64,000 nt of DNA from a virus (lineage: Duplodnaviria; Caudoviricetes): positions 5,287-69,286 of the IMG/VR virus record IMGVR_UViG_3300005512_000020, one strand, 5' to 3'. The position numbers and the translations under genes were made by a program. Under the pieces are notes generated by a model, which made no database searches, was not told the DNA's origin, and saw only the letters and a program-made list of their open reading frames with translations. How positions within the stretch are numbered: the first letter of the stretch is position 1; each line of letters starts with the position of its first letter. Below, piece after piece: positions 1-64,000 of the stretch.

Positions 1-6
1 TCATAA

Positions 7-240
7 TTATTTCCTTGAGTAAAGTTCGCCGCAAGCGCAAGGGATCATCAAGCAGACATCTCCTGTCTTGCATGCATCGCATGGGATATCCCAACAATCG
101 GGACAGCACATGCATTTTGGGGGTTCAGGTTTGGTTGGTTTTTCATCGACGATGATTGTGCTTTTAGGAGCATTGTATCCCTGAAGGTCGCCCTTCTTGG
201 GTTGGTTCTTGCGCCTGCGTGCTGGTCGTTTCTGTGCCAT
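7..240 (-). CDS. Small basic protein with Cys-rich C-terminus
   Basis: Likely start MAQKR at 240. 9 Cys in the last ~35 aa. In line with the minus-strand operon. Confidence 0.5.
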   Translation of the reverse strand: MAQKRPARRRKNQPKKGDLQGYNAPKSTIIVDEKPTKPEPPKCMCCPDCWDIPCDACKTGDVCLMIPCACGELYSRK

Positions 241-242
241 AC

Positions 243-410
243 TTATTCCTGCTTGATTAAGGCTTGCGCTCTCATTCGTTCGTGATTGTCCAGGAGATCC
301 CATTTCACGACGACGACACCATTGCTGATGATGTCGAGGATCTGACCTGTTCTTCGGAACCTGTCGGTTGGTAGCCGTGACTGAACTTTATCTCCGATCT
401 TCAGAGACAT
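243..410 (-). CDS. Small hypothetical protein (SH3/KOW-like)
   Basis: MSLKIGDKVQS...GQILDI...VVVKWD pattern. Abuts its neighbours. Confidence 0.5.
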   Translation of the reverse strand: MSLKIGDKVQSRLPTDRFRRTGQILDIISNGVVVVKWDLLDNHERMRAQALIKQE

Positions 411-1060
411 AATCGCTTCCGTGTCCTGTGAACTGTTCCTCTGCTCCATTTTGAGTATCTTGGGGATGGTATGTTTTTGTTGTTGAGATATTCTGCGATT
501 GCCCGATCCGTCTTGTATCCCATTGAGATTGCTTCAACGAAATGAGGGCGCATCTTTTCCGTGTATGCTTTTGCGTTTTCAGAAAGCTTCCTTGCCGCAT
601 GGTGGATGCTGTTCTGGATATTGGTGACATGCTCCCGAGTCTTTCGCCTCTTTGACATGCGCTTGACTTCGTGGTGCGTGTGTTCGCAATCAACTTCTCC
701 CAAGGCGATGGATAGCTGTATCCTGCGAGCGAAAGCAGTTTTGACCTGAAACCTGAACCATCTCCAGTAGAGTTTACCCGTGAGAAGGTCTGATTCTGCG
801 TGACAGGATTTGCAAAGGAGGTGGAGGTTTGATAGGTCATCCGATCCTCCCTTGTGCTTTGGGGTAATGTGAGCTCGATCGAGCACGCCAGTCCTGCCGC
901 AAGTAAAGCACTGAAGGTTCTTGTCGATCTTGGATGCATCATGGTTGTAAAGCTTTGTTAGAATCTGAGACCATCTACGTGCGATTAATGGGCGTGACGG
1001 CTTCTTTGATCGCATAATTGATGTATTAGGAAAAGATACGCATATTATCTGGAAAGTCAA
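401..1060 (-). CDS. HNH endonuclease with C-terminal recombinase-type DNA-binding domain
   Basis: CFTCG...DRAHITPKHKGGSDDLSNLHLLCKSCH (HNH). C-terminal DRAIAEYLNNKNIPSPRYSKWSRGTVHR. Confidence 0.8.
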   Translation of the reverse strand: MTFQIICVSFPNTSIMRSKKPSRPLIARRWSQILTKLYNHDASKIDKNLQCFTCGRTGVLDRAHITPKHKGGSDDLSNLHLLCKSCHAESDLLTGKLYWRWFRFQVKTAFARRIQLSIALGEVDCEHTHHEVKRMSKRRKTREHVTNIQNSIHHAARKLSENAKAYTEKMRPHFVEAISMGYKTDRAIAEYLNNKNIPSPRYSKWSRGTVHRTRKRLCL

Positions 1061-1069
1061 AAAGAATCT

Positions 1070-1429
1070 TCATTTGACGTGACCAGATTCCTTGAGCAGC
1101 CGAATGATGGAGATCCATCCAATGGTATCATGACTGAAAACGATGTCACCCAGGATGCGACCATACTTGCCAGACTGATCCTTGAACTCACGAGAGTCGA
1201 GGAACACTTTAGTTCCAGCTGGAAGGTGACCTTCAACAAACGCCTTGGCAGCAAGACCACGAGCCTTCTCGTCTAAATCTTTGGTCCTGGTTTCAGGTGT
1301 GTCGATACCAGCTAAACGTATATGCTGATCATGCATCCACTGGTTGAAGCCGAGGTCAATATCAACAACGATGGTATCCCCGTCGATAACGCGAACAATG
1401 TTGGCGTGATAGATGTATTGTTTATTCAC
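1070..1429 (-). CDS. Thermonuclease (SNase-like) family protein
   Basis: IVRVIDGDTI...IRLAGIDTPE...GKYGRILG motifs. Confidence 0.88.
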   Translation of the reverse strand: MNKQYIYHANIVRVIDGDTIVVDIDLGFNQWMHDQHIRLAGIDTPETRTKDLDEKARGLAAKAFVEGHLPAGTKVFLDSREFKDQSGKYGRILGDIVFSHDTIGWISIIRLLKESGHVK

Positions 1430-1683
1430 GGTTCCTTCCTTTCTAGTAGTTCTTTAGCCATATCCTGCACAAGGTCAGTGAATGAGGCATCAAACGAAAA
1501 TCCTGCATCCGCACAAGCACGGGCTTCGGCCAATACCTCATCCATGAACTGCTCCAGGTGGACGTAAGGCCCATTACGGAACACCTGAGATTTAACACTA
1601 CCCCAATGCCCACGCTTCGGACCGTCTCCAGACATTACGGGAGCGTTTAGGTCGTCACTAATCCAAACAATATCCAATTTCAT
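1426..1683 (-). CDS. Hypothetical protein
   Basis: 85 aa ORF with 4-nt overlaps to both neighbours. Confidence 0.6.
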   Translation of the reverse strand: MKLDIVWISDDLNAPVMSGDGPKRGHWGSVKSQVFRNGPYVHLEQFMDEVLAEARACADAGFSFDASFTDLVQDMAKELLERKEP

Positions 1684-2036
1684 GGTAGTTTTTTGGACTG
1701 CCTGAGCAGCCGCTTGTATTCGTTATCACACTGTCGGCACTGGTATTTGTGACCGTCCTTTTCTCGGTGGCACCGGTTAAACTCAGTGTATAGTTTGACC
1801 GTGTTGCACCATGTGCAGGTTTTAGAATCCTCCCTATACCACTCGCCAACGTATCCCCGAAGTGACCGGAGAGGTGACGGGGAATAAAAATCATCAATTG
1901 GGACAACCCAGAGGCTTCCGTCTCGGCTCTCAATCTTAGCCTGCATCTTCATGGGCGGGATTCCGAATCGGAAATATATGGCGTCCCCTACGTAAACCCA
2001 CTCGCCGTTATCGTCTTTGTATCGTGGTTTTTTCAT
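1680..2036 (-). CDS. Hypothetical protein with C-terminal Zn-binding motif (endonuclease VII N-terminal type)
   Basis: KTCTWCNTVKLYTEF...DGHKYQCRQC. Coupled starts and stops. Confidence 0.65.
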   Translation of the reverse strand: MKKPRYKDDNGEWVYVGDAIYFRFGIPPMKMQAKIESRDGSLWVVPIDDFYSPSPLRSLRGYVGEWYREDSKTCTWCNTVKLYTEFNRCHREKDGHKYQCRQCDNEYKRLLRQSKKLP

Positions 2037-2371
2037 TCCCCCATCTCCTTTCTGAGTTTGGCCGCATACTCCCTCAGTCGACCGATGTCGTTAATCATTG
2101 CTTCCCCATCCTCCGAAAACTCGTTGGTGTCTATTAGGTCATTTTCCCAGTCCGTGACTTCCCTGACCAACCTAAGCAGCTCTAGCAATTCGTCCTTGCG
2201 TATGGCAGCGTTCCACTTGGTCCCACGTTCATCATCCTGCCAAGGTCCGTCGGCGGCACAGTTTTGGCACTGGACGTAATCGTAATGGGTTACCCCATAG
2301 AGGTCATACCCAGTGCTAATCTCGACATCCTCACTCCCGCAGAACGGGCATGGTTTTAGTTTGGCGTTCAT
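2033..2371 (-). CDS. Lar-family (restriction alleviation-like) Zn-ribbon protein
   Basis: LKPCPFCGS...VQCQNCAADGP...KWN. Confidence 0.72.
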   Translation of the reverse strand: MNAKLKPCPFCGSEDVEISTGYDLYGVTHYDYVQCQNCAADGPWQDDERGTKWNAAIRKDELLELLRLVREVTDWENDLIDTNEFSEDGEAMINDIGRLREYAAKLRKEMGE

Positions 2372-2547
2372 TTATGAGCAGTCCTACTCCTAGTCCCAGC
2401 CCTGGTCCCAGCCCTGGTCCTAGTCCTAGTCCCGGTCCAAGTCCTAGTCCTACTCCTAGTCCTAGTACTACTCATACTCCTAGTCCTAGTCCCAGTCCTA
2501 GTCCCAGTCCAAGTCCCAGTCCTACTCCCTAAAACACTGGTTATCAT
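2368..2547 (-). CDS. 59-aa Thr-Arg/Gly dipeptide-repeat microprotein (absent from the ORF track)
   Basis: ATG at 2547 overlaps the upstream stop and TGA at 2368 overlaps the downstream ATG. Reads MITSVLGSRTGTWTGTRTGTRTRSMSSTRTRSRTRTWTGTRTRTRAGTRAGTRSRTAHK. Confidence 0.7.
   Translation of the reverse strand: MITSVLGSRTGTWTGTRTGTRTRSMSSTRTRSRTRTWTGTRTRTRAGTRAGTRSRTAHK
2381..2529. repeat. Degenerate hexamer tandem repeat (CCTAGT/CCCAGT type)
   Basis: About 25 imperfect 6-nt units visible directly. Confidence 0.92.
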
Positions 2548-2870
2548 TTCTGGTTCAGCTGTGGATGATTTATCTGTGTGGCTGACACGATAGAGTATCG
2601 ACCGATGACCAAATCGTTTACTAGCGGCTCAACCTCCGAAAACTCTTCAGATTTTAGAGCTTTATGAAACGAGCCAGTATCACCAATCAAGGCGGCCTGC
2701 TTGAGTATTAACTCCTTGTCCGTGACCTTAATAAGGGTGCCAGTGTATGCCCAAGTTACCGTCTGGATGTAGTAAGATTTCCCAGCTTCCCACACCGAGC
2801 CTTCGGTTGCAGGTTTCGTTTGTTCCCCACCCAACAGGGTGGCTAATGCTGTTATTTGTTCAGTAGTCAT
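2544..2870 (-). CDS. Conserved phage hypothetical protein (Sm-like small beta domain)
   Basis: WEAGKSYYIQTVTWAYTGTLIKVTDKELILKQAALIGDTG. Family recognised as often preceding low-complexity dipeptide ORFs. Confidence 0.7.
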   Translation of the reverse strand: MTTEQITALATLLGGEQTKPATEGSVWEAGKSYYIQTVTWAYTGTLIKVTDKELILKQAALIGDTGSFHKALKSEEFSEVEPLVNDLVIGRYSIVSATQINHPQLNQK

Positions 2871-3193
2871 AATGTCAATTTTGTTTGTTTTAGTATTTCT
2901 TTAGTAATCGGAGTTACCACCTCCATCTCTGGTTTATGGATGTCCTCGATGCGGTGATAGACGCAACCAGACTCATACGGGAATTGTATATCTGCGCCGC
3001 TTAATTTATGCTGCCGTTGCCCGGTCTTGTGGTCCCGCCATCTCGGTTCGTGAGTGTCTGCAACAATACCCGCCTGCTCCAGATACTCTAGGTTCACATA
3101 CGGACCGGCGGTTGCGAGCGATGGGTCCGTCTCCGGGCCGAACCATCCGTCATTCTCCAACCAAACTACCGGAGGGGGTGTTTCGTTACTCAT
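2867..3193 (-). CDS. Hypothetical protein
   Basis: Likely start MSNETPP at 3193 (ATGA overlap with the upstream stop). Confidence 0.6.
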   Translation of the reverse strand: MSNETPPPVVWLENDGWFGPETDPSLATAGPYVNLEYLEQAGIVADTHEPRWRDHKTGQRQHKLSGADIQFPYESGCVYHRIEDIHKPEMEVVTPITKEILKQTKLTL

Positions 3194-3609
3194 CCTCTTC
3201 CTTTCTCGATTTCCGCCACGACCCGCACCTTGCGGCAGGTGTAGCCCTGTTGTTTTGCTGTCCCCCAACTGTTCCTGTAGTAACCACAGCTGTCGAAAAT
3301 GTTTAACCAATCCCTCACGGCAGCTTCATAGGTTCCCCATACATTACTAACTCTGTTTCCCTCCTTGTACACCGCCCAAGCCTCTTTCCCCTCATCATAC
3401 GCCTCCGCCTTCCTCTGCAACTCCACCAGCTCGGCGGCATCGGGGATGCGGAGCCATTGGCCGCCTAAGTCTTGTGTTCTCCGGGTTCTAAGCCCTATGC
3501 TTGCAAAATAATTAGCCGAACAGCCGAACACATCAGCCCACCTGAATTCATCCCCGTCTTTCTCGCGCCAGTAATGCGTGCCTGGCTTGGTTGGTAAATC
3601 AGTTTTCAT
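3190..3609 (-). CDS. Hypothetical protein
   Basis: 139 aa, coupled. Phage-type LPTKPGTHYWRE...GGQW motif. Confidence 0.62.
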   Translation of the reverse strand: MKTDLPTKPGTHYWREKDGDEFRWADVFGCSANYFASIGLRTRRTQDLGGQWLRIPDAAELVELQRKAEAYDEGKEAWAVYKEGNRVSNVWGTYEAAVRDWLNIFDSCGYYRNSWGTAKQQGYTCRKVRVVAEIEKGRG

Positions 3610-3989
3610 TGTTTCCTTGGGTTATATTTACCGTTCTCTCCGAAGAACTCTTCAGTTTTATGCAAAAACAAAGCAACTGATTGATCGGTTACAGTCCTGC
3701 CGTCTGGTGATATTTCACCTGTAGATATGATGTGGATAGCGTCCCGAAGTAAGGATAGGATGCGGTCCTTTTCTTTATCAATTCGCTTATTCGCAAACGC
3801 TATGGATTCTTCCAGTGATCCAGATGGGAATATAGCATACATGCAATCATCCCATAAACAATGGATGGAGCACATGGATGTCTCCGTCCCGTGAACCTCA
3901 AGAGTCTCCCGACCACAATGTGGGCATGGAGTCTCAATCTTTGTGATCATGATATTTGAGACGGAGATCCGACTGATGCTCGCTCCCAC
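3606..3989 (-). CDS. Hypothetical Zn-ribbon protein
   Basis: CPHCG...IHCLWDDC. Confidence 0.6.
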   Translation of the reverse strand: MGASISRISVSNIMITKIETPCPHCGRETLEVHGTETSMCSIHCLWDDCMYAIFPSGSLEESIAFANKRIDKEKDRILSLLRDAIHIISTGEISPDGRTVTDQSVALFLHKTEEFFGENGKYNPRKQ

Positions 3990-4267
3990 CTTACGATGGT
4001 AATGCTTGGGGTGTTATCGGTTCGGTGAATAACGAACCCCCTTTGCTTTATGGATAGGGAAACCTGATCCATGACCGTTGGTGGGGGAGTGTTTACAGTA
4101 ACGCTCAGCTCCCCTGACATGGATGCTGCTTCTACCATTGCAAGGATGCCGTCAAGCCAAAGGGCCGATAACCCTATGGACCGTTCATGCGCGTTCTTAG
4201 ACGCCTCTTTTGCTGTAAGAGGCTCTTTCTCGATTGTGTCTTTCATTGCGTTTCTTTGCTTCCTCAA
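3947..4267 (-). CDS. Hypothetical protein
   Basis: 106 aa ORF in the operon. Confidence 0.55.
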   Translation of the reverse strand: MRKQRNAMKDTIEKEPLTAKEASKNAHERSIGLSALWLDGILAMVEAASMSGELSVTVNTPPPTVMDQVSLSIKQRGFVIHRTDNTPSITIVRWERASVGSPSQIS

Positions 4268-4430
4268 ATGCGTTGAAGATTGATGGTTTGGTTTCGTTTT
4301 CTGGCGGGATAAGTCTTGTTGTCCACCTGTCCAGAAGTAGGGCTCCGATAAAGATGACGAAGCAGATCACGGACAGAAACCCAAGCATTGCCAGTATCCC
4401 AATGCAGACCGCTATTGCGTCAGTGTTCAT
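4197..4430 (-). CDS. Small membrane protein
   Basis: N-terminal hydrophobic segment IAVCIGILAMLGFLSVICFVIFIGALLL. Confidence 0.55.
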   Translation of the reverse strand: MNTDAIAVCIGILAMLGFLSVICFVIFIGALLLDRWTTRLIPPENETKPSIFNAFEEAKKRNERHNRERASYSKRGV

Positions 4431-4683
4431 TGTTTTCGGTTGATGGATACTGCAATTCCAGTATCAGGTTCAGGTAATGAATGGCTTTCTTAATGTCTTC
4501 TGCGCCATTCTTGTGTTGGTGACGACAAACGTATTTGATGACGTTGCCCTCCATGTAACCAATCTTGTTCTTGGTAATGAACTCCACTGGTTGAATCGGC
4601 ATCTGCTTGTAGTGAGTGCCTCCCTCCTGCGTGTCGAGTGCGTTCTTGCTCACGTGATATTCCTTTCTATTAGCATGCAGCAA
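4420..4683 (-). CDS. DUF3310 (SaV-like) protein
   Basis: QEGGTHYK...IQPVEFI...GNVIKYVCRHQHKNGAEDIKKAIHYL. Confidence 0.82.
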   Translation of the reverse strand: MLHANRKEYHVSKNALDTQEGGTHYKQMPIQPVEFITKNKIGYMEGNVIKYVCRHQHKNGAEDIKKAIHYLNLILELQYPSTENNEH

Positions 4684-4839
4684 GGGCTAGAGAATGGGTG
4701 CCATTCCGCCAGTTGCTGCAAGCTGCCATTGGTTGGGTGAGGGAACCGAAGGAAGACACCACTTTGGTTGCGTGCAACCTCGATCCCGGTTCCTTCCTCG
4801 CGCCACAGACTCAATTGACCACCTGGCATGCGAGTGCGT

Positions 4840-5286
4840 TTAAACAGTCTGTGTGCTGTGATTTCTTCGTTTTGCATTGATTTTCTTATCCCAGTTGTTT
4901 TGCCATTCCTGAATGACACGTTTAAGATCGGGCTTGAAGTAGTGTGGGCCTTTCATGATTTTACCGTCTTCTCGGAAGATGGGCTTTCCGTCTTCACCGA
5001 GCTTGGACATGTTAGAGTCGAACACTTCCTTCATGGCTTCGTCTTTCATGACGTGAAAACCTGTCTGAATCCAAAGTCCATCAAGGATCACTTGCATGTC
5101 GGCAAGCGCATCCAGGACTTCTACAGGATCACCAGTCTCCATGGCTTCACGGAACTCCACGCAGAACTCCTCCTCCATTAAGCTTTCGTAGAGAAGGATC
5201 GCGTCTTCGTTTGTTTTCACGCATGGACACGGGGGAACCCCTTGGCCAAAAGCTTTGTGAAATTCTTTCGTTTGGGTAATGGACAT
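4840..5286 (-). CDS. MazG-like/all-alpha NTP pyrophosphohydrolase
   Basis: EEEFCVEF...EVLDALADM...EVFDSNMSKLGEDGKPIFREDGKIMKG. Confidence 0.85.
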   Translation of the reverse strand: MSITQTKEFHKAFGQGVPPCPCVKTNEDAILLYESLMEEEFCVEFREAMETGDPVEVLDALADMQVILDGLWIQTGFHVMKDEAMKEVFDSNMSKLGEDGKPIFREDGKIMKGPHYFKPDLKRVIQEWQNNWDKKINAKRRNHSTQTV

Positions 5287-5287
5287 A

Positions 5288-5806
5288 TTATTCAGTAATG
5301 CGTGTAATACGGGATAATATGCACCTACCTGCGCGGGGTGTCAAATTTCTTATGCGATATTTTTTATTCTTCGTCCAACGAACCAGAGCGTCCTCAATAT
5401 CCAACTTCATTATCTTGTTGTATAAACCTGGCGTTGTGTCCCCGAACTCAAACTTTCTCTCGCACGGAATAATAAAGTAACGTATCCAGGCGTGGATCTG
5501 CTTTGGATACATATGAAACCAGTTAATGCAAATTTCCAGCTGACTCCAAAGATGGGTGGCAGCTGGAACAAACGGGTGGTATCTCACCCTGTCTTCGACG
5601 TAACCAGTGTGGTTGGTGCGGTGGTATTGCCTGGCGTGTTTATAGATCTTCGGTGAGGCGAGAGGATTGCCTTTCGGCATGGGCCTCCTCAGTTCTCTTT
5701 GGATCTCCTTGGCCTGTTGACTTCGCAGTGCGCCAACTTCGTTCTTAATCCGCTCCGCAACATTCTCATCGTTGAGCGTCTCTTCTTCGTAATACTCTAA
5801 GCTCAT
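5288..5806 (-). CDS. Hypothetical protein
   Basis: 172 aa ORF in the operon. Confidence 0.6.
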   Translation of the reverse strand: MSLEYYEEETLNDENVAERIKNEVGALRSQQAKEIQRELRRPMPKGNPLASPKIYKHARQYHRTNHTGYVEDRVRYHPFVPAATHLWSQLEICINWFHMYPKQIHAWIRYFIIPCERKFEFGDTTPGLYNKIMKLDIEDALVRWTKNKKYRIRNLTPRAGRCILSRITRITE

Positions 5807-6062
5807 CTGATAGCCTGTCCAATGATCGCATCATGAACTCCTGAGCAGCCCAGTTTTCCTGGATGCTCTTGATATACAGCTGTTCCTCGTATCTAAGCAT
5901 GCGAGTCTCTTTGTCTTTGGCGGCAATGATACTCATCATAACCGCGAAAATAATCAGGGTGGCTATGATTGCGGTGAGCAATAAATCAATCCGCACTGGG
6001 ATCGTTACGCACGCGGACGTGTTCTGATTCCTCGAACTTGATTGTCCATCCTTTGTCTCCAT
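5766..6062 (-). CDS. Hypothetical membrane protein
   Basis: TM segment LLLTAIIATLIIFAVMMSIIAA. Start uncertain. Confidence 0.5.
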   Translation of the reverse strand: METKDGQSSSRNQNTSACVTIPVRIDLLLTAIIATLIIFAVMMSIIAAKDKETRMLRYEEQLYIKSIQENWAAQEFMMRSLDRLSDELRVLRRRDAQR

Positions 6063-6258
6063 ATTTGCTTTTCTCCTTTTTGATTGTTGTGGCTTCGCGT
6101 ATCGCTGTCGCTCTGCCTTCATTGTCTTTGTAAGTGATCTTGACTCTTGACAGCACGTTGATGTGTTCAACCTTGATGTCTTTGAGTTTTTCCGTGTCCT
6201 TCTCCAGGTTTGCTTGCTCCACTATTTCTGAGTAAGGTTGTCCGTCTCTGATCTCCAT
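5986..6258 (-). CDS. Hypothetical protein
   Basis: 90 aa ORF, AAAGAA-type RBS upstream. Confidence 0.55.
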   Translation of the reverse strand: MEIRDGQPYSEIVEQANLEKDTEKLKDIKVEHINVLSRVKITYKDNEGRATAIREATTIKKEKSKYGDKGWTIKFEESEHVRVRNDPSAD

Positions 6259-6474
6259 GTGTGTTTCTTTCGGTTAAAGTAACCGGACCCACGGGTGTAT
6301 GAAGTCCGCAGGTCCAGTTGTCGTCGTATCGTATTACTTTGCCGTTGCCACTTAATCTCAGGGTGTATCAAGTCCTTTAAGAAACAACGCTTCCCCTTAA
6401 TCCCAACCAGCCATTGCTGATCAGGGGAGAGTCAAGCCTGAATATCAGGGTGGTTGATTCAGGCATAAAATCTT

Positions 6475-7770
6475 TCACAGCAACCCTTCGCCTCTGACAT
6501 ACCATCCAGCTGTTGCGGGAGCAGGGGATTGCTTAGGAAGCACCCAAACCTTGAAGCCACCAGCAACACCGGACACTGAATCTTCGTTTGAGCCTTGCCT
6601 GACTGACAAAGCGACTGCTAATATGTTGTCCTTCGCCGTGAATCTCCTGCCGTCCGCAGTTAGTCCGTCATGCATAGTCAGCCCGTTAACCATTCTTCCC
6701 TGACCGCCGTGGCACAAAACACCCATAGTCCACCCATACAGGTTTAGACGACTGAAGATCATATTGTTTCCCGACATAAAGATTGCAGCTTGCTTTCGGA
6801 TGCCGGAGTGCGGACCTTCAAGCTGGCAATCCATTATTCTCGGATCAGCAAGATAAGTATTACCGTCAAGAACCTGCGTCGAAGGAAACGGGTAAGACCT
6901 GCCTCTAAGCGGTGGTCCGTGTTTGATGCCAATCGCTGCTCCCTGGTGCTGTTGAATGTTGCAGTCCAGGATAGCAAACCTGTCTTGGTTCTGAGCCAGA
7001 TAGACAGGCATGACGCCGTTCATCGCTACAATAATGACGCGCTCGATCTGTTGCTCAAACGGCTTTACCGTCATGGTTCCGTTCTCGGTTTCCACCACAG
7101 TCTTAGGTTCGACGTAGATCCCAACAGGCGCATTGGTTGCAATACCGTAAGCGATATCATCCACAATCACCTTATCGCCATCGCCGTAAAACCGAAGCAT
7201 GGACCCCCACCGCGTTGGGCAGGTGATCTGGAATCTTCCAGGAAGTCTCGCCGTGTTGTGGAAGAAGTATTCCCCCTCAAGACAGACAATCTGAATCGTT
7301 GGCATGGTGCTTGACCCATACCATCCAAGCTGGTTGGCTGGAGGTGTCCCCAAGATATCCGTCCAATACTTCTCTTTCTCAACCCATACTTTAGCCTGGA
7401 GAGCCTGACCTTTCTTGATGATTGCCTCCCATTCTTCATCCACGTAACCATCGCCGTTTTCATCTTTGAGAATGAACTGGTAAGGATTAGTTGGTGGCTG
7501 AGGTTGAGGTTCGGGGATTGGCCTGTTCTCCAGTGACTCAACTCTTGGCGCGATGTTAGTCAAACCTTCCCTGAGTGCGTCAATGCGGTCAGCATGATCC
7601 TGCAATGTGTCCACAGGGATTCCAGCGACCTGATCCTCGACACGCTTGACACGTTCAGATAGTTCCACCAGTTCTTTGAGTTCATCCAGAAGGCCAGTAA
7701 GTTCTGATCCGTGAGCAAAGCACGGAATCATCATGGCGACCAGCAGGGTTGAGAAAGATTTCCACTTCAT
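6475..7770 (-). CDS. Secreted protein, probable right-handed beta-helix (pectate lyase-like)
   Basis: Signal peptide MKWKSFSTLLVAMMIPCFAHG, then coiled coil, Pro-rich linker, DENGDGYVD loop and beta-helix-type repeats (IERVIIVA, ILDCNIQ, IMDCQLE, FSRLNLYG). Confidence 0.65.
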   Translation of the reverse strand: MKWKSFSTLLVAMMIPCFAHGSELTGLLDELKELVELSERVKRVEDQVAGIPVDTLQDHADRIDALREGLTNIAPRVESLENRPIPEPQPQPPTNPYQFILKDENGDGYVDEEWEAIIKKGQALQAKVWVEKEKYWTDILGTPPANQLGWYGSSTMPTIQIVCLEGEYFFHNTARLPGRFQITCPTRWGSMLRFYGDGDKVIVDDIAYGIATNAPVGIYVEPKTVVETENGTMTVKPFEQQIERVIIVAMNGVMPVYLAQNQDRFAILDCNIQQHQGAAIGIKHGPPLRGRSYPFPSTQVLDGNTYLADPRIMDCQLEGPHSGIRKQAAIFMSGNNMIFSRLNLYGWTMGVLCHGGQGRMVNGLTMHDGLTADGRRFTAKDNILAVALSVRQGSNEDSVSGVAGGFKVWVLPKQSPAPATAGWYVRGEGLL

Positions 7771-7785
7771 GGCGATTTGGGTGTC

Positions 7786-8229
7786 TTACTTGGATTCAGA
7801 GAAGTTTGCGAATGCCCCCTTAATGACAGGGTCATCCTTGATAACGATATGATTTCCCTTCCAGAATGAGGGAGGAAGATCGCCCGACAGAACAAAGGTT
7901 AGCTTGGTTGCGAGATCCAGTGATTCCTGAAACTCTTTCCCAAACTGAACACCCCCGTCCTTGCTGTCAGACTTCAGTAAATCAATGCTGTTACCCCATG
8001 GCCCAGCCGATTGCATGAGTGTCCAACCAATCGGGTTGCCTTCCTTGGAGTAGGCACGCTGGATGTAGATCAGGACATGAGAGTTTCCGACTGTGTCACA
8101 CTGGAACAAATGAAAGCTTTCATTGATCTGTACGTGTGTCTGATGTTTGAGAGCACCATCCGCAACTGCGAAGATGTCCGTGATGATAAGCGCCGTTAGC
8201 GCAACGAGGAACAATGGTAGTTTCTTCAT
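7786..8229 (-). CDS. Hypothetical secreted protein
   Basis: Signal peptide MKKLPLFLVALTALIITDIFA. Confidence 0.65.
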   Translation of the reverse strand: MKKLPLFLVALTALIITDIFAVADGALKHQTHVQINESFHLFQCDTVGNSHVLIYIQRAYSKEGNPIGWTLMQSAGPWGNSIDLLKSDSKDGGVQFGKEFQESLDLATKLTFVLSGDLPPSFWKGNHIVIKDDPVIKGAFANFSESK

Positions 8230-8231
8230 GG

Positions 8232-8546
8232 TTAGTTTGTCTTTATCTGTTCGTAATGTTTCATAAGGGACCGATGAATCATGATGGATGCCTTGAGAAT
8301 CGAGTGTGACACGTGCTGAACCAACTGCGGACTGAGCGAAGAGAGCTTATCAATTGCCGCCTCACTGTCCGGTGAACCTGCCACGGTCCTGCTCAATGCT
8401 GCCGATGCCTGAGAAACGCAAATGTCCGCAATCGCTTTCGCGTCGGTCGCATTCTCCATCCACGGAGCATCGAGAAGCTCTGTAGCCACAATGGATGACA
8501 GATAGATTCTAAATGCTTTCTCACGGTTGATCGTCCCTTTATCCAT
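8232..8546 (-). CDS. Hypothetical protein
   Basis: Likely start MDKGT at 8546. The longer ORF start overlaps an RNA hairpin. Confidence 0.55.
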   Translation of the reverse strand: MDKGTINREKAFRIYLSSIVATELLDAPWMENATDAKAIADICVSQASAALSRTVAGSPDSEAAIDKLSSLSPQLVQHVSHSILKASIMIHRSLMKHYEQIKTN

Positions 8547-8745
8547 TAAACGTAGCAGAACATAATACAGGAAGTATCGAAAGTCAAATAAAAGAATCAA
8601 AGAAAAAACCGCACCAAAGGCACTCGGAAACCTTTGATGCGGTCTTGGCTTACTGGCAGCATGCTTGCAAACTGGCAATCAAGCATGCTGCCCTATTCGC
8701 TCTGCATCAGGGGAAAGTCATAAAAACCTGATACAGCAGCAAAGT

Positions 8746-8869
8746 TGGCGGTCCAGGCAGGGGTGAACCCCTGCAATCCTCAAGCTTGTATGACTCGCAC
8801 ATACATCACGGAAGATTGGGTTCCGCACTTAACATTAGACGAAAGCTTGCATATGGAGTTTACCGGACC
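8746..8869 (-). ncRNA. 124-nt tRNA-like RNA ending in encoded CCA, non-canonical
   Basis: GGTCCGG/CTGGACC 7-bp end stem plus G-CCA. GCAGGGG-TTCA-CCCCTGC hairpin abuts it. Internal CAAGCTT/AAGCTTG stem encloses two further hairpins. Starts 7 nt downstream of tRNA-fMet. Confidence 0.72.
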
Positions 8870-8876
8870 ATTAATC

Positions 8877-8952
8877 TGGTAACGGGTGTCGGACTTGAAC
8901 CGACGTTCTTCTGGTTATGAGCCAGACGAGATGACCACTTCTCCAACCCGTA
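8877..8952 (-). tRNA. tRNA-Met(CAT), initiator type
   Basis: 76-nt cloverleaf: D GAGA/TCTC, anticodon TCTGG-CTCATAA-CCAGA, T GTCGG-TTCAAGT-CCGAC, ACCA end. 1:72 mismatch and A11-U24. Confidence 0.93.
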
Positions 8953-9039
8953 AATCAAAGAGCGATACTCCTGAGCCTCCCGCTACGCGGATTCTTTGAC
9001 CCAGGAGTTGCCGACCAGGAACCCCTAATCCTGAGAGGG

Positions 9040-9069
9040 AGACTAAACCGTAACGCCACAGGTAGTCAA
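9040..9069 (-). promoter_or_regulatory. Sigma70-type promoter for the tRNA/ncRNA cluster
   Basis: TTGACT-N18-TAGTCT. Overlaps a partial copy of the 22-bp operator (9050-9071). Confidence 0.55.
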
Positions 9070-9076
9070 ACATTAT

Positions 9077-9544
9077 TTAAGAAAAAAGCAATGGCGATCT
9101 TGATAACAGCCCTGGACTGACTCTGCTTGGTAGTGTCAACCTGGATAGTAGGTTGATATCGGCTTCAAGGAATGCAGCATACACCAGCTCAGAGCAGAAC
9201 CATCGCTTGTTGTCAACATTCCTGCGGCTCATAAACCGGAACACTCCGAAGTAATCATACTTCACCCCGATCTGTTTGATTGCAAAATTCTCAACCACCT
9301 TGCTCTGGTGCTCCGTGAGTCCGTCCACCTCAAAGATACTTACGCCTTTCAGGTCTTTTGGATACTTGCGTCTTACCCCAGGCCCACGGTGCCATGCCTC
9401 AATCAAAGATCCGTCAGGCATCACAATGGCCGCATGACTGTAATCACTCCATGTCTGCCACCGGATAATCGCGGAGATAATCCCTCTCCCACGAAACAGG
9501 GCCACGCGAACCTTCTTGCTTTCACCTAACAGATTTTCATTCAT
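9077..9544 (-). CDS. YiiX/YebB-like permuted NlpC/P60 (papain-like) amidase
   Basis: SAIIRWQTWSDYSHAAIV...KQIGVKYDYFG...WFCSELV (His precedes Cys). Confidence 0.85.
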   Translation of the reverse strand: MNENLLGESKKVRVALFRGRGIISAIIRWQTWSDYSHAAIVMPDGSLIEAWHRGPGVRRKYPKDLKGVSIFEVDGLTEHQSKVVENFAIKQIGVKYDYFGVFRFMSRRNVDNKRWFCSELVYAAFLEADINLLSRLTLPSRVSPGLLSRSPLLFS

Positions 9545-11490
9545 ACCTGCTGGAATTTTACCAGATCCAGAATGTTGTCAAGGCACCCTGGGCCGTATCC
9601 ATTCTTGACCAGTTCGCAGTTCATGTAAGCTTCGTGAGCAGCCTGAAAGCATTCCTCGCTCAAGGGGAATTTAACAGGTGACGGATTAATGGGTGGGCCG
9701 TTAAGCCGCTCGTTCATTAAATCGTTCCACTCAAGACCAGCCCACTTCGCCATTGATTGACAAGCGGATGCCATGTCTTCGTAAAAAAGTAAGAATACTG
9801 AGTCAGGTGCGATGCGGTGTTCATGGTAAACTGTGGATGTAAAGGTTTTCCACCACTCCAATCTTTCCCAAAACGCATCTATGGCTTGGTTGTTGCTTTG
9901 TATTCTATTACAATTCCAGGGGGCATTGCACATACTCCGTATTTGGCGAAATGGATGCCTGATATTTATAATTATCCTAAACTCACTGAAGGCATACAAA
10001 TCTCGAATCATTCTCCACACCAAAACAAAATACCGAAAATCATTAACAGCTTTTACGCCAACGAAATCAAAACACTGAAGCGAGGTTGGGTTCATGACGT
10101 GATCTATGATGGCGCGTGTAGGGTCGGCTATTTTGCTCATACGTATGCATGGGCCTATGTTGTGTCTGCTTCGGGCAGGGTTGACCAACTTGATATCCTC
10201 ATTGTAGTCATCCTCTCCTGTCCACGCTTCAAGTTCCTTCCTATGCTCGACTGACCATGCTCTTGCGTTGTAGTAAGCGTTAGCCAAGTTAGAGAAGAAT
10301 GTGTCAGGGGCGCCGTGCGGCATTGCAACCTTTCCGCTATCAACAAGAACCTGCCTAGTGATAGTTGACCCGGATCTTGGCATGCTTAATATAAACAATT
10401 TCTTAGGGCTCGTAGGTGTTTTGATTGTGTCCATCTGTGTTGCTGTAAGGTGTCGTTGTGAGGTTTTCGCTTTCATCTTAATTCTTTCCGAGTATCTTGA
10501 CGATACTAACTCTAAAAACTGGTCTGACCTAGACGATAAGACTGACTCGCTGATTAACACACCCGAGCACTCGTCGCATATCCCGCACGGATTGCATTCA
10601 TGAATAACTTCAGGCTCCACCTCAATGAATGGATCATGATCAAACCGAGGCCAATTTAATACGCTTAACTTATGACCTCCTCGGTTCATGCACATAATAG
10701 GGATATCGCATGACTGAGAGATTGGCAGAAGCCTGTTTGAGCCCTGTAGGACAACCCCGTCGCAAAGGCTTATAACTGCTTTTGTGTATTTAATCCCATT
10801 CACGCCGCCAAGAGGGAACGCAGGTATCTCACGTAAAGGCGATATAAGGTTCGGGAGAGCGACTTCAGCATCTACAAAGCAAGGGTTAATCTTTTTTTTA
10901 ATCAGATCAAAAACTTTGCGAGCATCTTCGTCGAGCGCACTCCTGGATTGCAGCTGTGTTTGGTGGACATTTCTCCATGTTGAATGAAAAAATATGACAG
11001 GCTTACTGAAATCAATACCATGATGAATCATCCACAGCCTGGCATTCTCCACCATTTCGCCACTTGGTTCAGGCGTGAACAACTTATGCTTCCTGTCACT
11101 TGAATGAACCCACTCAGAAACAGGTCCACTTATTGTCTTCTCGGGATAGTAATAACCTTTTGACCGGAAGCACTCACCGTTGGCTAAATATGTAAAAACA
11201 TCAATCTGATCGTCGTAAGACACGATCATTGGCTCAACCATCGCACTAATGTCCTCATGCGCGTAGCGCATCCATAAACTTTGCAACGCTCTTTTCTGGT
11301 CGAACACGCTATCAGAGAATGTTGACGGATCAATCCATTGGATGTTTTTGATATTACTGAAAAGACTTGGCAATGTATGCCATGTGAAAATTTTGTGATA
11401 CCGTTCCGACAGGTATCTCATCGAGACATTGGTGTAAATGCTATCGCCAATCGCATAATTCCCAACTCTTGTTACAATGCAGTTTTTCAT
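9541..11490 (-). CDS. Glycosyltransferase (GT9-like, GT-B) fused to a sulfotransferase
   Basis: N-terminal TRVGNYAIGDSIY. C-terminal 5'-PSB ILSMPRSGST and 3'-PB NIRHPFRQIRS. Confidence 0.8.
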   Translation of the reverse strand: MKNCIVTRVGNYAIGDSIYTNVSMRYLSERYHKIFTWHTLPSLFSNIKNIQWIDPSTFSDSVFDQKRALQSLWMRYAHEDISAMVEPMIVSYDDQIDVFTYLANGECFRSKGYYYPEKTISGPVSEWVHSSDRKHKLFTPEPSGEMVENARLWMIHHGIDFSKPVIFFHSTWRNVHQTQLQSRSALDEDARKVFDLIKKKINPCFVDAEVALPNLISPLREIPAFPLGGVNGIKYTKAVISLCDGVVLQGSNRLLPISQSCDIPIMCMNRGGHKLSVLNWPRFDHDPFIEVEPEVIHECNPCGICDECSGVLISESVLSSRSDQFLELVSSRYSERIKMKAKTSQRHLTATQMDTIKTPTSPKKLFILSMPRSGSTITRQVLVDSGKVAMPHGAPDTFFSNLANAYYNARAWSVEHRKELEAWTGEDDYNEDIKLVNPARSRHNIGPCIRMSKIADPTRAIIDHVMNPTSLQCFDFVGVKAVNDFRYFVLVWRMIRDLYAFSEFRIIINIRHPFRQIRSMCNAPWNCNRIQSNNQAIDAFWERLEWWKTFTSTVYHEHRIAPDSVFLLFYEDMASACQSMAKWAGLEWNDLMNERLNGPPINPSPVKFPLSEECFQAAHEAYMNCELVKNGYGPGCLDNILDLVKFQQV

Positions 11491-11933
11491 TAAGATTTTC
11501 TCGTGGTCCTTGCAAGAGTCAATTTCGCTCCATGCATCTTTTTTTCAAGGTTCTCAAACAACTTCTTGCCTCCAGCTGTATCTTTGATTGGGTGAAGTGA
11601 GATCATTAGGGATTCTACTTTTGATGGCAGGACATGGTTATCTCTTATAACGCTATTGTGGTCGTCCATGTAATCGGCTGGATCAAAAACATGCAGGGAA
11701 GAACGGGAGATACCTTCTCTCAATTTATCCCTGCGATCAAAGTATTGCTTCGCTTTCTTATTCTGTTCTTCAGTAGCGATCTGGATTTTCTTTGCCTTGA
11801 ATTTTTCAGCCACCTTATCCAGCATTACCCATTCCTCTTCTTCCTGCTCGTCCTCCAGGATTCCTATTTCTGGTTCTTTAGGTATTAGAGGATAGTCTTC
11901 AGTTTTGATTTTCTTTTCTTTTAAGGTCATCAT
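11490..11933 (-). CDS. Hypothetical protein
   Basis: 147 aa charged ORF, coupled to the GT-sulfotransferase start. Confidence 0.6.
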   Translation of the reverse strand: MMTLKEKKIKTEDYPLIPKEPEIGILEDEQEEEEWVMLDKVAEKFKAKKIQIATEEQNKKAKQYFDRRDKLREGISRSSLHVFDPADYMDDHNSVIRDNHVLPSKVESLMISLHPIKDTAGGKKLFENLEKKMHGAKLTLARTTRKS

Positions 11934-12750
11934 TGTGAGCCTTCTCTTTTTTGTTATGAAGCAACTGGCTTCGTTGTAAGTATGCCCTTCGGGGGCTTGC
12001 AGCCCCGCTTCCTGCGGAATCGGCTCCCCGCTTTACATTGTCTTCTTCATTTCTTAATAAGAATCAACAACACCCATACTCGCGCATGCGACTTAGACTC
12101 AACTACTTGTAAGTAGTTATGTGCTTCCTTGAGTCGGGAGATCGGAGCACAGATATCCTTACCCTACCTATTTTGGAGAAGAATACCTGTGGCGGTTAAA
12201 CCGCACAAAACAAACAACTTACGTAGAAATGACTTCCCATCGCCAGTAAGACCGTATGCCCAATCCAGAACGCCCTAGAGCTTTCGCTCCCACTCCTTCG
12301 CTGTCCCAATCATCTAAAGTGATCTCGGATTTCTGAGCCGTAACTCATACTCTCTCCGAAAAGCGGTTCTGTCCTCGATCAGCCACGTTATCTGACCCAT
12401 CCCAGGGCCAAAGTCTCAGACAATAAATAACATGTAGATCGATTACTCACATAAATGTGAGTTGCTGGCTCGGGGTGGCCCTGATCAACCAAAGGGGATG
12501 TGTCATATAAACGACCAGGGTTTCGCTCTACACCAGCGCGAATGCATCGGGATTATGTTTTTTTCAGTCGCCTCAGAGACTCAGGTGCCTTGTTCAGGTC
12601 ATTCACACCTGCCGATATACTTAGCGATGCGCGAAGCATAATTAGAACGGTCGTGGGTCGCCGTGAGGTCTTTATGTGTATCCCCCGAAGTTAAGCGGTT
12701 ACATAACGGGCTCCTTGGATAAGGTTAGGGTCGGTCTTCATTCTGCCGAA

Positions 12751-12778
12751 ATAATACGTGTAGCAGAACGGTAGTCAA
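12751..12778 (-). promoter_or_regulatory. Sigma70-type promoter pointing into the 12 kb non-coding block
   Basis: TTGACT-N16-TATTAT. Begins TTGACTACC, as does the 9069 promoter. Confidence 0.55.
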
Positions 12779-12782
12779 GAAA

Positions 12783-13217
12783 TTAATTGCCGTAGGTGCC
12801 TGTCCACACCTTGATCGTTCGGTCAAGGGTATCAGGCTCGTATCCAGGTATTGCCATGTAATTGCCTTCCTCGATGTTTTTTAACCCCTTCCTGATGGCT
12901 CGCTCTGTTCCTGCGCCGAATCCGCACATGTCCAGTATAACGCCGATACCTGGCCCACTGATGAACTCCACCAGTTCATGAACCTCCGTCACCGAAGTGA
13001 AAGCCATGGGCTTGCGGTATGAGTTGGCGCTGTTCTTGAATCGCTTCCCGATCATGCGGCACTTGGATGTAACCCTTCCTTCCTTCAGGTAACCTGTCCG
13101 GTGAAGGTTAAGGTAATCTCTGAACGACAGGAGGAGAACTGATATCCACAATCTGTATTCACAGTTTGCGATTCGTTCCTCATCTAATTCCTTGTCGGTT
13201 GTCTCAAACCAAAGCAT
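12783..13217 (-). CDS. Hypothetical protein divergent from the structural operon
   Basis: RLWISVLLLSFRDYL... motif. Likely start MLWF at 13217. Confidence 0.6.
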   Translation of the reverse strand: MLWFETTDKELDEERIANCEYRLWISVLLLSFRDYLNLHRTGYLKEGRVTSKCRMIGKRFKNSANSYRKPMAFTSVTEVHELVEFISGPGIGVILDMCGFGAGTERAIRKGLKNIEEGNYMAIPGYEPDTLDRTIKVWTGTYGN

Positions 13218-13232
13218 TGGCTTAATATCCTC

Positions 13233-13270
13233 TTGACTATCAAAAAAAGCAACGCTAAAGTTAGCGTAAC
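13233..13270 (+). promoter_or_regulatory. Structural-operon promoter with 22-bp palindromic operator
   Basis: TTGACT-N17-TAAAGT. GCAAC GCTA AAGT TAGC GTAAC (13249-13270) lies directly before the ATG. Confidence 0.65.
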
Positions 13271-13546
13271 ATGATGGATGAACCAATGGCAGACAAACCG
13301 AAATCAAGCGTTCACCTCAATTACGAGGATAATCAGAAGCTTACAGAGATGTTCTCAGGCGTCGGGCTTGGGGACAAGGTAAGCCTGGTTGTGACCGGAA
13401 AGGTGACCAGACTGGATGAGTATGGTGTTGGGATGCATTTGCTGAAGATCGGTAAATCCGAGGAACCTGAAGATTCTGACGACGATTCCAGTGACTTGCA
13501 GGACGAACCCGTGTTCGCAGACGTGAATGTTTACGAAGAAGCCTGA
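13271..13546 (+). CDS. Small acidic hypothetical protein
   Basis: 91 aa, first gene of the plus-strand operon. Confidence 0.65.
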   Translation: MMDEPMADKPKSSVHLNYEDNQKLTEMFSGVGLGDKVSLVVTGKVTRLDEYGVGMHLLKIGKSEEPEDSDDDSSDLQDEPVFADVNVYEEA

Positions 13547-13898
13547 CCTTGATGGGTTGTGGGGAACGCAGCCGTCACCTTCGGTCAAGTTGCTTGAGAC
13601 AAGATACAAGCGTCTCGGTATTGATCGGTGGACGAATAAACGCATCAAGGGTTTGCTTCGCGCATACAACATCACCCTTGAGGAACTGTGCGCGTTTGCG
13701 GGGCTATTCTTGTCCACGGACATCAAACGCTACTGGAAGAGAGATCAATGGCCCATGCCTGTAGCCCTCCATTTCTCGGTTCTTGAAAGCTTTTGGGCAA
13801 AGAGGGAGGGGCTGCACGAGTTCCTGATAAGGGATCAGGACAGTATGGAGGTGTTCCTCCGAAATGTTTTGACAGGTAAAGATAATGCCAAGCCTTAA
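13527..13898 (+). CDS. Hypothetical protein, possible XRE-type HTH
   Basis: IKGLLRAYNITLEELCAFAGL...IKRYW. Confidence 0.55.
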   Translation: MFTKKPDLDGLWGTQPSPSVKLLETRYKRLGIDRWTNKRIKGLLRAYNITLEELCAFAGLFLSTDIKRYWKRDQWPMPVALHFSVLESFWAKREGLHEFLIRDQDSMEVFLRNVLTGKDNAKP

Positions 13899-16176
13899 AA
13901 TTCTTAAACAGATGGGATCAACGGATGATGTGCTTCGGCAGATCTTCACGGCAAAACCTGTCAGCGTGGAAACCAGTCCCAGCTTGTCGGGAGATGAAGC
14001 GACTCACCTTAACGGCCTGGTAAAGATCCGCGAAAAGTGGGAGCAGAAAATCCAGAGCAGATTAACGCAGCACATGGATTTCTCCCTCAAGAACCACCAC
14101 ATTTATTCTGCGGTGGATGTTGCGTGGGATAGTCCCCCTGTCACCAAGAACCTTGTTCCGCTCCTGCTCTACGCCCAGGGAAGACTTGATCAGAAACAAT
14201 GCGTGAAGAGTCTGGAGAGCTGCCTCGGGAAGGAAGGGTGCGCCAAATTCGTTAAGCGAGACGCTAAAGGCGAGGGGATTATTGATATTCCGAAGTTTGT
14301 TGAGACGCACATGAACCTGGTGCGTTCGTTTGTAACCAGGAGACTGGCAGCGCAGTCAGCCAAATACTCCAATCTTTATCCTTTCTACAAGTATGAACCA
14401 CGCAGCACCCAGCCAGATGATAAGCTGAAGGCTGATGTTCTTTCGCAGCGTGTCGATCAGATGGCTGATGATTACGGATACCGTAATCACGATATTCAGG
14501 TTCTCAGGAATGCGTTGCTTTACGCTTACTCCATTGATTTCATTGCATCCAAGTGGGACATCCAGTATTCGGTGACTGGCGTCAAGATCGATGGGGACAC
14601 TAAGATCAGGCAGACCGAAACATCCGTAGACCGAGAGGGGTTGCAGTGGGTAACGCCACACCCGCTTAGAACTTTTTGGGATAACGCCTCCCCGATCAGC
14701 GCCATTAACACTGGTGATATGGATTATGTCGGTTACTGGGACATAGTCCCTTACCGGAATCTGAAGTATGTCAACGGGTTTTATAACCAGAACGACATCA
14801 CTTATGGCGAGACGTTGATGAACTGGCTAAGTTCTTACGCTGAGTTCTTTAACCTTTACTACTCCAAAACGATTCGTCATGAGCAATTCGTAACGGAAAC
14901 CGACGAGTCAACCACGGGTCAAGCCGCTGATAATGACAGGGCTGGAAACATTGGCCGATACGCCGGTCATATGGATGATGCTGGATGTATCATCGCAACC
15001 TACTTTGAGAAGGTTATCCCCGCCGATGAAGGTTTCGGGGATTATCCTGAACCTGTATGGGTGAGGTTTCTGGTTGCCGGGGAAAAGACAGTGATCCATG
15101 CGGAGTTCCTGCCGTCAACCCCTGCCGCTTACTGCGGATACAACATCAAGGAGGATCGCCAGGTAAACATCAGCTTCGCCCATGAGGTCATGCCATTCCA
15201 GGATCAGATGAGCAACCTGACCACGCAGATGCTCGACCTTGCGAAACGATCCCAGTTTGTAATCTACCAGATCGACGAAGATTTTTTTGACGAAGAACAA
15301 GTTGAAAGTATTCGCTCTAAGATTAACTCCAAGAACTGGGATATGACACCGATGAGTATTTCTGTGTCACGATCAAAGATGCAGGATCTTGGTGTTCAGA
15401 CTGAAAAAGCCGTTCAGATTATCCAGCCTCAAGTGGACCCTAACGGGTTCCAGATCGTTTTCCAGTCGATGACCAACATGATCCAGCTGGCAGAACGGGT
15501 TACAGCCATGTCTGCCAATGAGGTTGGTCAGCCGATTGTTCGCGGCAACGGAGGGGTTACCGCAACGGAAGCGGATCAAATCGGGCAGGCAACGAACAAT
15601 GTTCACGGCATGGTGTCCGACGCCTTTGACGAGTTCAGGGCCGCGAAGAAGCGAATCATTTACGAATCAATCGTTGAATGCCATAGGGGGGACCTGGTTG
15701 TTCCCGTCCTAAGCCGATACCCAAAATCCGTCATTGAGCGAGCCAAGTTCAGCATTATTGGAGACGAGGACGAGGACCGCGTTGGAGGTGATCGCACCGT
15801 ATCGGGCGTCACGGTTATGGGGACACCGGAAAACATTCGGCACAACTATATCTTTACCAGCCGTGACGGGTCAGAGAGATCTAACAACATCAATGCAGCA
15901 AATGCGTTGATTGCGCTGTTCGGTGTTATTAAAGACCCAATGATCCTGGAGGCAGTCGGCAAGGAGAAGCTTTTTGAGATGCTTAACGCGGTGTTCCGCA
16001 TGATGGACGCGGGGGTTGACTTGAACCTGGAGGTTCAACCCGGGGAAGAGGGATTCATTAACCAATCCGATGAAATCATTGGAGCTATTGAGAAGTTAAG
16101 TCAGTTGGTTCAAGTGAACCAGCAGGAGATCCAGGCACTTAAACAACCGCAAGCTGAGCCTCAGCCAGCGGCTTAA
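13885..16176 (+). CDS. Portal protein
   Basis: 763 aa, precedes scaffold and capsid. Portal-like segments (VTPHPLRTFWD, FQDQMSNLTTQMLD, GVTATEA). Confidence 0.75.
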   Translation: MPSLKILKQMGSTDDVLRQIFTAKPVSVETSPSLSGDEATHLNGLVKIREKWEQKIQSRLTQHMDFSLKNHHIYSAVDVAWDSPPVTKNLVPLLLYAQGRLDQKQCVKSLESCLGKEGCAKFVKRDAKGEGIIDIPKFVETHMNLVRSFVTRRLAAQSAKYSNLYPFYKYEPRSTQPDDKLKADVLSQRVDQMADDYGYRNHDIQVLRNALLYAYSIDFIASKWDIQYSVTGVKIDGDTKIRQTETSVDREGLQWVTPHPLRTFWDNASPISAINTGDMDYVGYWDIVPYRNLKYVNGFYNQNDITYGETLMNWLSSYAEFFNLYYSKTIRHEQFVTETDESTTGQAADNDRAGNIGRYAGHMDDAGCIIATYFEKVIPADEGFGDYPEPVWVRFLVAGEKTVIHAEFLPSTPAAYCGYNIKEDRQVNISFAHEVMPFQDQMSNLTTQMLDLAKRSQFVIYQIDEDFFDEEQVESIRSKINSKNWDMTPMSISVSRSKMQDLGVQTEKAVQIIQPQVDPNGFQIVFQSMTNMIQLAERVTAMSANEVGQPIVRGNGGVTATEADQIGQATNNVHGMVSDAFDEFRAAKKRIIYESIVECHRGDLVVPVLSRYPKSVIERAKFSIIGDEDEDRVGGDRTVSGVTVMGTPENIRHNYIFTSRDGSERSNNINAANALIALFGVIKDPMILEAVGKEKLFEMLNAVFRMMDAGVDLNLEVQPGEEGFINQSDEIIGAIEKLSQLVQVNQQEIQALKQPQAEPQPAA

Positions 16177-16193
16177 ACCCACAATATACACAC

Positions 16194-17660
16194 ATGGACC
16201 AAGAAGACAATAAGGACAAAAACCAACAAGGTAACGTTGACGAGCATCATAACGCAGATCAAAACCAAGAGGAACAAGAGGTCACAAACCTCGCGGATGA
16301 TCCCGTTCTTGGTGACATGATCAGCCGACTGACGGGAACGACACCGAAAGCCCCCGAAGTGAAACCTGCCACAGAAGACGATGGCGGCGATAGCGACGAG
16401 GAGGAAGGCCGGGAAAGTGATTCCACTCAAGATCAGGAAGATGACGATAAGCTGAAGGTTGTTAAGCCAGCGAAATCGTTGCAGCAACAGGTGCAAGAGG
16501 AGTTGGCTCGTATTGATGAAGAAAACAAATCTTCTGCCCAACATCAAAAACCAGCCACCCCAAAACCGGAAGCGCAACCAAAGGAGTCAGGAGACATTGA
16601 CTCTATTGATATTGACGGGCTTTCAGACGATGAGCAGGATTATTTGGATCTCCTGAAATACGGCGCAAAGAAGGCAGGACATCAATACGCTGATCACCTG
16701 AAGAAATTTGTGGCGTTCGCAAAGAAGCGTAACGAACTTAAAGAGCGACTCCAGAATGAAGACCCTGATTCAGATATCGATGACAATGATCAGCTGAAGA
16801 ATTTCACGCGCAAGAACATGGCGGTGATTCCTAAGAAGGAGATCCGCGCCATCCAGCGCATGCAGGTCCGCGAGGAAGTTGAGTCTGAGCTTGCCAAGAA
16901 GTATGACGACAAGATCAAGGACATCGATACTCGGGTCAAGCAATCCGAGATAGCCCCGAAGGTTGAGGCTGAATCTAGCAGGTTCTCGCAATCACTGAGC
17001 AAGATTGCCATGAACAAGGAAGCGTTTGGCGGCGATGACACCATTCCGTCCATTCTGAAGGCCATGACGGAAAAGGGGGTCGAAGCTGTCCAAGAAGAGA
17101 ATCCGTTGTTTTCACAGATTGTCACATCATCTTTTCAGGAAGCATCCAAAGCTGCCAAGGAGCTGGTGAAGCTTACGCGATTCGGCGAGAACGGAATCAA
17201 CGTTTTCAAGGAAGATGATCCGACACACAATTGGCTGGTTGACTTCATCACACAGCAAGACCAGGTCTTCGCAGAGAAAGGCGGAGCCAAGCGTGTGCGA
17301 GACGGAAAACAGTTTGTTACACAGCAGGTATGGACACAGCTCCCCCAAGCGGAACGATCCAAGAAATGGACATTCTCATTGGATGACAGGTTGCGCCATA
17401 TCCAAGCCAACGCTGTGATGCAAATGCGAAGAAACGTGGAGAATCTGCGCCAAGGACTTGAAAAGGCAGGGTTCACCAAGAAGCAGATCGATCAGCAAAT
17501 TGCTTCACAAGCCGCGAAAAAGGACAACACGCCAGCTTCGCCGAAGGTAAAACAGACGATACCCCCAGGAACGTCCACCACAGAGAAACCATCTGAGCCT
17601 CAAAAGGTTTTGAGCCCCGACGAATTCGCTGCCTTGGGACTCCCTGCTATTTCTTCTTGA
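16194..17660 (+). CDS. Capsid assembly scaffolding protein
   Basis: Acidic low-complexity N-terminus, coiled coil, between portal and capsid. Confidence 0.65.
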   Translation: MDQEDNKDKNQQGNVDEHHNADQNQEEQEVTNLADDPVLGDMISRLTGTTPKAPEVKPATEDDGGDSDEEEGRESDSTQDQEDDDKLKVVKPAKSLQQQVQEELARIDEENKSSAQHQKPATPKPEAQPKESGDIDSIDIDGLSDDEQDYLDLLKYGAKKAGHQYADHLKKFVAFAKKRNELKERLQNEDPDSDIDDNDQLKNFTRKNMAVIPKKEIRAIQRMQVREEVESELAKKYDDKIKDIDTRVKQSEIAPKVEAESSRFSQSLSKIAMNKEAFGGDDTIPSILKAMTEKGVEAVQEENPLFSQIVTSSFQEASKAAKELVKLTRFGENGINVFKEDDPTHNWLVDFITQQDQVFAEKGGAKRVRDGKQFVTQQVWTQLPQAERSKKWTFSLDDRLRHIQANAVMQMRRNVENLRQGLEKAGFTKKQIDQQIASQAAKKDNTPASPKVKQTIPPGTSTTEKPSEPQKVLSPDEFAALGLPAISS

Positions 17661-17686
17661 TACCTCATCAAGCAGTCACAGCAGGC

Positions 17687-17733
17687 AAACCCTCCCAAAA
17701 GCAGGTAAAACTGCCCTTTGGGAGGGTTTATTA
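17687..17733 (+). terminator. Hairpin/intrinsic terminator after the scaffold gene
   Basis: AAACCCTCCCAAA...TTTGGGAGGGTTT 13-bp inverted repeat. Confidence 0.55.
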
Positions 17734-17734
17734 T

Positions 17735-17756
17735 GTGACGCCATATATTATGTAAC
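17735..17756. promoter_or_regulatory. 22-bp operator before the major capsid gene
   Basis: GTGAC GCCA TATA TTAT GTAAC, 5 nt before the ATG. Confidence 0.65.
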
Positions 17757-17761
17757 TCGTT

Positions 17762-19402
17762 ATGTCACTTTTAGATCAATGCAATCCAAGGTTCATCCAG
17801 GTTGAAGACAGCTGCGGATGCGCTGTCACACGTGCGAACATTGTCGCAATGAAGCCTTCCGACTTTGAGGCCAATTTCTGGAAAGAAACAGGCATGGAGA
17901 AGGTTGTTGCCAACACTAAGATGGCTCGCATGGCGGGTGTTCCTCAGAAATCCCTGACGGATCTTCTGCTTTCTCGGACGGTCCCTATGAACCAGAAAAC
18001 TCTGGACAATCGCGGTTCCGTGATTCAGCCATGGGTTTACGTCCCGCAGGAAACCGCCGTCAACGCCAATCACTGGGAAGTGAAAGCTGGTGGAGCACAC
18101 CCCGGCGCAGGTTCCGGTGGTATTCACCCTGGCGCATGGCAGTTGACTGTGCATAACGAAGCTGGAGAGTTTGGTTCGGCCCTTACCGACATCTATCGAT
18201 ACTTCCGCCCTGGCCAATACATCTACGTTTTCTATCGTGACGGCTCCAACAACAGCCAGCGAGTGATGTTCAAGATCCTTGATGCTGTTGACGCGACTTC
18301 TGGAGGAGTTACTAAGGCAACGGTTTCCGTGGAGCCAAACGTGAACAGCACCACCTGGGCTGGTTACAGTTCGGGCGCAAAAGCGCCGTGGCAACCAACC
18401 GCTGGTTTGGCGATCATTCTTGCGAACAGTGTCAGTGATTATGAATCTCACTGTTACAATGCTCCGGTTGAAAACCCTAACAAGCTCAAAGCTTTCTGGT
18501 GGCAAACCTCTCGCAGGACTTTCTGCTACAACGATGAGTATGTAAAGGCACTGGAAGCCCCGCTTGTCAGCGACTTCTTCCGTAAGTTCCGCACGATGCC
18601 CTTGGTTGAGCAGCGTCGCAAGCAGGAAGCCCGGTATGAGCTGGAATGGTATAACACCATTTTCTTCGGTGATGTCATCGACGACAAGCAGACCGTGGAA
18701 ACATACACGTCCCTGCCTCAAGTCACTGATCCAGCCAATCCAAGCTGCTTGCTGGAATACAAGGCCAACACCATCGGCATCATCACTCAGCTGAATGATT
18801 GTGCTCGCGTTACAGACCTTGCCAACGCCGCGCTTGATTTGGGTGTATTGTTTCAGAACCTTTACTCGCTGAAACGTCAGCGTTCTGCGGGTGGAGCAGT
18901 GATCAAGGAGATCGAGTGCTTTACGGATCGATTCACCAAGATGGCACTGACTGAGGCTCTGGTGAAATACTTACGCCTTGAATACGGTGTGACCTGGAAC
19001 CAGAACTACGAGCCAGGACAGCGCCGTGAAATCAACGGCATGGTGTATTTCGAGTGGACCGACTTCTACATTCCTGAAATCGGTGTCACCTTCCGAATCA
19101 TCCAGAACGATGGATTCGACGACTTCCTCGCCGCTGCCCCGAGTGCTCACGCATCTGCGGCTCGCTGGATGATGATGATCGATTGGAGCGACATTGAGAT
19201 CGGTATGGCTGGAGCCAAGTCCGTGAAACGACAAACCAATTTGGCTGACAATCTGTATAACTGCGTGATCACTCCGGTCGCCAACCATTACGAGTTGTTC
19301 AGTCAAACCTACACAGTGATGATCGGAGACCCGAACCGTCACTTGGTTTACACGAACTTCAACAACGCAACCTGCCCGACAATTCCTAGCCAACTGTGCT
19401 AA
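17762..19402 (+). CDS. Major capsid protein
   Basis: 546 aa after the scaffold, own promoter and terminator. HK97-like C-terminal TYTVMIGDPNRH. Confidence 0.7.
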   Translation: MSLLDQCNPRFIQVEDSCGCAVTRANIVAMKPSDFEANFWKETGMEKVVANTKMARMAGVPQKSLTDLLLSRTVPMNQKTLDNRGSVIQPWVYVPQETAVNANHWEVKAGGAHPGAGSGGIHPGAWQLTVHNEAGEFGSALTDIYRYFRPGQYIYVFYRDGSNNSQRVMFKILDAVDATSGGVTKATVSVEPNVNSTTWAGYSSGAKAPWQPTAGLAIILANSVSDYESHCYNAPVENPNKLKAFWWQTSRRTFCYNDEYVKALEAPLVSDFFRKFRTMPLVEQRRKQEARYELEWYNTIFFGDVIDDKQTVETYTSLPQVTDPANPSCLLEYKANTIGIITQLNDCARVTDLANAALDLGVLFQNLYSLKRQRSAGGAVIKEIECFTDRFTKMALTEALVKYLRLEYGVTWNQNYEPGQRREINGMVYFEWTDFYIPEIGVTFRIIQNDGFDDFLAAAPSAHASAARWMMMIDWSDIEIGMAGAKSVKRQTNLADNLYNCVITPVANHYELFSQTYTVMIGDPNRHLVYTNFNNATCPTIPSQLC

Positions 19403-19450
19403 GCAGGTAGCTGACATTCTTTGTCTCGTCCGTGTGTGACAAAGCCCACG

Positions 19451-19489
19451 ACCCCCGATTGGTTTCCTTGGACCAGTCGGGGGTTTCTT
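19451..19489 (+). terminator. Intrinsic terminator after the capsid gene
   Basis: ACCCCCGA...TCGGGGGT followed by TTCTT. Confidence 0.65.
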
Positions 19490-19504
19490 GCGTCAAGAAA
19501 TGTC

Positions 19505-19536
19505 TTGCCAAAAGGAAACACTATGTGTAGCGTAAC
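19505..19536 (+). promoter_or_regulatory. Promoter with 22-bp operator
   Basis: TTGCCA-N17-TAGCGT. GAAAC ACTA TGTG TAGC GTAAC. Confidence 0.65.
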
Positions 19537-19544
19537 AAAAGCAT

Positions 19545-19976
19545 ATGAGTGCGACAAAATACTTTCACACCGGAAACGCATCACGTCCTTATCGAGTCGG
19601 CGCAAACCTTGTTAAGTTTGAGCTTGCGGGAAGAAACGGCACAGCTTGGGAAGGAATCCTGGAAACAGATGATGCCGAGATTATTTCAGGCCTGAAAACA
19701 TTGGAGTCTGAAGGGCATTCTGCAATCCGTGAAATTGAGAAGTCGGTTTACGATGATCTCAAAAAAAAAGCGGTATCGTTGAAATCAGGCGAAACAGTTC
19801 GCCTAATGCCCAGTCCAGCATTCGCGCAACCCAACCAACGCGCAAGTGCGGTGCATGCGGCGGTGGAAGGCGCACCTGATCGGGAGCAGGAACCCGCCCC
19901 CACCAAGACCATCGATGAGCTGATCAAGACAGACAAGGTCAAAGCCAAAGAAGGCGACGACAAGATCCCCTCGTAA
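19545..19976 (+). CDS. Hypothetical virion-module protein with internal A9 run
   Basis: 143 aa after the capsid gene. Confidence 0.7.
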   Translation: MSATKYFHTGNASRPYRVGANLVKFELAGRNGTAWEGILETDDAEIISGLKTLESEGHSAIREIEKSVYDDLKKKAVSLKSGETVRLMPSPAFAQPNQRASAVHAAVEGAPDREQEPAPTKTIDELIKTDKVKAKEGDDKIPS

Positions 19977-19991
19977 CACGGTTGTTCTCTT

Positions 19992-21665
19992 ATGAAAAAC
20001 ACTTGGTCAAGATTCTTTAATAATGTCAAGACGCTCATGGCGGGTGATTACGATATCGCCAACCTGAGCGACTGGATGCTTGCCCAGGTGAGACAAGGGG
20101 TGATCGACATACAGGATACGGTGGATTTTTACCGCGTCGGTCACACAACTGTTTTCAAGCCCTGCGACCTTGACGTTCTCCAACAAGCCAGCCGAGGTTG
20201 CCTTGATCATACTCTGGAAAGCATCCGTCGGGTCGAAATTGTAAAAGATGATGATGATTGCCAGCGGCGACTGGTCTGGCTGGAGCCGTGGAGTGATCGC
20301 AGGGAACTTATTTGCGGGTGCCGACAAGCCTCTGACTTTGCTGGTATCTCCTTTGATCTTTCTCGCGGGGAGTTCTACATCAACCCAGTTATACCAGAGG
20401 GATACATCCTTGAGATTGAGTGGAATGGCCTGAAGCGAACCTTCGGGGATGATGATTGCGTGCCATTTGACGAGCAGATGGCTGGCGTGATCAAGGATTA
20501 TCTTTTATGGCAAATCAAGAAGCAGATCGACCATGACCTACCGGAGGCGCAGAGACTTGAGGTTGATTACAGAAGGTCCAGGCTTGCGCTGTATCGCGCA
20601 TCCATCCGGCGGCAAAAGCTTCAGGATAACATTTATGCTGAAGGAAGAAGTGAGTGCGCCCGTTGTTGGGAGATTGCGCCATGCACAGAGATTTCCTCAA
20701 CAGAAAGCCATAGCGTGACATTCGTTGCATTTGGTGATTCAGGCATGACATCGTCTGGCGCTGAAACTGAAGTGGCCTCACCTACTGCGCCTTACGCAAC
20801 GATTACTGTTCCGAATTATTACGCTCAGATCCAGCAGCGTGTTGCTGACTTGGTAGACGTGATTGATCCCGACTTCCTGTTGCTTCTCGGAGACCTGAAC
20901 TACCCATCGGGCGCAAAGGATACACTTGATGACAATCTGATTGATTATTTCGAGGATTACATCCCGAACTCTCAAGGGTTTATTGATGGAGACCTGACCG
21001 CAACCACGGTTGCCAGCGGCTACACTGTGCTTGACTCGACTTCTGGAGGTAAGTCCGCATACCCAGTTTGGGGCAACCATGATCTCGGGGCTCAGGAAGA
21101 TGGTGTTTGGGGTGGTCCGTTGATGGCGTTGTTCCCTGAGATATCCGACCTGAACAACGGGAAGCGATACTACGATTTCGTGAAGGGTGATGCTCACTTT
21201 TTTGTTCTTAACTCTGATGAATCCGAGACCGCAGGAAAAGAAGAGGATGGCATCGATATAAGCAGCAAGCAATACAGCTGGTTTACTGAGGCGGTCAAAG
21301 CGTCAACTGCTCGCTGGAAGATTGTCCTTGTCCATCGCCCCCCTTACACTTCCGATGAATCCCATCAGTTTGGGTCAGTCAAGATGCGTTGGCCTTTCGA
21401 CATGCACGGCATAGACCTCGTCTTGTCCGGTCACGCTCATGCGTATGAACGCATCTATGCTGACTATGTTTTACTTAATGTGGGAACAGGCGGCGCACCT
21501 TTGAGAAACTTCGGGCGCACCTCACCAGAAATCAAGAAGCGTTACAACCTTCGCCACGGTGTTCTGAAGGGTGAAATCTGTTACGACAAGATCACTCTTG
21601 AGTTCTGGAACATCGACAATAAAAAAATTGACTGCGTAACCCTGAAGAAAGATTGCAACCAATGA
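19992..21665 (+). CDS. Head-tail adaptor-like domain fused to a purple-acid-phosphatase-type metallophosphoesterase
   Basis: C-terminal FGDSG, LLLGDLNY, WGNHD, VHRPPY, LSGHAHAYER. N-terminal ~215 aa adaptor-like (FYINPVIPEGYILEIEW...VPFDEQMAGVIKDY). Confidence 0.8.
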   Translation: MKNTWSRFFNNVKTLMAGDYDIANLSDWMLAQVRQGVIDIQDTVDFYRVGHTTVFKPCDLDVLQQASRGCLDHTLESIRRVEIVKDDDDCQRRLVWLEPWSDRRELICGCRQASDFAGISFDLSRGEFYINPVIPEGYILEIEWNGLKRTFGDDDCVPFDEQMAGVIKDYLLWQIKKQIDHDLPEAQRLEVDYRRSRLALYRASIRRQKLQDNIYAEGRSECARCWEIAPCTEISSTESHSVTFVAFGDSGMTSSGAETEVASPTAPYATITVPNYYAQIQQRVADLVDVIDPDFLLLLGDLNYPSGAKDTLDDNLIDYFEDYIPNSQGFIDGDLTATTVASGYTVLDSTSGGKSAYPVWGNHDLGAQEDGVWGGPLMALFPEISDLNNGKRYYDFVKGDAHFFVLNSDESETAGKEEDGIDISSKQYSWFTEAVKASTARWKIVLVHRPPYTSDESHQFGSVKMRWPFDMHGIDLVLSGHAHAYERIYADYVLLNVGTGGAPLRNFGRTSPEIKKRYNLRHGVLKGEICYDKITLEFWNIDNKKIDCVTLKKDCNQ

Positions 21666-21991
21666 GTAGTAGCTCTTGCCCGAATTGTTCATCTGTAAAC
21701 TGCCAATGCCAAGAGGTGGTCATTAACGAGACCAACCCCAACAAATCAGGGCATCACTATGTCGATACGGTGAGTGACCTTCGTAACGTCCCGTTTTCCG
21801 CGTTGAATAGGGTTGCGTTTGTTTTTGGCCGTGAAGCTGCGTTTGATAGCAACGGTGGAGTTTGGGGGTGGGATCAGAACTCGACAGGGGTGGATGATGG
21901 GACGGCTGCTTCTGAATACGTGGCCCCGTTTAATATCGGTGGAGGACAGGGGAGATGGCGGCGGCTGAATCCATTGATTTCAGCCTCATGA
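21653..21991 (+). CDS. Small protein with tailspike N-terminal-type domain
   Basis: VDTVSDLR...GGVWGWD...DDG...GRWRR. Confidence 0.6.
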   Translation: MQPMSSSSCPNCSSVNCQCQEVVINETNPNKSGHHYVDTVSDLRNVPFSALNRVAFVFGREAAFDSNGGVWGWDQNSTGVDDGTAASEYVAPFNIGGGQGRWRRLNPLISAS

Positions 21992-21998
21992 TAATTTT

Positions 21999-22844
21999 AT
22001 GACCAAATGGCAAAAACACACACGGACAGACCTTGCCAGATTTTCAGACCATTTAAAGCGAGACAGGATAAACATTCTCTGTCCGTCTGGAATCGGGGAT
22101 CTGTATTGGATTTACTCAAAGTTTGCTCACTTGAAAGATGAAGCAATCTTCTGGTTTCCGGGGGAAGAAAACCGTAGAGCTGGCCCATTGGCCGATATCT
22201 TTGGATTAACTTACGGCTACCTGCCTGGTCTGACTACAGACTTTGTATGGTCTCAGCCAGGTAACGATCCTGTTGACGGACGCAGAACGCTAGTTGTTCA
22301 CGCAAACCGCCACCTTGAAGCTGGAAAGCATCTTACGGATTGGTATCCAGAGTTTGACCTGCAATACCACAATGTAAACTCCGGTTACACGCCGCCTATA
22401 AATTCCAGCTACATTTGTTTGTTCACGTGCGGACACCACTACATGGGTGGTCAACTTCACTCGACTGTGTGGGCAAATATTGTGAAGTGCCTGATTCAGT
22501 CCACTGGAAAGAAGGTGGTTTTGCTTGGGGCTGGAAGCGATGTTCCGTTATGCAGGGAGATTGAGACAACTTACCCACAATACGGATCATGTATCGGGGT
22601 TTATGATCGCCCATTATCCGAAGTGTTCGGGTGGATTTTAGGATGTGACACTATGGTTAGCGTAGCGTCAGGGTTCTCAATCATATCCACTTGCGTTGGT
22701 GTCCCAACGATTACCGGATACCCAAGGCACCTGGATAAACTTCCAGGAACATTTGAGCCACTAGATGCCATTTGCGAAGACATGTTTCTGGACGAGTTGC
22801 CAGATTACATATTCAACTTCAAGCACAACGATTTAATGCTGTAA
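21999..22844 (+). CDS. Glycosyltransferase, GT9-like
   Basis: ILCPSGIGDLYW...CDTMVSVASGFSIISTCVGVPTI. Confidence 0.72.
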   Translation: MTKWQKHTRTDLARFSDHLKRDRINILCPSGIGDLYWIYSKFAHLKDEAIFWFPGEENRRAGPLADIFGLTYGYLPGLTTDFVWSQPGNDPVDGRRTLVVHANRHLEAGKHLTDWYPEFDLQYHNVNSGYTPPINSSYICLFTCGHHYMGGQLHSTVWANIVKCLIQSTGKKVVLLGAGSDVPLCREIETTYPQYGSCIGVYDRPLSEVFGWILGCDTMVSVASGFSIISTCVGVPTITGYPRHLDKLPGTFEPLDAICEDMFLDELPDYIFNFKHNDLML

Positions 22845-22849
22845 CTATT

Positions 22850-24394
22850 ATGGGCCGAGAAGATGGGTTTTTGTTGGTGATTCAGACGTGGCACAGACCA
22901 GATTATCTGGAGTTGCTGCTGGATCAGGTTATGCAGTTTACAAAGACTAAGTTTGAGTTAGTGGTTTCAACCGCTGATGAGGACGAGGAAGCTATTCGTA
23001 TCTGTGAGGAACGAGGAGTGACCTGCTTTCACTCCCTTGACAGAGGGGTTGGCAGATCGCGCAATCAGGGCTACTGGTATTTTTGGGAGCATACTCAATA
23101 CGATGTTGTGATCATGCTGGAGGATGATTGCCGCGTATGGGAAGTCGGATGGGAGGAGGAATGGATTGCTGCTGCCAATCGATGGGGAATGATCTGCTAC
23201 GCATACAATAACAAAAAGGAATCACGCGGCAACAATCGGTGGGATGACCCAATCTGGACAACAGATTACGGCTTTCATGCAACAGCATTCAACCGGGGCG
23301 CAATGTCTCTTGTAGGGTTTTCTGATCCAGTGTTTGGTGGTTATGGGTTTGATGACACTGAACTTGCGTGGAGATATTACCGCGCTCTCCGAGCTGAAGG
23401 GTCTTGGGCTGGACAGCCGTTACAGTGCCACCCCTGTTTAAGCTGTCACATAGGAGTTCTTTTTGATCATTCATTCTTCAACCCAACAACCTTTAATGAA
23501 AACCAAAAGCTTCTCAAGAAGATACAGGCCGACCCTAAATCTCCGGTAGGCAAATGGTATCCATGGATAAGCCCGTCAGATCGGGAGCTTTTCCTAAGCG
23601 GGATACGACCACACATCCCCAAAAGCAACACCAATAAGCCTGGTAAATGCGTTTTCTGCGGCGGAAACGGGCGTGAGATAGGGCGAAAAGACGGATACCC
23701 GCTTCGTTCGTGCCACGGATTGACGATGTCATTCCCATACAAGAGTGAAGCAGAGTATGAGTCCATCTATACTGAAGGCGAATACCATGACAAGATCCAG
23801 GAGCAGGAGGGTCAGCTTGATTACTGGAGCAGGGATAAGGATCTGCTGATTGCCTCGGAGTCCAGGATGAAGCTTTTACGGGCGATGGGAATTGCCGAGT
23901 GGGGTAACAAATTTCTGGATGTAGGAGCCGGAACTGGTGCGCTTGTCCACAAGGCACACGAACACGGACTGAAGTCTCTCGGGGTAGACCCGTCTGAGAG
24001 AGTTGTTCTCGAAGCGAAAGCCAAAGGCAGGACGATGCAAGTGGGTGACGCTTACAATCTGCCTGACGGAGATTGGGACGTGATCTACATGTCTGATGTG
24101 TTTGAGCATTTAACACGACCAAAGGAAGCTTTAAGAACCGCATGGGATCACCTCGCAAAAGATGGCACGCTTATCATAGAGATGCCCGAGGAAGGGTGTC
24201 CCCAAGCTCAGCAGCAGGGAATGAAATGGAGGCACTATCGCCCAACTCAACATGTCTACCTGTATAACGAGGGCGCGATCAGGTCGCTTGCTGTTCGTTA
24301 TGGATTCTATGTTGAAGCCGTTACAAGGCCATTGAGGGGATCTATCGGTAAGTTTGTGGTCTATTTAAGGAAGACAGAATCTAGCCTCCAATAA
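22850..24394 (+). CDS. GT2 glycosyltransferase fused to a class I SAM methyltransferase
   Basis: GT-A: VIQTWHRPDYL, GVGRSRNQG, MLEDDC, YGFDDTEL. CVFCG...SC knuckle. MTase: FLDVGAGTG, DVIYMSDVFEHL. Start MGREDG at 22850. Confidence 0.82.
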   Translation: MGREDGFLLVIQTWHRPDYLELLLDQVMQFTKTKFELVVSTADEDEEAIRICEERGVTCFHSLDRGVGRSRNQGYWYFWEHTQYDVVIMLEDDCRVWEVGWEEEWIAAANRWGMICYAYNNKKESRGNNRWDDPIWTTDYGFHATAFNRGAMSLVGFSDPVFGGYGFDDTELAWRYYRALRAEGSWAGQPLQCHPCLSCHIGVLFDHSFFNPTTFNENQKLLKKIQADPKSPVGKWYPWISPSDRELFLSGIRPHIPKSNTNKPGKCVFCGGNGREIGRKDGYPLRSCHGLTMSFPYKSEAEYESIYTEGEYHDKIQEQEGQLDYWSRDKDLLIASESRMKLLRAMGIAEWGNKFLDVGAGTGALVHKAHEHGLKSLGVDPSERVVLEAKAKGRTMQVGDAYNLPDGDWDVIYMSDVFEHLTRPKEALRTAWDHLAKDGTLIIEMPEEGCPQAQQQGMKWRHYRPTQHVYLYNEGAIRSLAVRYGFYVEAVTRPLRGSIGKFVVYLRKTESSLQ

Positions 24395-24398
24395 CGCC

Positions 24399-24426
24399 TT
24401 GATCCCAAAAAGACCTACCCCATAAT
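24399..24426 (+). promoter_or_regulatory. Possible promoter for tail genes
   Basis: TTGATC-N16-CATAAT, 6 nt before the GTG start. Confidence 0.45.
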
Positions 24427-24432
24427 GTTATC

Positions 24433-27351
24433 GTGTCAACAAAATCGATCACCATACGCCCTAGAGACGGAGGGCGGCTTGCTTCAGGTGTTAGCACGGA
24501 TAGCGCAGGGTTAGCGGATTACTCAATCAAGCGCAACTTCCGACGCACCCTTGACGGAGAGCGGAGGCGGGAGGGTTACGATTACTTGTGGGCGAACCGT
24601 TCAGACGATGAAGGCAAGACGTTCTCAACAAACCCAGGGGATCAGCCTTTTCCTGGTCGGGCTACTCTTGTCAATGTTTACGCGACTACATTCCGAGGAT
24701 CAGACATGAGGGGGTTTGCTGACCTGGTTTCCGGTCAGGCCCACTTGTTCCAGGTGGGTGAGAAGGTGCGCGTTTCTTACGGGAACTCACTGTCTGATGG
24801 TGTTTACACGGTTCTTGATGTGCGCGAAGATGTATGCCGAACCCGATTAACATTGGACTTGAGCGGCACTCATTGGGCTTCTTCGGATTACTACTCAACC
24901 TCTACAGGCGATTCGTCCGTGTCGATGGGCTCAATCTGGAGCGAGGAGCCCGTGACTATGGTTCACATGGCAACAAGGCCGAACGGAAGGAAGGCGTTAA
25001 TTGTTGGCACACGGCCACGGATCTACCGGTTCTTAGCCCTTGAGCAGACTGGTTACGTTGATCCAGCAGCGGAATACATTGATACAGGTGACGCCAACTA
25101 TCCGTATTGGGATGGCAACCCTGGAGAGTGGATTGTCATTGCAAATGGTTTCTCCATGAACGCTCAGCGGTGGGAGGCAGTATCAATTAACGGCTGGTCA
25201 GTGTTCAACAACGGGGTTGATTTGCCCCACTCATACAGAGTGGAGGACGCGCAAGCTCACCCACTGTATGAGCTAAGGGAGCAAGGCGTCGCTTCGGTTG
25301 GATGTATTGCTGAATACGGAGGAACCTTGTTTTGTGGCAACATCAAAGAAATCAAGTCCAGTTACCTTGAGATTTTGTTTACGCCAGACGGGGTTGATTA
25401 CTCGCCTAGATCGGTTGCTTCCCAGTCAGGAACCACGGTCACTCTCAGTAATGATTGCGGATTTATCTTTGAGGCATCCGATGTTGGTAAGGTGATCATC
25501 TACTCTACAGGTGAGCAAGCGGAGATTACAGCTTTCATCAGCGAAACACAGGTAACCGTTGATACTGAGCACGCGATTGATAGGGCTGGATTTAAGGTTT
25601 ATTGTCAGGCGTCACAGACTGGTGTCACTAGGTCAAGCGGCATAACCATGACCAAGATCACTAATATGATCATTGCGTCTGACGCGATCTTTGACGCATC
25701 TATGGTCGGGGATAAGATTCGGGTTCTGGATGGCAGGGTTTACACTATTACTATTTACGTTTCGCCAACAATGGTTCGCGTGGATACGTTTGGGGCCAAC
25801 ATTCCAGACCCAATACTATTCTCGATCATTCATACAGGTGACAGCGATAGGGTCAGGGCCGGATGTGACATCTTCACATCGTGCATGGTTGGCAGGTATC
25901 TGGCGTGGGAAAATACCGGAGAGGTTCGCAGGATCACTGAATACATCAGCCCCACAGAGGTTGCGGTTAGTCAGCTGAACGCGATACCGGAAGGGCCGTT
26001 CTACATCGTGAGTGAGGATGCTTACAGGAGGTTTGAGGACGCATCGCAGATCAACCAGATTAGCTGGCGCACTTTATGGTCTGACTACGAGAAACCGACA
26101 CGATTCTACCCGTCTGTCGTAGCGGGGGCAACCGAAGGATCACGTGAGATCAAACTGAATGTGCCATCCAAAGCGTTTCAGGCTGGCGACTCTATTCTGA
26201 TTGCTGGCGCAGGTGAGGGCGGGGGGAACCTGACAGCAACAGTCAGATACGTTGTTGCAGATCGGTTCATCAGGCTGAGCACTGAAGTCAAGACGACAAC
26301 ATCGGTTGCAGTGGTTCAGCATTCCGATGCTGCGGGGTCGATCGTGGGATACGAGGACATACAGGACGACAGCTCGGGGATCATTAAGATGCTGGAGCTG
26401 GAATCAACACTTGTGATTTACAAGGACACATCCATCTTCCTGGTCAACCAGTCAAGCAGCAATGATGCTCCCTATGTGTTCCGGTTAAGGAAGATCCCGA
26501 AGTCGCACTCGTTGTATTTCAGGAACACTCTGGTTTTGGTGGATAGTAAATACCACCTTTACGCAGGCAAGAACAGCTTCTACAGGTTTGACCTATCACT
26601 ACAACGGCCTGTGGAAGATGTGCCGTCTGAGCTGTGCAAGGATTCGTTTTACCATAATGCCACGCTCGCAGGAACGCATGACGTGTGGAGTGCGGTTAAT
26701 GCTTTAACGAAAGAAGTGTTCATGGTGGTCGTCGGAGCTGGTAACGATACTGCTCTCTGCTTTGATTACCTCTACGGGACAGCGTCCACTTCAGACGCAG
26801 CGATCAGTGCAGCAGCTACGGTTAAGAGGCCGAAGGGGAGCGCATTGACAGGTGAGACTGAGGACTGGTTTGTAATGGGAACGGACGATGGATGCATTCT
26901 CGTTTACGGTAAAGCAAATGAACCCGTTGATTCGTGGGGTGATGTGAAGGAGATATTCTACCGAAGATCCGGTTATCCGTTTGCGAGCCCAACACAATCG
27001 TATGACAGCATCATGCGAACAGGTCTCGGAGATTTCGGGTCACCGTATATGCACAAGATCCTTAGAGCAATCCAGGTCCAGGTTTCAAGCAAGTCGGGGA
27101 TTCATCCAATTAAACTGATGCCAATCGGAGCCGAAGCTCCCTCCGCAGGTGTAACGCAACTCATGGCGTCACATTTTGAGCTTGATAAACCTGATGTTGC
27201 CAATAGAGTAAACCTATACTTCCGGGGGTATTTCTTCGGTGATGAAATCAAGGTTGAAGGCAAGGATAACGCGGTGGAAATAGTGAGTAAGACATATGAA
27301 TACACGGCAGAACGGACAAACGGAACCAACATGACAGCTAAGGCAACCTAA
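24433..27351 (+). CDS. Tail nozzle/DNA stabilization protein (P22 gp10/T7 gp12-like)
   Basis: 972 aa, beta-propeller-like C-terminus (LVIYKDTSIF, FYRFD), in position before ejection genes. Confidence 0.65.
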   Translation: MSTKSITIRPRDGGRLASGVSTDSAGLADYSIKRNFRRTLDGERRREGYDYLWANRSDDEGKTFSTNPGDQPFPGRATLVNVYATTFRGSDMRGFADLVSGQAHLFQVGEKVRVSYGNSLSDGVYTVLDVREDVCRTRLTLDLSGTHWASSDYYSTSTGDSSVSMGSIWSEEPVTMVHMATRPNGRKALIVGTRPRIYRFLALEQTGYVDPAAEYIDTGDANYPYWDGNPGEWIVIANGFSMNAQRWEAVSINGWSVFNNGVDLPHSYRVEDAQAHPLYELREQGVASVGCIAEYGGTLFCGNIKEIKSSYLEILFTPDGVDYSPRSVASQSGTTVTLSNDCGFIFEASDVGKVIIYSTGEQAEITAFISETQVTVDTEHAIDRAGFKVYCQASQTGVTRSSGITMTKITNMIIASDAIFDASMVGDKIRVLDGRVYTITIYVSPTMVRVDTFGANIPDPILFSIIHTGDSDRVRAGCDIFTSCMVGRYLAWENTGEVRRITEYISPTEVAVSQLNAIPEGPFYIVSEDAYRRFEDASQINQISWRTLWSDYEKPTRFYPSVVAGATEGSREIKLNVPSKAFQAGDSILIAGAGEGGGNLTATVRYVVADRFIRLSTEVKTTTSVAVVQHSDAAGSIVGYEDIQDDSSGIIKMLELESTLVIYKDTSIFLVNQSSSNDAPYVFRLRKIPKSHSLYFRNTLVLVDSKYHLYAGKNSFYRFDLSLQRPVEDVPSELCKDSFYHNATLAGTHDVWSAVNALTKEVFMVVVGAGNDTALCFDYLYGTASTSDAAISAAATVKRPKGSALTGETEDWFVMGTDDGCILVYGKANEPVDSWGDVKEIFYRRSGYPFASPTQSYDSIMRTGLGDFGSPYMHKILRAIQVQVSSKSGIHPIKLMPIGAEAPSAGVTQLMASHFELDKPDVANRVNLYFRGYFFGDEIKVEGKDNAVEIVSKTYEYTAERTNGTNMTAKAT

Positions 27352-27656
27352 TGGACCTGCACAAAAATTGTTTTTTTACCAATCAAACAGCCAACGCCAC
27401 CAGCGCAGTGGTCAAATCAATGGGCGGCATGCGTCAGGTTATCGTGTTTGGTAATCTTGACGGCGGTACGCTAACGATTGAGGGGAGTCAAGACGGAACT
27501 AATTGGTTCCCGATTAAAGCGATATCAGCGATAGGGCATTACTCTGTCCCTTTCTCAATCGGCAGCATACGAGCCAAGATTGCAGGAGGTGGAGCAAGTC
27601 TTGACGCCACGGTGTCCGCGTATGAAGACCCTGATGTGATGGTGGTTTATCCGTAA
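27351..27656 (+). CDS. Small virion-associated hypothetical protein
   Basis: GNLDGGTLTIEGSQDGTNWFPI motif. Coupled start. Confidence 0.65.
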   Translation: MDLHKNCFFTNQTANATSAVVKSMGGMRQVIVFGNLDGGTLTIEGSQDGTNWFPIKAISAIGHYSVPFSIGSIRAKIAGGGASLDATVSAYEDPDVMVVYP

Positions 27657-27859
27657 TGACGCTGGAGCGTAAACAATCCGCAAAAACAGGTGACTCCCCA
27701 GGTGGGATACCTGAAACGCTACCGGAGCTTGATATTTACGGAGACACCCCAGGGTCTAAGGCGTTAGCAGATTACAAGCTGAAGCTGGATGTTTGGTGGC
27801 GAGACACCAGGGCATCGATTGAGCGGGAACTGAAAGATTTACGAGATGGCAACACTTGA
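27656..27859 (+). CDS. Hypothetical protein
   Basis: 67 aa, coupled on both sides. Confidence 0.55.
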   Translation: MTLERKQSAKTGDSPGGIPETLPELDIYGDTPGSKALADYKLKLDVWWRDTRASIERELKDLRDGNT

Positions 27860-28970
27860 TTTGGACATTGTAAAACGGCTCGATAAAGGGTCACCGCTTA
27901 CGGCGCAGGAGATGGATAATAATCTGTGCCAGCTTTACGATGCCTGGAATGCGCTTATTGAGTTAGTGACATCGGTTATCGGTGTTGACGGAAAGCTTGC
28001 AGCATGTTCCGTAGTCACTGATTCTTTATGTGACAGGGTGGTGACTCAGGCCAAACGTGCTTGGGGATCGGATTTCGTGGCAGACGACACAGGTGTTGCG
28101 GATGCGGTTGCAATCAGCTTCACGCCAACCATCGCAGCATACTCCACAAAGGTTCTGGTTGCTGCCAAGATCAAAGAGACCAACACAGGCGCAGCAACTC
28201 TTAACATTGACGGCATTGGCGCGAAGACCATCAAGAAGCACGGCACAGAAGCCCTAGAAGCTGGCGATCTGGTTGCTGGTAAAGTATCACTGTTCGCATA
28301 TGACGGCACAAATTTTCAGCTACTCAACCCGACGAAGTTCAACGTCACCGTCACGGCTCCGACGACCACCAAGCTGCTCAAGGTAACTGATCCGTTCATC
28401 ATCCAGCACACACCTCCCACCGCGATTCTTACAGGAACAGATGTCCTGATTGACCACGTCAGTGAGTCAACGAACCTTGTGACACCGACCTACGCAACGG
28501 GATGGTCAACTACTGAGTTTAACAATGCATACGGTGAGGATTGGTTTGCAAGAGGGACAGGTGGCGTATTGACGAGAAGCTTTCACGGTCATGTTGACTA
28601 TGATTTTACGGTCAGCGATTTCACGAAGATGCTTTCATCGGTTGCGTCCATCGGTGAGGTTGAATCAGTTCGCGCAACCGTGAAACTACGTGGTTATTCG
28701 TCTGGTGGCACAACGGTAAACGGTCTGTTTTCAGGGTTCTTTTATGAAGACGTTGACTCAAATCTGTTCATCCCCGTTTCTGCCAGAGACTACCAAAGCA
28801 CATCGGTCAGGGACACCATAGACATTGGGGTGTTTGATATCCCTGTTGATGGTGCGCTGAAACTAAGGGCAATGTTAATAGATGACCACGCACTAAACAG
28901 TTCTTCAGGGGGTATCGTGCGCCATTCACGCATGGAGCTGAAGATAACACATTTACTTTTAAGGCAATAA
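27846..28970 (+). CDS. Tail fibre protein
   Basis: KRLDKGSPLTAQEMDNN N-terminus. NTGAATLNIDGIGAKTIKKHGTEALEAGDL...YDGTNFQLL fibre module. Confidence 0.72.
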   Translation: MATLDLDIVKRLDKGSPLTAQEMDNNLCQLYDAWNALIELVTSVIGVDGKLAACSVVTDSLCDRVVTQAKRAWGSDFVADDTGVADAVAISFTPTIAAYSTKVLVAAKIKETNTGAATLNIDGIGAKTIKKHGTEALEAGDLVAGKVSLFAYDGTNFQLLNPTKFNVTVTAPTTTKLLKVTDPFIIQHTPPTAILTGTDVLIDHVSESTNLVTPTYATGWSTTEFNNAYGEDWFARGTGGVLTRSFHGHVDYDFTVSDFTKMLSSVASIGEVESVRATVKLRGYSSGGTTVNGLFSGFFYEDVDSNLFIPVSARDYQSTSVRDTIDIGVFDIPVDGALKLRAMLIDDHALNSSSGGIVRHSRMELKITHLLLRQ

Positions 28971-28974
28971 CGAT

Positions 28975-29958
28975 ATGCCAATAGGATTAGGAGCAGCAAC
29001 ATTAGGCGCTGGAGCACTTGGGTTAGCAGGTAGTTTGTTTGGTTCAAGTTCAGCCCAAAAAGCAGCCAAAGCACAAGCAGCGGCTCAGCTTGAAATCAAC
29101 AAACAGCAACTTGACTTCGCTCGGGAACTGCGAGGTGAGGGTGGTAGCCCCGTGTTCTTGCCGACCTATTCAGGTGATCGTGAGACTGAGCTGTTTGATG
29201 TAGCTGACACCTTGTTTGATAGCGCGGCACCAGGAGAAGGCAGAAGCGACGAGGTTGCGGCTACAGTCAGTCCGTTCCTGGCAGATTTCCAGGCAACACT
29301 TGGAGGTGTTCGTAGTGGTGAGCGCACTAATCGACTATTACAGAACAACGCGCCAGTCCGGTCAGCGAGGTCATCCGCAGCGTCGGCACGCCTTGACGCA
29401 ATCAATCAAGCCCTGGATGAAACTTTGGCACAGATCAATGCTTCTGAATCCAAGAAAGGATTTTCTGGAGGCGGTTCGTTCCGAAACAATCGCGCACTGC
29501 AATCCACGCTTGGAGCGCGTCAGGATGCAGCTCAGGCAACATCAGCGGCGAACCTGGCCAACGCGACCGATGAGGCGAACATCAGGAACCAGCAGGAAGA
29601 ACTCGCATTACAGCTCGGGTTACAGGCTCCAGAGCTTGCAAGGTCTGTGATTGGATTGCAGAACGCGCCTAACACAATACCCATCCAGGAATACCTGGAC
29701 GCTTTACAGGTGTTCGCCCCGTTCAACACGAGCCAGAACAATAATGCTGCGGCTTCATTAGTGGGCGGTCTTCGTGCTCCGCAGTTTACCCCTGTGTCAC
29801 CCGCAGGAAACGCGCTTGGTTTCCTTTCAGGGTTCGGCTCTCAAGCTATCGCGGCACAGCAACAGCAGCAAATACTTGACCAGATACTCAGCCAACCGCA
29901 GACCCAGGCACCCCTGAATTCTGGATTCTTCGGGGATCAGTATCAACCTATCGTGTAA
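28975..29958 (+). CDS. Ejection (pilot) protein, P22 gp7-like
   Basis: Gly/Ala N-terminus GAATLGAGALGLAGSLFGSSSAQKAAKAQ, Gln/Ala-rich. Confidence 0.68.
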   Translation: MPIGLGAATLGAGALGLAGSLFGSSSAQKAAKAQAAAQLEINKQQLDFARELRGEGGSPVFLPTYSGDRETELFDVADTLFDSAAPGEGRSDEVAATVSPFLADFQATLGGVRSGERTNRLLQNNAPVRSARSSAASARLDAINQALDETLAQINASESKKGFSGGGSFRNNRALQSTLGARQDAAQATSAANLANATDEANIRNQQEELALQLGLQAPELARSVIGLQNAPNTIPIQEYLDALQVFAPFNTSQNNNAAASLVGGLRAPQFTPVSPAGNALGFLSGFGSQAIAAQQQQQILDQILSQPQTQAPLNSGFFGDQYQPIV

Positions 29959-29960
29959 TC

Positions 29961-31154
29961 ATGGCAGCAAACGACTTTCAGACAGGAATGCAATCAGGGG
30001 CGGCTTTGTTCGCTCCTATCGCACAAGCGCAGGCTCAGGCAAATGAGTTGCGCCTTGCCCAACAGCAGCAGATTGCCAACCGCCTGTTTGCCCAACAGCA
30101 GCTTGAACAGCAGTTAAACGCTCGCCAGTCGATCAGTAACAACGAGCTTGCGGCACGCGAGAAACTCCAGAAGGCACAACAGTTATTTGCAGCCAAGCAA
30201 GCAGCTGATTCATTGGCAGCTCAAGCAGCAGAAGCAGAGCGGCAGCGTGACTTCACTTTCACCAGAGACCAAGAGAGAAGCGATGAAGCTTTCCGCTTGC
30301 AGCAAGATCAGATGGATCAGAACACGGAAGTCGCCGGAGCGGTTTTCAGCAGGTTGAACGACACGACCAACCAGCTCCGTGAAAAGCTGACCATCACTGA
30401 CGCTGAACGCGAGGCCGCTTTAGCTAATGCCATCCAGCTTACAGGGGATGACGCTAAGCGGACCAGGGGCGAGGACTTTGCGGCGTTCTTTACTCGCGTA
30501 TCAAACGATAACCCCGAGATTGCCGCACAGTTCCAGATTGAGTTGCAGGGAATACAGCAACAGAAGATCGCAGATCCAGAAGTGCTGGCGTTACAGGCTC
30601 AAGGCAGGACACTTGGTAACATCTTTGAGAATGTAACAAGAGGTGGAGGTTTTGATCCCTCGTTCCTGTTCACCCAGCAACCGGACGGACAGGCTGCATC
30701 TGATCCAAACGATCCGCTTGCATTCGCAGATTCCCTTAACGCATTGATCAGTCAAGGACAGCAAGCACCCGCTCAACAAGAGGGGGTTGTGGTCCCTGGT
30801 TCTGCGGGTATTCTTGGTGGAGCATTGGGCGCAGCGCGTTCTGTTACTGAACCATTAACCCGGTCCCAGGCTCCAAGCCTTGATTTGGGATCGTTGCTCT
30901 TTGGCGGTAACGCAATCACTGATGATGACGTGGAGCCTCTGCGGTCGTTTGCTGTTCAGAACGAAGGCATGACCGATCAGCAGTTCCAGAATTTAGTAAA
31001 CTCCGCACCTATTGACTCCGATGCATCAAGGGCAATTAGAGAGTTGAATCAGAAGCGGATACTGAGTGAGCGGCTCCAGGCTCGACCGACTCAATCAAAC
31101 ATCCTTGGAGTTGACACGAAAATCCCGATCGAGCCTGGTCCTACATTCAGGTAA
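29961..31154 (+). CDS. Ejection protein, gp20-like
   Basis: Gln/Ala-rich coiled coil between the pilot and large ejection genes. Confidence 0.6.
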   Translation: MAANDFQTGMQSGAALFAPIAQAQAQANELRLAQQQQIANRLFAQQQLEQQLNARQSISNNELAAREKLQKAQQLFAAKQAADSLAAQAAEAERQRDFTFTRDQERSDEAFRLQQDQMDQNTEVAGAVFSRLNDTTNQLREKLTITDAEREAALANAIQLTGDDAKRTRGEDFAAFFTRVSNDNPEIAAQFQIELQGIQQQKIADPEVLALQAQGRTLGNIFENVTRGGGFDPSFLFTQQPDGQAASDPNDPLAFADSLNALISQGQQAPAQQEGVVVPGSAGILGGALGAARSVTEPLTRSQAPSLDLGSLLFGGNAITDDDVEPLRSFAVQNEGMTDQQFQNLVNSAPIDSDASRAIRELNQKRILSERLQARPTQSNILGVDTKIPIEPGPTFR

Positions 31155-31157
31155 TCG

Positions 31158-34100
31158 ATGAGCAACACGGCAGTCAAATGGTTCAGGCAGGTTTCACCAA
31201 ACGCAACGCTGACCGATGAGCAGATAACGCTCAAGGTCTATGATCTGGCGCGATCCGGTGATCAGCGTTTCCAGATCTTTGACCAAGATCCAGTATTCAC
31301 AGGGCTGGCGCAATCACTCGACAAAGAGCGGAGACTTGCATCTGCTCCGGGCATACTTGGTGAGGCAACTCAAACCCTCAAGTCCGGCATTGATTCCACT
31401 CAAGCACGTTTCTTCGACACCATAGGCATGCTGGGTGCCGCGACTGGGCTGGATTCCGTTAAGGATTTCGGACTTCGTAAAGCAGAAGAGAACCTCCAGG
31501 AAGCAGCACAGAATGCTCCGACACTCCCTGATTTCTCGGAGGTTGAAAACATTGGGGAGGGTATCCGGTTCCTGGTTGGTCTTGCCGGGTCACAAGCCCC
31601 ACAGCTTGCGGCGGTCCTTGGGGGGGCGGCAGCAGGTTTGGCCACACTTCCAGCGGCAGGGTTAAGCCTTGGCGCAAGTGCGGCCATTGGTGGCGGAGCA
31701 ACAGCTTTCACGCAGACTCAGAACTTCGGTGACCTGGTTCGCCAAGGTGTCCCAGAGGAGGAGGCGGTAAGCATCGGTTTCGGAACAGGTGTGGTATCAG
31801 CGGCTCTTGAGTCTCTTGTGCCAGCGGTAGCGATCACCCCGCTGTTTAAGGCAGCAGGTCAGCAAGCAGGTAAGACTTTAACCAAGAGCATTCTCGACAG
31901 GTTGCCGGAGAGCCGGAAGGTTGCTGTCCTTCGTAACGCCGCCAAGAACGCAGGAGTGGATGGTGTTGCGGAATCGGCAACTGAAATGGCGCAGGAGGCA
32001 GTAACTATTGCCTCGGAGATTTATGCTCAACGAAACAATCCAGACTTTGAGATCAGCGATGATGACATTCAGCGTCGTATCCTTAATGCTGGCGTGGCTG
32101 GCGGTATTCTGGGGACTGGCTTGGGCGGTGTCACTGGTGCTGTCACTGCTCCTGCTTCTCGCGGGAGCGATGTCGATGCTGACACGCAACCCGATACACC
32201 TGAAGCGAACGACATCCCTGAAGCAACCGAACCGCAGGACGTTGTTTTCGGCCAAGCAGAGGTAGCAGCACAACGACCAATTGAGTCTCTGCCTGAAGAT
32301 CCGGTTGCAGATCCATCCTTTCCTCCGGCGGTCACACCGGAGCAGCAACAGAATCAATCTATCATTGAGGCGATTCAGGTGAGGCAATCGCAGGAACCTC
32401 AAACCCAGGCTGGTCCGTTGGCAACTCAGGCTGACGTGGCTCCGCTTGAGCGGCAGATCGAGGAGTCGATAAGCGAACTTGAACAAGCCCTTCAGTCCCA
32501 GGATGCTGATGCGTTCACGGCAGCTGAGCCTAAGTTCCGCCAGGTGTATCGCCTTGCTGAGCAATCCGGTATCGCTGGACAATTACAGCAGCAGCTTACG
32601 GCGGTGCTTTTGCGTAACAGGCAGAACCTTGATATCATCACGGCAGCGTTGCGTGATCGTTCAGAAACACAACCTCAAACTTCTGACGAGACAACACCTC
32701 AAGTCCTTGCTGCTCCAGAAGATGTCATTGAGCCAGAGATCGTTGAAGGCGAACTCGCTACTGTTACACAGGACACTCAGGATAATCAAATCGCCACTCG
32801 ACCACAGGAGCCCGAGGTCAGCGAGGTGCTGAACTGGCTGGATGATGAGTCGTCACCAGTGGTTGAGGACACGCAGGAAACGGACAAGATCATTGCTCGA
32901 CAGCCTTTTGTTCTTGAGATCGACGAGACCACCAGCGAGGAAGTTGTTGGGGATGGAGCACGAAAAGGCAAAGGAACAAACAACATTACCCGCAAGTATG
33001 TGTTCTTTGAGGATGCAGTTGACCCTGATGCCAGGGTGGTGGGGCTTCCTGTTTACAAGCTGAACGGTCAATTGGTTGTGGCCAGACCAGACTTCATGCC
33101 TGACCTGAAGGTTGACGGAACGCCAAGAGCAAAACCAAGACCCGTTCCGTATTCCCAACTCATCGAGGATGGTAGGCTCGCCCCGATCTATGCTGTGCGC
33201 CTTAAGCCGGAGAACGCGGTTAAGGGTAACGATCCGAATGCGGCGATCTACTTTGCCGACACAACGGATCTTGAGAATCGGCTGATTAATCCTGCTCAAG
33301 AGATCCTGGCGCGTGTCCGTGAGTCTGCGGGAACCACCCAATCATCATCCATGGATCTGGATGAAGGAACGGGTAACAGTGCTGGCGGCAATCAGGTGGG
33401 GCTTGATGCAATTGGAGATACTGTTGCTGGGGATAGCTTTGATTTCGAGTCGGCAGAAGGCGGTGACCTTAACTTGTTCGCTAACACTCTGCTTGAGATA
33501 GCTGGAACATCGTTGCCGACTGAACAGCAGTTGATAGATGCATTCCGCTCTGCGGTTCAAGACGCCCGAAATCATCCGGTTGTGGAAAGATTTCTGGTGG
33601 GATTCCTGGAATCCACGGGGCTTGCAAAGGATAAAACATTCTGGCAGAAAACAAAATATGAGCAACTCGACGAAATCACATTCAAGGCCACTCCAGCAGT
33701 TCTCGCAATCAGAGATAGAAACGCTGAGCAACTTGCTGGACCGCGCCAAGGATCAGCTACGCAAGAAGGGCTACCCGATACCGGAGGACAGCAATACTTC
33801 TCCATCCGAGAAGGACAAGGCTACATCGGAAACCAACCGGAAGCCTTAAGGGGCAAGTTCTTTTCCGTCCTTGAAAGCCTTCAGGGTGCTGGTATAGCTG
33901 TATCCCTGGACACAGCTATTGAGCAGGAGTTCGGTCAGACAACTCCAGCAAAAAGCTCCATCACGCTTGCGCTGAACGATTCACAGCACCCGACACTGGA
34001 CAACTTCCGGTTACTACTCCATGAAGCGGCTCACATTGTTGCTGCGTCCCTACCAAAACCCGTCTATGATGCGGTTCAGCGAGCGGTTACGCGATACGCA

Positions 34101-37100
34101 AGGGAGAAGCTTAATCTTCTAAGCGATTCAGCGGACCCCCGCATACGAGAGGAGAACCCTGATAACCTGGATGCTCAAACATTGGCTGAGGAAATCTTTG
34201 CCGAGACACTGGCTCAGGAGTTTGGGGATGCGAACATCAGCCAGACACTTGCCAGCCGAGTCTTCCGTGTTCTGAAAGATATTTACTTCAGGGTTGCCAT
34301 GGTGGGTCAGCGATTACTTGGTCGCCAGCCCAATCCTGAGCTTGCCGATGCATACGCACGCAACCGGTTTGAGCAGCTTGTTGGCGGTGATGCTGACAGC
34401 CTGATAAGCTTCCTGGTTCCTAACTTTGATCCGCGTCAAGACATTGATTATGTGGATCGATTCTCTGTTCGCGCTCAGCAAACATCAGTGACCAAGGCGC
34501 ACATGGATATTGCTGGCCACAATGAGGAGGCTAAGGTTCAGAACTTGATTGCGACGGACCTTGAGAAGAATCCGGTTGTCCTTGAGGAAGCGCAACGCAC
34601 TGGCACTACTCCGAAGCAAGCTGTCTTAGGCATGCTTGGGCTCAGGGATAGCGAAGAGATAGCTCAAACGATTGCGTCAGGCATTGACCCAACTACAGGT
34701 CAGCCACTTGAAGCGGACCCAAGCTTCACGATGAACACTTTCAAGGGGCAGGATCTCCGTCACCGCGCCTTGAGGGATTACCGTGTCAGGCTCCAGAAAT
34801 CCGTCAACAAAATCACGAACAAGCTGTCATCTGCGATTGCGAGAAAAACAGAAGCTCAGACCAAGCTTGAGAAGATATCCGTCGAACTGAACGACAAGCA
34901 TGAGGCGTGGCTGGATCGATCACAGTTCAGCAAGTTCTTCGCTCAGACCATGCGCGGTATGATGAAGAAGACGCTTGAGGACGTTGAAGGAACCAGCTTC
35001 CAGCTTGGCGAGGTAACTCAAGAGCTTCGCTCGATCCGTAGAGACTTGTCCAAGGAGAACCTGATCAAGTATTACGGAACGGCATTACGCAAGCTGGCTC
35101 AATCCAAGAAGCTACCAGGTAACTTCAACATCCTGAAGTTCTTTGAGACGGTCATCACTGATCCAGACGTGAGTTTGCTGGATGATATTGACACTGTTAA
35201 GACTAATCTGAAGGAGTCAAACAATCCTGCGTATGCTGCTTTGATTGGGGATACGCCCGAGTCTGACGCGTTGCTGGCATCGATGATTGCCTACGCCAGG
35301 AAGGATGACGTTGTCATGCTTAACCTGGAGCTTGCCAAGATGGATTCGGTTGCTGATCGGCACGCGATCCACAAACGCCTTGGCGAACTGCTCAAAGATG
35401 CTCAAGGAGATTTCAAGGAAAGCTTACTCAAGCTCAAAGAGAATGTCAGGATGGAGGCAGCTGCTCGGATTATCTACAATCGAGCAAGAAAGAAGCGTGA
35501 TCAATACAGGGCATCCATCAATAAAGCCAATAAGACCATCTCGGTTGCGGAGCCAGCCATCAAGCATTATACAGCGGAGGAGAACAGGCTTTCCGGTGAG
35601 TTGGGTATTCATGTCCAGTTTGTCTGGCACGATGGAGCGACTTATATTGTGCCTCCCGATGCATCAGCTTCATCTGATGATGTTCGCGCAAATCGTAAAT
35701 CATTAACGTTAAGCGGTGACAATAACCCAACCAAGCCATCGGAGTTGAATGACCATCTCGGACTAATGGTGGCGTGGCTTGAGAACCGGAAGGCTGACAG
35801 TAACTTTGATCAAACATACCATGACGTAGCGCATCAGGTTCAAGAGTTAATGAAAGGCGTAATCCAGCGCGAGACAGACAAGCCATCAGCATTACAGTGG
35901 GTGTGGCAAACCAGATGGATCAGCATTCCTGATATTGTAAAACGATTTGGCTCCAACAATGCCAACGCGATTGGTCAAATGATCAAGGGGTTTGTGGCTG
36001 AGCACGGAGCGATCCACAAGAAAACCCATAAGCTTCAACGTGATATTGATAGGCAATACGCAGATGTCATAAAGCTGTTCAAGGGCTCAAAAATCAAAGT
36101 GGATCTGGATGCTTTCACGGCACAGTTCTACAATCCAGCCGTTGAGTTCCTGTCAAAGCAGGATGATATCAATGACATGGACGTGTCGGAGGACCAGGCA
36201 TGGAGCGTTGCGATGGGGCGACTGAAGGATCATATGGATCAAGTTGTTGGGCTGAAGCTGCCAAGCCAGCGTGATAATTTCTACGCGGCATTCTCCAAGC
36301 TGCTCCGATCCATGCGTGACCTGAATGATTTATGGGTCAACGAAATTGATGAATCAGGGCAGGGGGGAGTTATCGACGACGAGATCCAGATCATGAACGC
36401 TTCCGGCATGAAGGTTCCAGCTGTCCGATCACGTATTCGCAGGGGGGTAATGACTGTGCCTCGGCGCATCAGCGATGATGCTCTGTCCCTGTTCCGCATT
36501 ATGTCAGACGGCAGCACATCGATTCCTTGGCAGACATTCAGCGCGAAAGCCGCAGAAGCCAAGAATGCCTATGATGAAGGTGGATCCGAAGCGGCATGGG
36601 AAGTCATCGGCGGCGCGTTTGATAACAACGTGGTTCAGCGCATGTTTGTTGAGCCTATATTCTCATCGGAATCTGAGGCAAACATCCTCCCGTCACCAGG
36701 CCCAGGCTACACTGCGCCACTCATTGACGTGGTTCAGAATGCCCACACTGAGTCTGGCGGTAATATCATTGCGGCACTTGAGAAGATTGCCATCGAGCAT
36801 GAAGCAGACCCATCTGTTTACATTCAGGAAAGCTTAACCGCTATGAGTAAGCTGTATCGCCAGCTTCGCAGTGCTCTCAAAGAGTCTCGACCCGACGATA
36901 TTAAGGCATACATCAAGGAGGGTGAAGTCGATGAGGGCTCCATTCAAGGCGGTGGGTATTGGTCGCAATTGGTGCCTGGCATCATGTTGAACGCCCGTAA
37001 GATTGATCACTGGCCAAGCTCATGGTTCAAGAACACTTACCTGGACGACCATACGATTGCTGGAATCAATGCACGTGTGGCAGCACAAAAGACTTTCGGG

Positions 37101-39182
37101 GCAAACAATAAGCGACTTGCCAAAGCGTTCGCATCACTGGAGCGTGAGGTTAATGCCAAGACAGACATCCTGACGACACTTGAAACAGAAGCTAATGCAC
37201 TTGGATTGTTGTCGAAGGAGGACCGAGAGGCGTTCATGTCTGAGCGTGTTGGCGGGAAGAAGAAGCTGGAAGAACTTAGGGATCTGAAAGCCTTATCAGA
37301 CCGGCATCTTCGCGGAAATGACAGCATTGCGCTTGGGCTGTGGAAGTTCTTTCATGGCAAGGAATCACCAACGGAGGACTTGGTCCTGTATCGATCGCTT
37401 CTTAGCGGACTATTGGGTGCGATTATTAACCAGCCAGCATCAGCAATCTTACAGACATCCGAGTTGTTTGCGCTTGTTCTTAACTTCGGAGTGAGCCCAA
37501 CATCTGTCCGCGCTATCGGAAGGGCGTCAGCTCAGGCGTGGCGCAACATAGCTGGAGGGTTACTCAATGTGTTGGGTATCAACTGGCAGAGAAACGACGC
37601 AGAGATCAAGCGTTACTATGAACTTGGCCTGAATGATCCCGTCCTTCATGACAGACTCAAGGATGTGATACTGACCCCGAACAGGCAGATCCACACATTC
37701 TCAGACAGGGTTGCTCTTGTTACACAACGATTAACGCAACTAAGAGAATCATCCATCAAAACCAAAGGCTCATCCAGCACGCCATTCAGACCGTTGGCAC
37801 CGTTCTCATACTATGCCCAGGTCTTGAATGAAGCTCTGGTCGTGAATAACTGGAAGATCACCAAGGAATTTATTGGGTCAGGTTTAGATATCCTGCAAGA
37901 CGGCAATGCTCAAGCAGACTGGACTCTGAAGAAGTGGGCTTCTGAAATGAATCTGAATACCTTTGATGCGGATTCGTTCGTGAAGTTCATGCGTGTGCTT
38001 GAGGATGAGTATGGATTGTCGTTCTACCAATTGCTTCGTGAGGCTCAAGGCAGAGCTAAGAGCAACCAAGACATACTATCTGAGCGAACCTCATACCTTC
38101 TGGCTGGTATGGCATTAACCAATATCACCCAGGAAGGCAGCATTGCGAACATGCCTGTTGGAGCCTTCAACAATTCAGTGATGAAATTCATAACCCCCTT
38201 GCTTGGGTGGCCTTACAGACAGTCTCTCAAGGTAGCATCCAAGATCCTGAAGAACGATGGCGATAGGTTTACTATGCAGGGATTATCCCGCGCTCTCATG
38301 GCGCTGTCCGTAGTCGCTGGCGGTGGGCTCGCAATATCCATGGCGGTGGATGCCTATTCAGAAGAACTGCTTCGCAAGCGCAGGAACCTTGCCCCGCTCT
38401 CATCTGAAGGCGCACTCGCTAAAGCCCACGCTGTCATGGAGCATTTGACCAGGGTTGGGACATTTGGATTGGCTGGTGACTTTGCGCTTGAGTTCATCAA
38501 CATTGGCACAGGTGAAGGCGATCTTCGTGGCCTTTCACCAGAGCGCAGGGTTGTCGCCTTGAACTCCGCATTCGGAATGATCGGGGCAATGCAATCTTTC
38601 CTGAACCAGGATTTCACGGTGGATTATAGCGGCGTTGTTCGGCCAGCACTGTTCGCTATGGGTGGCAATGGTGCGCTTCAAGCGATCCAGATGATCAATA
38701 CTCTCGGAGGTTTTGATAACCAGGAATCCAGAGCGGTGCGAAGAACGAATGTCAATAACTGGCTCCGCGCCGCAGGTCGCATATCAGGAACAGAGCTACG
38801 GAAGTCTCAAGGAGGTTTCGGAACAAAGACCCCCGTAACGCCACACATATCCCGCATGTTTATGGCTGCGCTCTCTAATAACCCTTCCGATTTTAGGAGA
38901 GCATACCAGGATGCGGTTAAAGCTGCCCGTAAAGCTGGCAAGTCTGAGCCTGAGTCCTACGTGAAGCGCACGTTCGGAAGCAGGAATCCATTGCAGATAT
39001 TCAGAGCAACCCCTACAGACACGGAGCTTTCCCGCATCTTGTCAGTGCTGCCGAAGGAGGGTAAACGTGATGTTCTCGGTGCGATAAGGATGTTTGAGCA
39101 TTACAAGAATCAGATATCAAGCGGCACCTCTAAACCGTCCAGCAAGAAGCCGGTAGATATTTTCAGTGGAACCTTGTTCTAG
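31158..39182 (+). CDS. Large ejection/polyvalent protein with zincin-like motif
   Basis: 2674 aa. Gly/Ala hydrophobic N-terminal region. LLHEAAH...EEIFAE. Hydrophobic C-terminal region. Confidence 0.72.
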   Translation: MSNTAVKWFRQVSPNATLTDEQITLKVYDLARSGDQRFQIFDQDPVFTGLAQSLDKERRLASAPGILGEATQTLKSGIDSTQARFFDTIGMLGAATGLDSVKDFGLRKAEENLQEAAQNAPTLPDFSEVENIGEGIRFLVGLAGSQAPQLAAVLGGAAAGLATLPAAGLSLGASAAIGGGATAFTQTQNFGDLVRQGVPEEEAVSIGFGTGVVSAALESLVPAVAITPLFKAAGQQAGKTLTKSILDRLPESRKVAVLRNAAKNAGVDGVAESATEMAQEAVTIASEIYAQRNNPDFEISDDDIQRRILNAGVAGGILGTGLGGVTGAVTAPASRGSDVDADTQPDTPEANDIPEATEPQDVVFGQAEVAAQRPIESLPEDPVADPSFPPAVTPEQQQNQSIIEAIQVRQSQEPQTQAGPLATQADVAPLERQIEESISELEQALQSQDADAFTAAEPKFRQVYRLAEQSGIAGQLQQQLTAVLLRNRQNLDIITAALRDRSETQPQTSDETTPQVLAAPEDVIEPEIVEGELATVTQDTQDNQIATRPQEPEVSEVLNWLDDESSPVVEDTQETDKIIARQPFVLEIDETTSEEVVGDGARKGKGTNNITRKYVFFEDAVDPDARVVGLPVYKLNGQLVVARPDFMPDLKVDGTPRAKPRPVPYSQLIEDGRLAPIYAVRLKPENAVKGNDPNAAIYFADTTDLENRLINPAQEILARVRESAGTTQSSSMDLDEGTGNSAGGNQVGLDAIGDTVAGDSFDFESAEGGDLNLFANTLLEIAGTSLPTEQQLIDAFRSAVQDARNHPVVERFLVGFLESTGLAKDKTFWQKTKYEQLDEITFKATPAVLAIRDRNAEQLAGPRQGSATQEGLPDTGGQQYFSIREGQGYIGNQPEALRGKFFSVLESLQGAGIAVSLDTAIEQEFGQTTPAKSSITLALNDSQHPTLDNFRLLLHEAAHIVAASLPKPVYDAVQRAVTRYAREKLNLLSDSADPRIREENPDNLDAQTLAEEIFAETLAQEFGDANISQTLASRVFRVLKDIYFRVAMVGQRLLGRQPNPELADAYARNRFEQLVGGDADSLISFLVPNFDPRQDIDYVDRFSVRAQQTSVTKAHMDIAGHNEEAKVQNLIATDLEKNPVVLEEAQRTGTTPKQAVLGMLGLRDSEEIAQTIASGIDPTTGQPLEADPSFTMNTFKGQDLRHRALRDYRVRLQKSVNKITNKLSSAIARKTEAQTKLEKISVELNDKHEAWLDRSQFSKFFAQTMRGMMKKTLEDVEGTSFQLGEVTQELRSIRRDLSKENLIKYYGTALRKLAQSKKLPGNFNILKFFETVITDPDVSLLDDIDTVKTNLKESNNPAYAALIGDTPESDALLASMIAYARKDDVVMLNLELAKMDSVADRHAIHKRLGELLKDAQGDFKESLLKLKENVRMEAAARIIYNRARKKRDQYRASINKANKTISVAEPAIKHYTAEENRLSGELGIHVQFVWHDGATYIVPPDASASSDDVRANRKSLTLSGDNNPTKPSELNDHLGLMVAWLENRKADSNFDQTYHDVAHQVQELMKGVIQRETDKPSALQWVWQTRWISIPDIVKRFGSNNANAIGQMIKGFVAEHGAIHKKTHKLQRDIDRQYADVIKLFKGSKIKVDLDAFTAQFYNPAVEFLSKQDDINDMDVSEDQAWSVAMGRLKDHMDQVVGLKLPSQRDNFYAAFSKLLRSMRDLNDLWVNEIDESGQGGVIDDEIQIMNASGMKVPAVRSRIRRGVMTVPRRISDDALSLFRIMSDGSTSIPWQTFSAKAAEAKNAYDEGGSEAAWEVIGGAFDNNVVQRMFVEPIFSSESEANILPSPGPGYTAPLIDVVQNAHTESGGNIIAALEKIAIEHEADPSVYIQESLTAMSKLYRQLRSALKESRPDDIKAYIKEGEVDEGSIQGGGYWSQLVPGIMLNARKIDHWPSSWFKNTYLDDHTIAGINARVAAQKTFGANNKRLAKAFASLEREVNAKTDILTTLETEANALGLLSKEDREAFMSERVGGKKKLEELRDLKALSDRHLRGNDSIALGLWKFFHGKESPTEDLVLYRSLLSGLLGAIINQPASAILQTSELFALVLNFGVSPTSVRAIGRASAQAWRNIAGGLLNVLGINWQRNDAEIKRYYELGLNDPVLHDRLKDVILTPNRQIHTFSDRVALVTQRLTQLRESSIKTKGSSSTPFRPLAPFSYYAQVLNEALVVNNWKITKEFIGSGLDILQDGNAQADWTLKKWASEMNLNTFDADSFVKFMRVLEDEYGLSFYQLLREAQGRAKSNQDILSERTSYLLAGMALTNITQEGSIANMPVGAFNNSVMKFITPLLGWPYRQSLKVASKILKNDGDRFTMQGLSRALMALSVVAGGGLAISMAVDAYSEELLRKRRNLAPLSSEGALAKAHAVMEHLTRVGTFGLAGDFALEFINIGTGEGDLRGLSPERRVVALNSAFGMIGAMQSFLNQDFTVDYSGVVRPALFAMGGNGALQAIQMINTLGGFDNQESRAVRRTNVNNWLRAAGRISGTELRKSQGGFGTKTPVTPHISRMFMAALSNNPSDFRRAYQDAVKAARKAGKSEPESYVKRTFGSRNPLQIFRATPTDTELSRILSVLPKEGKRDVLGAIRMFEHYKNQISSGTSKPSSKKPVDIFSGTLF

Positions 39183-39183
39183 C

Positions 39184-39214
39184 TTGACAAACGTAACCCA
39201 ATAAATAGTGTAAC
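39184..39214 (+). promoter_or_regulatory. Promoter with 22-bp operator before the fibre-like gene
   Basis: TTGACA-N16-TAGTGT. GTAAC CCAA TAAA TAGT GTAAC (39193-39214). Confidence 0.7.
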
Positions 39215-39218
39215 AAAC

Positions 39219-41552
39219 GTGATGAAGATTATGAGGTCTATCAAAGGTATTTCTGTTTTCTTGACGCTGGCAGTCTCTCTGCTTGCGTCAACCATCGGCG
39301 CTCAAGCGCAATTCAGTTCTGGAGCACCGACAAAACTGGTGCTGATCAATTCGTTTAACGACATTGCATCAGTTCAACCAGCGCAAAACCAGAATTCCGT
39401 AGTGGTTATCCGCTATGGCAACTCGGTTGGCGACCAGCTTGGAGGCATGTTCATGTATGACCCTGATTCCGTGGTTGCTGCGGATAGCAAGAACGTGTTT
39501 GTTCCCGCGTCTGGTTCCGGCAGGTGGGTGCGCTATGACTACGCTGCTTACCTGCCGAAAGTGCAGACAGCTAATCGAGTCATTGTTACTGATGGATCAG
39601 GCAATGTAGGCACTGACCCACAGCTTACGTTTGATGGCACAGATTTGACGGTTGGCGGTGATCTTACGGTAAGCACTCTCGCGGCTGGCGGGACAGATAC
39701 CGTTGTTACCCATAACTCCAACGTGCTTCAGACACGCACGATCAACTCTGATGTGTGGAACCTTGCGGCTGATCTCGCCGGGGATAGTGAGAATGTTGCT
39801 TCGGGAACCAAGTTAGTTGGGCCTGCTATTTATTTTGGCGGCGTCAATGATTATATCGAGGTCGCAGACAGTTCTAAGCTCAGCTTTCATACCGCTTCAG
39901 GATCATTGCAAGGCGCATGGTCGGCGGCAACTAACACTCCGTTTTTGACTGATGGCACTGGAACGACCGCTCATTACTACACAGTCTCGGCAGCCGGAAC
40001 TCAAAACCTGGGAAGCGGAGCAATCACTTATGCGATTGGAGATATCATCAAGTATGACGGCAGCATATGGTATCAGGAAGATAAGGATGATTTGGCTTTT
40101 AGCATTAGTGCTTGGGTGAAGCCAAGCGACATCACTTCTCTGAACCCGATTGTTAGTAAATACAGTTCGTCAGGTGAGTTTCTGTTCTATTTCACCGGCG
40201 GCAAGTTAGTGTTTCTGCTTCGGGACGCATCGGTGCAGCCGCTTTTATCAACAGCTGCCCTAACGGTGTCGGTGGATGAATGGTTTCATGTTTGCGTGAC
40301 GTATGCGGGAGCTGGTCCCAACAAGGCAAATGGTTTCGCATCGGCAGCTTCGGGGCTTAAGCTGTTTGTTAATGGCGAGGATCTCACATCGGCTGGCACC
40401 GTCTCAAACGAGGCTGCTTATTCAGGTATGCCAGACACGACTAATGCGCTACAGATTGGGAGAGCTGGATCGGATTATTACCAGGGCCACATCCGAGACG
40501 TCAAAATCTTCAACCGCGAACTCACGGCTTCCGAAGTGGCCGAGCTTGCTCGTGGAAATGATTTGGGATTTGCTGATGAGTGGGGTGGTGCAAATGGAGG
40601 AGTAGGCACTATTGACGAAACCGTCGGGCTCTCAAGCTGGAGCGGGTCAGGAAGTGCGACCCCTACAAATCTAACTGAGACTGCTAATACTACCGTTGGT
40701 GGGCGTCCAAATGTTCTACAGCAACAAGCCACCGCCACGATTGCCACAGCTACAAAAATAGCCATAACAAACGTGGCGAGCGTTGGTAAACGTGTCCGAA
40801 TTGAGTTTGATTATTACATCAACTCGGGAAATGCAACACTTGACACCATCATCGTAGCATCACCAACTGCGACCATCGCCACGCTCAACACCGCAGGTGC
40901 ATGGACGAGAGCGAGTGTTGAGACAGTTCTTACAAGCACCACGGTAGAGCTACAAATAACAGATGGCGCAACCTACAACGCTACTGCGTTGGATTTTGTT
41001 GGTTTTGATAATTTTAGTGTCACAGAAATCGGCACCCTAGCAGATTTTCGCGCCGAGAACTTTGATGCAGACACCGGAAAGCTATACGACTTATCCAGCA
41101 ATGCTTTCATTGGTGTGAACAGTGGCTCCACGCTCACAGGGCGAGCTTACGCCTTCTATGAAACTGGAACATGGACTCCTGCGATTACATTTGGAGGTGG
41201 AGCAACTGGCTTAACTTACGGAACTCAGGAAGGTTACTACACTAGGGAAGGAAACCAGGTGACAGTTCATGCCTACATCGTCTTGACAGCCAAGGGATCT
41301 TCCACAGGAACAGCATTAATGACCAGTTTGCCGTTCACGGCACGCAACACTGCTGGCAGCTCTCAGTCTTTGTCGGTGAGCGGCATGACCAACGCTGCAT
41401 CCCTTACGTCTCCAGTCACCGCCTATGTGACCGATAACGGAACCACAGTCAACCTTGTGGACTGGGGTGCGACGGGCGCTGTTGTTCTTGACGACACCAA
41501 CTTCACTGACACGTCCACAATCAAGGTCTCTGGCACCTACCAGATTCAGTGA
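39219..41552 (+). CDS. Tail-fibre-like protein with LamG domain and N-terminal signal peptide
   Basis: Signal ...LLASTIGAQA. LamG FSISAWVK...WFHVCVTY...GHIRDVKIFNRELTASEV. C-terminal YETGTWTP fibre domain. Confidence 0.78.
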   Translation: MMKIMRSIKGISVFLTLAVSLLASTIGAQAQFSSGAPTKLVLINSFNDIASVQPAQNQNSVVVIRYGNSVGDQLGGMFMYDPDSVVAADSKNVFVPASGSGRWVRYDYAAYLPKVQTANRVIVTDGSGNVGTDPQLTFDGTDLTVGGDLTVSTLAAGGTDTVVTHNSNVLQTRTINSDVWNLAADLAGDSENVASGTKLVGPAIYFGGVNDYIEVADSSKLSFHTASGSLQGAWSAATNTPFLTDGTGTTAHYYTVSAAGTQNLGSGAITYAIGDIIKYDGSIWYQEDKDDLAFSISAWVKPSDITSLNPIVSKYSSSGEFLFYFTGGKLVFLLRDASVQPLLSTAALTVSVDEWFHVCVTYAGAGPNKANGFASAASGLKLFVNGEDLTSAGTVSNEAAYSGMPDTTNALQIGRAGSDYYQGHIRDVKIFNRELTASEVAELARGNDLGFADEWGGANGGVGTIDETVGLSSWSGSGSATPTNLTETANTTVGGRPNVLQQQATATIATATKIAITNVASVGKRVRIEFDYYINSGNATLDTIIVASPTATIATLNTAGAWTRASVETVLTSTTVELQITDGATYNATALDFVGFDNFSVTEIGTLADFRAENFDADTGKLYDLSSNAFIGVNSGSTLTGRAYAFYETGTWTPAITFGGGATGLTYGTQEGYYTREGNQVTVHAYIVLTAKGSSTGTALMTSLPFTARNTAGSSQSLSVSGMTNAASLTSPVTAYVTDNGTTVNLVDWGATGAVVLDDTNFTDTSTIKVSGTYQIQ

Positions 41553-41579
41553 TCCGGATTCACTAAACAGGAACTAATT

Positions 41580-41864
41580 ATGGCAACTAAACGAGATATC
41601 ATTCAGGAACACATCACTAGCTACCGCGCTAAGCTTGCAGCTGATAACGGCAAGGCGGACTTGCTTGATGCATTAAGCAACGCTGAGAAGCGTCTGGAGG
41701 CTAAGTCTATCACGGGGCAGTCCATCGATGATGCAACCGCAGTCAGCATTGCGACTGACGCTATCGCCAAGATTAACGCTTACAACTCCCAGGTTCAGTT
41801 GGCGCAGATCGATGTTGCCGCCCTGTCTGCTCAGCTAGCTGAAGCCGATTCCGACCCTGAGTAA
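41580..41864 (+). CDS. Hypothetical helical protein
   Basis: 94 aa with AGGA RBS. Confidence 0.65.
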   Translation: MATKRDIIQEHITSYRAKLAADNGKADLLDALSNAEKRLEAKSITGQSIDDATAVSIATDAIAKINAYNSQVQLAQIDVAALSAQLAEADSDPE

Positions 41865-41884
41865 TTAACCATTGACACGACCGC

Positions 41885-42187
41885 ATGCCATTAAAGCTCA
41901 TCACGATACTTATCATGGCGACCGCGATGCTCTCTGGATGCCACATGACCAGGGAGCATCGTCGGCCTGTTGAGGTTGCTGGATCTGTTGCGTATGAGGA
42001 GTTCAAGGTTAAAGTTCCCATCTTCTTTGACTCAAAAGCAGCATCCGTTACAGGTGACCTAAAGGATGGGGACTACTCCTATTCCGTAGGAGCTAAAGAT
42101 CTATCCATACTATCTGATGAGCAGTTTGCCGCACAGTTAGCCAAGATTTTTACTGAAGCTGCCAAAGCAGTTTCACCCTTGCCATAA
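41885..42187 (+). CDS. Lipoprotein (possible spanin or surface protein)
   Basis: Lipobox MATAMLSG-C. Confidence 0.65.
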   Translation: MPLKLITILIMATAMLSGCHMTREHRRPVEVAGSVAYEEFKVKVPIFFDSKAASVTGDLKDGDYSYSVGAKDLSILSDEQFAAQLAKIFTEAAKAVSPLP

Positions 42188-42194
42188 TTTTACC

Positions 42195-42842
42195 ATGAAA
42201 AAATCTATCAAAGAACTTTTTTGTGTTGTAGCTGCCATTGCTGTAGCTGTGACCGCTCTTAACATTGTTGAATCAGCTACCACAGGCGCACCTCCAAGAG
42301 TGGTGAACGTGGAGAAGTTTAACGACCTGCCTGATGCGTTGGTTAAGGAAAACTCCAACTCAATCTTTGCTGTCAATTACGGAACAACTTCTGGCGACGG
42401 TCTTGGCGGGTTGTTTGTTTACTCCAGCACAGCCACTAACACAGTGGATGCACGTGACGTTCATCTGAGTTACTCAGGTGTTGGCAGGTTGCTCCGCATT
42501 GGCCAAGGTCATCCATTGCAGGTTGGTCCTGATGCCGCAAACCCTCGTGAATACACTATTGCAAGTGGCGCGATTACTCCAACCGGAACATTCTTCACCA
42601 TTGATACCCAGGGTGACGCGGGTTCTGACGACCTGAACACTATCACTGCCACCAACTACAAACCTGGCGACCTGTTGATTCTGCAAGCCAACAACACAGC
42701 GCGAACCGTTGTGTTGAAAGACGGGACAGGTAATCTCCGGCTGTCTGGTGATTTCAGCTTAGACAACACTGAAGATACTGCGACCGTGATGCTGATCGGA
42801 ACCAACTGGACACAGATTGCGACCGCTAACAACGGATCGTAG
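42195..42842 (+). CDS. Signal-peptide protein with tailspike N-terminal-type domain
   Basis: MKKSIKELFCVVAAIAVAVTAL... then YGTTSGDGLGGLFVY...GRLLR. Confidence 0.7.
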   Translation: MKKSIKELFCVVAAIAVAVTALNIVESATTGAPPRVVNVEKFNDLPDALVKENSNSIFAVNYGTTSGDGLGGLFVYSSTATNTVDARDVHLSYSGVGRLLRIGQGHPLQVGPDAANPREYTIASGAITPTGTFFTIDTQGDAGSDDLNTITATNYKPGDLLILQANNTARTVVLKDGTGNLRLSGDFSLDNTEDTATVMLIGTNWTQIATANNGS

Positions 42843-42863
42843 GCTTTGCTCGCAAATCTCAAC

Positions 42864-42904
42864 GCCAGCGGTCTGCTTCACGCAAGTTGATCGCTGGCTT
42901 TTTT
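42864..42904 (+). terminator. Intrinsic terminator
   Basis: GCCAGCG...CGCTGGC followed by a T-tract. Confidence 0.55.
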
Positions 42905-42917
42905 ACAGCCCGCACCC

Positions 42918-43283
42918 ATGTCTGACAATGTTCAGCACAACCAAACCGACAATGAAGGAGGATGCCAATGTGGGCGTTGCCGTCACTTGGCGGCGTCACT
43001 GAACATTCGCATTGATGCTATTGAGGTTCAGATTAAAGGGATGAGCACTGCGTTCGACAGCATGAGTAAGTCAGTTGATCGCTTTACAAATGCTGTTCTT
43101 GGCGACGAGCAGATGGGCGTTAAGGGTTACGGACGCAGGTTGGAGTATATTGAGCGTGACATGGGTAGCATGAAGGCGTTCAAGTCGAAAGTGATAGCTT
43201 GGGCTGGAGCCATAAGCGCAACAACATCTGCTGTGATTGCGTTCGCTATGAAGTTCTTTGGCTTCTTCTCATCGGGGAAATAG
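42918..43283 (+). CDS. Holin-like/coiled-coil membrane protein
   Basis: Coiled coil plus C-terminal TM VIAWAGAISATTSAVIAFAMKFF. Confidence 0.55.
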   Translation: MSDNVQHNQTDNEGGCQCGRCRHLAASLNIRIDAIEVQIKGMSTAFDSMSKSVDRFTNAVLGDEQMGVKGYGRRLEYIERDMGSMKAFKSKVIAWAGAISATTSAVIAFAMKFFGFFSSGK

Positions 43284-43299
43284 TTATTCACAAAAGCGT

Positions 43300-43872
43300 A
43301 TGAAGGAAACAACAAAGCTTCACCATTACAGAAAGATTAACGGTTACGCTGCTTTCATAAAAGGGGACGGGATTGATATCGGATGCGGAGATGATTGCCT
43401 GAGTCCATCAATGTTCCCAGGGATACTAAGCGTCCTCCCTTACGACCAACTGACAGGCGGCGATGCAAACACTTGCGCTGACATTGGGGGCAATCAATTT
43501 GACTTTGTTTATAGCTCCCATTGCTTGGAGCATATGCATGACCCTGGTGTAGCTATAAGGAACTGGATTAGGATATGCAAATCATCGGGCCATGTGGTAG
43601 TGTGCGTTCCTCATGAGTTGTTCTACGAGAAGTGTCGTTGGCCCTCTATGTTCAACGGAGATCATAAAACTTCATGGACTTTGGAGTGGAAGTCAGACTT
43701 ACCGAAAAGCATTCACACTCCAGACTTTCTAAGAAACCTTAAAGATGATGGGCTTTGCGAAGTTGTGAGATGTGAGACAATCCTTCAGGACTTCAGCTTC
43801 AGACACTTCAACGCAGACCAGACGCTCGGCCAGTCGATTTGCCAGATTGAGTTTGTCCTTAAAAAGAATTGA
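43300..43872 (+). CDS. Class I SAM-dependent methyltransferase
   Basis: GIDIGCGDD...FDFVYSSHCLEHMHDP...GHVVVCVP. Confidence 0.82.
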   Translation: MKETTKLHHYRKINGYAAFIKGDGIDIGCGDDCLSPSMFPGILSVLPYDQLTGGDANTCADIGGNQFDFVYSSHCLEHMHDPGVAIRNWIRICKSSGHVVVCVPHELFYEKCRWPSMFNGDHKTSWTLEWKSDLPKSIHTPDFLRNLKDDGLCEVVRCETILQDFSFRHFNADQTLGQSICQIEFVLKKN

Positions 43873-44380
43873 TTACCGTATTGTAACGCAACAGAATGCG
43901 TGACGGAACAGGTAAAAAAAGAGCGTCGTCAGCATTGATCACAACATACTGGCGACTGACTTTATACACGGAATCAAACTTCTCCTGCACCCTGGAAGGA
44001 TCGACGGCACCCACACCGAACTGGACATAGTGGCGAAGGTCACATGAGAACATCATCCATCTAACAGGCTTGCGAAGGGAGGACCATTGCTCGGCAGGGC
44101 ATACGAAGATCACTGGATAAGGCCATGACTTCCGGTTCGTGAACTGGGTTCGCTTACTCTTCCACCACTTTACTTCCACACACCCACCATCAATCTCAAT
44201 GTCACCGTTGTCGATGTATTGACCCCTGACCTTGTGGGTAGGTGCAGCACTGGTATGATTAACTCTTGGAGACAGTCCTTCATTCTCAAGTATCTGAGCG
44301 GCCAACCATACAGCTGCCTTGGATTCTTCAAGGCGATCCAGGAATGTTTGATGTGTTTTTGAGTTAATCCACTGGTTCAT
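43859..44380 (-). CDS. Hypothetical protein, possible PD-(D/E)xK nuclease
   Basis: DNGDIEI...VEVK motif. Confidence 0.55.
   Translation of the reverse strand: MNQWINSKTHQTFLDRLEESKAAVWLAAQILENEGLSPRVNHTSAAPTHKVRGQYIDNGDIEIDGGCVEVKWWKSKRTQFTNRKSWPYPVIFVCPAEQWSSLRKPVRWMMFSCDLRHYVQFGVGAVDPSRVQEKFDSVYKVSRQYVVINADDALFLPVPSRILLRYNTVINSF
43883..43904. promoter_or_regulatory. 22-bp operator at the convergence of the late and replication operons
   Basis: GTAAC GCAA CAGA ATGC GTGAC. Confidence 0.5.
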
Positions 44381-45687
44381 TGATTATCTTCAGGGCCGAT
44401 AGATGCGTTCTCAAATCTGGTATGCTCAGGGAACCACGCGATTGATATGTCTGCTTCCGCCCCTGCTCTGTTCTTGGCTACACCGAGGGTTCGTTGGCCT
44501 TCCTCCCTTTCGTAAATGAAAGTGACCGAGTCTGCGTCCTGCTCAATGCTCCCTGAATCCCGAAGGTCTGACATACGGGGTCTACGTTTAACTTCCTTGC
44601 CCTTGTGCATGCTTGGCTTGTCGAACTCACGATTCATCTGGCAAAGCGCGATAACCGGCACATCCAACTCTTTGGCCATAGCCTTCATGTTCATAGAGAT
44701 TTCACCTACCTGATCGTTACGTGTGGCTTTCGGGTTTGTTGCCTTGATCAATTGCAGGTAGTCAATAATCAACACCTTCGCTCCTTGCCGAACCATGCGT
44801 CTGGCGCGTGTCCTGATGTAGTTGATATTTACGCCAGCTGTATCGTCGATCTGTATCTTGGTTTTAGCAACATGTCTGAGCGCATTCATGAACCGTGCGA
44901 GATCCGACTCCGTCACGTTCTCTTTACGCAAGATAGCCTGAGTGTTCACCTTGCCATGGACTGCTGCGAGACGTGCGTTCAGCTGGTTGCGGCTCATCTC
45001 AAGAGAGAACACACCAACAGGTATGTCTTTATCGGATAGCCTTAGCGCAATGTTAAGTGCGAATGCTGTCTTACCCATACCTGGCCTTCCTGCCATAACA
45101 ACCAGATCAGTCTTTCGTAACCCCCCGAGAACCCGGTCGTAATCCACGTAGCCAGTTGCATAACCGAGGGCATCTTTCTTGCCGTCCCATACCGCTTGAT
45201 AGAGCTCGGCAATTTCAAGGACAGATTCTTTCTGCGTCTTGGTTTGAGTGATATCTTCCTCGCGCAACTCAGCCATAGCATTGTCCACGTTGGCTATCAC
45301 ATCAGCAATCTGACCGCCATCAGGATTCTCGGAAGCAGTCTTGAGTTGCATGGCAGCAAGGAAAGCTTTCCTTCGCAGCAACCCGAGCCTTAGATCCGAC
45401 ATCCACATGGGCCAATTATCCTTGGTCCCAGTCTTGCCTATGTAAGTCTCAATGTGGTTGTTCAGATGCTTCTTGCCGTCCTTGCAGACAGCGAACCGAA
45501 CAGTTGCCTCATCGACCTGACGGCCAGCAGCCTCCAGCTTCTCCATCAAGCTAAACAGGTATGAGCAGGTCTGGTCCCAAAACCAATCAACGGTCAACCC
45601 TGCGCTGATAACCTCCTCCCACGCACCCAGGATCAGAGACCCTATCATGCGCTCCTCTGCTTCTAATTCGTAGGGAACCTTAGCCAT
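44377..45687 (-). CDS. dnaB: Replicative DNA helicase
   Basis: GRPGMGKT, FSLEMS, IIDYLQL, DLRDSGSIEQDAD. Confidence 0.95.
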   Translation of the reverse strand: MAKVPYELEAEERMIGSLILGAWEEVISAGLTVDWFWDQTCSYLFSLMEKLEAAGRQVDEATVRFAVCKDGKKHLNNHIETYIGKTGTKDNWPMWMSDLRLGLLRRKAFLAAMQLKTASENPDGGQIADVIANVDNAMAELREEDITQTKTQKESVLEIAELYQAVWDGKKDALGYATGYVDYDRVLGGLRKTDLVVMAGRPGMGKTAFALNIALRLSDKDIPVGVFSLEMSRNQLNARLAAVHGKVNTQAILRKENVTESDLARFMNALRHVAKTKIQIDDTAGVNINYIRTRARRMVRQGAKVLIIDYLQLIKATNPKATRNDQVGEISMNMKAMAKELDVPVIALCQMNREFDKPSMHKGKEVKRRPRMSDLRDSGSIEQDADSVTFIYEREEGQRTLGVAKNRAGAEADISIAWFPEHTRFENASIGPEDNQ

Positions 45688-45688
45688 G

Positions 45689-46483
45689 TCAGTAAGGGAG
45701 ACCTAAATGCTTGAGGATAGGAGTAATTTTGGATTGCTTGCTATCTCGCCCAACGGCAGGAAGCTCATTCTGAATCAACCCCCAAGGCATGTGTTCTGTG
45801 GCAAGGCTTTTCCCTTCATAGCACTGACCAGCGATAAAACGTTCCGTCACTTGATCGGGAAGCACTACTTCCCTCCTGCAAATAAGAGCATGAGAATCAT
45901 CCCCGTAACCAAGCTCATCATCAACAGGGCAAACGTGCATGCCTAGCTGCTCACACCACATGCTCATCGTGTTATACGGTTGGATGTTGCTGTGATAGTC
46001 TTGAATCTCGAATACTTGAAAAGGGGTAGGGAAATTGTATATGCGTCTACGCGCATATAGTGTCCAGAATCCCGCAATAATCCACCCATCAGCGATGTGC
46101 TTTTGGATTGGGACGTAGAAGTTACTGGTTAGATACCAGTGTGCTTGGCGAATACCTGGCGCTTCATGGCTTAGGCATGGATCACCTGCGTTAGTGAGGA
46201 CATGTATCTGTCCGCGAAGCTTCACAAGGACAACAATGTGTGCATCCAATCTAGGAATCCTGACCCACTCATATTCATCGACCACATCATAGAGCTCTTC
46301 CGGGTAAATGTCGTTGCGTTTTGGTGGATCAATGATGAGTTTATTTATCAGCGGCGACTTGCCCTCCGCTGCCATCACTGTTGCCAGGTTGAGTTGACCC
46401 CTTCTCTTCTTCGCTTCCTGAAAGTATGCTTCGTTGATCTTCACGTGTAATTCTCCTTTGTTCGGCAACAGATTCAAGATCAT
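45689..46483 (-). CDS. RNA-ligase-fold protein with degenerate catalytic motifs
   Basis: IPRLDAHIVVLVKLRGQIHVLTNAG in place of EKLDG motif I. IIAGFW in place of GEW. PFQVFEI. Confidence 0.55.
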   Translation of the reverse strand: MILNLLPNKGELHVKINEAYFQEAKKRRGQLNLATVMAAEGKSPLINKLIIDPPKRNDIYPEELYDVVDEYEWVRIPRLDAHIVVLVKLRGQIHVLTNAGDPCLSHEAPGIRQAHWYLTSNFYVPIQKHIADGWIIAGFWTLYARRRIYNFPTPFQVFEIQDYHSNIQPYNTMSMWCEQLGMHVCPVDDELGYGDDSHALICRREVVLPDQVTERFIAGQCYEGKSLATEHMPWGLIQNELPAVGRDSKQSKITPILKHLGLPY

Positions 46484-46754
46484 CGGAATGCACTAAGATC
46501 CAGAACCCTTCTTTATTCTTTTCATGAAGGCAGACTACCGGAATCTTATCCTCCAGCACTGCCAGCTTCTTAGTTCCTCTCCATAACGAGACCGCCGTGT
46601 GCCTGACTCGATGCTTAGCCTCAACGAATATACGGCTATGCAAACTGTCTGACCGTGTGTGACCTGAATTGCCACCAGACAAAGGCGTGCGGACTGACCC
46701 GAAGAAGGATGCGATCCGTCGCTCAACTTGCTTCCACGTCTTTGTTGGCGGCAT
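46341..46754 (-). CDS. Holliday junction resolvase-like PD-(D/E)xK nuclease
   Basis: WKQVERRIASFFG...SDSL...FVEAKHR. Likely start MPPTK. Confidence 0.68.
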   Translation of the reverse strand: MPPTKTWKQVERRIASFFGSVRTPLSGGNSGHTRSDSLHSRIFVEAKHRVRHTAVSLWRGTKKLAVLEDKIPVVCLHEKNKEGFWILVHSDDLESVAEQRRITREDQRSILSGSEEEKGSTQPGNSDGSGGQVAADK

Positions 46755-46758
46755 ACGA

Positions 46759-47079
46759 TTAGAGGGAGTTAAGGTCTTCCGATATTTCCCGCAGGTGTGC
46801 GGCAAACATATTGCGTTGACCTTGGTGGGCGTGTAAGTGAGCAGCCTCAATCATTCCTTCAAGATTTCTCACCTTATAGTCGATGTGCGATAGTCGTTGA
46901 CGAAGTGCTGCAATGTAGAACATCTGATCGATCACTTCCTTGCCAGCCTCTTCCAGAAGCCCGTCTTTTTCCCAAAGGTTACCTGAGTGTTCAGCTTGAC
47001 CCGCTCGGTATTTCTCTTCCGCCTTGCCGACGAACTCGGTCAAGGCGCCCTTCATGCTTTGCTCTTGCTCGGGTGTCAT
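46759..47079 (-). CDS. Hypothetical protein, possible all-alpha NTP pyrophosphatase fold
   Basis: EKY...LLEEAGKEVIDQMFY. Confidence 0.55.
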   Translation of the reverse strand: MTPEQEQSMKGALTEFVGKAEEKYRAGQAEHSGNLWEKDGLLEEAGKEVIDQMFYIAALRQRLSHIDYKVRNLEGMIEAAHLHAHQGQRNMFAAHLREISEDLNSL

Positions 47080-47080
47080 G

Positions 47081-47755
47081 TTACAGGATTCCGGTTAAGC
47101 GCATTTTGTTACCGATAGCCAAAGTGAGTTGAAGATCATTCTCAAGATACGCGATTGCCTCATCCCTGTTCTCGCGCCAGACTTCAGCGTAGAACTTGCC
47201 TGTTCCGTCCTTGTCTCCAACACCCAAAGCAACAGCCATCTTCTGAAGGCTCACTTTCTTGCGCTTGCGCTCGTAAGATCCGTAGCATGCCTCGATGCAA
47301 AGATCCCGGAATTGCTTACCGCCTGACCCGTAACTTCCCCCAGTGTAAAAAGCAGGGGGAACGCGAAGGCTGTGGAAGACTGCTCGACCCACAAGGAACG
47401 GGATATCAAAGTCGTTCGTATTCCAGCCAATGAATGTGGCGTTGGTGTGGTGAGTCTCAATGAACTGAAAGAATCGCATGATGTCATCCTTCTCGTCTTC
47501 CAGTGTTTTCTCTTTGTCTCCGCGAGAGAAAATGTCAGTGGTCTTCTCAGACTTAACACCAATGCCGTAAACCATCCCGGTCTCTGGTGCGAGTGCAGCG
47601 TTGCCGACCCATTTGCGTTGCTGCTCATCGATGTTTGCGGCGATCTTGTCAGGATCTTTCCACGTGGATGGTGCTTTAAATTTCGGAATGATGGGTAAAA
47701 GAAATTCGTCGTGTGCGGGTCCAGTCTCAATGTCGTATGCGTAGAGGTCGCTCAT
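47081..47755 (-). CDS. 3'-5' exonuclease (DEDD, PolB-exonuclease-like)
   Basis: YDIET, GWNTNDFDIPFL, YLENDL. Confidence 0.85.
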   Translation of the reverse strand: MSDLYAYDIETGPAHDEFLLPIIPKFKAPSTWKDPDKIAANIDEQQRKWVGNAALAPETGMVYGIGVKSEKTTDIFSRGDKEKTLEDEKDDIMRFFQFIETHHTNATFIGWNTNDFDIPFLVGRAVFHSLRVPPAFYTGGSYGSGGKQFRDLCIEACYGSYERKRKKVSLQKMAVALGVGDKDGTGKFYAEVWRENRDEAIAYLENDLQLTLAIGNKMRLTGIL

Positions 47756-47786
47756 AATTATATCCGTTGTGATTGGTTGTTTGTGG

Positions 47787-47831
47787 AAAAAATGGGGGCA
47801 GTAGCGAACAAAGGAAATCTACTGCCCCCAT
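47787..47831 (-). terminator. Intrinsic terminator after ssb
   Basis: 13-bp ATGGGGGCAGTAG/CTACTGCCCCCAT followed by a T-tract on the minus strand. Confidence 0.7.
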
Positions 47832-47867
47832 GTGTGGGTTGATCAGGCGAAAGGAGGAAACACCTGA

Positions 47868-48299
47868 TCAAAAGGGAACGTCATCATCGTCGGCTGGACC
47901 CGATGCGTATTGTGGTGCGGGAGCTTGGGCTTGCCCAACTTGAGGTGGGTTCTGCCCCTCTTCGCGGGGCTTCCAGTCTATGGGGTTTAGCTTGCCGATC
48001 TTGATGGATATCTTAGATCGCTTCTGCCCTGTCTGCTTATCATCCCATTGCTCCAGGTTGAGTTCGCCAGACAGCGACACTCGCTGACCCTTGAAACAGT
48101 GTCTCCCCGTGAACTCCGCCAATGGGCCGAAGCCGACAGCATCGACGAAAACTGTCTTCTCGATTCGCTGACCATCCTTGGAGTAGGAGTTGTCCACAGC
48201 TAACCCAAGGTTAGCGATGCCTGTGCCGCTTGGGGCGTGTCTAATTTCGGGATCACGTGTGAGTCTGCCCGTTAGTATGACTTGATTTAAGTCGCTCAT
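47868..48299 (-). CDS. ssb: Single-stranded DNA-binding protein
   Basis: NQVILTGRLTRDPE...WDDKQTGQKRSK...DDDVPF. Confidence 0.96.
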   Translation of the reverse strand: MSDLNQVILTGRLTRDPEIRHAPSGTGIANLGLAVDNSYSKDGQRIEKTVFVDAVGFGPLAEFTGRHCFKGQRVSLSGELNLEQWDDKQTGQKRSKISIKIGKLNPIDWKPREEGQNPPQVGQAQAPAPQYASGPADDDDVPF

Positions 48300-48348
48300 A
48301 ATTTATGTAGTATAACGTAATAGAAGTATTATTTGTCGATAAAAAAAA

Positions 48349-49299
48349 TCACGCCGCTGCAAGTTTCTTCTCGATACCCTCGACGGCGGTGCGTGCCATG
48401 TCCTCAGACAGATCCACCCATCCAGAAATGTTGAACCGCTTGAAGATTTGTTGTTCCGTAATGCCAGTCTTCGACATCAGCTCGCGCAGCTTATCGGTTG
48501 CAGGTTGGCATGCTGGTGGAGTTGAAGCCTCCGCTGCCTGTGCAGTAGGGGGTGTCTGCGTTGCTGATGCCGGTGAAGACTGAATAGGTCCGTCACTGGT
48601 GAGCCAATTGCGGATCTCCTTCCCGATATCTTCAGTGATATGCGGGTGAATGATGCGGTCTTGAGGAAACAGCCCCGTGCGGTCCTTAGTGGATACGGCT
48701 GAGTTCGTGTTGCTCACGTCAAGGATGACCGTAAACTCATACTCCGCGCCATCACGGAACACTGGGGCCATGCCTACCCGACGAGGAGCGGATTTCCCTC
48801 GGTCGTTCTGCTCGATCACGTATTCCTGCTTGGAGCGCAAGCATACGATCACGTGGATACGGGCCTGAAGGATTGCGTCCACAGCTTTTTTAAACTTCTC
48901 GCCAGCTGTGCGCCAGTTGGTGAAGCTGTTGGTCGCGCCCCGGTTTGTATTGTCCAGCTTGTCCTTGTAATCCAAGACGCCCTCCCACAGGTGGGAACCG
49001 GAGTCAAGAATGACGCATTCGTATCCCGCCTTCTGCGCTTCCAGGACTGCATACACGAACTTCTCCGACTCAAACGGAGGCTGAATATCAAGCGCATCAA
49101 ACTGAAACCTGTCAGAATACAGGGATGCACTGTTGTTTTCCGTGTCAATGACAGCGATCTTGCCGCTTTCCAGTGGAGCCTCATTAACGAGACCTTTAGC
49201 CAGACGTAATGCGCTCATGGTTTTGCCAGACCCGCTGGCACCCGTAACGCATAGCTTGATATGCGTTGCTTGTTTCGTTGCTTTTTTAAATAGTGACAT
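48349..49299 (-). CDS. Sak4-like (AAA_24) single-strand annealing ATPase
   Basis: GASGSGKT, VIDTEN, VILDSGSHLW, adjacent to ssb. Confidence 0.8.
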   Translation of the reverse strand: MSLFKKATKQATHIKLCVTGASGSGKTMSALRLAKGLVNEAPLESGKIAVIDTENNSASLYSDRFQFDALDIQPPFESEKFVYAVLEAQKAGYECVILDSGSHLWEGVLDYKDKLDNTNRGATNSFTNWRTAGEKFKKAVDAILQARIHVIVCLRSKQEYVIEQNDRGKSAPRRVGMAPVFRDGAEYEFTVILDVSNTNSAVSTKDRTGLFPQDRIIHPHITEDIGKEIRNWLTSDGPIQSSPASATQTPPTAQAAEASTPPACQPATDKLRELMSKTGITEQQIFKRFNISGWVDLSEDMARTAVEGIEKKLAAA

Positions 49300-49332
49300 G
49301 TGTATGTGTCTTCCTTTCCGTGTGTTGCTTAC

Positions 49333-49488
49333 TTATTGCTCTTTACTGGTTTCACCAAACAAGGCAATGCATGAATTGATGAATGAATCAATGTCTGTGT
49401 GTTCTGACGCTTCCTCGATGAGTGCGCGTGTCTCCGGTGATGGAGTGAAGTGGATGATGGAGGTTTGGGCTTCAACGTGACTGTCCAT
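49333..49488 (-). CDS. 51-aa ribbon-helix-helix-like protein (absent from the ORF track)
   Basis: AAGGA RBS. MDSHVEAQTSIIHFTPSPETRALIEEASEHTDIDSFINSCIALFGETSKEQ. Confidence 0.6.
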   Translation of the reverse strand: MDSHVEAQTSIIHFTPSPETRALIEEASEHTDIDSFINSCIALFGETSKEQ

Positions 49489-49540
49489 TTTGTTCCTTTC
49501 TTTAAGCTTGGTTTATGTCCGAACGGATAATCTACCTATT

Positions 49541-49569
49541 AGGGTATGCTAACCATATTATTTATGCAA
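49541..49569 (-). promoter_or_regulatory. Leftward promoter (replication operon)
   Basis: TTGCAT-N17-TACCCT. Confidence 0.5.
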
Positions 49570-49620
49570 GGTTTTTCTTTTATTGTTTACGGCCTAAGCT
49601 TGGTTGCAGTAAGTCTTGGT

Positions 49621-49649
49621 TTGACTTTGTTGGTTACTCGGCCTATGGT
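49621..49649 (+). promoter_or_regulatory. Rightward promoter (RHH-integrase operon)
   Basis: TTGACT-N17-TATGGT. Confidence 0.65.
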
Positions 49650-49726
49650 ATTACTGATCGATGCAGGTATTATGCAACCCTAAAAAGGAAAGGGGGGGGG
49701 TGAAAATAAACAACAAAGGAAACGAA

Positions 49727-50002
49727 ATGAAAGAGACAAGCAAAGTAACCAAACAAGAAAAAGAGAAACCGTATGTGACATCATTTCGGGTGGCCCCCGA
49801 GAACTCGTCACTGATCGCCAACGCCAAAGCACTCGGGTTTAATGCGGGTGAGTTCATCAATGAAGCCATCATGATGCATGGCCCTCATTTATTAAAGAAG
49901 CTGAAGACACAATCCAAGCGCAGGATTGAGATGGTTGAATTCATCGAGGCACGCAATAGCGTGGTCAGTAAAGAGATTGAGAAGATGAAGGCAGCAAAGT
50001 GA
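49727..50002 (+). CDS. Ribbon-helix-helix-like regulator
   Basis: AAGGA RBS. YVTSFRVAPENSSLIANAKALGFNAGEFINEAIMMHG. Coupled to the integrase. Confidence 0.62.
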   Translation: MKETSKVTKQEKEKPYVTSFRVAPENSSLIANAKALGFNAGEFINEAIMMHGPHLLKKLKTQSKRRIEMVEFIEARNSVVSKEIEKMKAAK

Positions 50003-51089
50003 GCTATGCCTCACTGGGGCGCAATCTCTACAGGAGAGGTAAGACGTTCTACTTCAGGGATCAATCCAAGCGTCAAAGAGAATGGATACGATTACAAGCA
50101 TCCACAACGAGCGAAGCACGCAGAGAGGTCGCTCAACATGTATCAATCTCAGCATGCCCTCCACAAGAACCAACGGTTCACGATGTCTTAAAGTTTTACC
50201 TCGACCACAATTGCCCCAAGCGTAACGAGCAACCCAGGTCGAGTAGGCAGTTAGACATGGAGATCCAACGGGTTTCCACCCTCTCAAAATTCTTCATTCA
50301 TTACCCATCATCACAAGTTAATCACTCAACTCTACGCGCATACCGCGAATGGAGAGGGCAGACACGTGCATGCGAGCTTGATATCGCCACACTTGCTGCC
50401 GCATTCAGGTGGGCCTATCGGAACCCCGACATGACAGGGCTTTACGACAACCCAATGCCACATGATAGGCCGAGGTTTGCGAAACCCAAGACACATTGCA
50501 GGGATAGGCAACCATTAAACGCTGATCACTTGCACGCCATTGCTCGATCAATGATGTCAGATCCGCGATCAGGGTGTATGGGTTGGATGGTTCTGTTTCT
50601 TGCGCTCACCGGACTTCGTAGGGACAAGGCCAGGTTCTTTCAGTGGGGAGCGTCCAGCCATAATCCAGGTCACAATGATGGTGAATGCATATGGGTTGGA
50701 GTGAGCGAGACACACAAGGGAGTGTTCCCGTTCATCCGGTTTCATGATGCACTTTTATTATGGTGGAACGCCTTCGTTGAGTGGCGAAAACAGGAGAATC
50801 TTGCTAGTCCATGGTATTTCCCTAGCCCAAGGAACCCATCGTTACCCGTCTCAAGGGACGGACTGGGCCAGGCTATGCGTCGAACATGCAAGCAGCTTGG
50901 CATCCGGTCATGCTCACCTCACGGCCTCCGGTCATACTACGTCAACGTGCTCCGGTCCAACGGAGTCATGGATTCTGAGATTGCTTTACGCATCGGCCAC
51001 CGATCTGGAGGGAGATTGATAGTTGATGTTTACGGGGAGGTGCTGCCTCATTCTATTTCATTCATGCCTGACAGTCATCCAGCCTGGAG

Positions 51090-51355
<266 letters not shown>

Positions 51356-51365
51356 CAGCAAGAAT

Positions 51366-52985
51366 CTACCTTTGGTAATCAACCTTGGATGGGCTGACTT
51401 TACCTTGTGACGGTATGGCGAGCGGGTTGATAGTGGACAGCTTGATCATTGGGTATGTAAGGCTGTCGAACACGTGGAGATGCTTGCAACGCTTCGGGTG
51501 GAACCGTGCGTCAGGATCGTATTCACCTTTCGGGGATTTGCTTTCAAGGAACATCAACATGTCGATTGTCTTGGGGCATGTTGCAGATATGATAATCTCT
51601 TCCGATGTCAGCACATCCAGAAGGATGCGGACACGCGACATCACTGACCCCTTGCCCTTCGGTGCTGCCTTCATCCTGATTCTTCCACCGGATAAATGCT
51701 CGACGGTCTGGTGATCTAGGCTTCCGTCCGGCCTTAGCTGGTTGAATGCTGAGTCATCGGATATGTGCTCAAAGTGAAATGAATGTTTACATCGCTCGTC
51801 CCAGTAATCCATTCGCTTGAGAAGCTGAGGCACAATCCTCGCGTATGAGTAGCGCTTCTCAACAAAGTTAAGCTCATCAAATACCAACCACATGTGCCTG
51901 TCTGCGCCCACTAAATACTGCATCATGTGGATACTGCTGTGTGCGGGACCAAGGTCATACCCAACCAGGATAGGGAAGTCTGTGGACGGTAAAAGACCTG
52001 TGCCTTTGAGCATGTTTCCCAAGACGTGGATCTCTTTAGAGAATGATGAACCAAAGATCGCTTCACCTGATGGGGCATCAATCCATTCACCTCGCAGCAT
52101 TCGGGCTTCCTCAATCGGGTCACCCTTAACCGCTGCCATGACGTTGTCATAGTATCCGTCCGGTAGGTTCTGAATGTTCTCCTTGATCGGGAAGAAGTAT
52201 TCAGCGTAATCATCGTTCCACTCTCCTGTTTCCTCGTCAACAGGATGGATAAAGAAAGTCTTGTATAGCCAGTGACTTGGGCCGTCAGGGTTGCAACAAA
52301 ACAAAGCTTGCTGCGGACCTTTGGCAAACGGGTGACGCCCTATCTGTTGGATCAGATACTTGAAGACATCGTTGGTCTTGAAGTTCTGCGCCTCATCCAC
52401 CACCGCAAATGATGGTTCGTAACCTTTGACACGTGACTCAATCTTCCCGTCAACAGGCAGAGATATGAACACGATACGGCTATGAGTTCCGAACCTGTTG
52501 GCAACCCACACGAATTGCTTGCGTGTCACTGGGTCCATCTTGGGGACTGAATACTCCAGGCCAACCCCGCACACAACAGATCCATCAGTGTGCCTTAGTG
52601 TCGGACTGCCCTCTGGTGGTGCTCCCCATTCAGGAAGGATCAACTCATTAAGCTTGAACCATGTCCCACCCTCAATAGCTTGGCCTGATGTCTGAGTAAT
52701 GATGACAACAATCGCTCGGTCATTGTTGAACGCATGCTCCACCGCCTCATGCATTGCCCCGATGGACTTGCCGGAACCACGCGGACCATGGTAGAGCTTG
52801 AACTTGGCACTGCGGTTGCGGTATGCCTTGGCCTGGATAGGTTTGTTTAACCTGGGAGTCCAACCGTCATCAAGCAGTTGGGCAGTGCGGTCATGATCCT
52901 TGAAGTCGGGCGCACTATCGTTCAGCCTTAACTCTTCAAGCAACGCCTCGGTTGCGTGACTTACATTTGACCCAATGTTACCCAC
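51366..52985 (-). CDS. terL: Terminase large subunit
   Basis: GPRGSGKS Walker A, VVDEA Walker B, FCCNP, GYDLG and HVFDSLTY nuclease motifs. Confidence 0.92.
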   Translation of the reverse strand: MGNIGSNVSHATEALLEELRLNDSAPDFKDHDRTAQLLDDGWTPRLNKPIQAKAYRNRSAKFKLYHGPRGSGKSIGAMHEAVEHAFNNDRAIVVIITQTSGQAIEGGTWFKLNELILPEWGAPPEGSPTLRHTDGSVVCGVGLEYSVPKMDPVTRKQFVWVANRFGTHSRIVFISLPVDGKIESRVKGYEPSFAVVDEAQNFKTNDVFKYLIQQIGRHPFAKGPQQALFCCNPDGPSHWLYKTFFIHPVDEETGEWNDDYAEYFFPIKENIQNLPDGYYDNVMAAVKGDPIEEARMLRGEWIDAPSGEAIFGSSFSKEIHVLGNMLKGTGLLPSTDFPILVGYDLGPAHSSIHMMQYLVGADRHMWLVFDELNFVEKRYSYARIVPQLLKRMDYWDERCKHSFHFEHISDDSAFNQLRPDGSLDHQTVEHLSGGRIRMKAAPKGKGSVMSRVRILLDVLTSEEIIISATCPKTIDMLMFLESKSPKGEYDPDARFHPKRCKHLHVFDSLTYPMIKLSTINPLAIPSQGKVSPSKVDYQR

Positions 52986-52988
52986 AGG

Positions 52989-53285
52989 TTATTGATTAAC
53001 ACCCTCAAGCGGAAACTCGCCGCCATCATGGTTGCTTTTTTTTGTAAGAATGCCAGACGCAATGGACTCCATGATTTTATCAAGTGTCTTCTGGCAGTCA
53101 GAAAGCATGGACTTTAGAGCGATGATCTCGACTGGGCTTTGGTGGACGTTGACAACCAGCATGGGCATGCCTGTCTCCGCATCGAAGCCTACAGCGGCGA
53201 ACGTGTCGAGATGTTCGGAGAGTATAGCTCGCACCGTCTCACCTGTTTGCTGGAAATAATTACCTTGGTTTGGATTGATCATCAT
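52989..53285 (-). CDS. Hypothetical protein
   Basis: 98 aa between the terS candidate and terL. Confidence 0.6.
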   Translation of the reverse strand: MMINPNQGNYFQQTGETVRAILSEHLDTFAAVGFDAETGMPMLVVNVHQSPVEIIALKSMLSDCQKTLDKIMESIASGILTKKSNHDGGEFPLEGVNQ

Positions 53286-53989
53286 GTCTTGTTGCTCCTG
53301 CCTTTCTTCTTGCGATCAGCTTGTTTCACCACTGCCTGAACCAGTGCGGACTTGTGGATCACCTCGTTGACGCGAACAGTAGTCTCTTTGTTTTGCGCCA
53401 TGATCCGGTGAATCCTCTCAATCTCACCGAGTATCGCAGCACGTTGCGCTGATCCGACTGGAGCCTCTTCAGCCTTGTTCTCCAGCTCTTTGACCGCCAT
53501 CTCAAACGCAGGTTTAAGCTGCTCCGACTCCTTGATGTTAGACAGGAAGGTATGAACCAAACCTCCATGCATCAGCTGCAACCCTGACTTGAAGTGGTTG
53601 TCAGCCATGGAGTGCAGTTCTTTGGCGATGTTCACAACGGAATCATCCCAACCGAGTCGGGTAAGCGAGGAAGCGAACTGCTCGTTTTCCTCCTTCATCT
53701 TCTGAACCATTGCTGCCTGTTCCGTGATATCCAGGTCGCCAGTTGGATGAATAAACACAGGCTCACCGTCACCTACGAACTCTGACTTCCGATGGATGGT
53801 GTCCGTGTCGTTAGGAATATCCCCGGCAGACTGCTTGCCCCACCTGGTATTCAGTTGGTCGCATCCCTCAATGGTTCGCTTAAGCTTTTTAGAGGGCCAC
53901 CCCATAAGGACAGCGGCGCCAGCCGTATGGCCATTGCATTCCTCCATGGCTTTGTGAATGTTCTTGATTTGTTCGTCCGTGAGTGCCAT
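53282..53989 (-). CDS. Terminase small subunit candidate
   Basis: N-terminal Fis-like HTH (AMEECNGHTAGAAVLMGW), coiled coil, upstream of terL. Confidence 0.5.
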   Translation of the reverse strand: MALTDEQIKNIHKAMEECNGHTAGAAVLMGWPSKKLKRTIEGCDQLNTRWGKQSAGDIPNDTDTIHRKSEFVGDGEPVFIHPTGDLDITEQAAMVQKMKEENEQFASSLTRLGWDDSVVNIAKELHSMADNHFKSGLQLMHGGLVHTFLSNIKESEQLKPAFEMAVKELENKAEEAPVGSAQRAAILGEIERIHRIMAQNKETTVRVNEVIHKSALVQAVVKQADRKKKGRSNKT

Positions 53990-53998
53990 AGTTTCTGA

Positions 53999-54376
53999 AT
54001 GTTACACTATGTGTTGCGTCACATTCTGGCAATAAGAATCTTCGGTTTCAAGCTGATAAGATTTGTTGAGTTTGGGAAGGTGTTCGTGTCTGAAGTTGGT
54101 CCTGCCGCTTGGCCTAATCGCGCATGGATCATTGGGAAGATAGTCGTCGCCTTGCTTCGAGCAAAGCGTCAACCAAAAGAAGTGTATCAAAGAAGGCTGA
54201 TGGGAGGGTGCCGTAACTGCGTGATCTACAACAGGCAGACCAAGCAATGCGGATCAAGTGATGAGGATAAGTTGGGGTGTGGCTGTTACATGCCATTCAA
54301 GGCAGCACTGGCCGATACCCCTGAAGATGGGTGTTGGTTTGAGCGGGAAACAGGAACCAAGATGTGGTCACAGTGA
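53999..54376 (+). CDS. Hypothetical protein with Cys cluster (DUF6171-like)
   Basis: YQRRL..CRNC...KQC...CGCYMPFKA...CW. True start probably downstream of 53999. Confidence 0.6.
   Translation: MLHYVLRHILAIRIFGFKLIRFVEFGKVFVSEVGPAAWPNRAWIIGKIVVALLRAKRQPKEVYQRRLMGGCRNCVIYNRQTKQCGSSDEDKLGCGCYMPFKAALADTPEDGCWFERETGTKMWSQ
54001..54022. promoter_or_regulatory. 22-bp operator between divergent genes
   Basis: GTTAC ACTA TGTG TTGC GTCAC. Confidence 0.68.
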
Positions 54377-55438
54377 TTGGATCGCTTCCTTGAGGTAGTG
54401 CCTCCGCGTCGTGGACTCCAGCAAGTGGCCCATCAGTGCGGAGATATGCGGATACTGAACGCCTTTCTTTAGGCACTCATTAGCAAACGTGTGGCGCAAT
54501 CCGTGGAAGGTTCGCCCAAAGATATCCACCTTAGCGCACAACCTGCTGAACTGAACGGATGTTTTGCTTCGTATCTTTGGGTCAACTGCGTCCATCGCTC
54601 TCGTTGGCCAAAAGAAATTCTCCGTGTAAGGCAACCAAAGGATTGCTTCCTTGAGCTTGGCGTTCGCAATCGGGATCTCCACTCTTGTTTCGCGCTTGTC
54701 CGTCCAGATGGTTAGATAACCAGGCTTCATGAGTGACTCCTGTTTAAGCTGGCAGATATCACCGAGGCGTAGTCCAGCGTATCGGGCAAGGATGATGGCG
54801 CAGAACCAGAAGGAGTCTTTATCCTTCATGTCATCAGGGTGGGTGAGCGCGAGTAGCGCACTGATTTGCTTGTCGTCAAACAGTTGGATCTCTTTCTTCT
54901 CCTTCTGCGCGTGCGATAGGTTCCCTTTGGTGACTCGTGCCAGCTTTGCAGGATTGCCCATGATGTAGCCGCGAGCACTCAAGAACCCTGTGAAGTTCAT
55001 GATGCATGCACGTAGGAACTTGCGGTTATTGTAAGATCCTTTGTCTTCTCCATTGATCCATTCCGACACGTGCTCACTGTTTAGTTGCGAACATTTCAGA
55101 TCTTGGATACCCACCTCAGACATCCACCTGTCCACCCGCCCGACGTAGTTACTTCGCGTTAGCTCTGACTCGGTTCCGCTCTGGCTGAGCCACCGATCCC
55201 ACTCTTCCCGCGCCTCAGTCAGTGATAATCCTTTCTTGCCAAGGATTGCTTTGTCGAATACCTCAGCGGATATCCTGCCAACCTTTGCAGCAGCCTCGAT
55301 CTCCTCAATGTTTGATTGCTTCGCTACCTTCAGTGCCTCCTGGCGGTTGCGTGTCTTGGTTGAGACTTTGCGCCTCTTCCCGTTCCGATCCACATACCTG
55401 ATGTGATATACCCCGCTCGGGGCTTTCGTTAAGTCCAT
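54368..55438 (-). CDS. Second tyrosine recombinase
   Basis: AGLRLGD, FHGLRH, MGH, HY. N-terminal YHIRYVDRNGKRRKVST. Confidence 0.9.
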   Translation of the reverse strand: MDLTKAPSGVYHIRYVDRNGKRRKVSTKTRNRQEALKVAKQSNIEEIEAAAKVGRISAEVFDKAILGKKGLSLTEAREEWDRWLSQSGTESELTRSNYVGRVDRWMSEVGIQDLKCSQLNSEHVSEWINGEDKGSYNNRKFLRACIMNFTGFLSARGYIMGNPAKLARVTKGNLSHAQKEKKEIQLFDDKQISALLALTHPDDMKDKDSFWFCAIILARYAGLRLGDICQLKQESLMKPGYLTIWTDKRETRVEIPIANAKLKEAILWLPYTENFFWPTRAMDAVDPKIRSKTSVQFSRLCAKVDIFGRTFHGLRHTFANECLKKGVQYPHISALMGHLLESTTRRHYLKEAIQSL

Positions 55439-56030
55439 GTTCTATCCTCCATTTCTCTGCCAGACGATGCTTCACGTTCTCAATCGCCTGATATTTGACC
55501 TTTGTTTCCAGACTTTCCAGCTGCTTCCTTATGTAGCTGTGATCCACTTGGGAGGTTCGTATCTTGGATGCTTCATGCACCTCTTTACGGAACGCTTCCC
55601 ACTTTTCTTTATTTGATTCTTGTTTAACTTTGTTCTGATTCTTCCGAATGCCAGACATCTTCTCGGTGAACATGCCTGTTGCGATGGATATCTCCACGAT
55701 CCTGCGCCGGGTCCATGTATCTTCCCGAACTTTAGCCAACCGGATAGCCTCCGCTTTACTGACCTGATTCTTATCCAGGTGACGAAGCTCTGCAATGTCA
55801 TGCCGCTTCTTAAGTAACCTGCGATACTCCCTGATGACCTGCTTCCAGAACTCAGACGGAGTAATGAACAGAGGAATATCATCCCCGATCTGGTTAATCG
55901 TCGTGACGTGCGCACCCCGCTTGCGCGGCACAGACTTTACTGGCCTCGGTCGCTTGATGACAGGCTTTTGATTAGCGTCATCCCCTCCGGGCTCTCCCGC
56001 ACGTATCTCCATTTGTCTTTCCTCTTGCAT
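55305..56030 (-). CDS. Hypothetical basic protein
   Basis: 241 aa. Overlaps the recombinase start by 134 nt. Confidence 0.55.
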   Translation of the reverse strand: MQEERQMEIRAGEPGGDDANQKPVIKRPRPVKSVPRKRGAHVTTINQIGDDIPLFITPSEFWKQVIREYRRLLKKRHDIAELRHLDKNQVSKAEAIRLAKVREDTWTRRRIVEISIATGMFTEKMSGIRKNQNKVKQESNKEKWEAFRKEVHEASKIRTSQVDHSYIRKQLESLETKVKYQAIENVKHRLAEKWRIEHGLNESPERGISHQVCGSEREEAQSLNQDTQPPGGTEGSEAIKH

Positions 56031-56290
56031 GCAATCAACCGTGTGTGCTGCCTCATCCGAAGTCGGTCACAGAAATCCACATCACACCCTTTTAGGTAGG
56101 CGAACATGGTGTCAAACGGAACACCATCCCATGTCCTGCGAGTGGCCAGCGCCGACACCATCAGCAAGTCCAAGCCTGACCGCTTGGCTATCTGCTCAAC
56201 AGTGTAGAGCACTGGCCGTTTGCTTCTCGTCCGCGCCAACAACCGACAGGTTGCTGGACTAAATCTCTTTGCCTTCTTCCAGAAGTTCAT
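55937..56290 (-). CDS. XRE/Cro-like HTH protein
   Basis: TVEQIAKRSGLDLLMVSAL...WDGVPFDTMFAYLKGC. Start lies 4 nt from an operator. Confidence 0.55.
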   Translation of the reverse strand: MNFWKKAKRFSPATCRLLARTRSKRPVLYTVEQIAKRSGLDLLMVSALATRRTWDGVPFDTMFAYLKGCDVDFCDRLRMRQHTRLIACKRKDKWRYVRESPEGMTLIKSLSSSDRGQ

Positions 56291-56293
56291 CGT

Positions 56294-56315
56294 GTCACAA
56301 TACCCATAGTGTTAC
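56294..56315. promoter_or_regulatory. 22-bp operator before the HTH gene
   Basis: GTCAC AATA CCCA TAGT GTTAC. Minus-strand TATTGT lies 6 nt before the ATG. Confidence 0.65.
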
Positions 56316-56339
56316 ATGTCTTGACGGGAAAGTCAACTG

Positions 56340-56549
56340 TTACCATTCGCAACACACCTCAAACTCGTGTCCGCATACCGGACAAAAGACCTCCATGTTA
56401 TCAGATCTTTCCGTGTCGTGCTCCGCTATGTCTAATTGCCGACAGTCCCAGAAGTCGGGCTCATCAAGCAGGTTCACGTATTGCTCACACTTAGGGCAAT
56501 CACAGTTTAATTCCACGTTCCACCCAGCTTTAACTTTTGCTTGCTTCAC
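56340..56549 (-). CDS. Small Zn-ribbon protein
   Basis: CDCPKC...CPVCG. Confidence 0.7.
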   Translation of the reverse strand: MKQAKVKAGWNVELNCDCPKCEQYVNLLDEPDFWDCRQLDIAEHDTERSDNMEVFCPVCGHEFEVCCEW

Positions 56550-59500
56550 GCTACTTTCCTTTCGTTGTTCTTATGTTCTGCCAAGAACTGAGCAAGCTCC
56601 CGCTCCACTTCAGTTTCTTCCTTAGACGATTTGATGTTGAATTTATTTCCTGCCTCCGAGATCAACTCGTTCATATCGATGGGCTTGAACTCCACATCGA
56701 TACGTTCACCGTGCAAGCATATCGTTGCCGCATCCTTCTTCGTTGCTACCTTGTCGAACATGAGTTCCTCAATGGTATCAGCGTGCAGGATACACCAGAT
56801 CTTAACTGGATACTTTGAGTTCACCCTGAACACTCGCCCTTCAGCTTGCGCCTTAGCACCGTAGCTCCACTCCAGGCTGGTGATGATTTCGTTCGGACAC
56901 TCAGGGAATGAGTAGCCAACCGCGCACTTGATCCCCATCAGCATGACCTCTGTTTTCTTCTGCTTAAACAGATTGGATTGCGTGTTGTGATTATCGGGCG
57001 ATACCGTGCTGTCAATCCGCGAGTAAGTGATGCCAGCCTGTTCCAGTAGATCCGCAATCGTATTACTGATACCTACCCTTGATGAGATCACAACCACCTG
57101 CTCACCCTTGGCGTTCAACTCAAGGATAAGCTTCAGAGTTGCCATGATCTTCGGATTCATGTTGCTTAATACTTCAGGGCCACCTCGCTGCTTAGTGTCA
57201 AACCCCGTAGGGTCAGCGCAGATCCCACGCAGGTAAGCCGATTGCTTGCGTGCAATCACAAGCGGGTTCTTGCCTGGGATGTTGGACCTCTGGAGGAAGT
57301 GGGCGTAAAGCTTTGCTTGCTGTGTCCCGAGCGGAACACGCACATCCCGAACCGTGCATCCAACCAGGTCAGGATTGCATTTCTCCTTGTTGATAAAGGA
57401 TAGCGTCGGGCTGATTAACTTCAGGAGTCTTGCAGGTGATGCGATAACCGGAGATACAGACTCACACTTACCATTCCAGTTGCGATCCTCCACCCTTCTG
57501 TCCCGCTCACGTGTAAAGTCCCGTTCCTTGGTTAGGAAGGTTGCTTGAAACCTGCTCATCTCATCGCTAGCATAAGGCCACGCCACATTCCTGCGCTCAC
57601 CGCGATACCAGTCAGGAACGCACAGCCACCCCATGATGCTGAACATATTGTCCACACGGTTCGGAATGGGTGTTGCACTCAATCCGAATCGATACTTGGG
57701 TTGCAACCGGATCAACGCCTTGGTCCTGAGACTGTCAAGGTTGCAAGCGTAATGGTTCTCATCCAGGATGACCGCATCAAACTCATCACCGATCAGCGTG
57801 GCCATGTTTGGCTTAACCACGCAGCGGATACCACCGATATCCTGCCCGACACGCTTTGCCCACCAGCTAGGATCACCGCTTTCATGCGGTGCAAGCGCAT
57901 GCTTCTCATCCTTCGGGTCAACCCCCATCTTCCTGCACATTTCAGCGTGTAGCTTCACGTCATCCCACGATGCCGGGACCGCCTCCATGGATTTGTTAAG
58001 CGTCAACGCCTCATAGTAGGTGATGTAAACACCGTGCGGAAGCTTGCCTTTGTTCAACTTCTTGATCCGGTAGTAGTCCTCCATGCTGAACAGCTCAAAC
58101 ACCGTCATATATGGAGCGAACTTATGGATCTCAGACACCCATTGACTCGGGTTGTATTCGTGTTCCTCGCCATCCTCCCCTTTAATAGTGCCACGCGGAG
58201 CGCATATCAAAGTGCGCTTGGGTGCTTTCATGGCGATGAGCGATATCGCCATGAGAGATTTTCCTGTGCCAACATCAGCCGCAACCTGCCCGTAATCCTT
58301 GATGCCGACCCGTGCAATGTAATCCTTCTGTCCTGGGTAATACTCAAACCCGCCGATCAACTCGCACGTTGACAACAGGCTTAGGTTGTTGGTGTATTTG
58401 TCCTTGTATCTGGTAGCGATATCCTGAACAAGTGGACGCTTGAACACTTGAAACAATTTGCTATCACATATCTCCAATGATTTCTGCTCTGTGTTCACGT
58501 GTCGCTTGAAGGTGAACCATGTCCCATCGTCACCATTCACACGAACATATCTATCCTGGCCAGAGATAGCGCACTCATGTTCGCGGGTAAACATTTCATC
58601 CGTTTCAGCATTGTAATGCGTCTTGTTTCGGGTGAACCGCTGCGTGAAGTTGTAGGTTCCAGTCTGAATGGGATAGGTTTTGCCAGCCGTGAGAGCCAGA
58701 CCCATAGGATCAACGCACTCAAGGGCTTCCTCTTCATCAGCGTATGCTGTCATCATGAAGTCAGTCGGCGGCGTGATTGGGCAAGCGGATTCTTCCGCTT
58801 CAGCCAATGCCTTATCGATTGCGTCCCTGGCTTCAGGCTCAATGAGATACTTGCCGTCCTCTGCCATTTCACGCATCAGGTCACGGTTCTCTTTCTCAGC
58901 CACCAATGCCAACGGGTGAGCATCATTAATGCTGCTCAACCTCAACACATCCTCGCGTGATAACTTATACTCAACCTTGGTGAGCCTGGATAAGTAAACC
59001 TTCAGCTTACCGCTTGCTGTTGTGTAGATGTTCCACTTGGGACGGTGCTTAGATTGTTCTTCAGCGATTGCTTTCAGTTCCTTCCAGCATCTTGCCATTG
59101 TGGTCATGGGGGGCGTCTCCCTTGGCTTCGACCAGATCACAATCCCAACCTCCACGTTGCAGTTATCCCAACACCCAACCTCTGTCCAATACTTGATCGT
59201 GTGCTCATTCTTATCCCATCCGTTTTTCTCAATAGTCTTTCGGTTTGAGATGAAGACAACTGTGCGTCCGTGTTGTATCGCCCAGTTCCAGGTGTGAACA
59301 GATGAATCAACCACCTCATCTCCCACCTTCCACCGCTTGGCAAACGGAGGATTGCAGAACACATGCGTAAAGAATGGCATATTGTTTCTGATGATGCGCT
59401 CATCCTCCTTCGCTACAATCTTGCGAAGAATCTCAGACGCCTTAACGGTATCCATGCACACCTTGTTGATACGCCCCGCCATCGGGTTATCGATGTCTCG

Positions 59501-59779
59501 TTTATCAATATCCAGGCCGAACAGGTATGACGGGAGGTTGTAGATGCGATCTTTTCCTATCGCCAGCAGACTACCGTTACCGCACTGAGGATCGATGACA
59601 GAGCTATACCAACCAGGAAGAAGGTTCCTGCCTCTTAGTATCGCCTCAATCTTGCGAACCAACCATTCAGGTGTGTAATACTGTTGCGTGTTCTGGAGCG
59701 TGCTCCATTTCGCTGAATCTTCAGCGTTGATTTGCTCATCGATTGTATCGATGTCAATCGTGGATCTGTTTTGTTTCAT
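56546..59779 (-). CDS. N6-adenine DNA methyltransferase fused to an SNF2-like helicase (DarB-like)
   Basis: DPQCGNG, NPPF, DVGTGKS, ILDENH, LSATP, QAEGRVFR. Confidence 0.85.
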   Translation of the reverse strand: MKQNRSTIDIDTIDEQINAEDSAKWSTLQNTQQYYTPEWLVRKIEAILRGRNLLPGWYSSVIDPQCGNGSLLAIGKDRIYNLPSYLFGLDIDKRDIDNPMAGRINKVCMDTVKASEILRKIVAKEDERIIRNNMPFFTHVFCNPPFAKRWKVGDEVVDSSVHTWNWAIQHGRTVVFISNRKTIEKNGWDKNEHTIKYWTEVGCWDNCNVEVGIVIWSKPRETPPMTTMARCWKELKAIAEEQSKHRPKWNIYTTASGKLKVYLSRLTKVEYKLSREDVLRLSSINDAHPLALVAEKENRDLMREMAEDGKYLIEPEARDAIDKALAEAEESACPITPPTDFMMTAYADEEEALECVDPMGLALTAGKTYPIQTGTYNFTQRFTRNKTHYNAETDEMFTREHECAISGQDRYVRVNGDDGTWFTFKRHVNTEQKSLEICDSKLFQVFKRPLVQDIATRYKDKYTNNLSLLSTCELIGGFEYYPGQKDYIARVGIKDYGQVAADVGTGKSLMAISLIAMKAPKRTLICAPRGTIKGEDGEEHEYNPSQWVSEIHKFAPYMTVFELFSMEDYYRIKKLNKGKLPHGVYITYYEALTLNKSMEAVPASWDDVKLHAEMCRKMGVDPKDEKHALAPHESGDPSWWAKRVGQDIGGIRCVVKPNMATLIGDEFDAVILDENHYACNLDSLRTKALIRLQPKYRFGLSATPIPNRVDNMFSIMGWLCVPDWYRGERRNVAWPYASDEMSRFQATFLTKERDFTRERDRRVEDRNWNGKCESVSPVIASPARLLKLISPTLSFINKEKCNPDLVGCTVRDVRVPLGTQQAKLYAHFLQRSNIPGKNPLVIARKQSAYLRGICADPTGFDTKQRGGPEVLSNMNPKIMATLKLILELNAKGEQVVVISSRVGISNTIADLLEQAGITYSRIDSTVSPDNHNTQSNLFKQKKTEVMLMGIKCAVGYSFPECPNEIITSLEWSYGAKAQAEGRVFRVNSKYPVKIWCILHADTIEELMFDKVATKKDAATICLHGERIDVEFKPIDMNELISEAGNKFNIKSSKEETEVERELAQFLAEHKNNERKVA

Positions 59780-60687
59780 GATGCTTTGTTTGTTGAATGT
59801 TGCAGTCCGTCAGAAAGAAGCTTGTCAATCTCTTGAGCTGCCTCCTCCGGTGTTTGAGGCCACTTGTCTTCGCGCTTGCCGTAGCACACCATTGCGCCAA
59901 CCTTGAATGTTCCGCCCTCACATGAGATTCCCTTATGCCCTGAAGGTATGCCGTAGCCAGCACCGTTCACTTCATACGCTCCAACCCGGAATGCTTTTCG
60001 TATATCTTCTGAGAAATGGGCCTCCATCACTCGAAGGATGCACCGCCTGAAGAAGTCAGGATTGCAGAGCGCAAACGCTATCCTTTCGCCTGACATTGGC
60101 TTATCAGGTGAGCAGATAGGTGTTGTGATGTGTATCGCCATGCGCTTACCCCCGTTTCGCAGGTCAGTTTCCACTGAAAAGTTAAGGCTTATCTCACAAC
60201 TTCCACCCGCTCTCACGATTTTGTCATACAGCCCAAGCACAACCAGTCCGCGCATTAATAATTCGTGCGGCGTGAATGATGCCGACGCGACAGGGTTATA
60301 CTCGATGCTGTATATCTGCCCGGGTGAGCCGCATTCCTCCATGCGGTAGGTGATCATGTGTTCATTCTCGCCCTCAAGGAACCTTCCGATATCAAACTCA
60401 TCGCCCGAGTCACTGAACTGAGGCTCAAACCTGAGCGACATAGATCCAACGTCTTTAATTTGATTGGAGCTTTCCTTGATTTTATCCCAACCTTCAGGCC
60501 AGCCCTTCACCTTGAATGCATCCATCGCCTCTTCCCATGTGTCGAAGTAAAAGAAGTCATGAAGCTGTGATGATGTGCGGTCACTAGCTCCTCCGTTGAG
60601 CTTCGGTTTGTTTGCAGCACGCTCAAAGTCTTCCCACGTGTCACAGTGAAGCGTAACCGCATCGCTTGTTTCAGTTATGTGAATCAT
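59776..60687 (-). CDS. vWA-like partner of the MoxR-type ATPase
   Basis: Coupled downstream of the AAA gene. FDIGRFLEG, ERIAFALCNPDFFRR. Confidence 0.55.
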   Translation of the reverse strand: MIHITETSDAVTLHCDTWEDFERAANKPKLNGGASDRTSSQLHDFFYFDTWEEAMDAFKVKGWPEGWDKIKESSNQIKDVGSMSLRFEPQFSDSGDEFDIGRFLEGENEHMITYRMEECGSPGQIYSIEYNPVASASFTPHELLMRGLVVLGLYDKIVRAGGSCEISLNFSVETDLRNGGKRMAIHITTPICSPDKPMSGERIAFALCNPDFFRRCILRVMEAHFSEDIRKAFRVGAYEVNGAGYGIPSGHKGISCEGGTFKVGAMVCYGKREDKWPQTPEEAAQEIDKLLSDGLQHSTNKAS

Positions 60688-60696
60688 ACATCCTCC

Positions 60697-62070
60697 TTAC
60701 TTGTTGCATTGCTCCAGGATCTTGCGAATGTCCGACTGCTCCAGCCCCTTCCAGAGCAGCATGGACTCAACCTCTTGCCGCGCAATCCCTGCATTAAGCA
60801 ACCTGCACCCATAGATGGTTGCTCTCGGGGATACCACGTGGCGAATGCCAAGTTGATCGACTGCTTTTCGGATGTTGGTCACACCAAGCAACCACTCTTC
60901 CGCATCGCAATCGGTTGCAGCATCAGCTTGCCACTTGAATTCAGGGCTATCTTTCTTCAGCCCGACCAGCGATGCCTCCAAACCCTCATCGACAGGCCAC
61001 TCGATGAATGCGAACCGATCAAGTGTTGCAGCATCCAAGTGATTGCGCCCAACGTAATGGCGGTTACCGCCAACGCCGAACGTGTTGGCAGCAGCAATAA
61101 ACCTGAAGTCTTTATGTCGCTCAAACGTCCCGCCCGGAGTTACGATCTTGCCGTTGCTCATAAGCAGGTTGATCATTGTCAACACGCCAGGGTGAGCAGC
61201 ATCGATCTCATCCATCAGGAACAGCTTGCCGTCACGGTATGCCCTTACCAACCCCGTCTCATGGTAGTTACCATTGGCATCCTTGAACCCAAACAGGTCA
61301 CCCTTGGATGTTTGAGGGCCGACGCTCATGATCTCGTAGTCCAAACTCAAAGCCTTGGCCACATTGATTGCCGCTGTTGACTTACCAGTTCCAGCGGGTC
61401 CAACAAGGAACGCAGGAACATCATTGGCCGCTACTTGAAGGAGCATTCCGAACTTGTAATGGTTCCTGCCTTCCAGTTCCTTGGTTTCAGTGGGAGTCTT
61501 AATGACAACAACCTCACGTGGAGGTATGCTTGCAATGTAGTCATCCACTTTCTTGCGGAGGATACGTTGCTCTTCCTTGAAGATCTTATCAACGGACTCA
61601 TGCACATGGCCCTCATTCGGTGACAAATCCGACACACGTTCCTCAACCAGCGGGATCACCGCCTCAAGGATCATGTCCGTCAGCCTGTCACCAGTGGATG
61701 CAATCTTCTTGGTTGCTTTGGGTTTCTTCGTTTCCGGTTTGGGCTCACTTGCAGGTTCCGTGTCCTGTTCAGGTTCGCTTTGTTCCTCCGGCGCATCATC
61801 AGGCTTAATCTCACCGCTCACGTCGAAGTCACCGAGCAGCGACTTGTTGCCGAGCTTGATCGCCTCAATCAATCGGTCAGCGCATTCATCCTTCTGCTCC
61901 AAGGTGGTGCCGCTGGACATGAAATGCATCAGGTTGGATGCGTTGTATGTGTCCATGACGAATGCGTTGGCGTGCTTCATCCAGTCAGGATGCTTTTGGA
62001 GGAACGCGAGTGCTGCTTGCAGTTTCTTTGTGACTTTCTTAGAGTCAAGAGCGATAGTTTCAGTAGTCAT
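60697..62070 (-). CDS. MoxR/CbbQ-type AAA+ ATPase (AAA_5)
   Basis: GPAGTGKS, LMDEIDA, FIAAANT, LDAATLDRF, SPRA. Confidence 0.9.
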   Translation of the reverse strand: MTTETIALDSKKVTKKLQAALAFLQKHPDWMKHANAFVMDTYNASNLMHFMSSGTTLEQKDECADRLIEAIKLGNKSLLGDFDVSGEIKPDDAPEEQSEPEQDTEPASEPKPETKKPKATKKIASTGDRLTDMILEAVIPLVEERVSDLSPNEGHVHESVDKIFKEEQRILRKKVDDYIASIPPREVVVIKTPTETKELEGRNHYKFGMLLQVAANDVPAFLVGPAGTGKSTAAINVAKALSLDYEIMSVGPQTSKGDLFGFKDANGNYHETGLVRAYRDGKLFLMDEIDAAHPGVLTMINLLMSNGKIVTPGGTFERHKDFRFIAAANTFGVGGNRHYVGRNHLDAATLDRFAFIEWPVDEGLEASLVGLKKDSPEFKWQADAATDCDAEEWLLGVTNIRKAVDQLGIRHVVSPRATIYGCRLLNAGIARQEVESMLLWKGLEQSDIRKILEQCNK

Positions 62071-62081
62071 AATAGTTTTAA

Positions 62082-62492
62082 TTAAAGGTTTTCGAGTTGA
62101 GCCATCAGTTCCGCAAGGTCCTGGCTATAAGATTCATCTTGATTGTCGTTTTCTCCAGAAGTAACGCCACCATTAGCGTTACCTTTACCGCCCCGGAAGA
62201 ACGGGATCGGCTTGTTACAGGCATGCCCCCAATAACCAACCTTGTCGGTGCCAGGTATAGGGTGACCATCCTTTTTCTTGGTAGCACGAAACCCGAGGGC
62301 GAACAGCTTCTTGGGAGTCTCTGCGCCATACTCTTTCTTCGGGACTTTAGTCGTGATCCACAACCATGACCTGTCCGCTTCAGTTTGAGCTGCTAAGGGT
62401 GGGCTCAGTTCCTCAAGCTTCTTTAAGCATTCCTCAATAGACATGCGTGGACGAGGTGATTTCTTTCGCTTGGTTTCCTCTGTTTTATTCAT
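62082..62492 (-). CDS. Hypothetical protein
   Basis: 136 aa with AAGGA RBS. Confidence 0.68.
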   Translation of the reverse strand: MNKTEETKRKKSPRPRMSIEECLKKLEELSPPLAAQTEADRSWLWITTKVPKKEYGAETPKKLFALGFRATKKKDGHPIPGTDKVGYWGHACNKPIPFFRGGKGNANGGVTSGENDNQDESYSQDLAELMAQLENL

Positions 62493-62517
62493 AACTTTCC
62501 TTTCCTTTCATTGTTAA

Positions 62518-62802
62518 TCAAAGACCTAAGCACAGCCCGATACCAGCCATCATCCCATACCCTATAAGGAACAGAATGAAACCAGCACCGAACGCTTTCA
62601 GCATCATGACCCCGGTTATTTTTGGTGGAGCTTCATGCGGATGCATTGGACACCAAGGACGAAAGGTTCCGTGTCCCTCCAATCCAGTTCCAGCAGTCTT
62701 GAATATCTGTTGACACGACTTTGTCTTACACGCGCCACTCTCGGGTGGGATCGCGTTGTTTCTTTGAGGTGAACGAATGGCTTGTCTTTCATTAGCTTTC
62801 AT
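62518..62802 (-). CDS. Hypothetical protein with C-terminal TM
   Basis: 94 aa. AFGAGFILFLIGYGMMAGIGL. Confidence 0.55.
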   Translation of the reverse strand: MKANERQAIRSPQRNNAIPPESGACKTKSCQQIFKTAGTGLEGHGTFRPWCPMHPHEAPPKITGVMMLKAFGAGFILFLIGYGMMAGIGLCLGL

Positions 62803-62838
62803 TTCATTTGTTTGGTTTATATTTGTGTGTGGTGGGTG

Positions 62839-63522
62839 TTAATACTCTCGCACGGGCATGATTGCCCCTATGTATCCTTTACCGGAGAATACGATTGGCT
62901 CACCATGCCCGACGTAAGCAAACCTTGGTGAAGGGAGATGAAGAATGTCGTAAAGCAGGTATGACTTAACCGGCGCACCAACTTCTTGGTCAGGAACTCG
63001 CATGCTCTCAGTCAGGAACTCACAGACTTCCTTAGATCCATCGCAAGTATTGCACGTCACCCAAACTTTAGGTGTTACTGGAACAGAGCCGCTTCCAGAG
63101 CATTCCTTGCACCCCGTATCAGAGCCACAGCACTCACACTCCACCTCTCCAATCCCTTCGCATTGCGGGCAGTCCATTAGCTTCGGAACCTTCCCATCCT
63201 TATTGCATATTGGACATCGGTTCACCACCCTCTCGATACAGCCAGGATCAATGGTGAATAGTTCAGTTTCCTGCATGGCACTAAGAGGGTGGATGATGCT
63301 GCCCTTAATAAGGTTACACACAGACTTCAGGAATTCCTTAGTCAGTGTTGATCTGTGGTTACTATCGGTTTGAGGGTATTCATACTCCACCGCAACCAAT
63401 CGCCTGCCATCGGTCGCAACAGTGTAGCCGTCTAGTATTGTGAACGGCTTCATTAAGTGTGGTCTCCAATCAGCTTCACAGAACTTTATAAGAGTTTCCC
63501 ACGGGATAGGCGGCTTACTCAT
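62839..63522 (-). CDS. Beta-clamp-like protein with inserted DnaJ-type Zn finger
   Basis: TVATDGRRL. Repeated CxxCxGxG. PIVF...GAIMPVR. AAGGAGG RBS. Confidence 0.6.
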   Translation of the reverse strand: MSKPPIPWETLIKFCEADWRPHLMKPFTILDGYTVATDGRRLVAVEYEYPQTDSNHRSTLTKEFLKSVCNLIKGSIIHPLSAMQETELFTIDPGCIERVVNRCPICNKDGKVPKLMDCPQCEGIGEVECECCGSDTGCKECSGSGSVPVTPKVWVTCNTCDGSKEVCEFLTESMRVPDQEVGAPVKSYLLYDILHLPSPRFAYVGHGEPIVFSGKGYIGAIMPVREY

Positions 63523-63599
63523 GCTGCCTCCTTATGCTCTGGTTTGATGTTTAATGTTGTTGTGAGTTTCATTGCTTTGATATGTGATTAGGTTAATAA

Positions 63600-63627
63600 A
63601 AAGTAATACAAATATTATTTAATGCAA
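63600..63627 (-). promoter_or_regulatory. Possible early leftward promoter
   Basis: TTGCAT-N16-TACTTT in an AT-rich gap. Confidence 0.45.
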
Positions 63628-63628
63628 C

Positions 63629-63656
63629 AAAAAAAGACCAGTGGTTAGCTGGTCTT
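63629..63656 (-). terminator. Intrinsic terminator
   Basis: AAGACCAG/CTGGTCTT followed by a T-tract on the minus strand. Confidence 0.65.
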
Positions 63657-63667
63657 GAATCAATGCG

Positions 63668-63946
63668 TCATGCAACCTCTTGAAGAATCTTCATCAACTC
63701 CTGTTTTACCATTCCGCGAACATTTACCTGTGGATCAGGCATAACAGATGGTTGCTTGCGTTCTGGCTTCCTTTTCGTTGGGCTCTTTCGTGTTGCTTTC
63801 CGGTAACTGAGGCGGCTTACGGTATCCATCAGGGATTCATAAGCTCTCTCAAGTTGTAATGCCTGGTCATCCATTGTGTCGGCCAGGTTATTTGCTGCTG
63901 CGAACAGTTTTCTCTGTGTTTTGGTTGAAAACCCATGCAATCGCAT
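63668..63946 (-). CDS. Hypothetical protein
   Basis: 92 aa, bounded by an operator and a terminator. Confidence 0.6.
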   Translation of the reverse strand: MRLHGFSTKTQRKLFAAANNLADTMDDQALQLERAYESLMDTVSRLSYRKATRKSPTKRKPERKQPSVMPDPQVNVRGMVKQELMKILQEVA

Positions 63947-63978
63947 ACATCACAGAGATACATGCGATTGCATAAGGT

Positions 63979-64000
63979 GTGACGCTATGTGTTGGGTGAC
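63979..64000. promoter_or_regulatory. 22-bp operator
   Basis: GTGAC GCTA TGTG TTGG GTGAC. Confidence 0.62.

Follow-up and report, generated by a model that had tools for sequence, protein, structure and literature searches.

A CCA-ended tRNA-like RNA with an inner cloverleaf in the tRNA-Met operon of a phage

Introduction

What is the 124-nt RNA, ending in CCA, that lies directly behind the tRNA-Met gene of a phage and that looks like one tRNA enclosed in another? The window that we analysed is a stretch of 64 kb (64,000 nt) of a 69,286-base phage record in IMG/VR, and the record is estimated to be 99% complete. An initial annotation had taken the RNA for a new tRNA mimic. We have asked what its two tRNA-like parts consist of, if they could have arisen by chance, if any known RNA family accounts for them, what related phages have in the same place, and which explanation fits best with all of this.

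Results

The RNA operon

The 124-nt RNA is part of a non-coding unit on the minus strand, which lies between a C92-peptidase-like gene, with its stop at 9077, and the next promoter (8587-8559). The order within the unit is a promoter-like site, a structured leader, tRNA-Met, a 7-nt spacer, the 124-nt RNA, two hairpins and a terminator (Table 1). A simple promoter scan left the promoter-like site unscored and its -10 hexamer is weak; the promoter block TTGACTAC..GCGTTAC is unchanged in four related operons. The mismatch at position 1-72 of the tRNA-Met is U-U in the window phage and A-C in most of the relatives, and that it is kept while the bases change fits with a tRNA of the initiator type. 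The RNA had been described as starting 7 nt after a tRNA-fMet, and this is the gap (8876-8870) that follows from the tRNA-Met called by ARAGORN. No open reading frame of at least 50 aa overlaps the RNA on either strand. Its CCA is encoded, which is also the case for both of the real tRNAs of the phage, tRNA-Met and tRNA-Arg. Downstream, the hairpin with the U-rich loop is placed between the variable RNA and the terminator, and the perfect 13-bp hairpin is placed between this conserved hairpin and the terminator.

Table 1. Features of the RNA operon in the window, and of the corresponding slot in related phages
Feature	Position	Strand	Basis
Promoter-like site of the RNA operon, TTGACT (9069-9064), 16-nt spacer, TTTAGT (9047-9042)	9042..9069	-	read from sequence
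Structured 5' leader, sequence variable among relatives	8953..9041	-	folding and comparison of relatives
tRNA-Met(CAT), encoded CCA, position 1-72 mismatch (initiator-type)	8877..8952	-	ARAGORN; Rfam RF00005 62.5 bits; alignment with relatives
7-nt spacer GAUUAAU, U at -1 before predicted RNase P site	8870..8876	-	sequence
Whole 124-nt CCA-ended tRNA-like RNA	8746..8869	-	sequence, folding, frame scan
Outer acceptor-like stem, 5' strand GGUCCGG	8863..8869	-	pair probability 0.93-1.0
13-nt linker UAAACUCCAUAUG with the palindrome CAUAUG; partner of GUAUGUG.GAGU in the MFE alternative	8850..8862	-	folding
Inner cloverleaf (69-70 nt): CAAGCUU/AAGCUUG, weak D arm, CGGAA-CCCAAUC-UUCCG, UGAU, GUAUG-UGCGAGU-CAUAC	8781..8849	-	ARAGORN call, no Rfam tRNA match
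6-nt linker AGGAUU, together with the G before it an alternative partner of AAUCUUC in the anticodon-like arm	8775..8780	-	third fold, -41.1 kcal/mol
T-arm-position hairpin GCAGGGG-UUCA-CCCCUGC, 7 bp and tetraloop, stacked on outer stem	8757..8774	-	pair probability 0.97-1.0
Outer stem 3' strand CUGGACC (8756-8750), discriminator G (8749), CCA (8748-8746)	8746..8756	-	sequence, folding
Hairpin with U-rich loop GGUUUUUAUGACUUUCCCC, loop sequence kept in all related operons	8700..8739	-	comparison of relatives
Perfect 13-bp hairpin GGGCAGCAUGCUUG..CAAGCAUGCUGCC, present only in the window phage	8655..8693	-	sequence, comparison of relatives
Strong intrinsic terminator of the RNA operon, 17-pair stem and T run, conserved in relatives	8605..8646	-	scan and comparison
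Next promoter TTGACT-17-TATGTT, for the 104-aa gene 8546-8232	8559..8587	-	scan and comparison
Slot module in relatives	L005:6782-6842, L011:345-406, L006:2211-2270, L012:2639-2698, L007:3805-3862, L014:1206-1263		

The outer frame

The two ends of the RNA pair with each other in an acceptor-like stem of 7 bp with one G-U, which is followed by G and CCA, exactly as the initial annotation had it. The hairpin next to this stem had been called T-arm-like, and it is true that it abuts the outer stem in the position of a T arm, but it is a tetraloop on 7 bp and has no T-loop; an outer T-loop was rejected since the four nucleotides of the UUCA loop cannot make a T-loop of seven. The outer frame has no D stem either, which had also been seen before, and a 5' linker of 13 nt takes the place of the D arm. 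With no T-loop in the outer hairpin and no D arm in the outer frame, RNase P or other enzymes that look for a tRNA elbow could only find one in the inner domain. A U at -1, a G at +1 and R73-CCA are favoured determinants of bacterial RNase P, and all of them are present at the ends of the 124-nt RNA.

The inner cloverleaf

ARAGORN calls, unprompted, positions 8780-8849 as a tRNA-Leu(caa), and the cloverleaf geometry that a tRNA finder looks for is thus found in the inner domain only. The cloverleaf with a spacing of its own that had been proposed at 8781-8849 is hereby corroborated, and all of its stems could be located. It has an acceptor-like stem of 7 bp, a 5-bp stem with the 7-nt loop CCCAAUC, a 4-nt variable loop (UGAU) and a T arm that abuts the 3' strand of the acceptor-like stem, while the D stem is degenerate, with two pairs and two mismatches. 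In the T arm G53-C61, U54, C56, R57 and A58 are all present, and position 55 is a G. The anticodon-like loop reads C32 C33 C34 A35 A36 U37 C38, and the 3' side reads A-GGA and not NCCA, so there is no CCA belonging to the inner domain itself. Decoding calls for U33, a purine at 37 and, on the 3' side, NCCA or a place where it can be added; with C33 and U37, and no encoded CCA, the inner domain is not usable as a tRNA. Bacterial tRNA-Leu has a long variable arm, and the anticodon CAA together with a variable loop of only 4 nt is therefore a misfit to the very tRNA that ARAGORN names.

The RNA also contains palindromes (8843-8855 and 8781-8788, minus strand), namely CAUAUG, AAGCUU twice and the 8-nt CAAGCUUG, and the bases of the inner "acceptor" stem could thereby pair between two molecules as well.

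Folding and chance

The five helices comprise 31 pairs, which are all intact and include a single G-U. The nested cloverleaf is not the structure with the minimum free energy (MFE), which for the 124 nt is -42.3 kcal/mol; it comes to -39.0 kcal/mol as drawn and to -41.0 kcal/mol when enforced, and a third fold, where AAUCUUC is paired with GAGGAUU, comes to -41.1 kcal/mol. The three inner folds are thus within about 1.3 kcal/mol of each other when each of them is enforced. Only three helices are thermodynamically robust, namely the outer stem and the UUCA hairpin, with pair probabilities of about 1, and the CGGAA/UUCCG hairpin, with about 0.9. For the 124 nt as a whole the folding z-score is -2.75.

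When ARAGORN was run on 100 dinucleotide-shuffled windows (6.4 Mb) it made one call, and a call inside the given 124 nt is expected by chance at about 1e-5. For the outer frame we scanned for RNAs of 60-160 nt that end in NCCA, are closed by a stem of 7 bp in which no more than one pair is G-U, and have a hairpin of at least 5 bp abutting this stem. This frame turns up 1.65 times per shuffled 64 kb, counting both strands, and is unremarkable genome-wide, but a frame that starts within 15 nt of the CCA end of a tRNA is expected at about 2e-4 by chance. Chance is thus excluded as the origin of the shapes of the 124-nt RNA. The natural alternative to chance is descent from tRNA sequence, and descent alone is no proof of function.

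Known RNA families

At the gathering thresholds Rfam assigned no family to the 124-nt RNA in the window. The Rfam models for tRNA, YrlA and tmRNA had no match on the locus at E<=10, and when the 136 nt of 8740-8875 were searched alone with all Rfam families there was again no match at E<=10. The RNA does not reach the gathering threshold of RF00005, which is 29 bits, whereas the neighbouring tRNA-Met scores 62.5 bits. Scans with Rfam and ARAGORN had been proposed together with the initial annotation, and the outcome is that Rfam knows no such family and that ARAGORN calls the inner domain and the upstream tRNA-Met. The annotation had also held the RNA apart from tmRNA, and rightly so: ARAGORN and Rfam detect no tmRNA, the pair 3-70 is U-A, a reading frame for a tag is absent, and the length is 124 nt.

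An antisense target within the phage was rejected. The best complementarity is one 13-mer, of which about 0.2 are expected by chance; it covers positions 34-46 of the RNA (AAUGUUAAGUGCG), is complementary to the minus-strand transcript of a DnaB-like helicase (45049-45061 in the window) and is probably meaningless.

Homologue searches

The exact pattern of the 3' half had no matches in IMG/VR. A pattern anchored on the loops, with the stems left free, had two matches in IMG/VR, both of them coding sequence without the stems, and 11 loci in JGI metagenomes and four in GTDB genomes, none of which has the stems. A pattern anchored on the tRNA-Met had no matches in IMG/VR and JGI metagenomes, and a blastn search with the RNA in 50,697 phage records (INPHARED) found no match at E<=10. 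The 763-aa protein in the portal position, used as an anchor, has no relatives in IMG/VR or INPHARED, and the C92-like neighbour led to three loci (L002, L009 and L010) with other contexts and no RNA; three more (L008, L037 and L038) were left out as too short. A second, independent JGI assembly has the sole further copy of the window RNA, with 100% identity, and the sequence is accordingly not an assembly artefact. The 124-nt RNA is an orphan, with no homologue in IMG/VR, JGI metagenomes, GTDB genomes or INPHARED phages.

The slot in related phages

Relatives of the operon were found by way of its flanking proteins, in Logan contigs with the same gene order, and the identity to these relatives is 68-71% for the C92-like protein and 67-73% for the 104-aa protein. 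There are six distinct variants (L005, L006, L007, L011, L012 and L014), and all six retain the promoter block, the tRNA (with a mean column identity of 89%), the U-rich-loop hairpin and the terminator. The conservation of these elements shows that the slot between the tRNA and the U-rich-loop hairpin is a transcribed RNA locus. In the relatives it is filled by a variable hairpin and then by a conserved module of about 60 nt, which is laid out as P1, UUAC, CGC, CGURAU, a 7-bp hairpin, UA, GCG, AUA and the return strand of P1, and in which the internal loops are invariant. The stems of the module covary: 94.8% of the cells are paired, compared to 25-40% with the partners slid, and seven pairs change on both sides. 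The module has no match in Rfam, and a k-turn was rejected because of a change from G to A in three variants.

The 124-nt RNA is not a version of this module. The covariance model of the module (R1) gives only generic hairpin matches of at most 11 bits, none of them on the core of the motif, and local alignments of the window RNA to the module are at chance level (p 0.16-0.68). Homology to the slot RNA of the relatives was rejected, as the "CCGUGAU + hairpin" that they share is not significant. The lineage of the window phage has thus swapped the content of the slot for an unrelated RNA, and as the nearest relatives do without the 124-nt RNA, it must be dispensable for the lineage and is possibly recent.

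Two of the relatives have odd tRNAs in the position of the tRNA-Met, both with the same acceptor and T arms. The one in L011 (227-302) has the abnormal loop CAUUUUG, and ARAGORN says Lys-UUU; the one in L012 (2525-2601) has CAUUUUAG, which gives a loop of 8 or 6 nt, and ARAGORN returns "tRNA-???". Both may be phage tRNAs whose anticodon loop has been remodelled. With a covariance model built on the window RNA there was a match to the T arm of this tRNA in L012, with an E-value of only 2.3, and the two T arms (GAUGUAGGUUCGAGUCCUAC in L012 and GAUGUAUGUGCGAGUCAUAC in the window RNA) differ by one compensated stem pair and the change of U55 to G. This likeness would fit an inner domain that is a diverged copy of a tRNA, but is only suggestive.

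Discussion

Comparison with known systems

Phages T4 and T5 have stable RNAs, RNAC (species 1, 139 nt) and RNAD in T4 and RNAI, RNAIII and RNA1 in T5, that like the window RNA are encoded among or after the tRNA genes. In the T4 RNAC (gene rnaC) the T arm is canonical and the closing stem resembles an acceptor stem, and the ends of the window RNA are tRNA-like as well. The T5 RNAI, with a length of 107 nt, ends in ..GAGCC-GCCA, which is a closing stem and then GCCA as in the window RNA, and RNA1 is annotated as "tRNA-like stable RNA". The T5 record gives its three RNAs as of unknown function, and the biological roles of RNAC and RNAD are likewise reported as unknown (PMC3014915, PMC9697503). 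There is no similarity in sequence to T4 or T5, neither by blastn with the whole collection nor with the model of the window RNA on both tRNA regions. The interior also differs, being a complete cloverleaf in the window RNA and long hairpins in the T4 and T5 RNAs, and so does the hairpin in the T-arm position, which here has no T-loop. Still, in context and layout the window RNA resembles the stable RNAs of phage tRNA clusters: it lies in a tRNA transcription unit, it is non-coding, and it has a tRNA-like closing stem and end. The T4/T5-type RNAs are a kind and not a homologous family. Of the claim of a new tRNA mimic we can keep the CCA-ended nested shape, in a tRNA operon and outside the Rfam families, but the kind as such has precedents in T4 RNAC, in T5 RNAI and RNA1 and possibly in a tRNA intron of a Lak megaphage.

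Other nested arrangements are also known. In the YrlA/Yrn1 RNAs of bacteria and mycobacteriophages (RF02553, PMC4201824), the two ends pair in a stem that encloses a tRNA-like domain, as they do here. In Mycobacterium smegmatis this domain has an acceptor-like stem of 7 bp, undergoes a cut by RNase P and acquires CCA (PMC4201824), whereas the window RNA has its CCA on the outer ends and an extra hairpin beside the nested domain. In a Lak megaphage the "enigmatic intron" of a tRNA-Thr(TGT) is possibly a tRNA gene in its own right (Devoto et al. 2019, PMC6784885). The outer gene is there a complete tRNA predicted with an intron, while the outer part of the window RNA is without D and anticodon arms. 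The tmRNA is similar in that the ends of a longer RNA form a CCA-bearing helix, with an acceptor stem and an adjacent arm, but it has G3-U70 and about 350 nt, and the window RNA has U-A at 3-70 and 124 nt. There is also the engineered "tRNA scaffold" that Ponchon and Dardel reportedly made in 2007, in which a foreign RNA replaces the anticodon arm and the frame is said to process and stabilise it. We think that the outer frame of the window RNA may work in a comparable way, with the difference that the scaffold is artificial and keeps its D and T arms, and that the outer frame here has neither.

The preferred explanation

The explanation that we prefer, even if the scales are evenly balanced, is that this is a small stable RNA with a tRNA-like maturation, of the same kind as T4 RNAC and T5 RNAI and RNA1, and that it holds a non-decoding cloverleaf which is likely of tRNA descent. 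How the RNA is processed, how stable it is and which fold it actually takes we infer from these analogies and from the features at its ends. It would be co-transcribed with the initiator-type tRNA-Met and matured by the tRNA-processing machinery of the host. The 7-bp end stem would stack on the 7-bp UUCA hairpin into a minihelix of 14 bp with a 3' GCCA, the 5' end would be released by an RNase P cut between U(-1) and G(+1), and the trimming of the 3' end would stop at the encoded CCA. The outer stem, the stacked hairpin and the GCCA could then be a frame for processing and stability, by analogy with T4 RNAC and T5 RNAI/RNA1, and the interior a tRNA-shaped cargo, probably derived from a tRNA, that does not decode because of C33 and U37, the degenerate D arm, G55 and the absence of a CCA of its own. 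In favour of a stable RNA are the outer frame exactly 7 nt after the CCA of a tRNA and the operon's own promoter-like site and terminator; against it are the absence of a homologue, the relatives that lack the RNA, the near-isoenergetic folds and the absence of an Rfam match to tRNA.

Alternative explanations

The same points would suit a non-functional remnant, that is decaying or rearranged tRNA material, e.g. one tRNA copy inside another, which is merely transcribed as the trailer of the tRNA-Met operon. An orphan RNA without counterpart in the relatives and without an Rfam tRNA match, with a degenerate D arm, C33/U37 and G55, and with alternative folds that are equally stable, is what such a remnant could look like. 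Neutral decay is, on the other hand, expected to break stems, and here none of the 31 pairs in the five helices is lost and only one is a G-U; the RNA has also kept its encoded GCCA, its U(-1)/G(+1) and a tRNA-like spacing, and the nested layout is not the product of a simple decay of tandem tRNA genes. We regard a remnant as unlikely, though it deserves to be taken seriously. Rather improbable is a trailer that acts in cis, with hairpins that work only for the upstream tRNA-Met, in its maturation, its stability or its termination, e.g. as a processing platform or an exonuclease block, and with no role in trans. It would agree with a unit that is built of hairpin after hairpin, and with the other hairpin-rich sequence in the slot of the relatives. 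Generic hairpins would, however, not yield a cloverleaf that ARAGORN recognizes, nor a stem with a GCCA end 7 nt after a tRNA, and the conserved internal loops and the covariation of the relatives' module point to a specific function and not to filler.

That the RNA would be a precursor of a usable tRNA, either an outer tRNA from which an "intron" is removed or an inner cloverleaf that is excised, provided with CCA and decodes, seems very improbable to us. The inner domain does have an acceptor stem of 7 bp, an anticodon stem of 5 bp that closes a 7-nt loop, and a T arm close to the canonical form, and there are parallels in the YrlA of M. smegmatis, with its internal RNase P cut and its gain of CCA (PMC4201824), and in the Lak phage tRNA intron that may encode a tRNA (PMC6784885). 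An intron-containing tRNA, which the initial annotation had named as a finding that would speak against it, was rejected, since only 55 nt are left after removal of the inner domain and these have no D or anticodon arm. For an excised inner tRNA the C33 and U37 of its loop and the anticodon CAA with a 4-nt variable loop, where bacterial tRNA-Leu has a long variable arm, are equally unfavourable, and its 3' side is AGGA and not NCCA in a phage whose real tRNAs encode their CCA. It is hardly conceivable that the RNA is a Y RNA of the YrlA type, with a tRNA-like module on a stem that binds the Ro60 (Rsr) protein, even if it has the same general layout, with the ends paired in a stem around a tRNA-like domain. 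The 5' end, UGGUCCG, presumably recalls the conserved 5' strand of animal Y RNAs, and we have counted this in favour. Against it, and in line with the earlier opinion that this is not a bacterial Y RNA, there is no Rfam match to YrlA (RF02553) at E<=10, and GNCGAA(N)G, the motif of the Ro-binding stem in YrlA (PMC4201824), is absent from GGUCCGGUAAAC, for which reasons this candidate was rejected. Nor does the 69-kb phage record, which was the scope of this search, have any match to TROVE/Ro60 (PF05731), a gene that the search did pick up in the control genomes.

A possible role

To return to the small stable RNA that we prefer, our committed guess is that it would show tRNA-like surfaces to a factor that binds tRNA, as a mimic or a sponge, and that it would not take part in translation. 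The partner could, speculatively, be a tRNA-directed defence or toxin enzyme, or an enzyme for processing or modification. It is a bolder thought, and one that we consider doubtful enough to be improbable, that the RNA is a double tRNA mimic, with a CCA minihelix and a tethered tRNA body without anticodon function, and that the phage produces it next to its initiator-type tRNA in order to soak up or misdirect a host factor that attacks tRNA, such as a defence tRNase or a modifier of the acceptor end. The slot would then be an arms-race locus, where the relatives have swapped the RNA and altered the anticodon loop of the tRNA. Both tRNA-Lys(UUU) and tRNA-Met(CAU) are among the reported targets of anti-phage tRNases (PMC13056530), and the tRNA context, with an initiator type and with odd loops in two relatives, is mildly suggestive with regard to a decoy.

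Conclusion

The structure is real and non-random and is situated in a real RNA operon. Small stable RNAs in the tRNA clusters of phages have long been known, and the window RNA is an extreme form of them, in that a tRNA-like frame encloses a domain that is itself tRNA-shaped. Behind its initiator-type tRNA this phage lineage has a slot in which structured RNAs, unrelated to one another, take each other's place, while the operon around it remains fixed. As a lead from a single sequence, and not as a result, one may add that such RNAs, if they are mimics directed against tRNA-directed defences, would be a mode of counter-defence beside the replacement tRNAs that have already been described (PMC11464382, PMC11555353).
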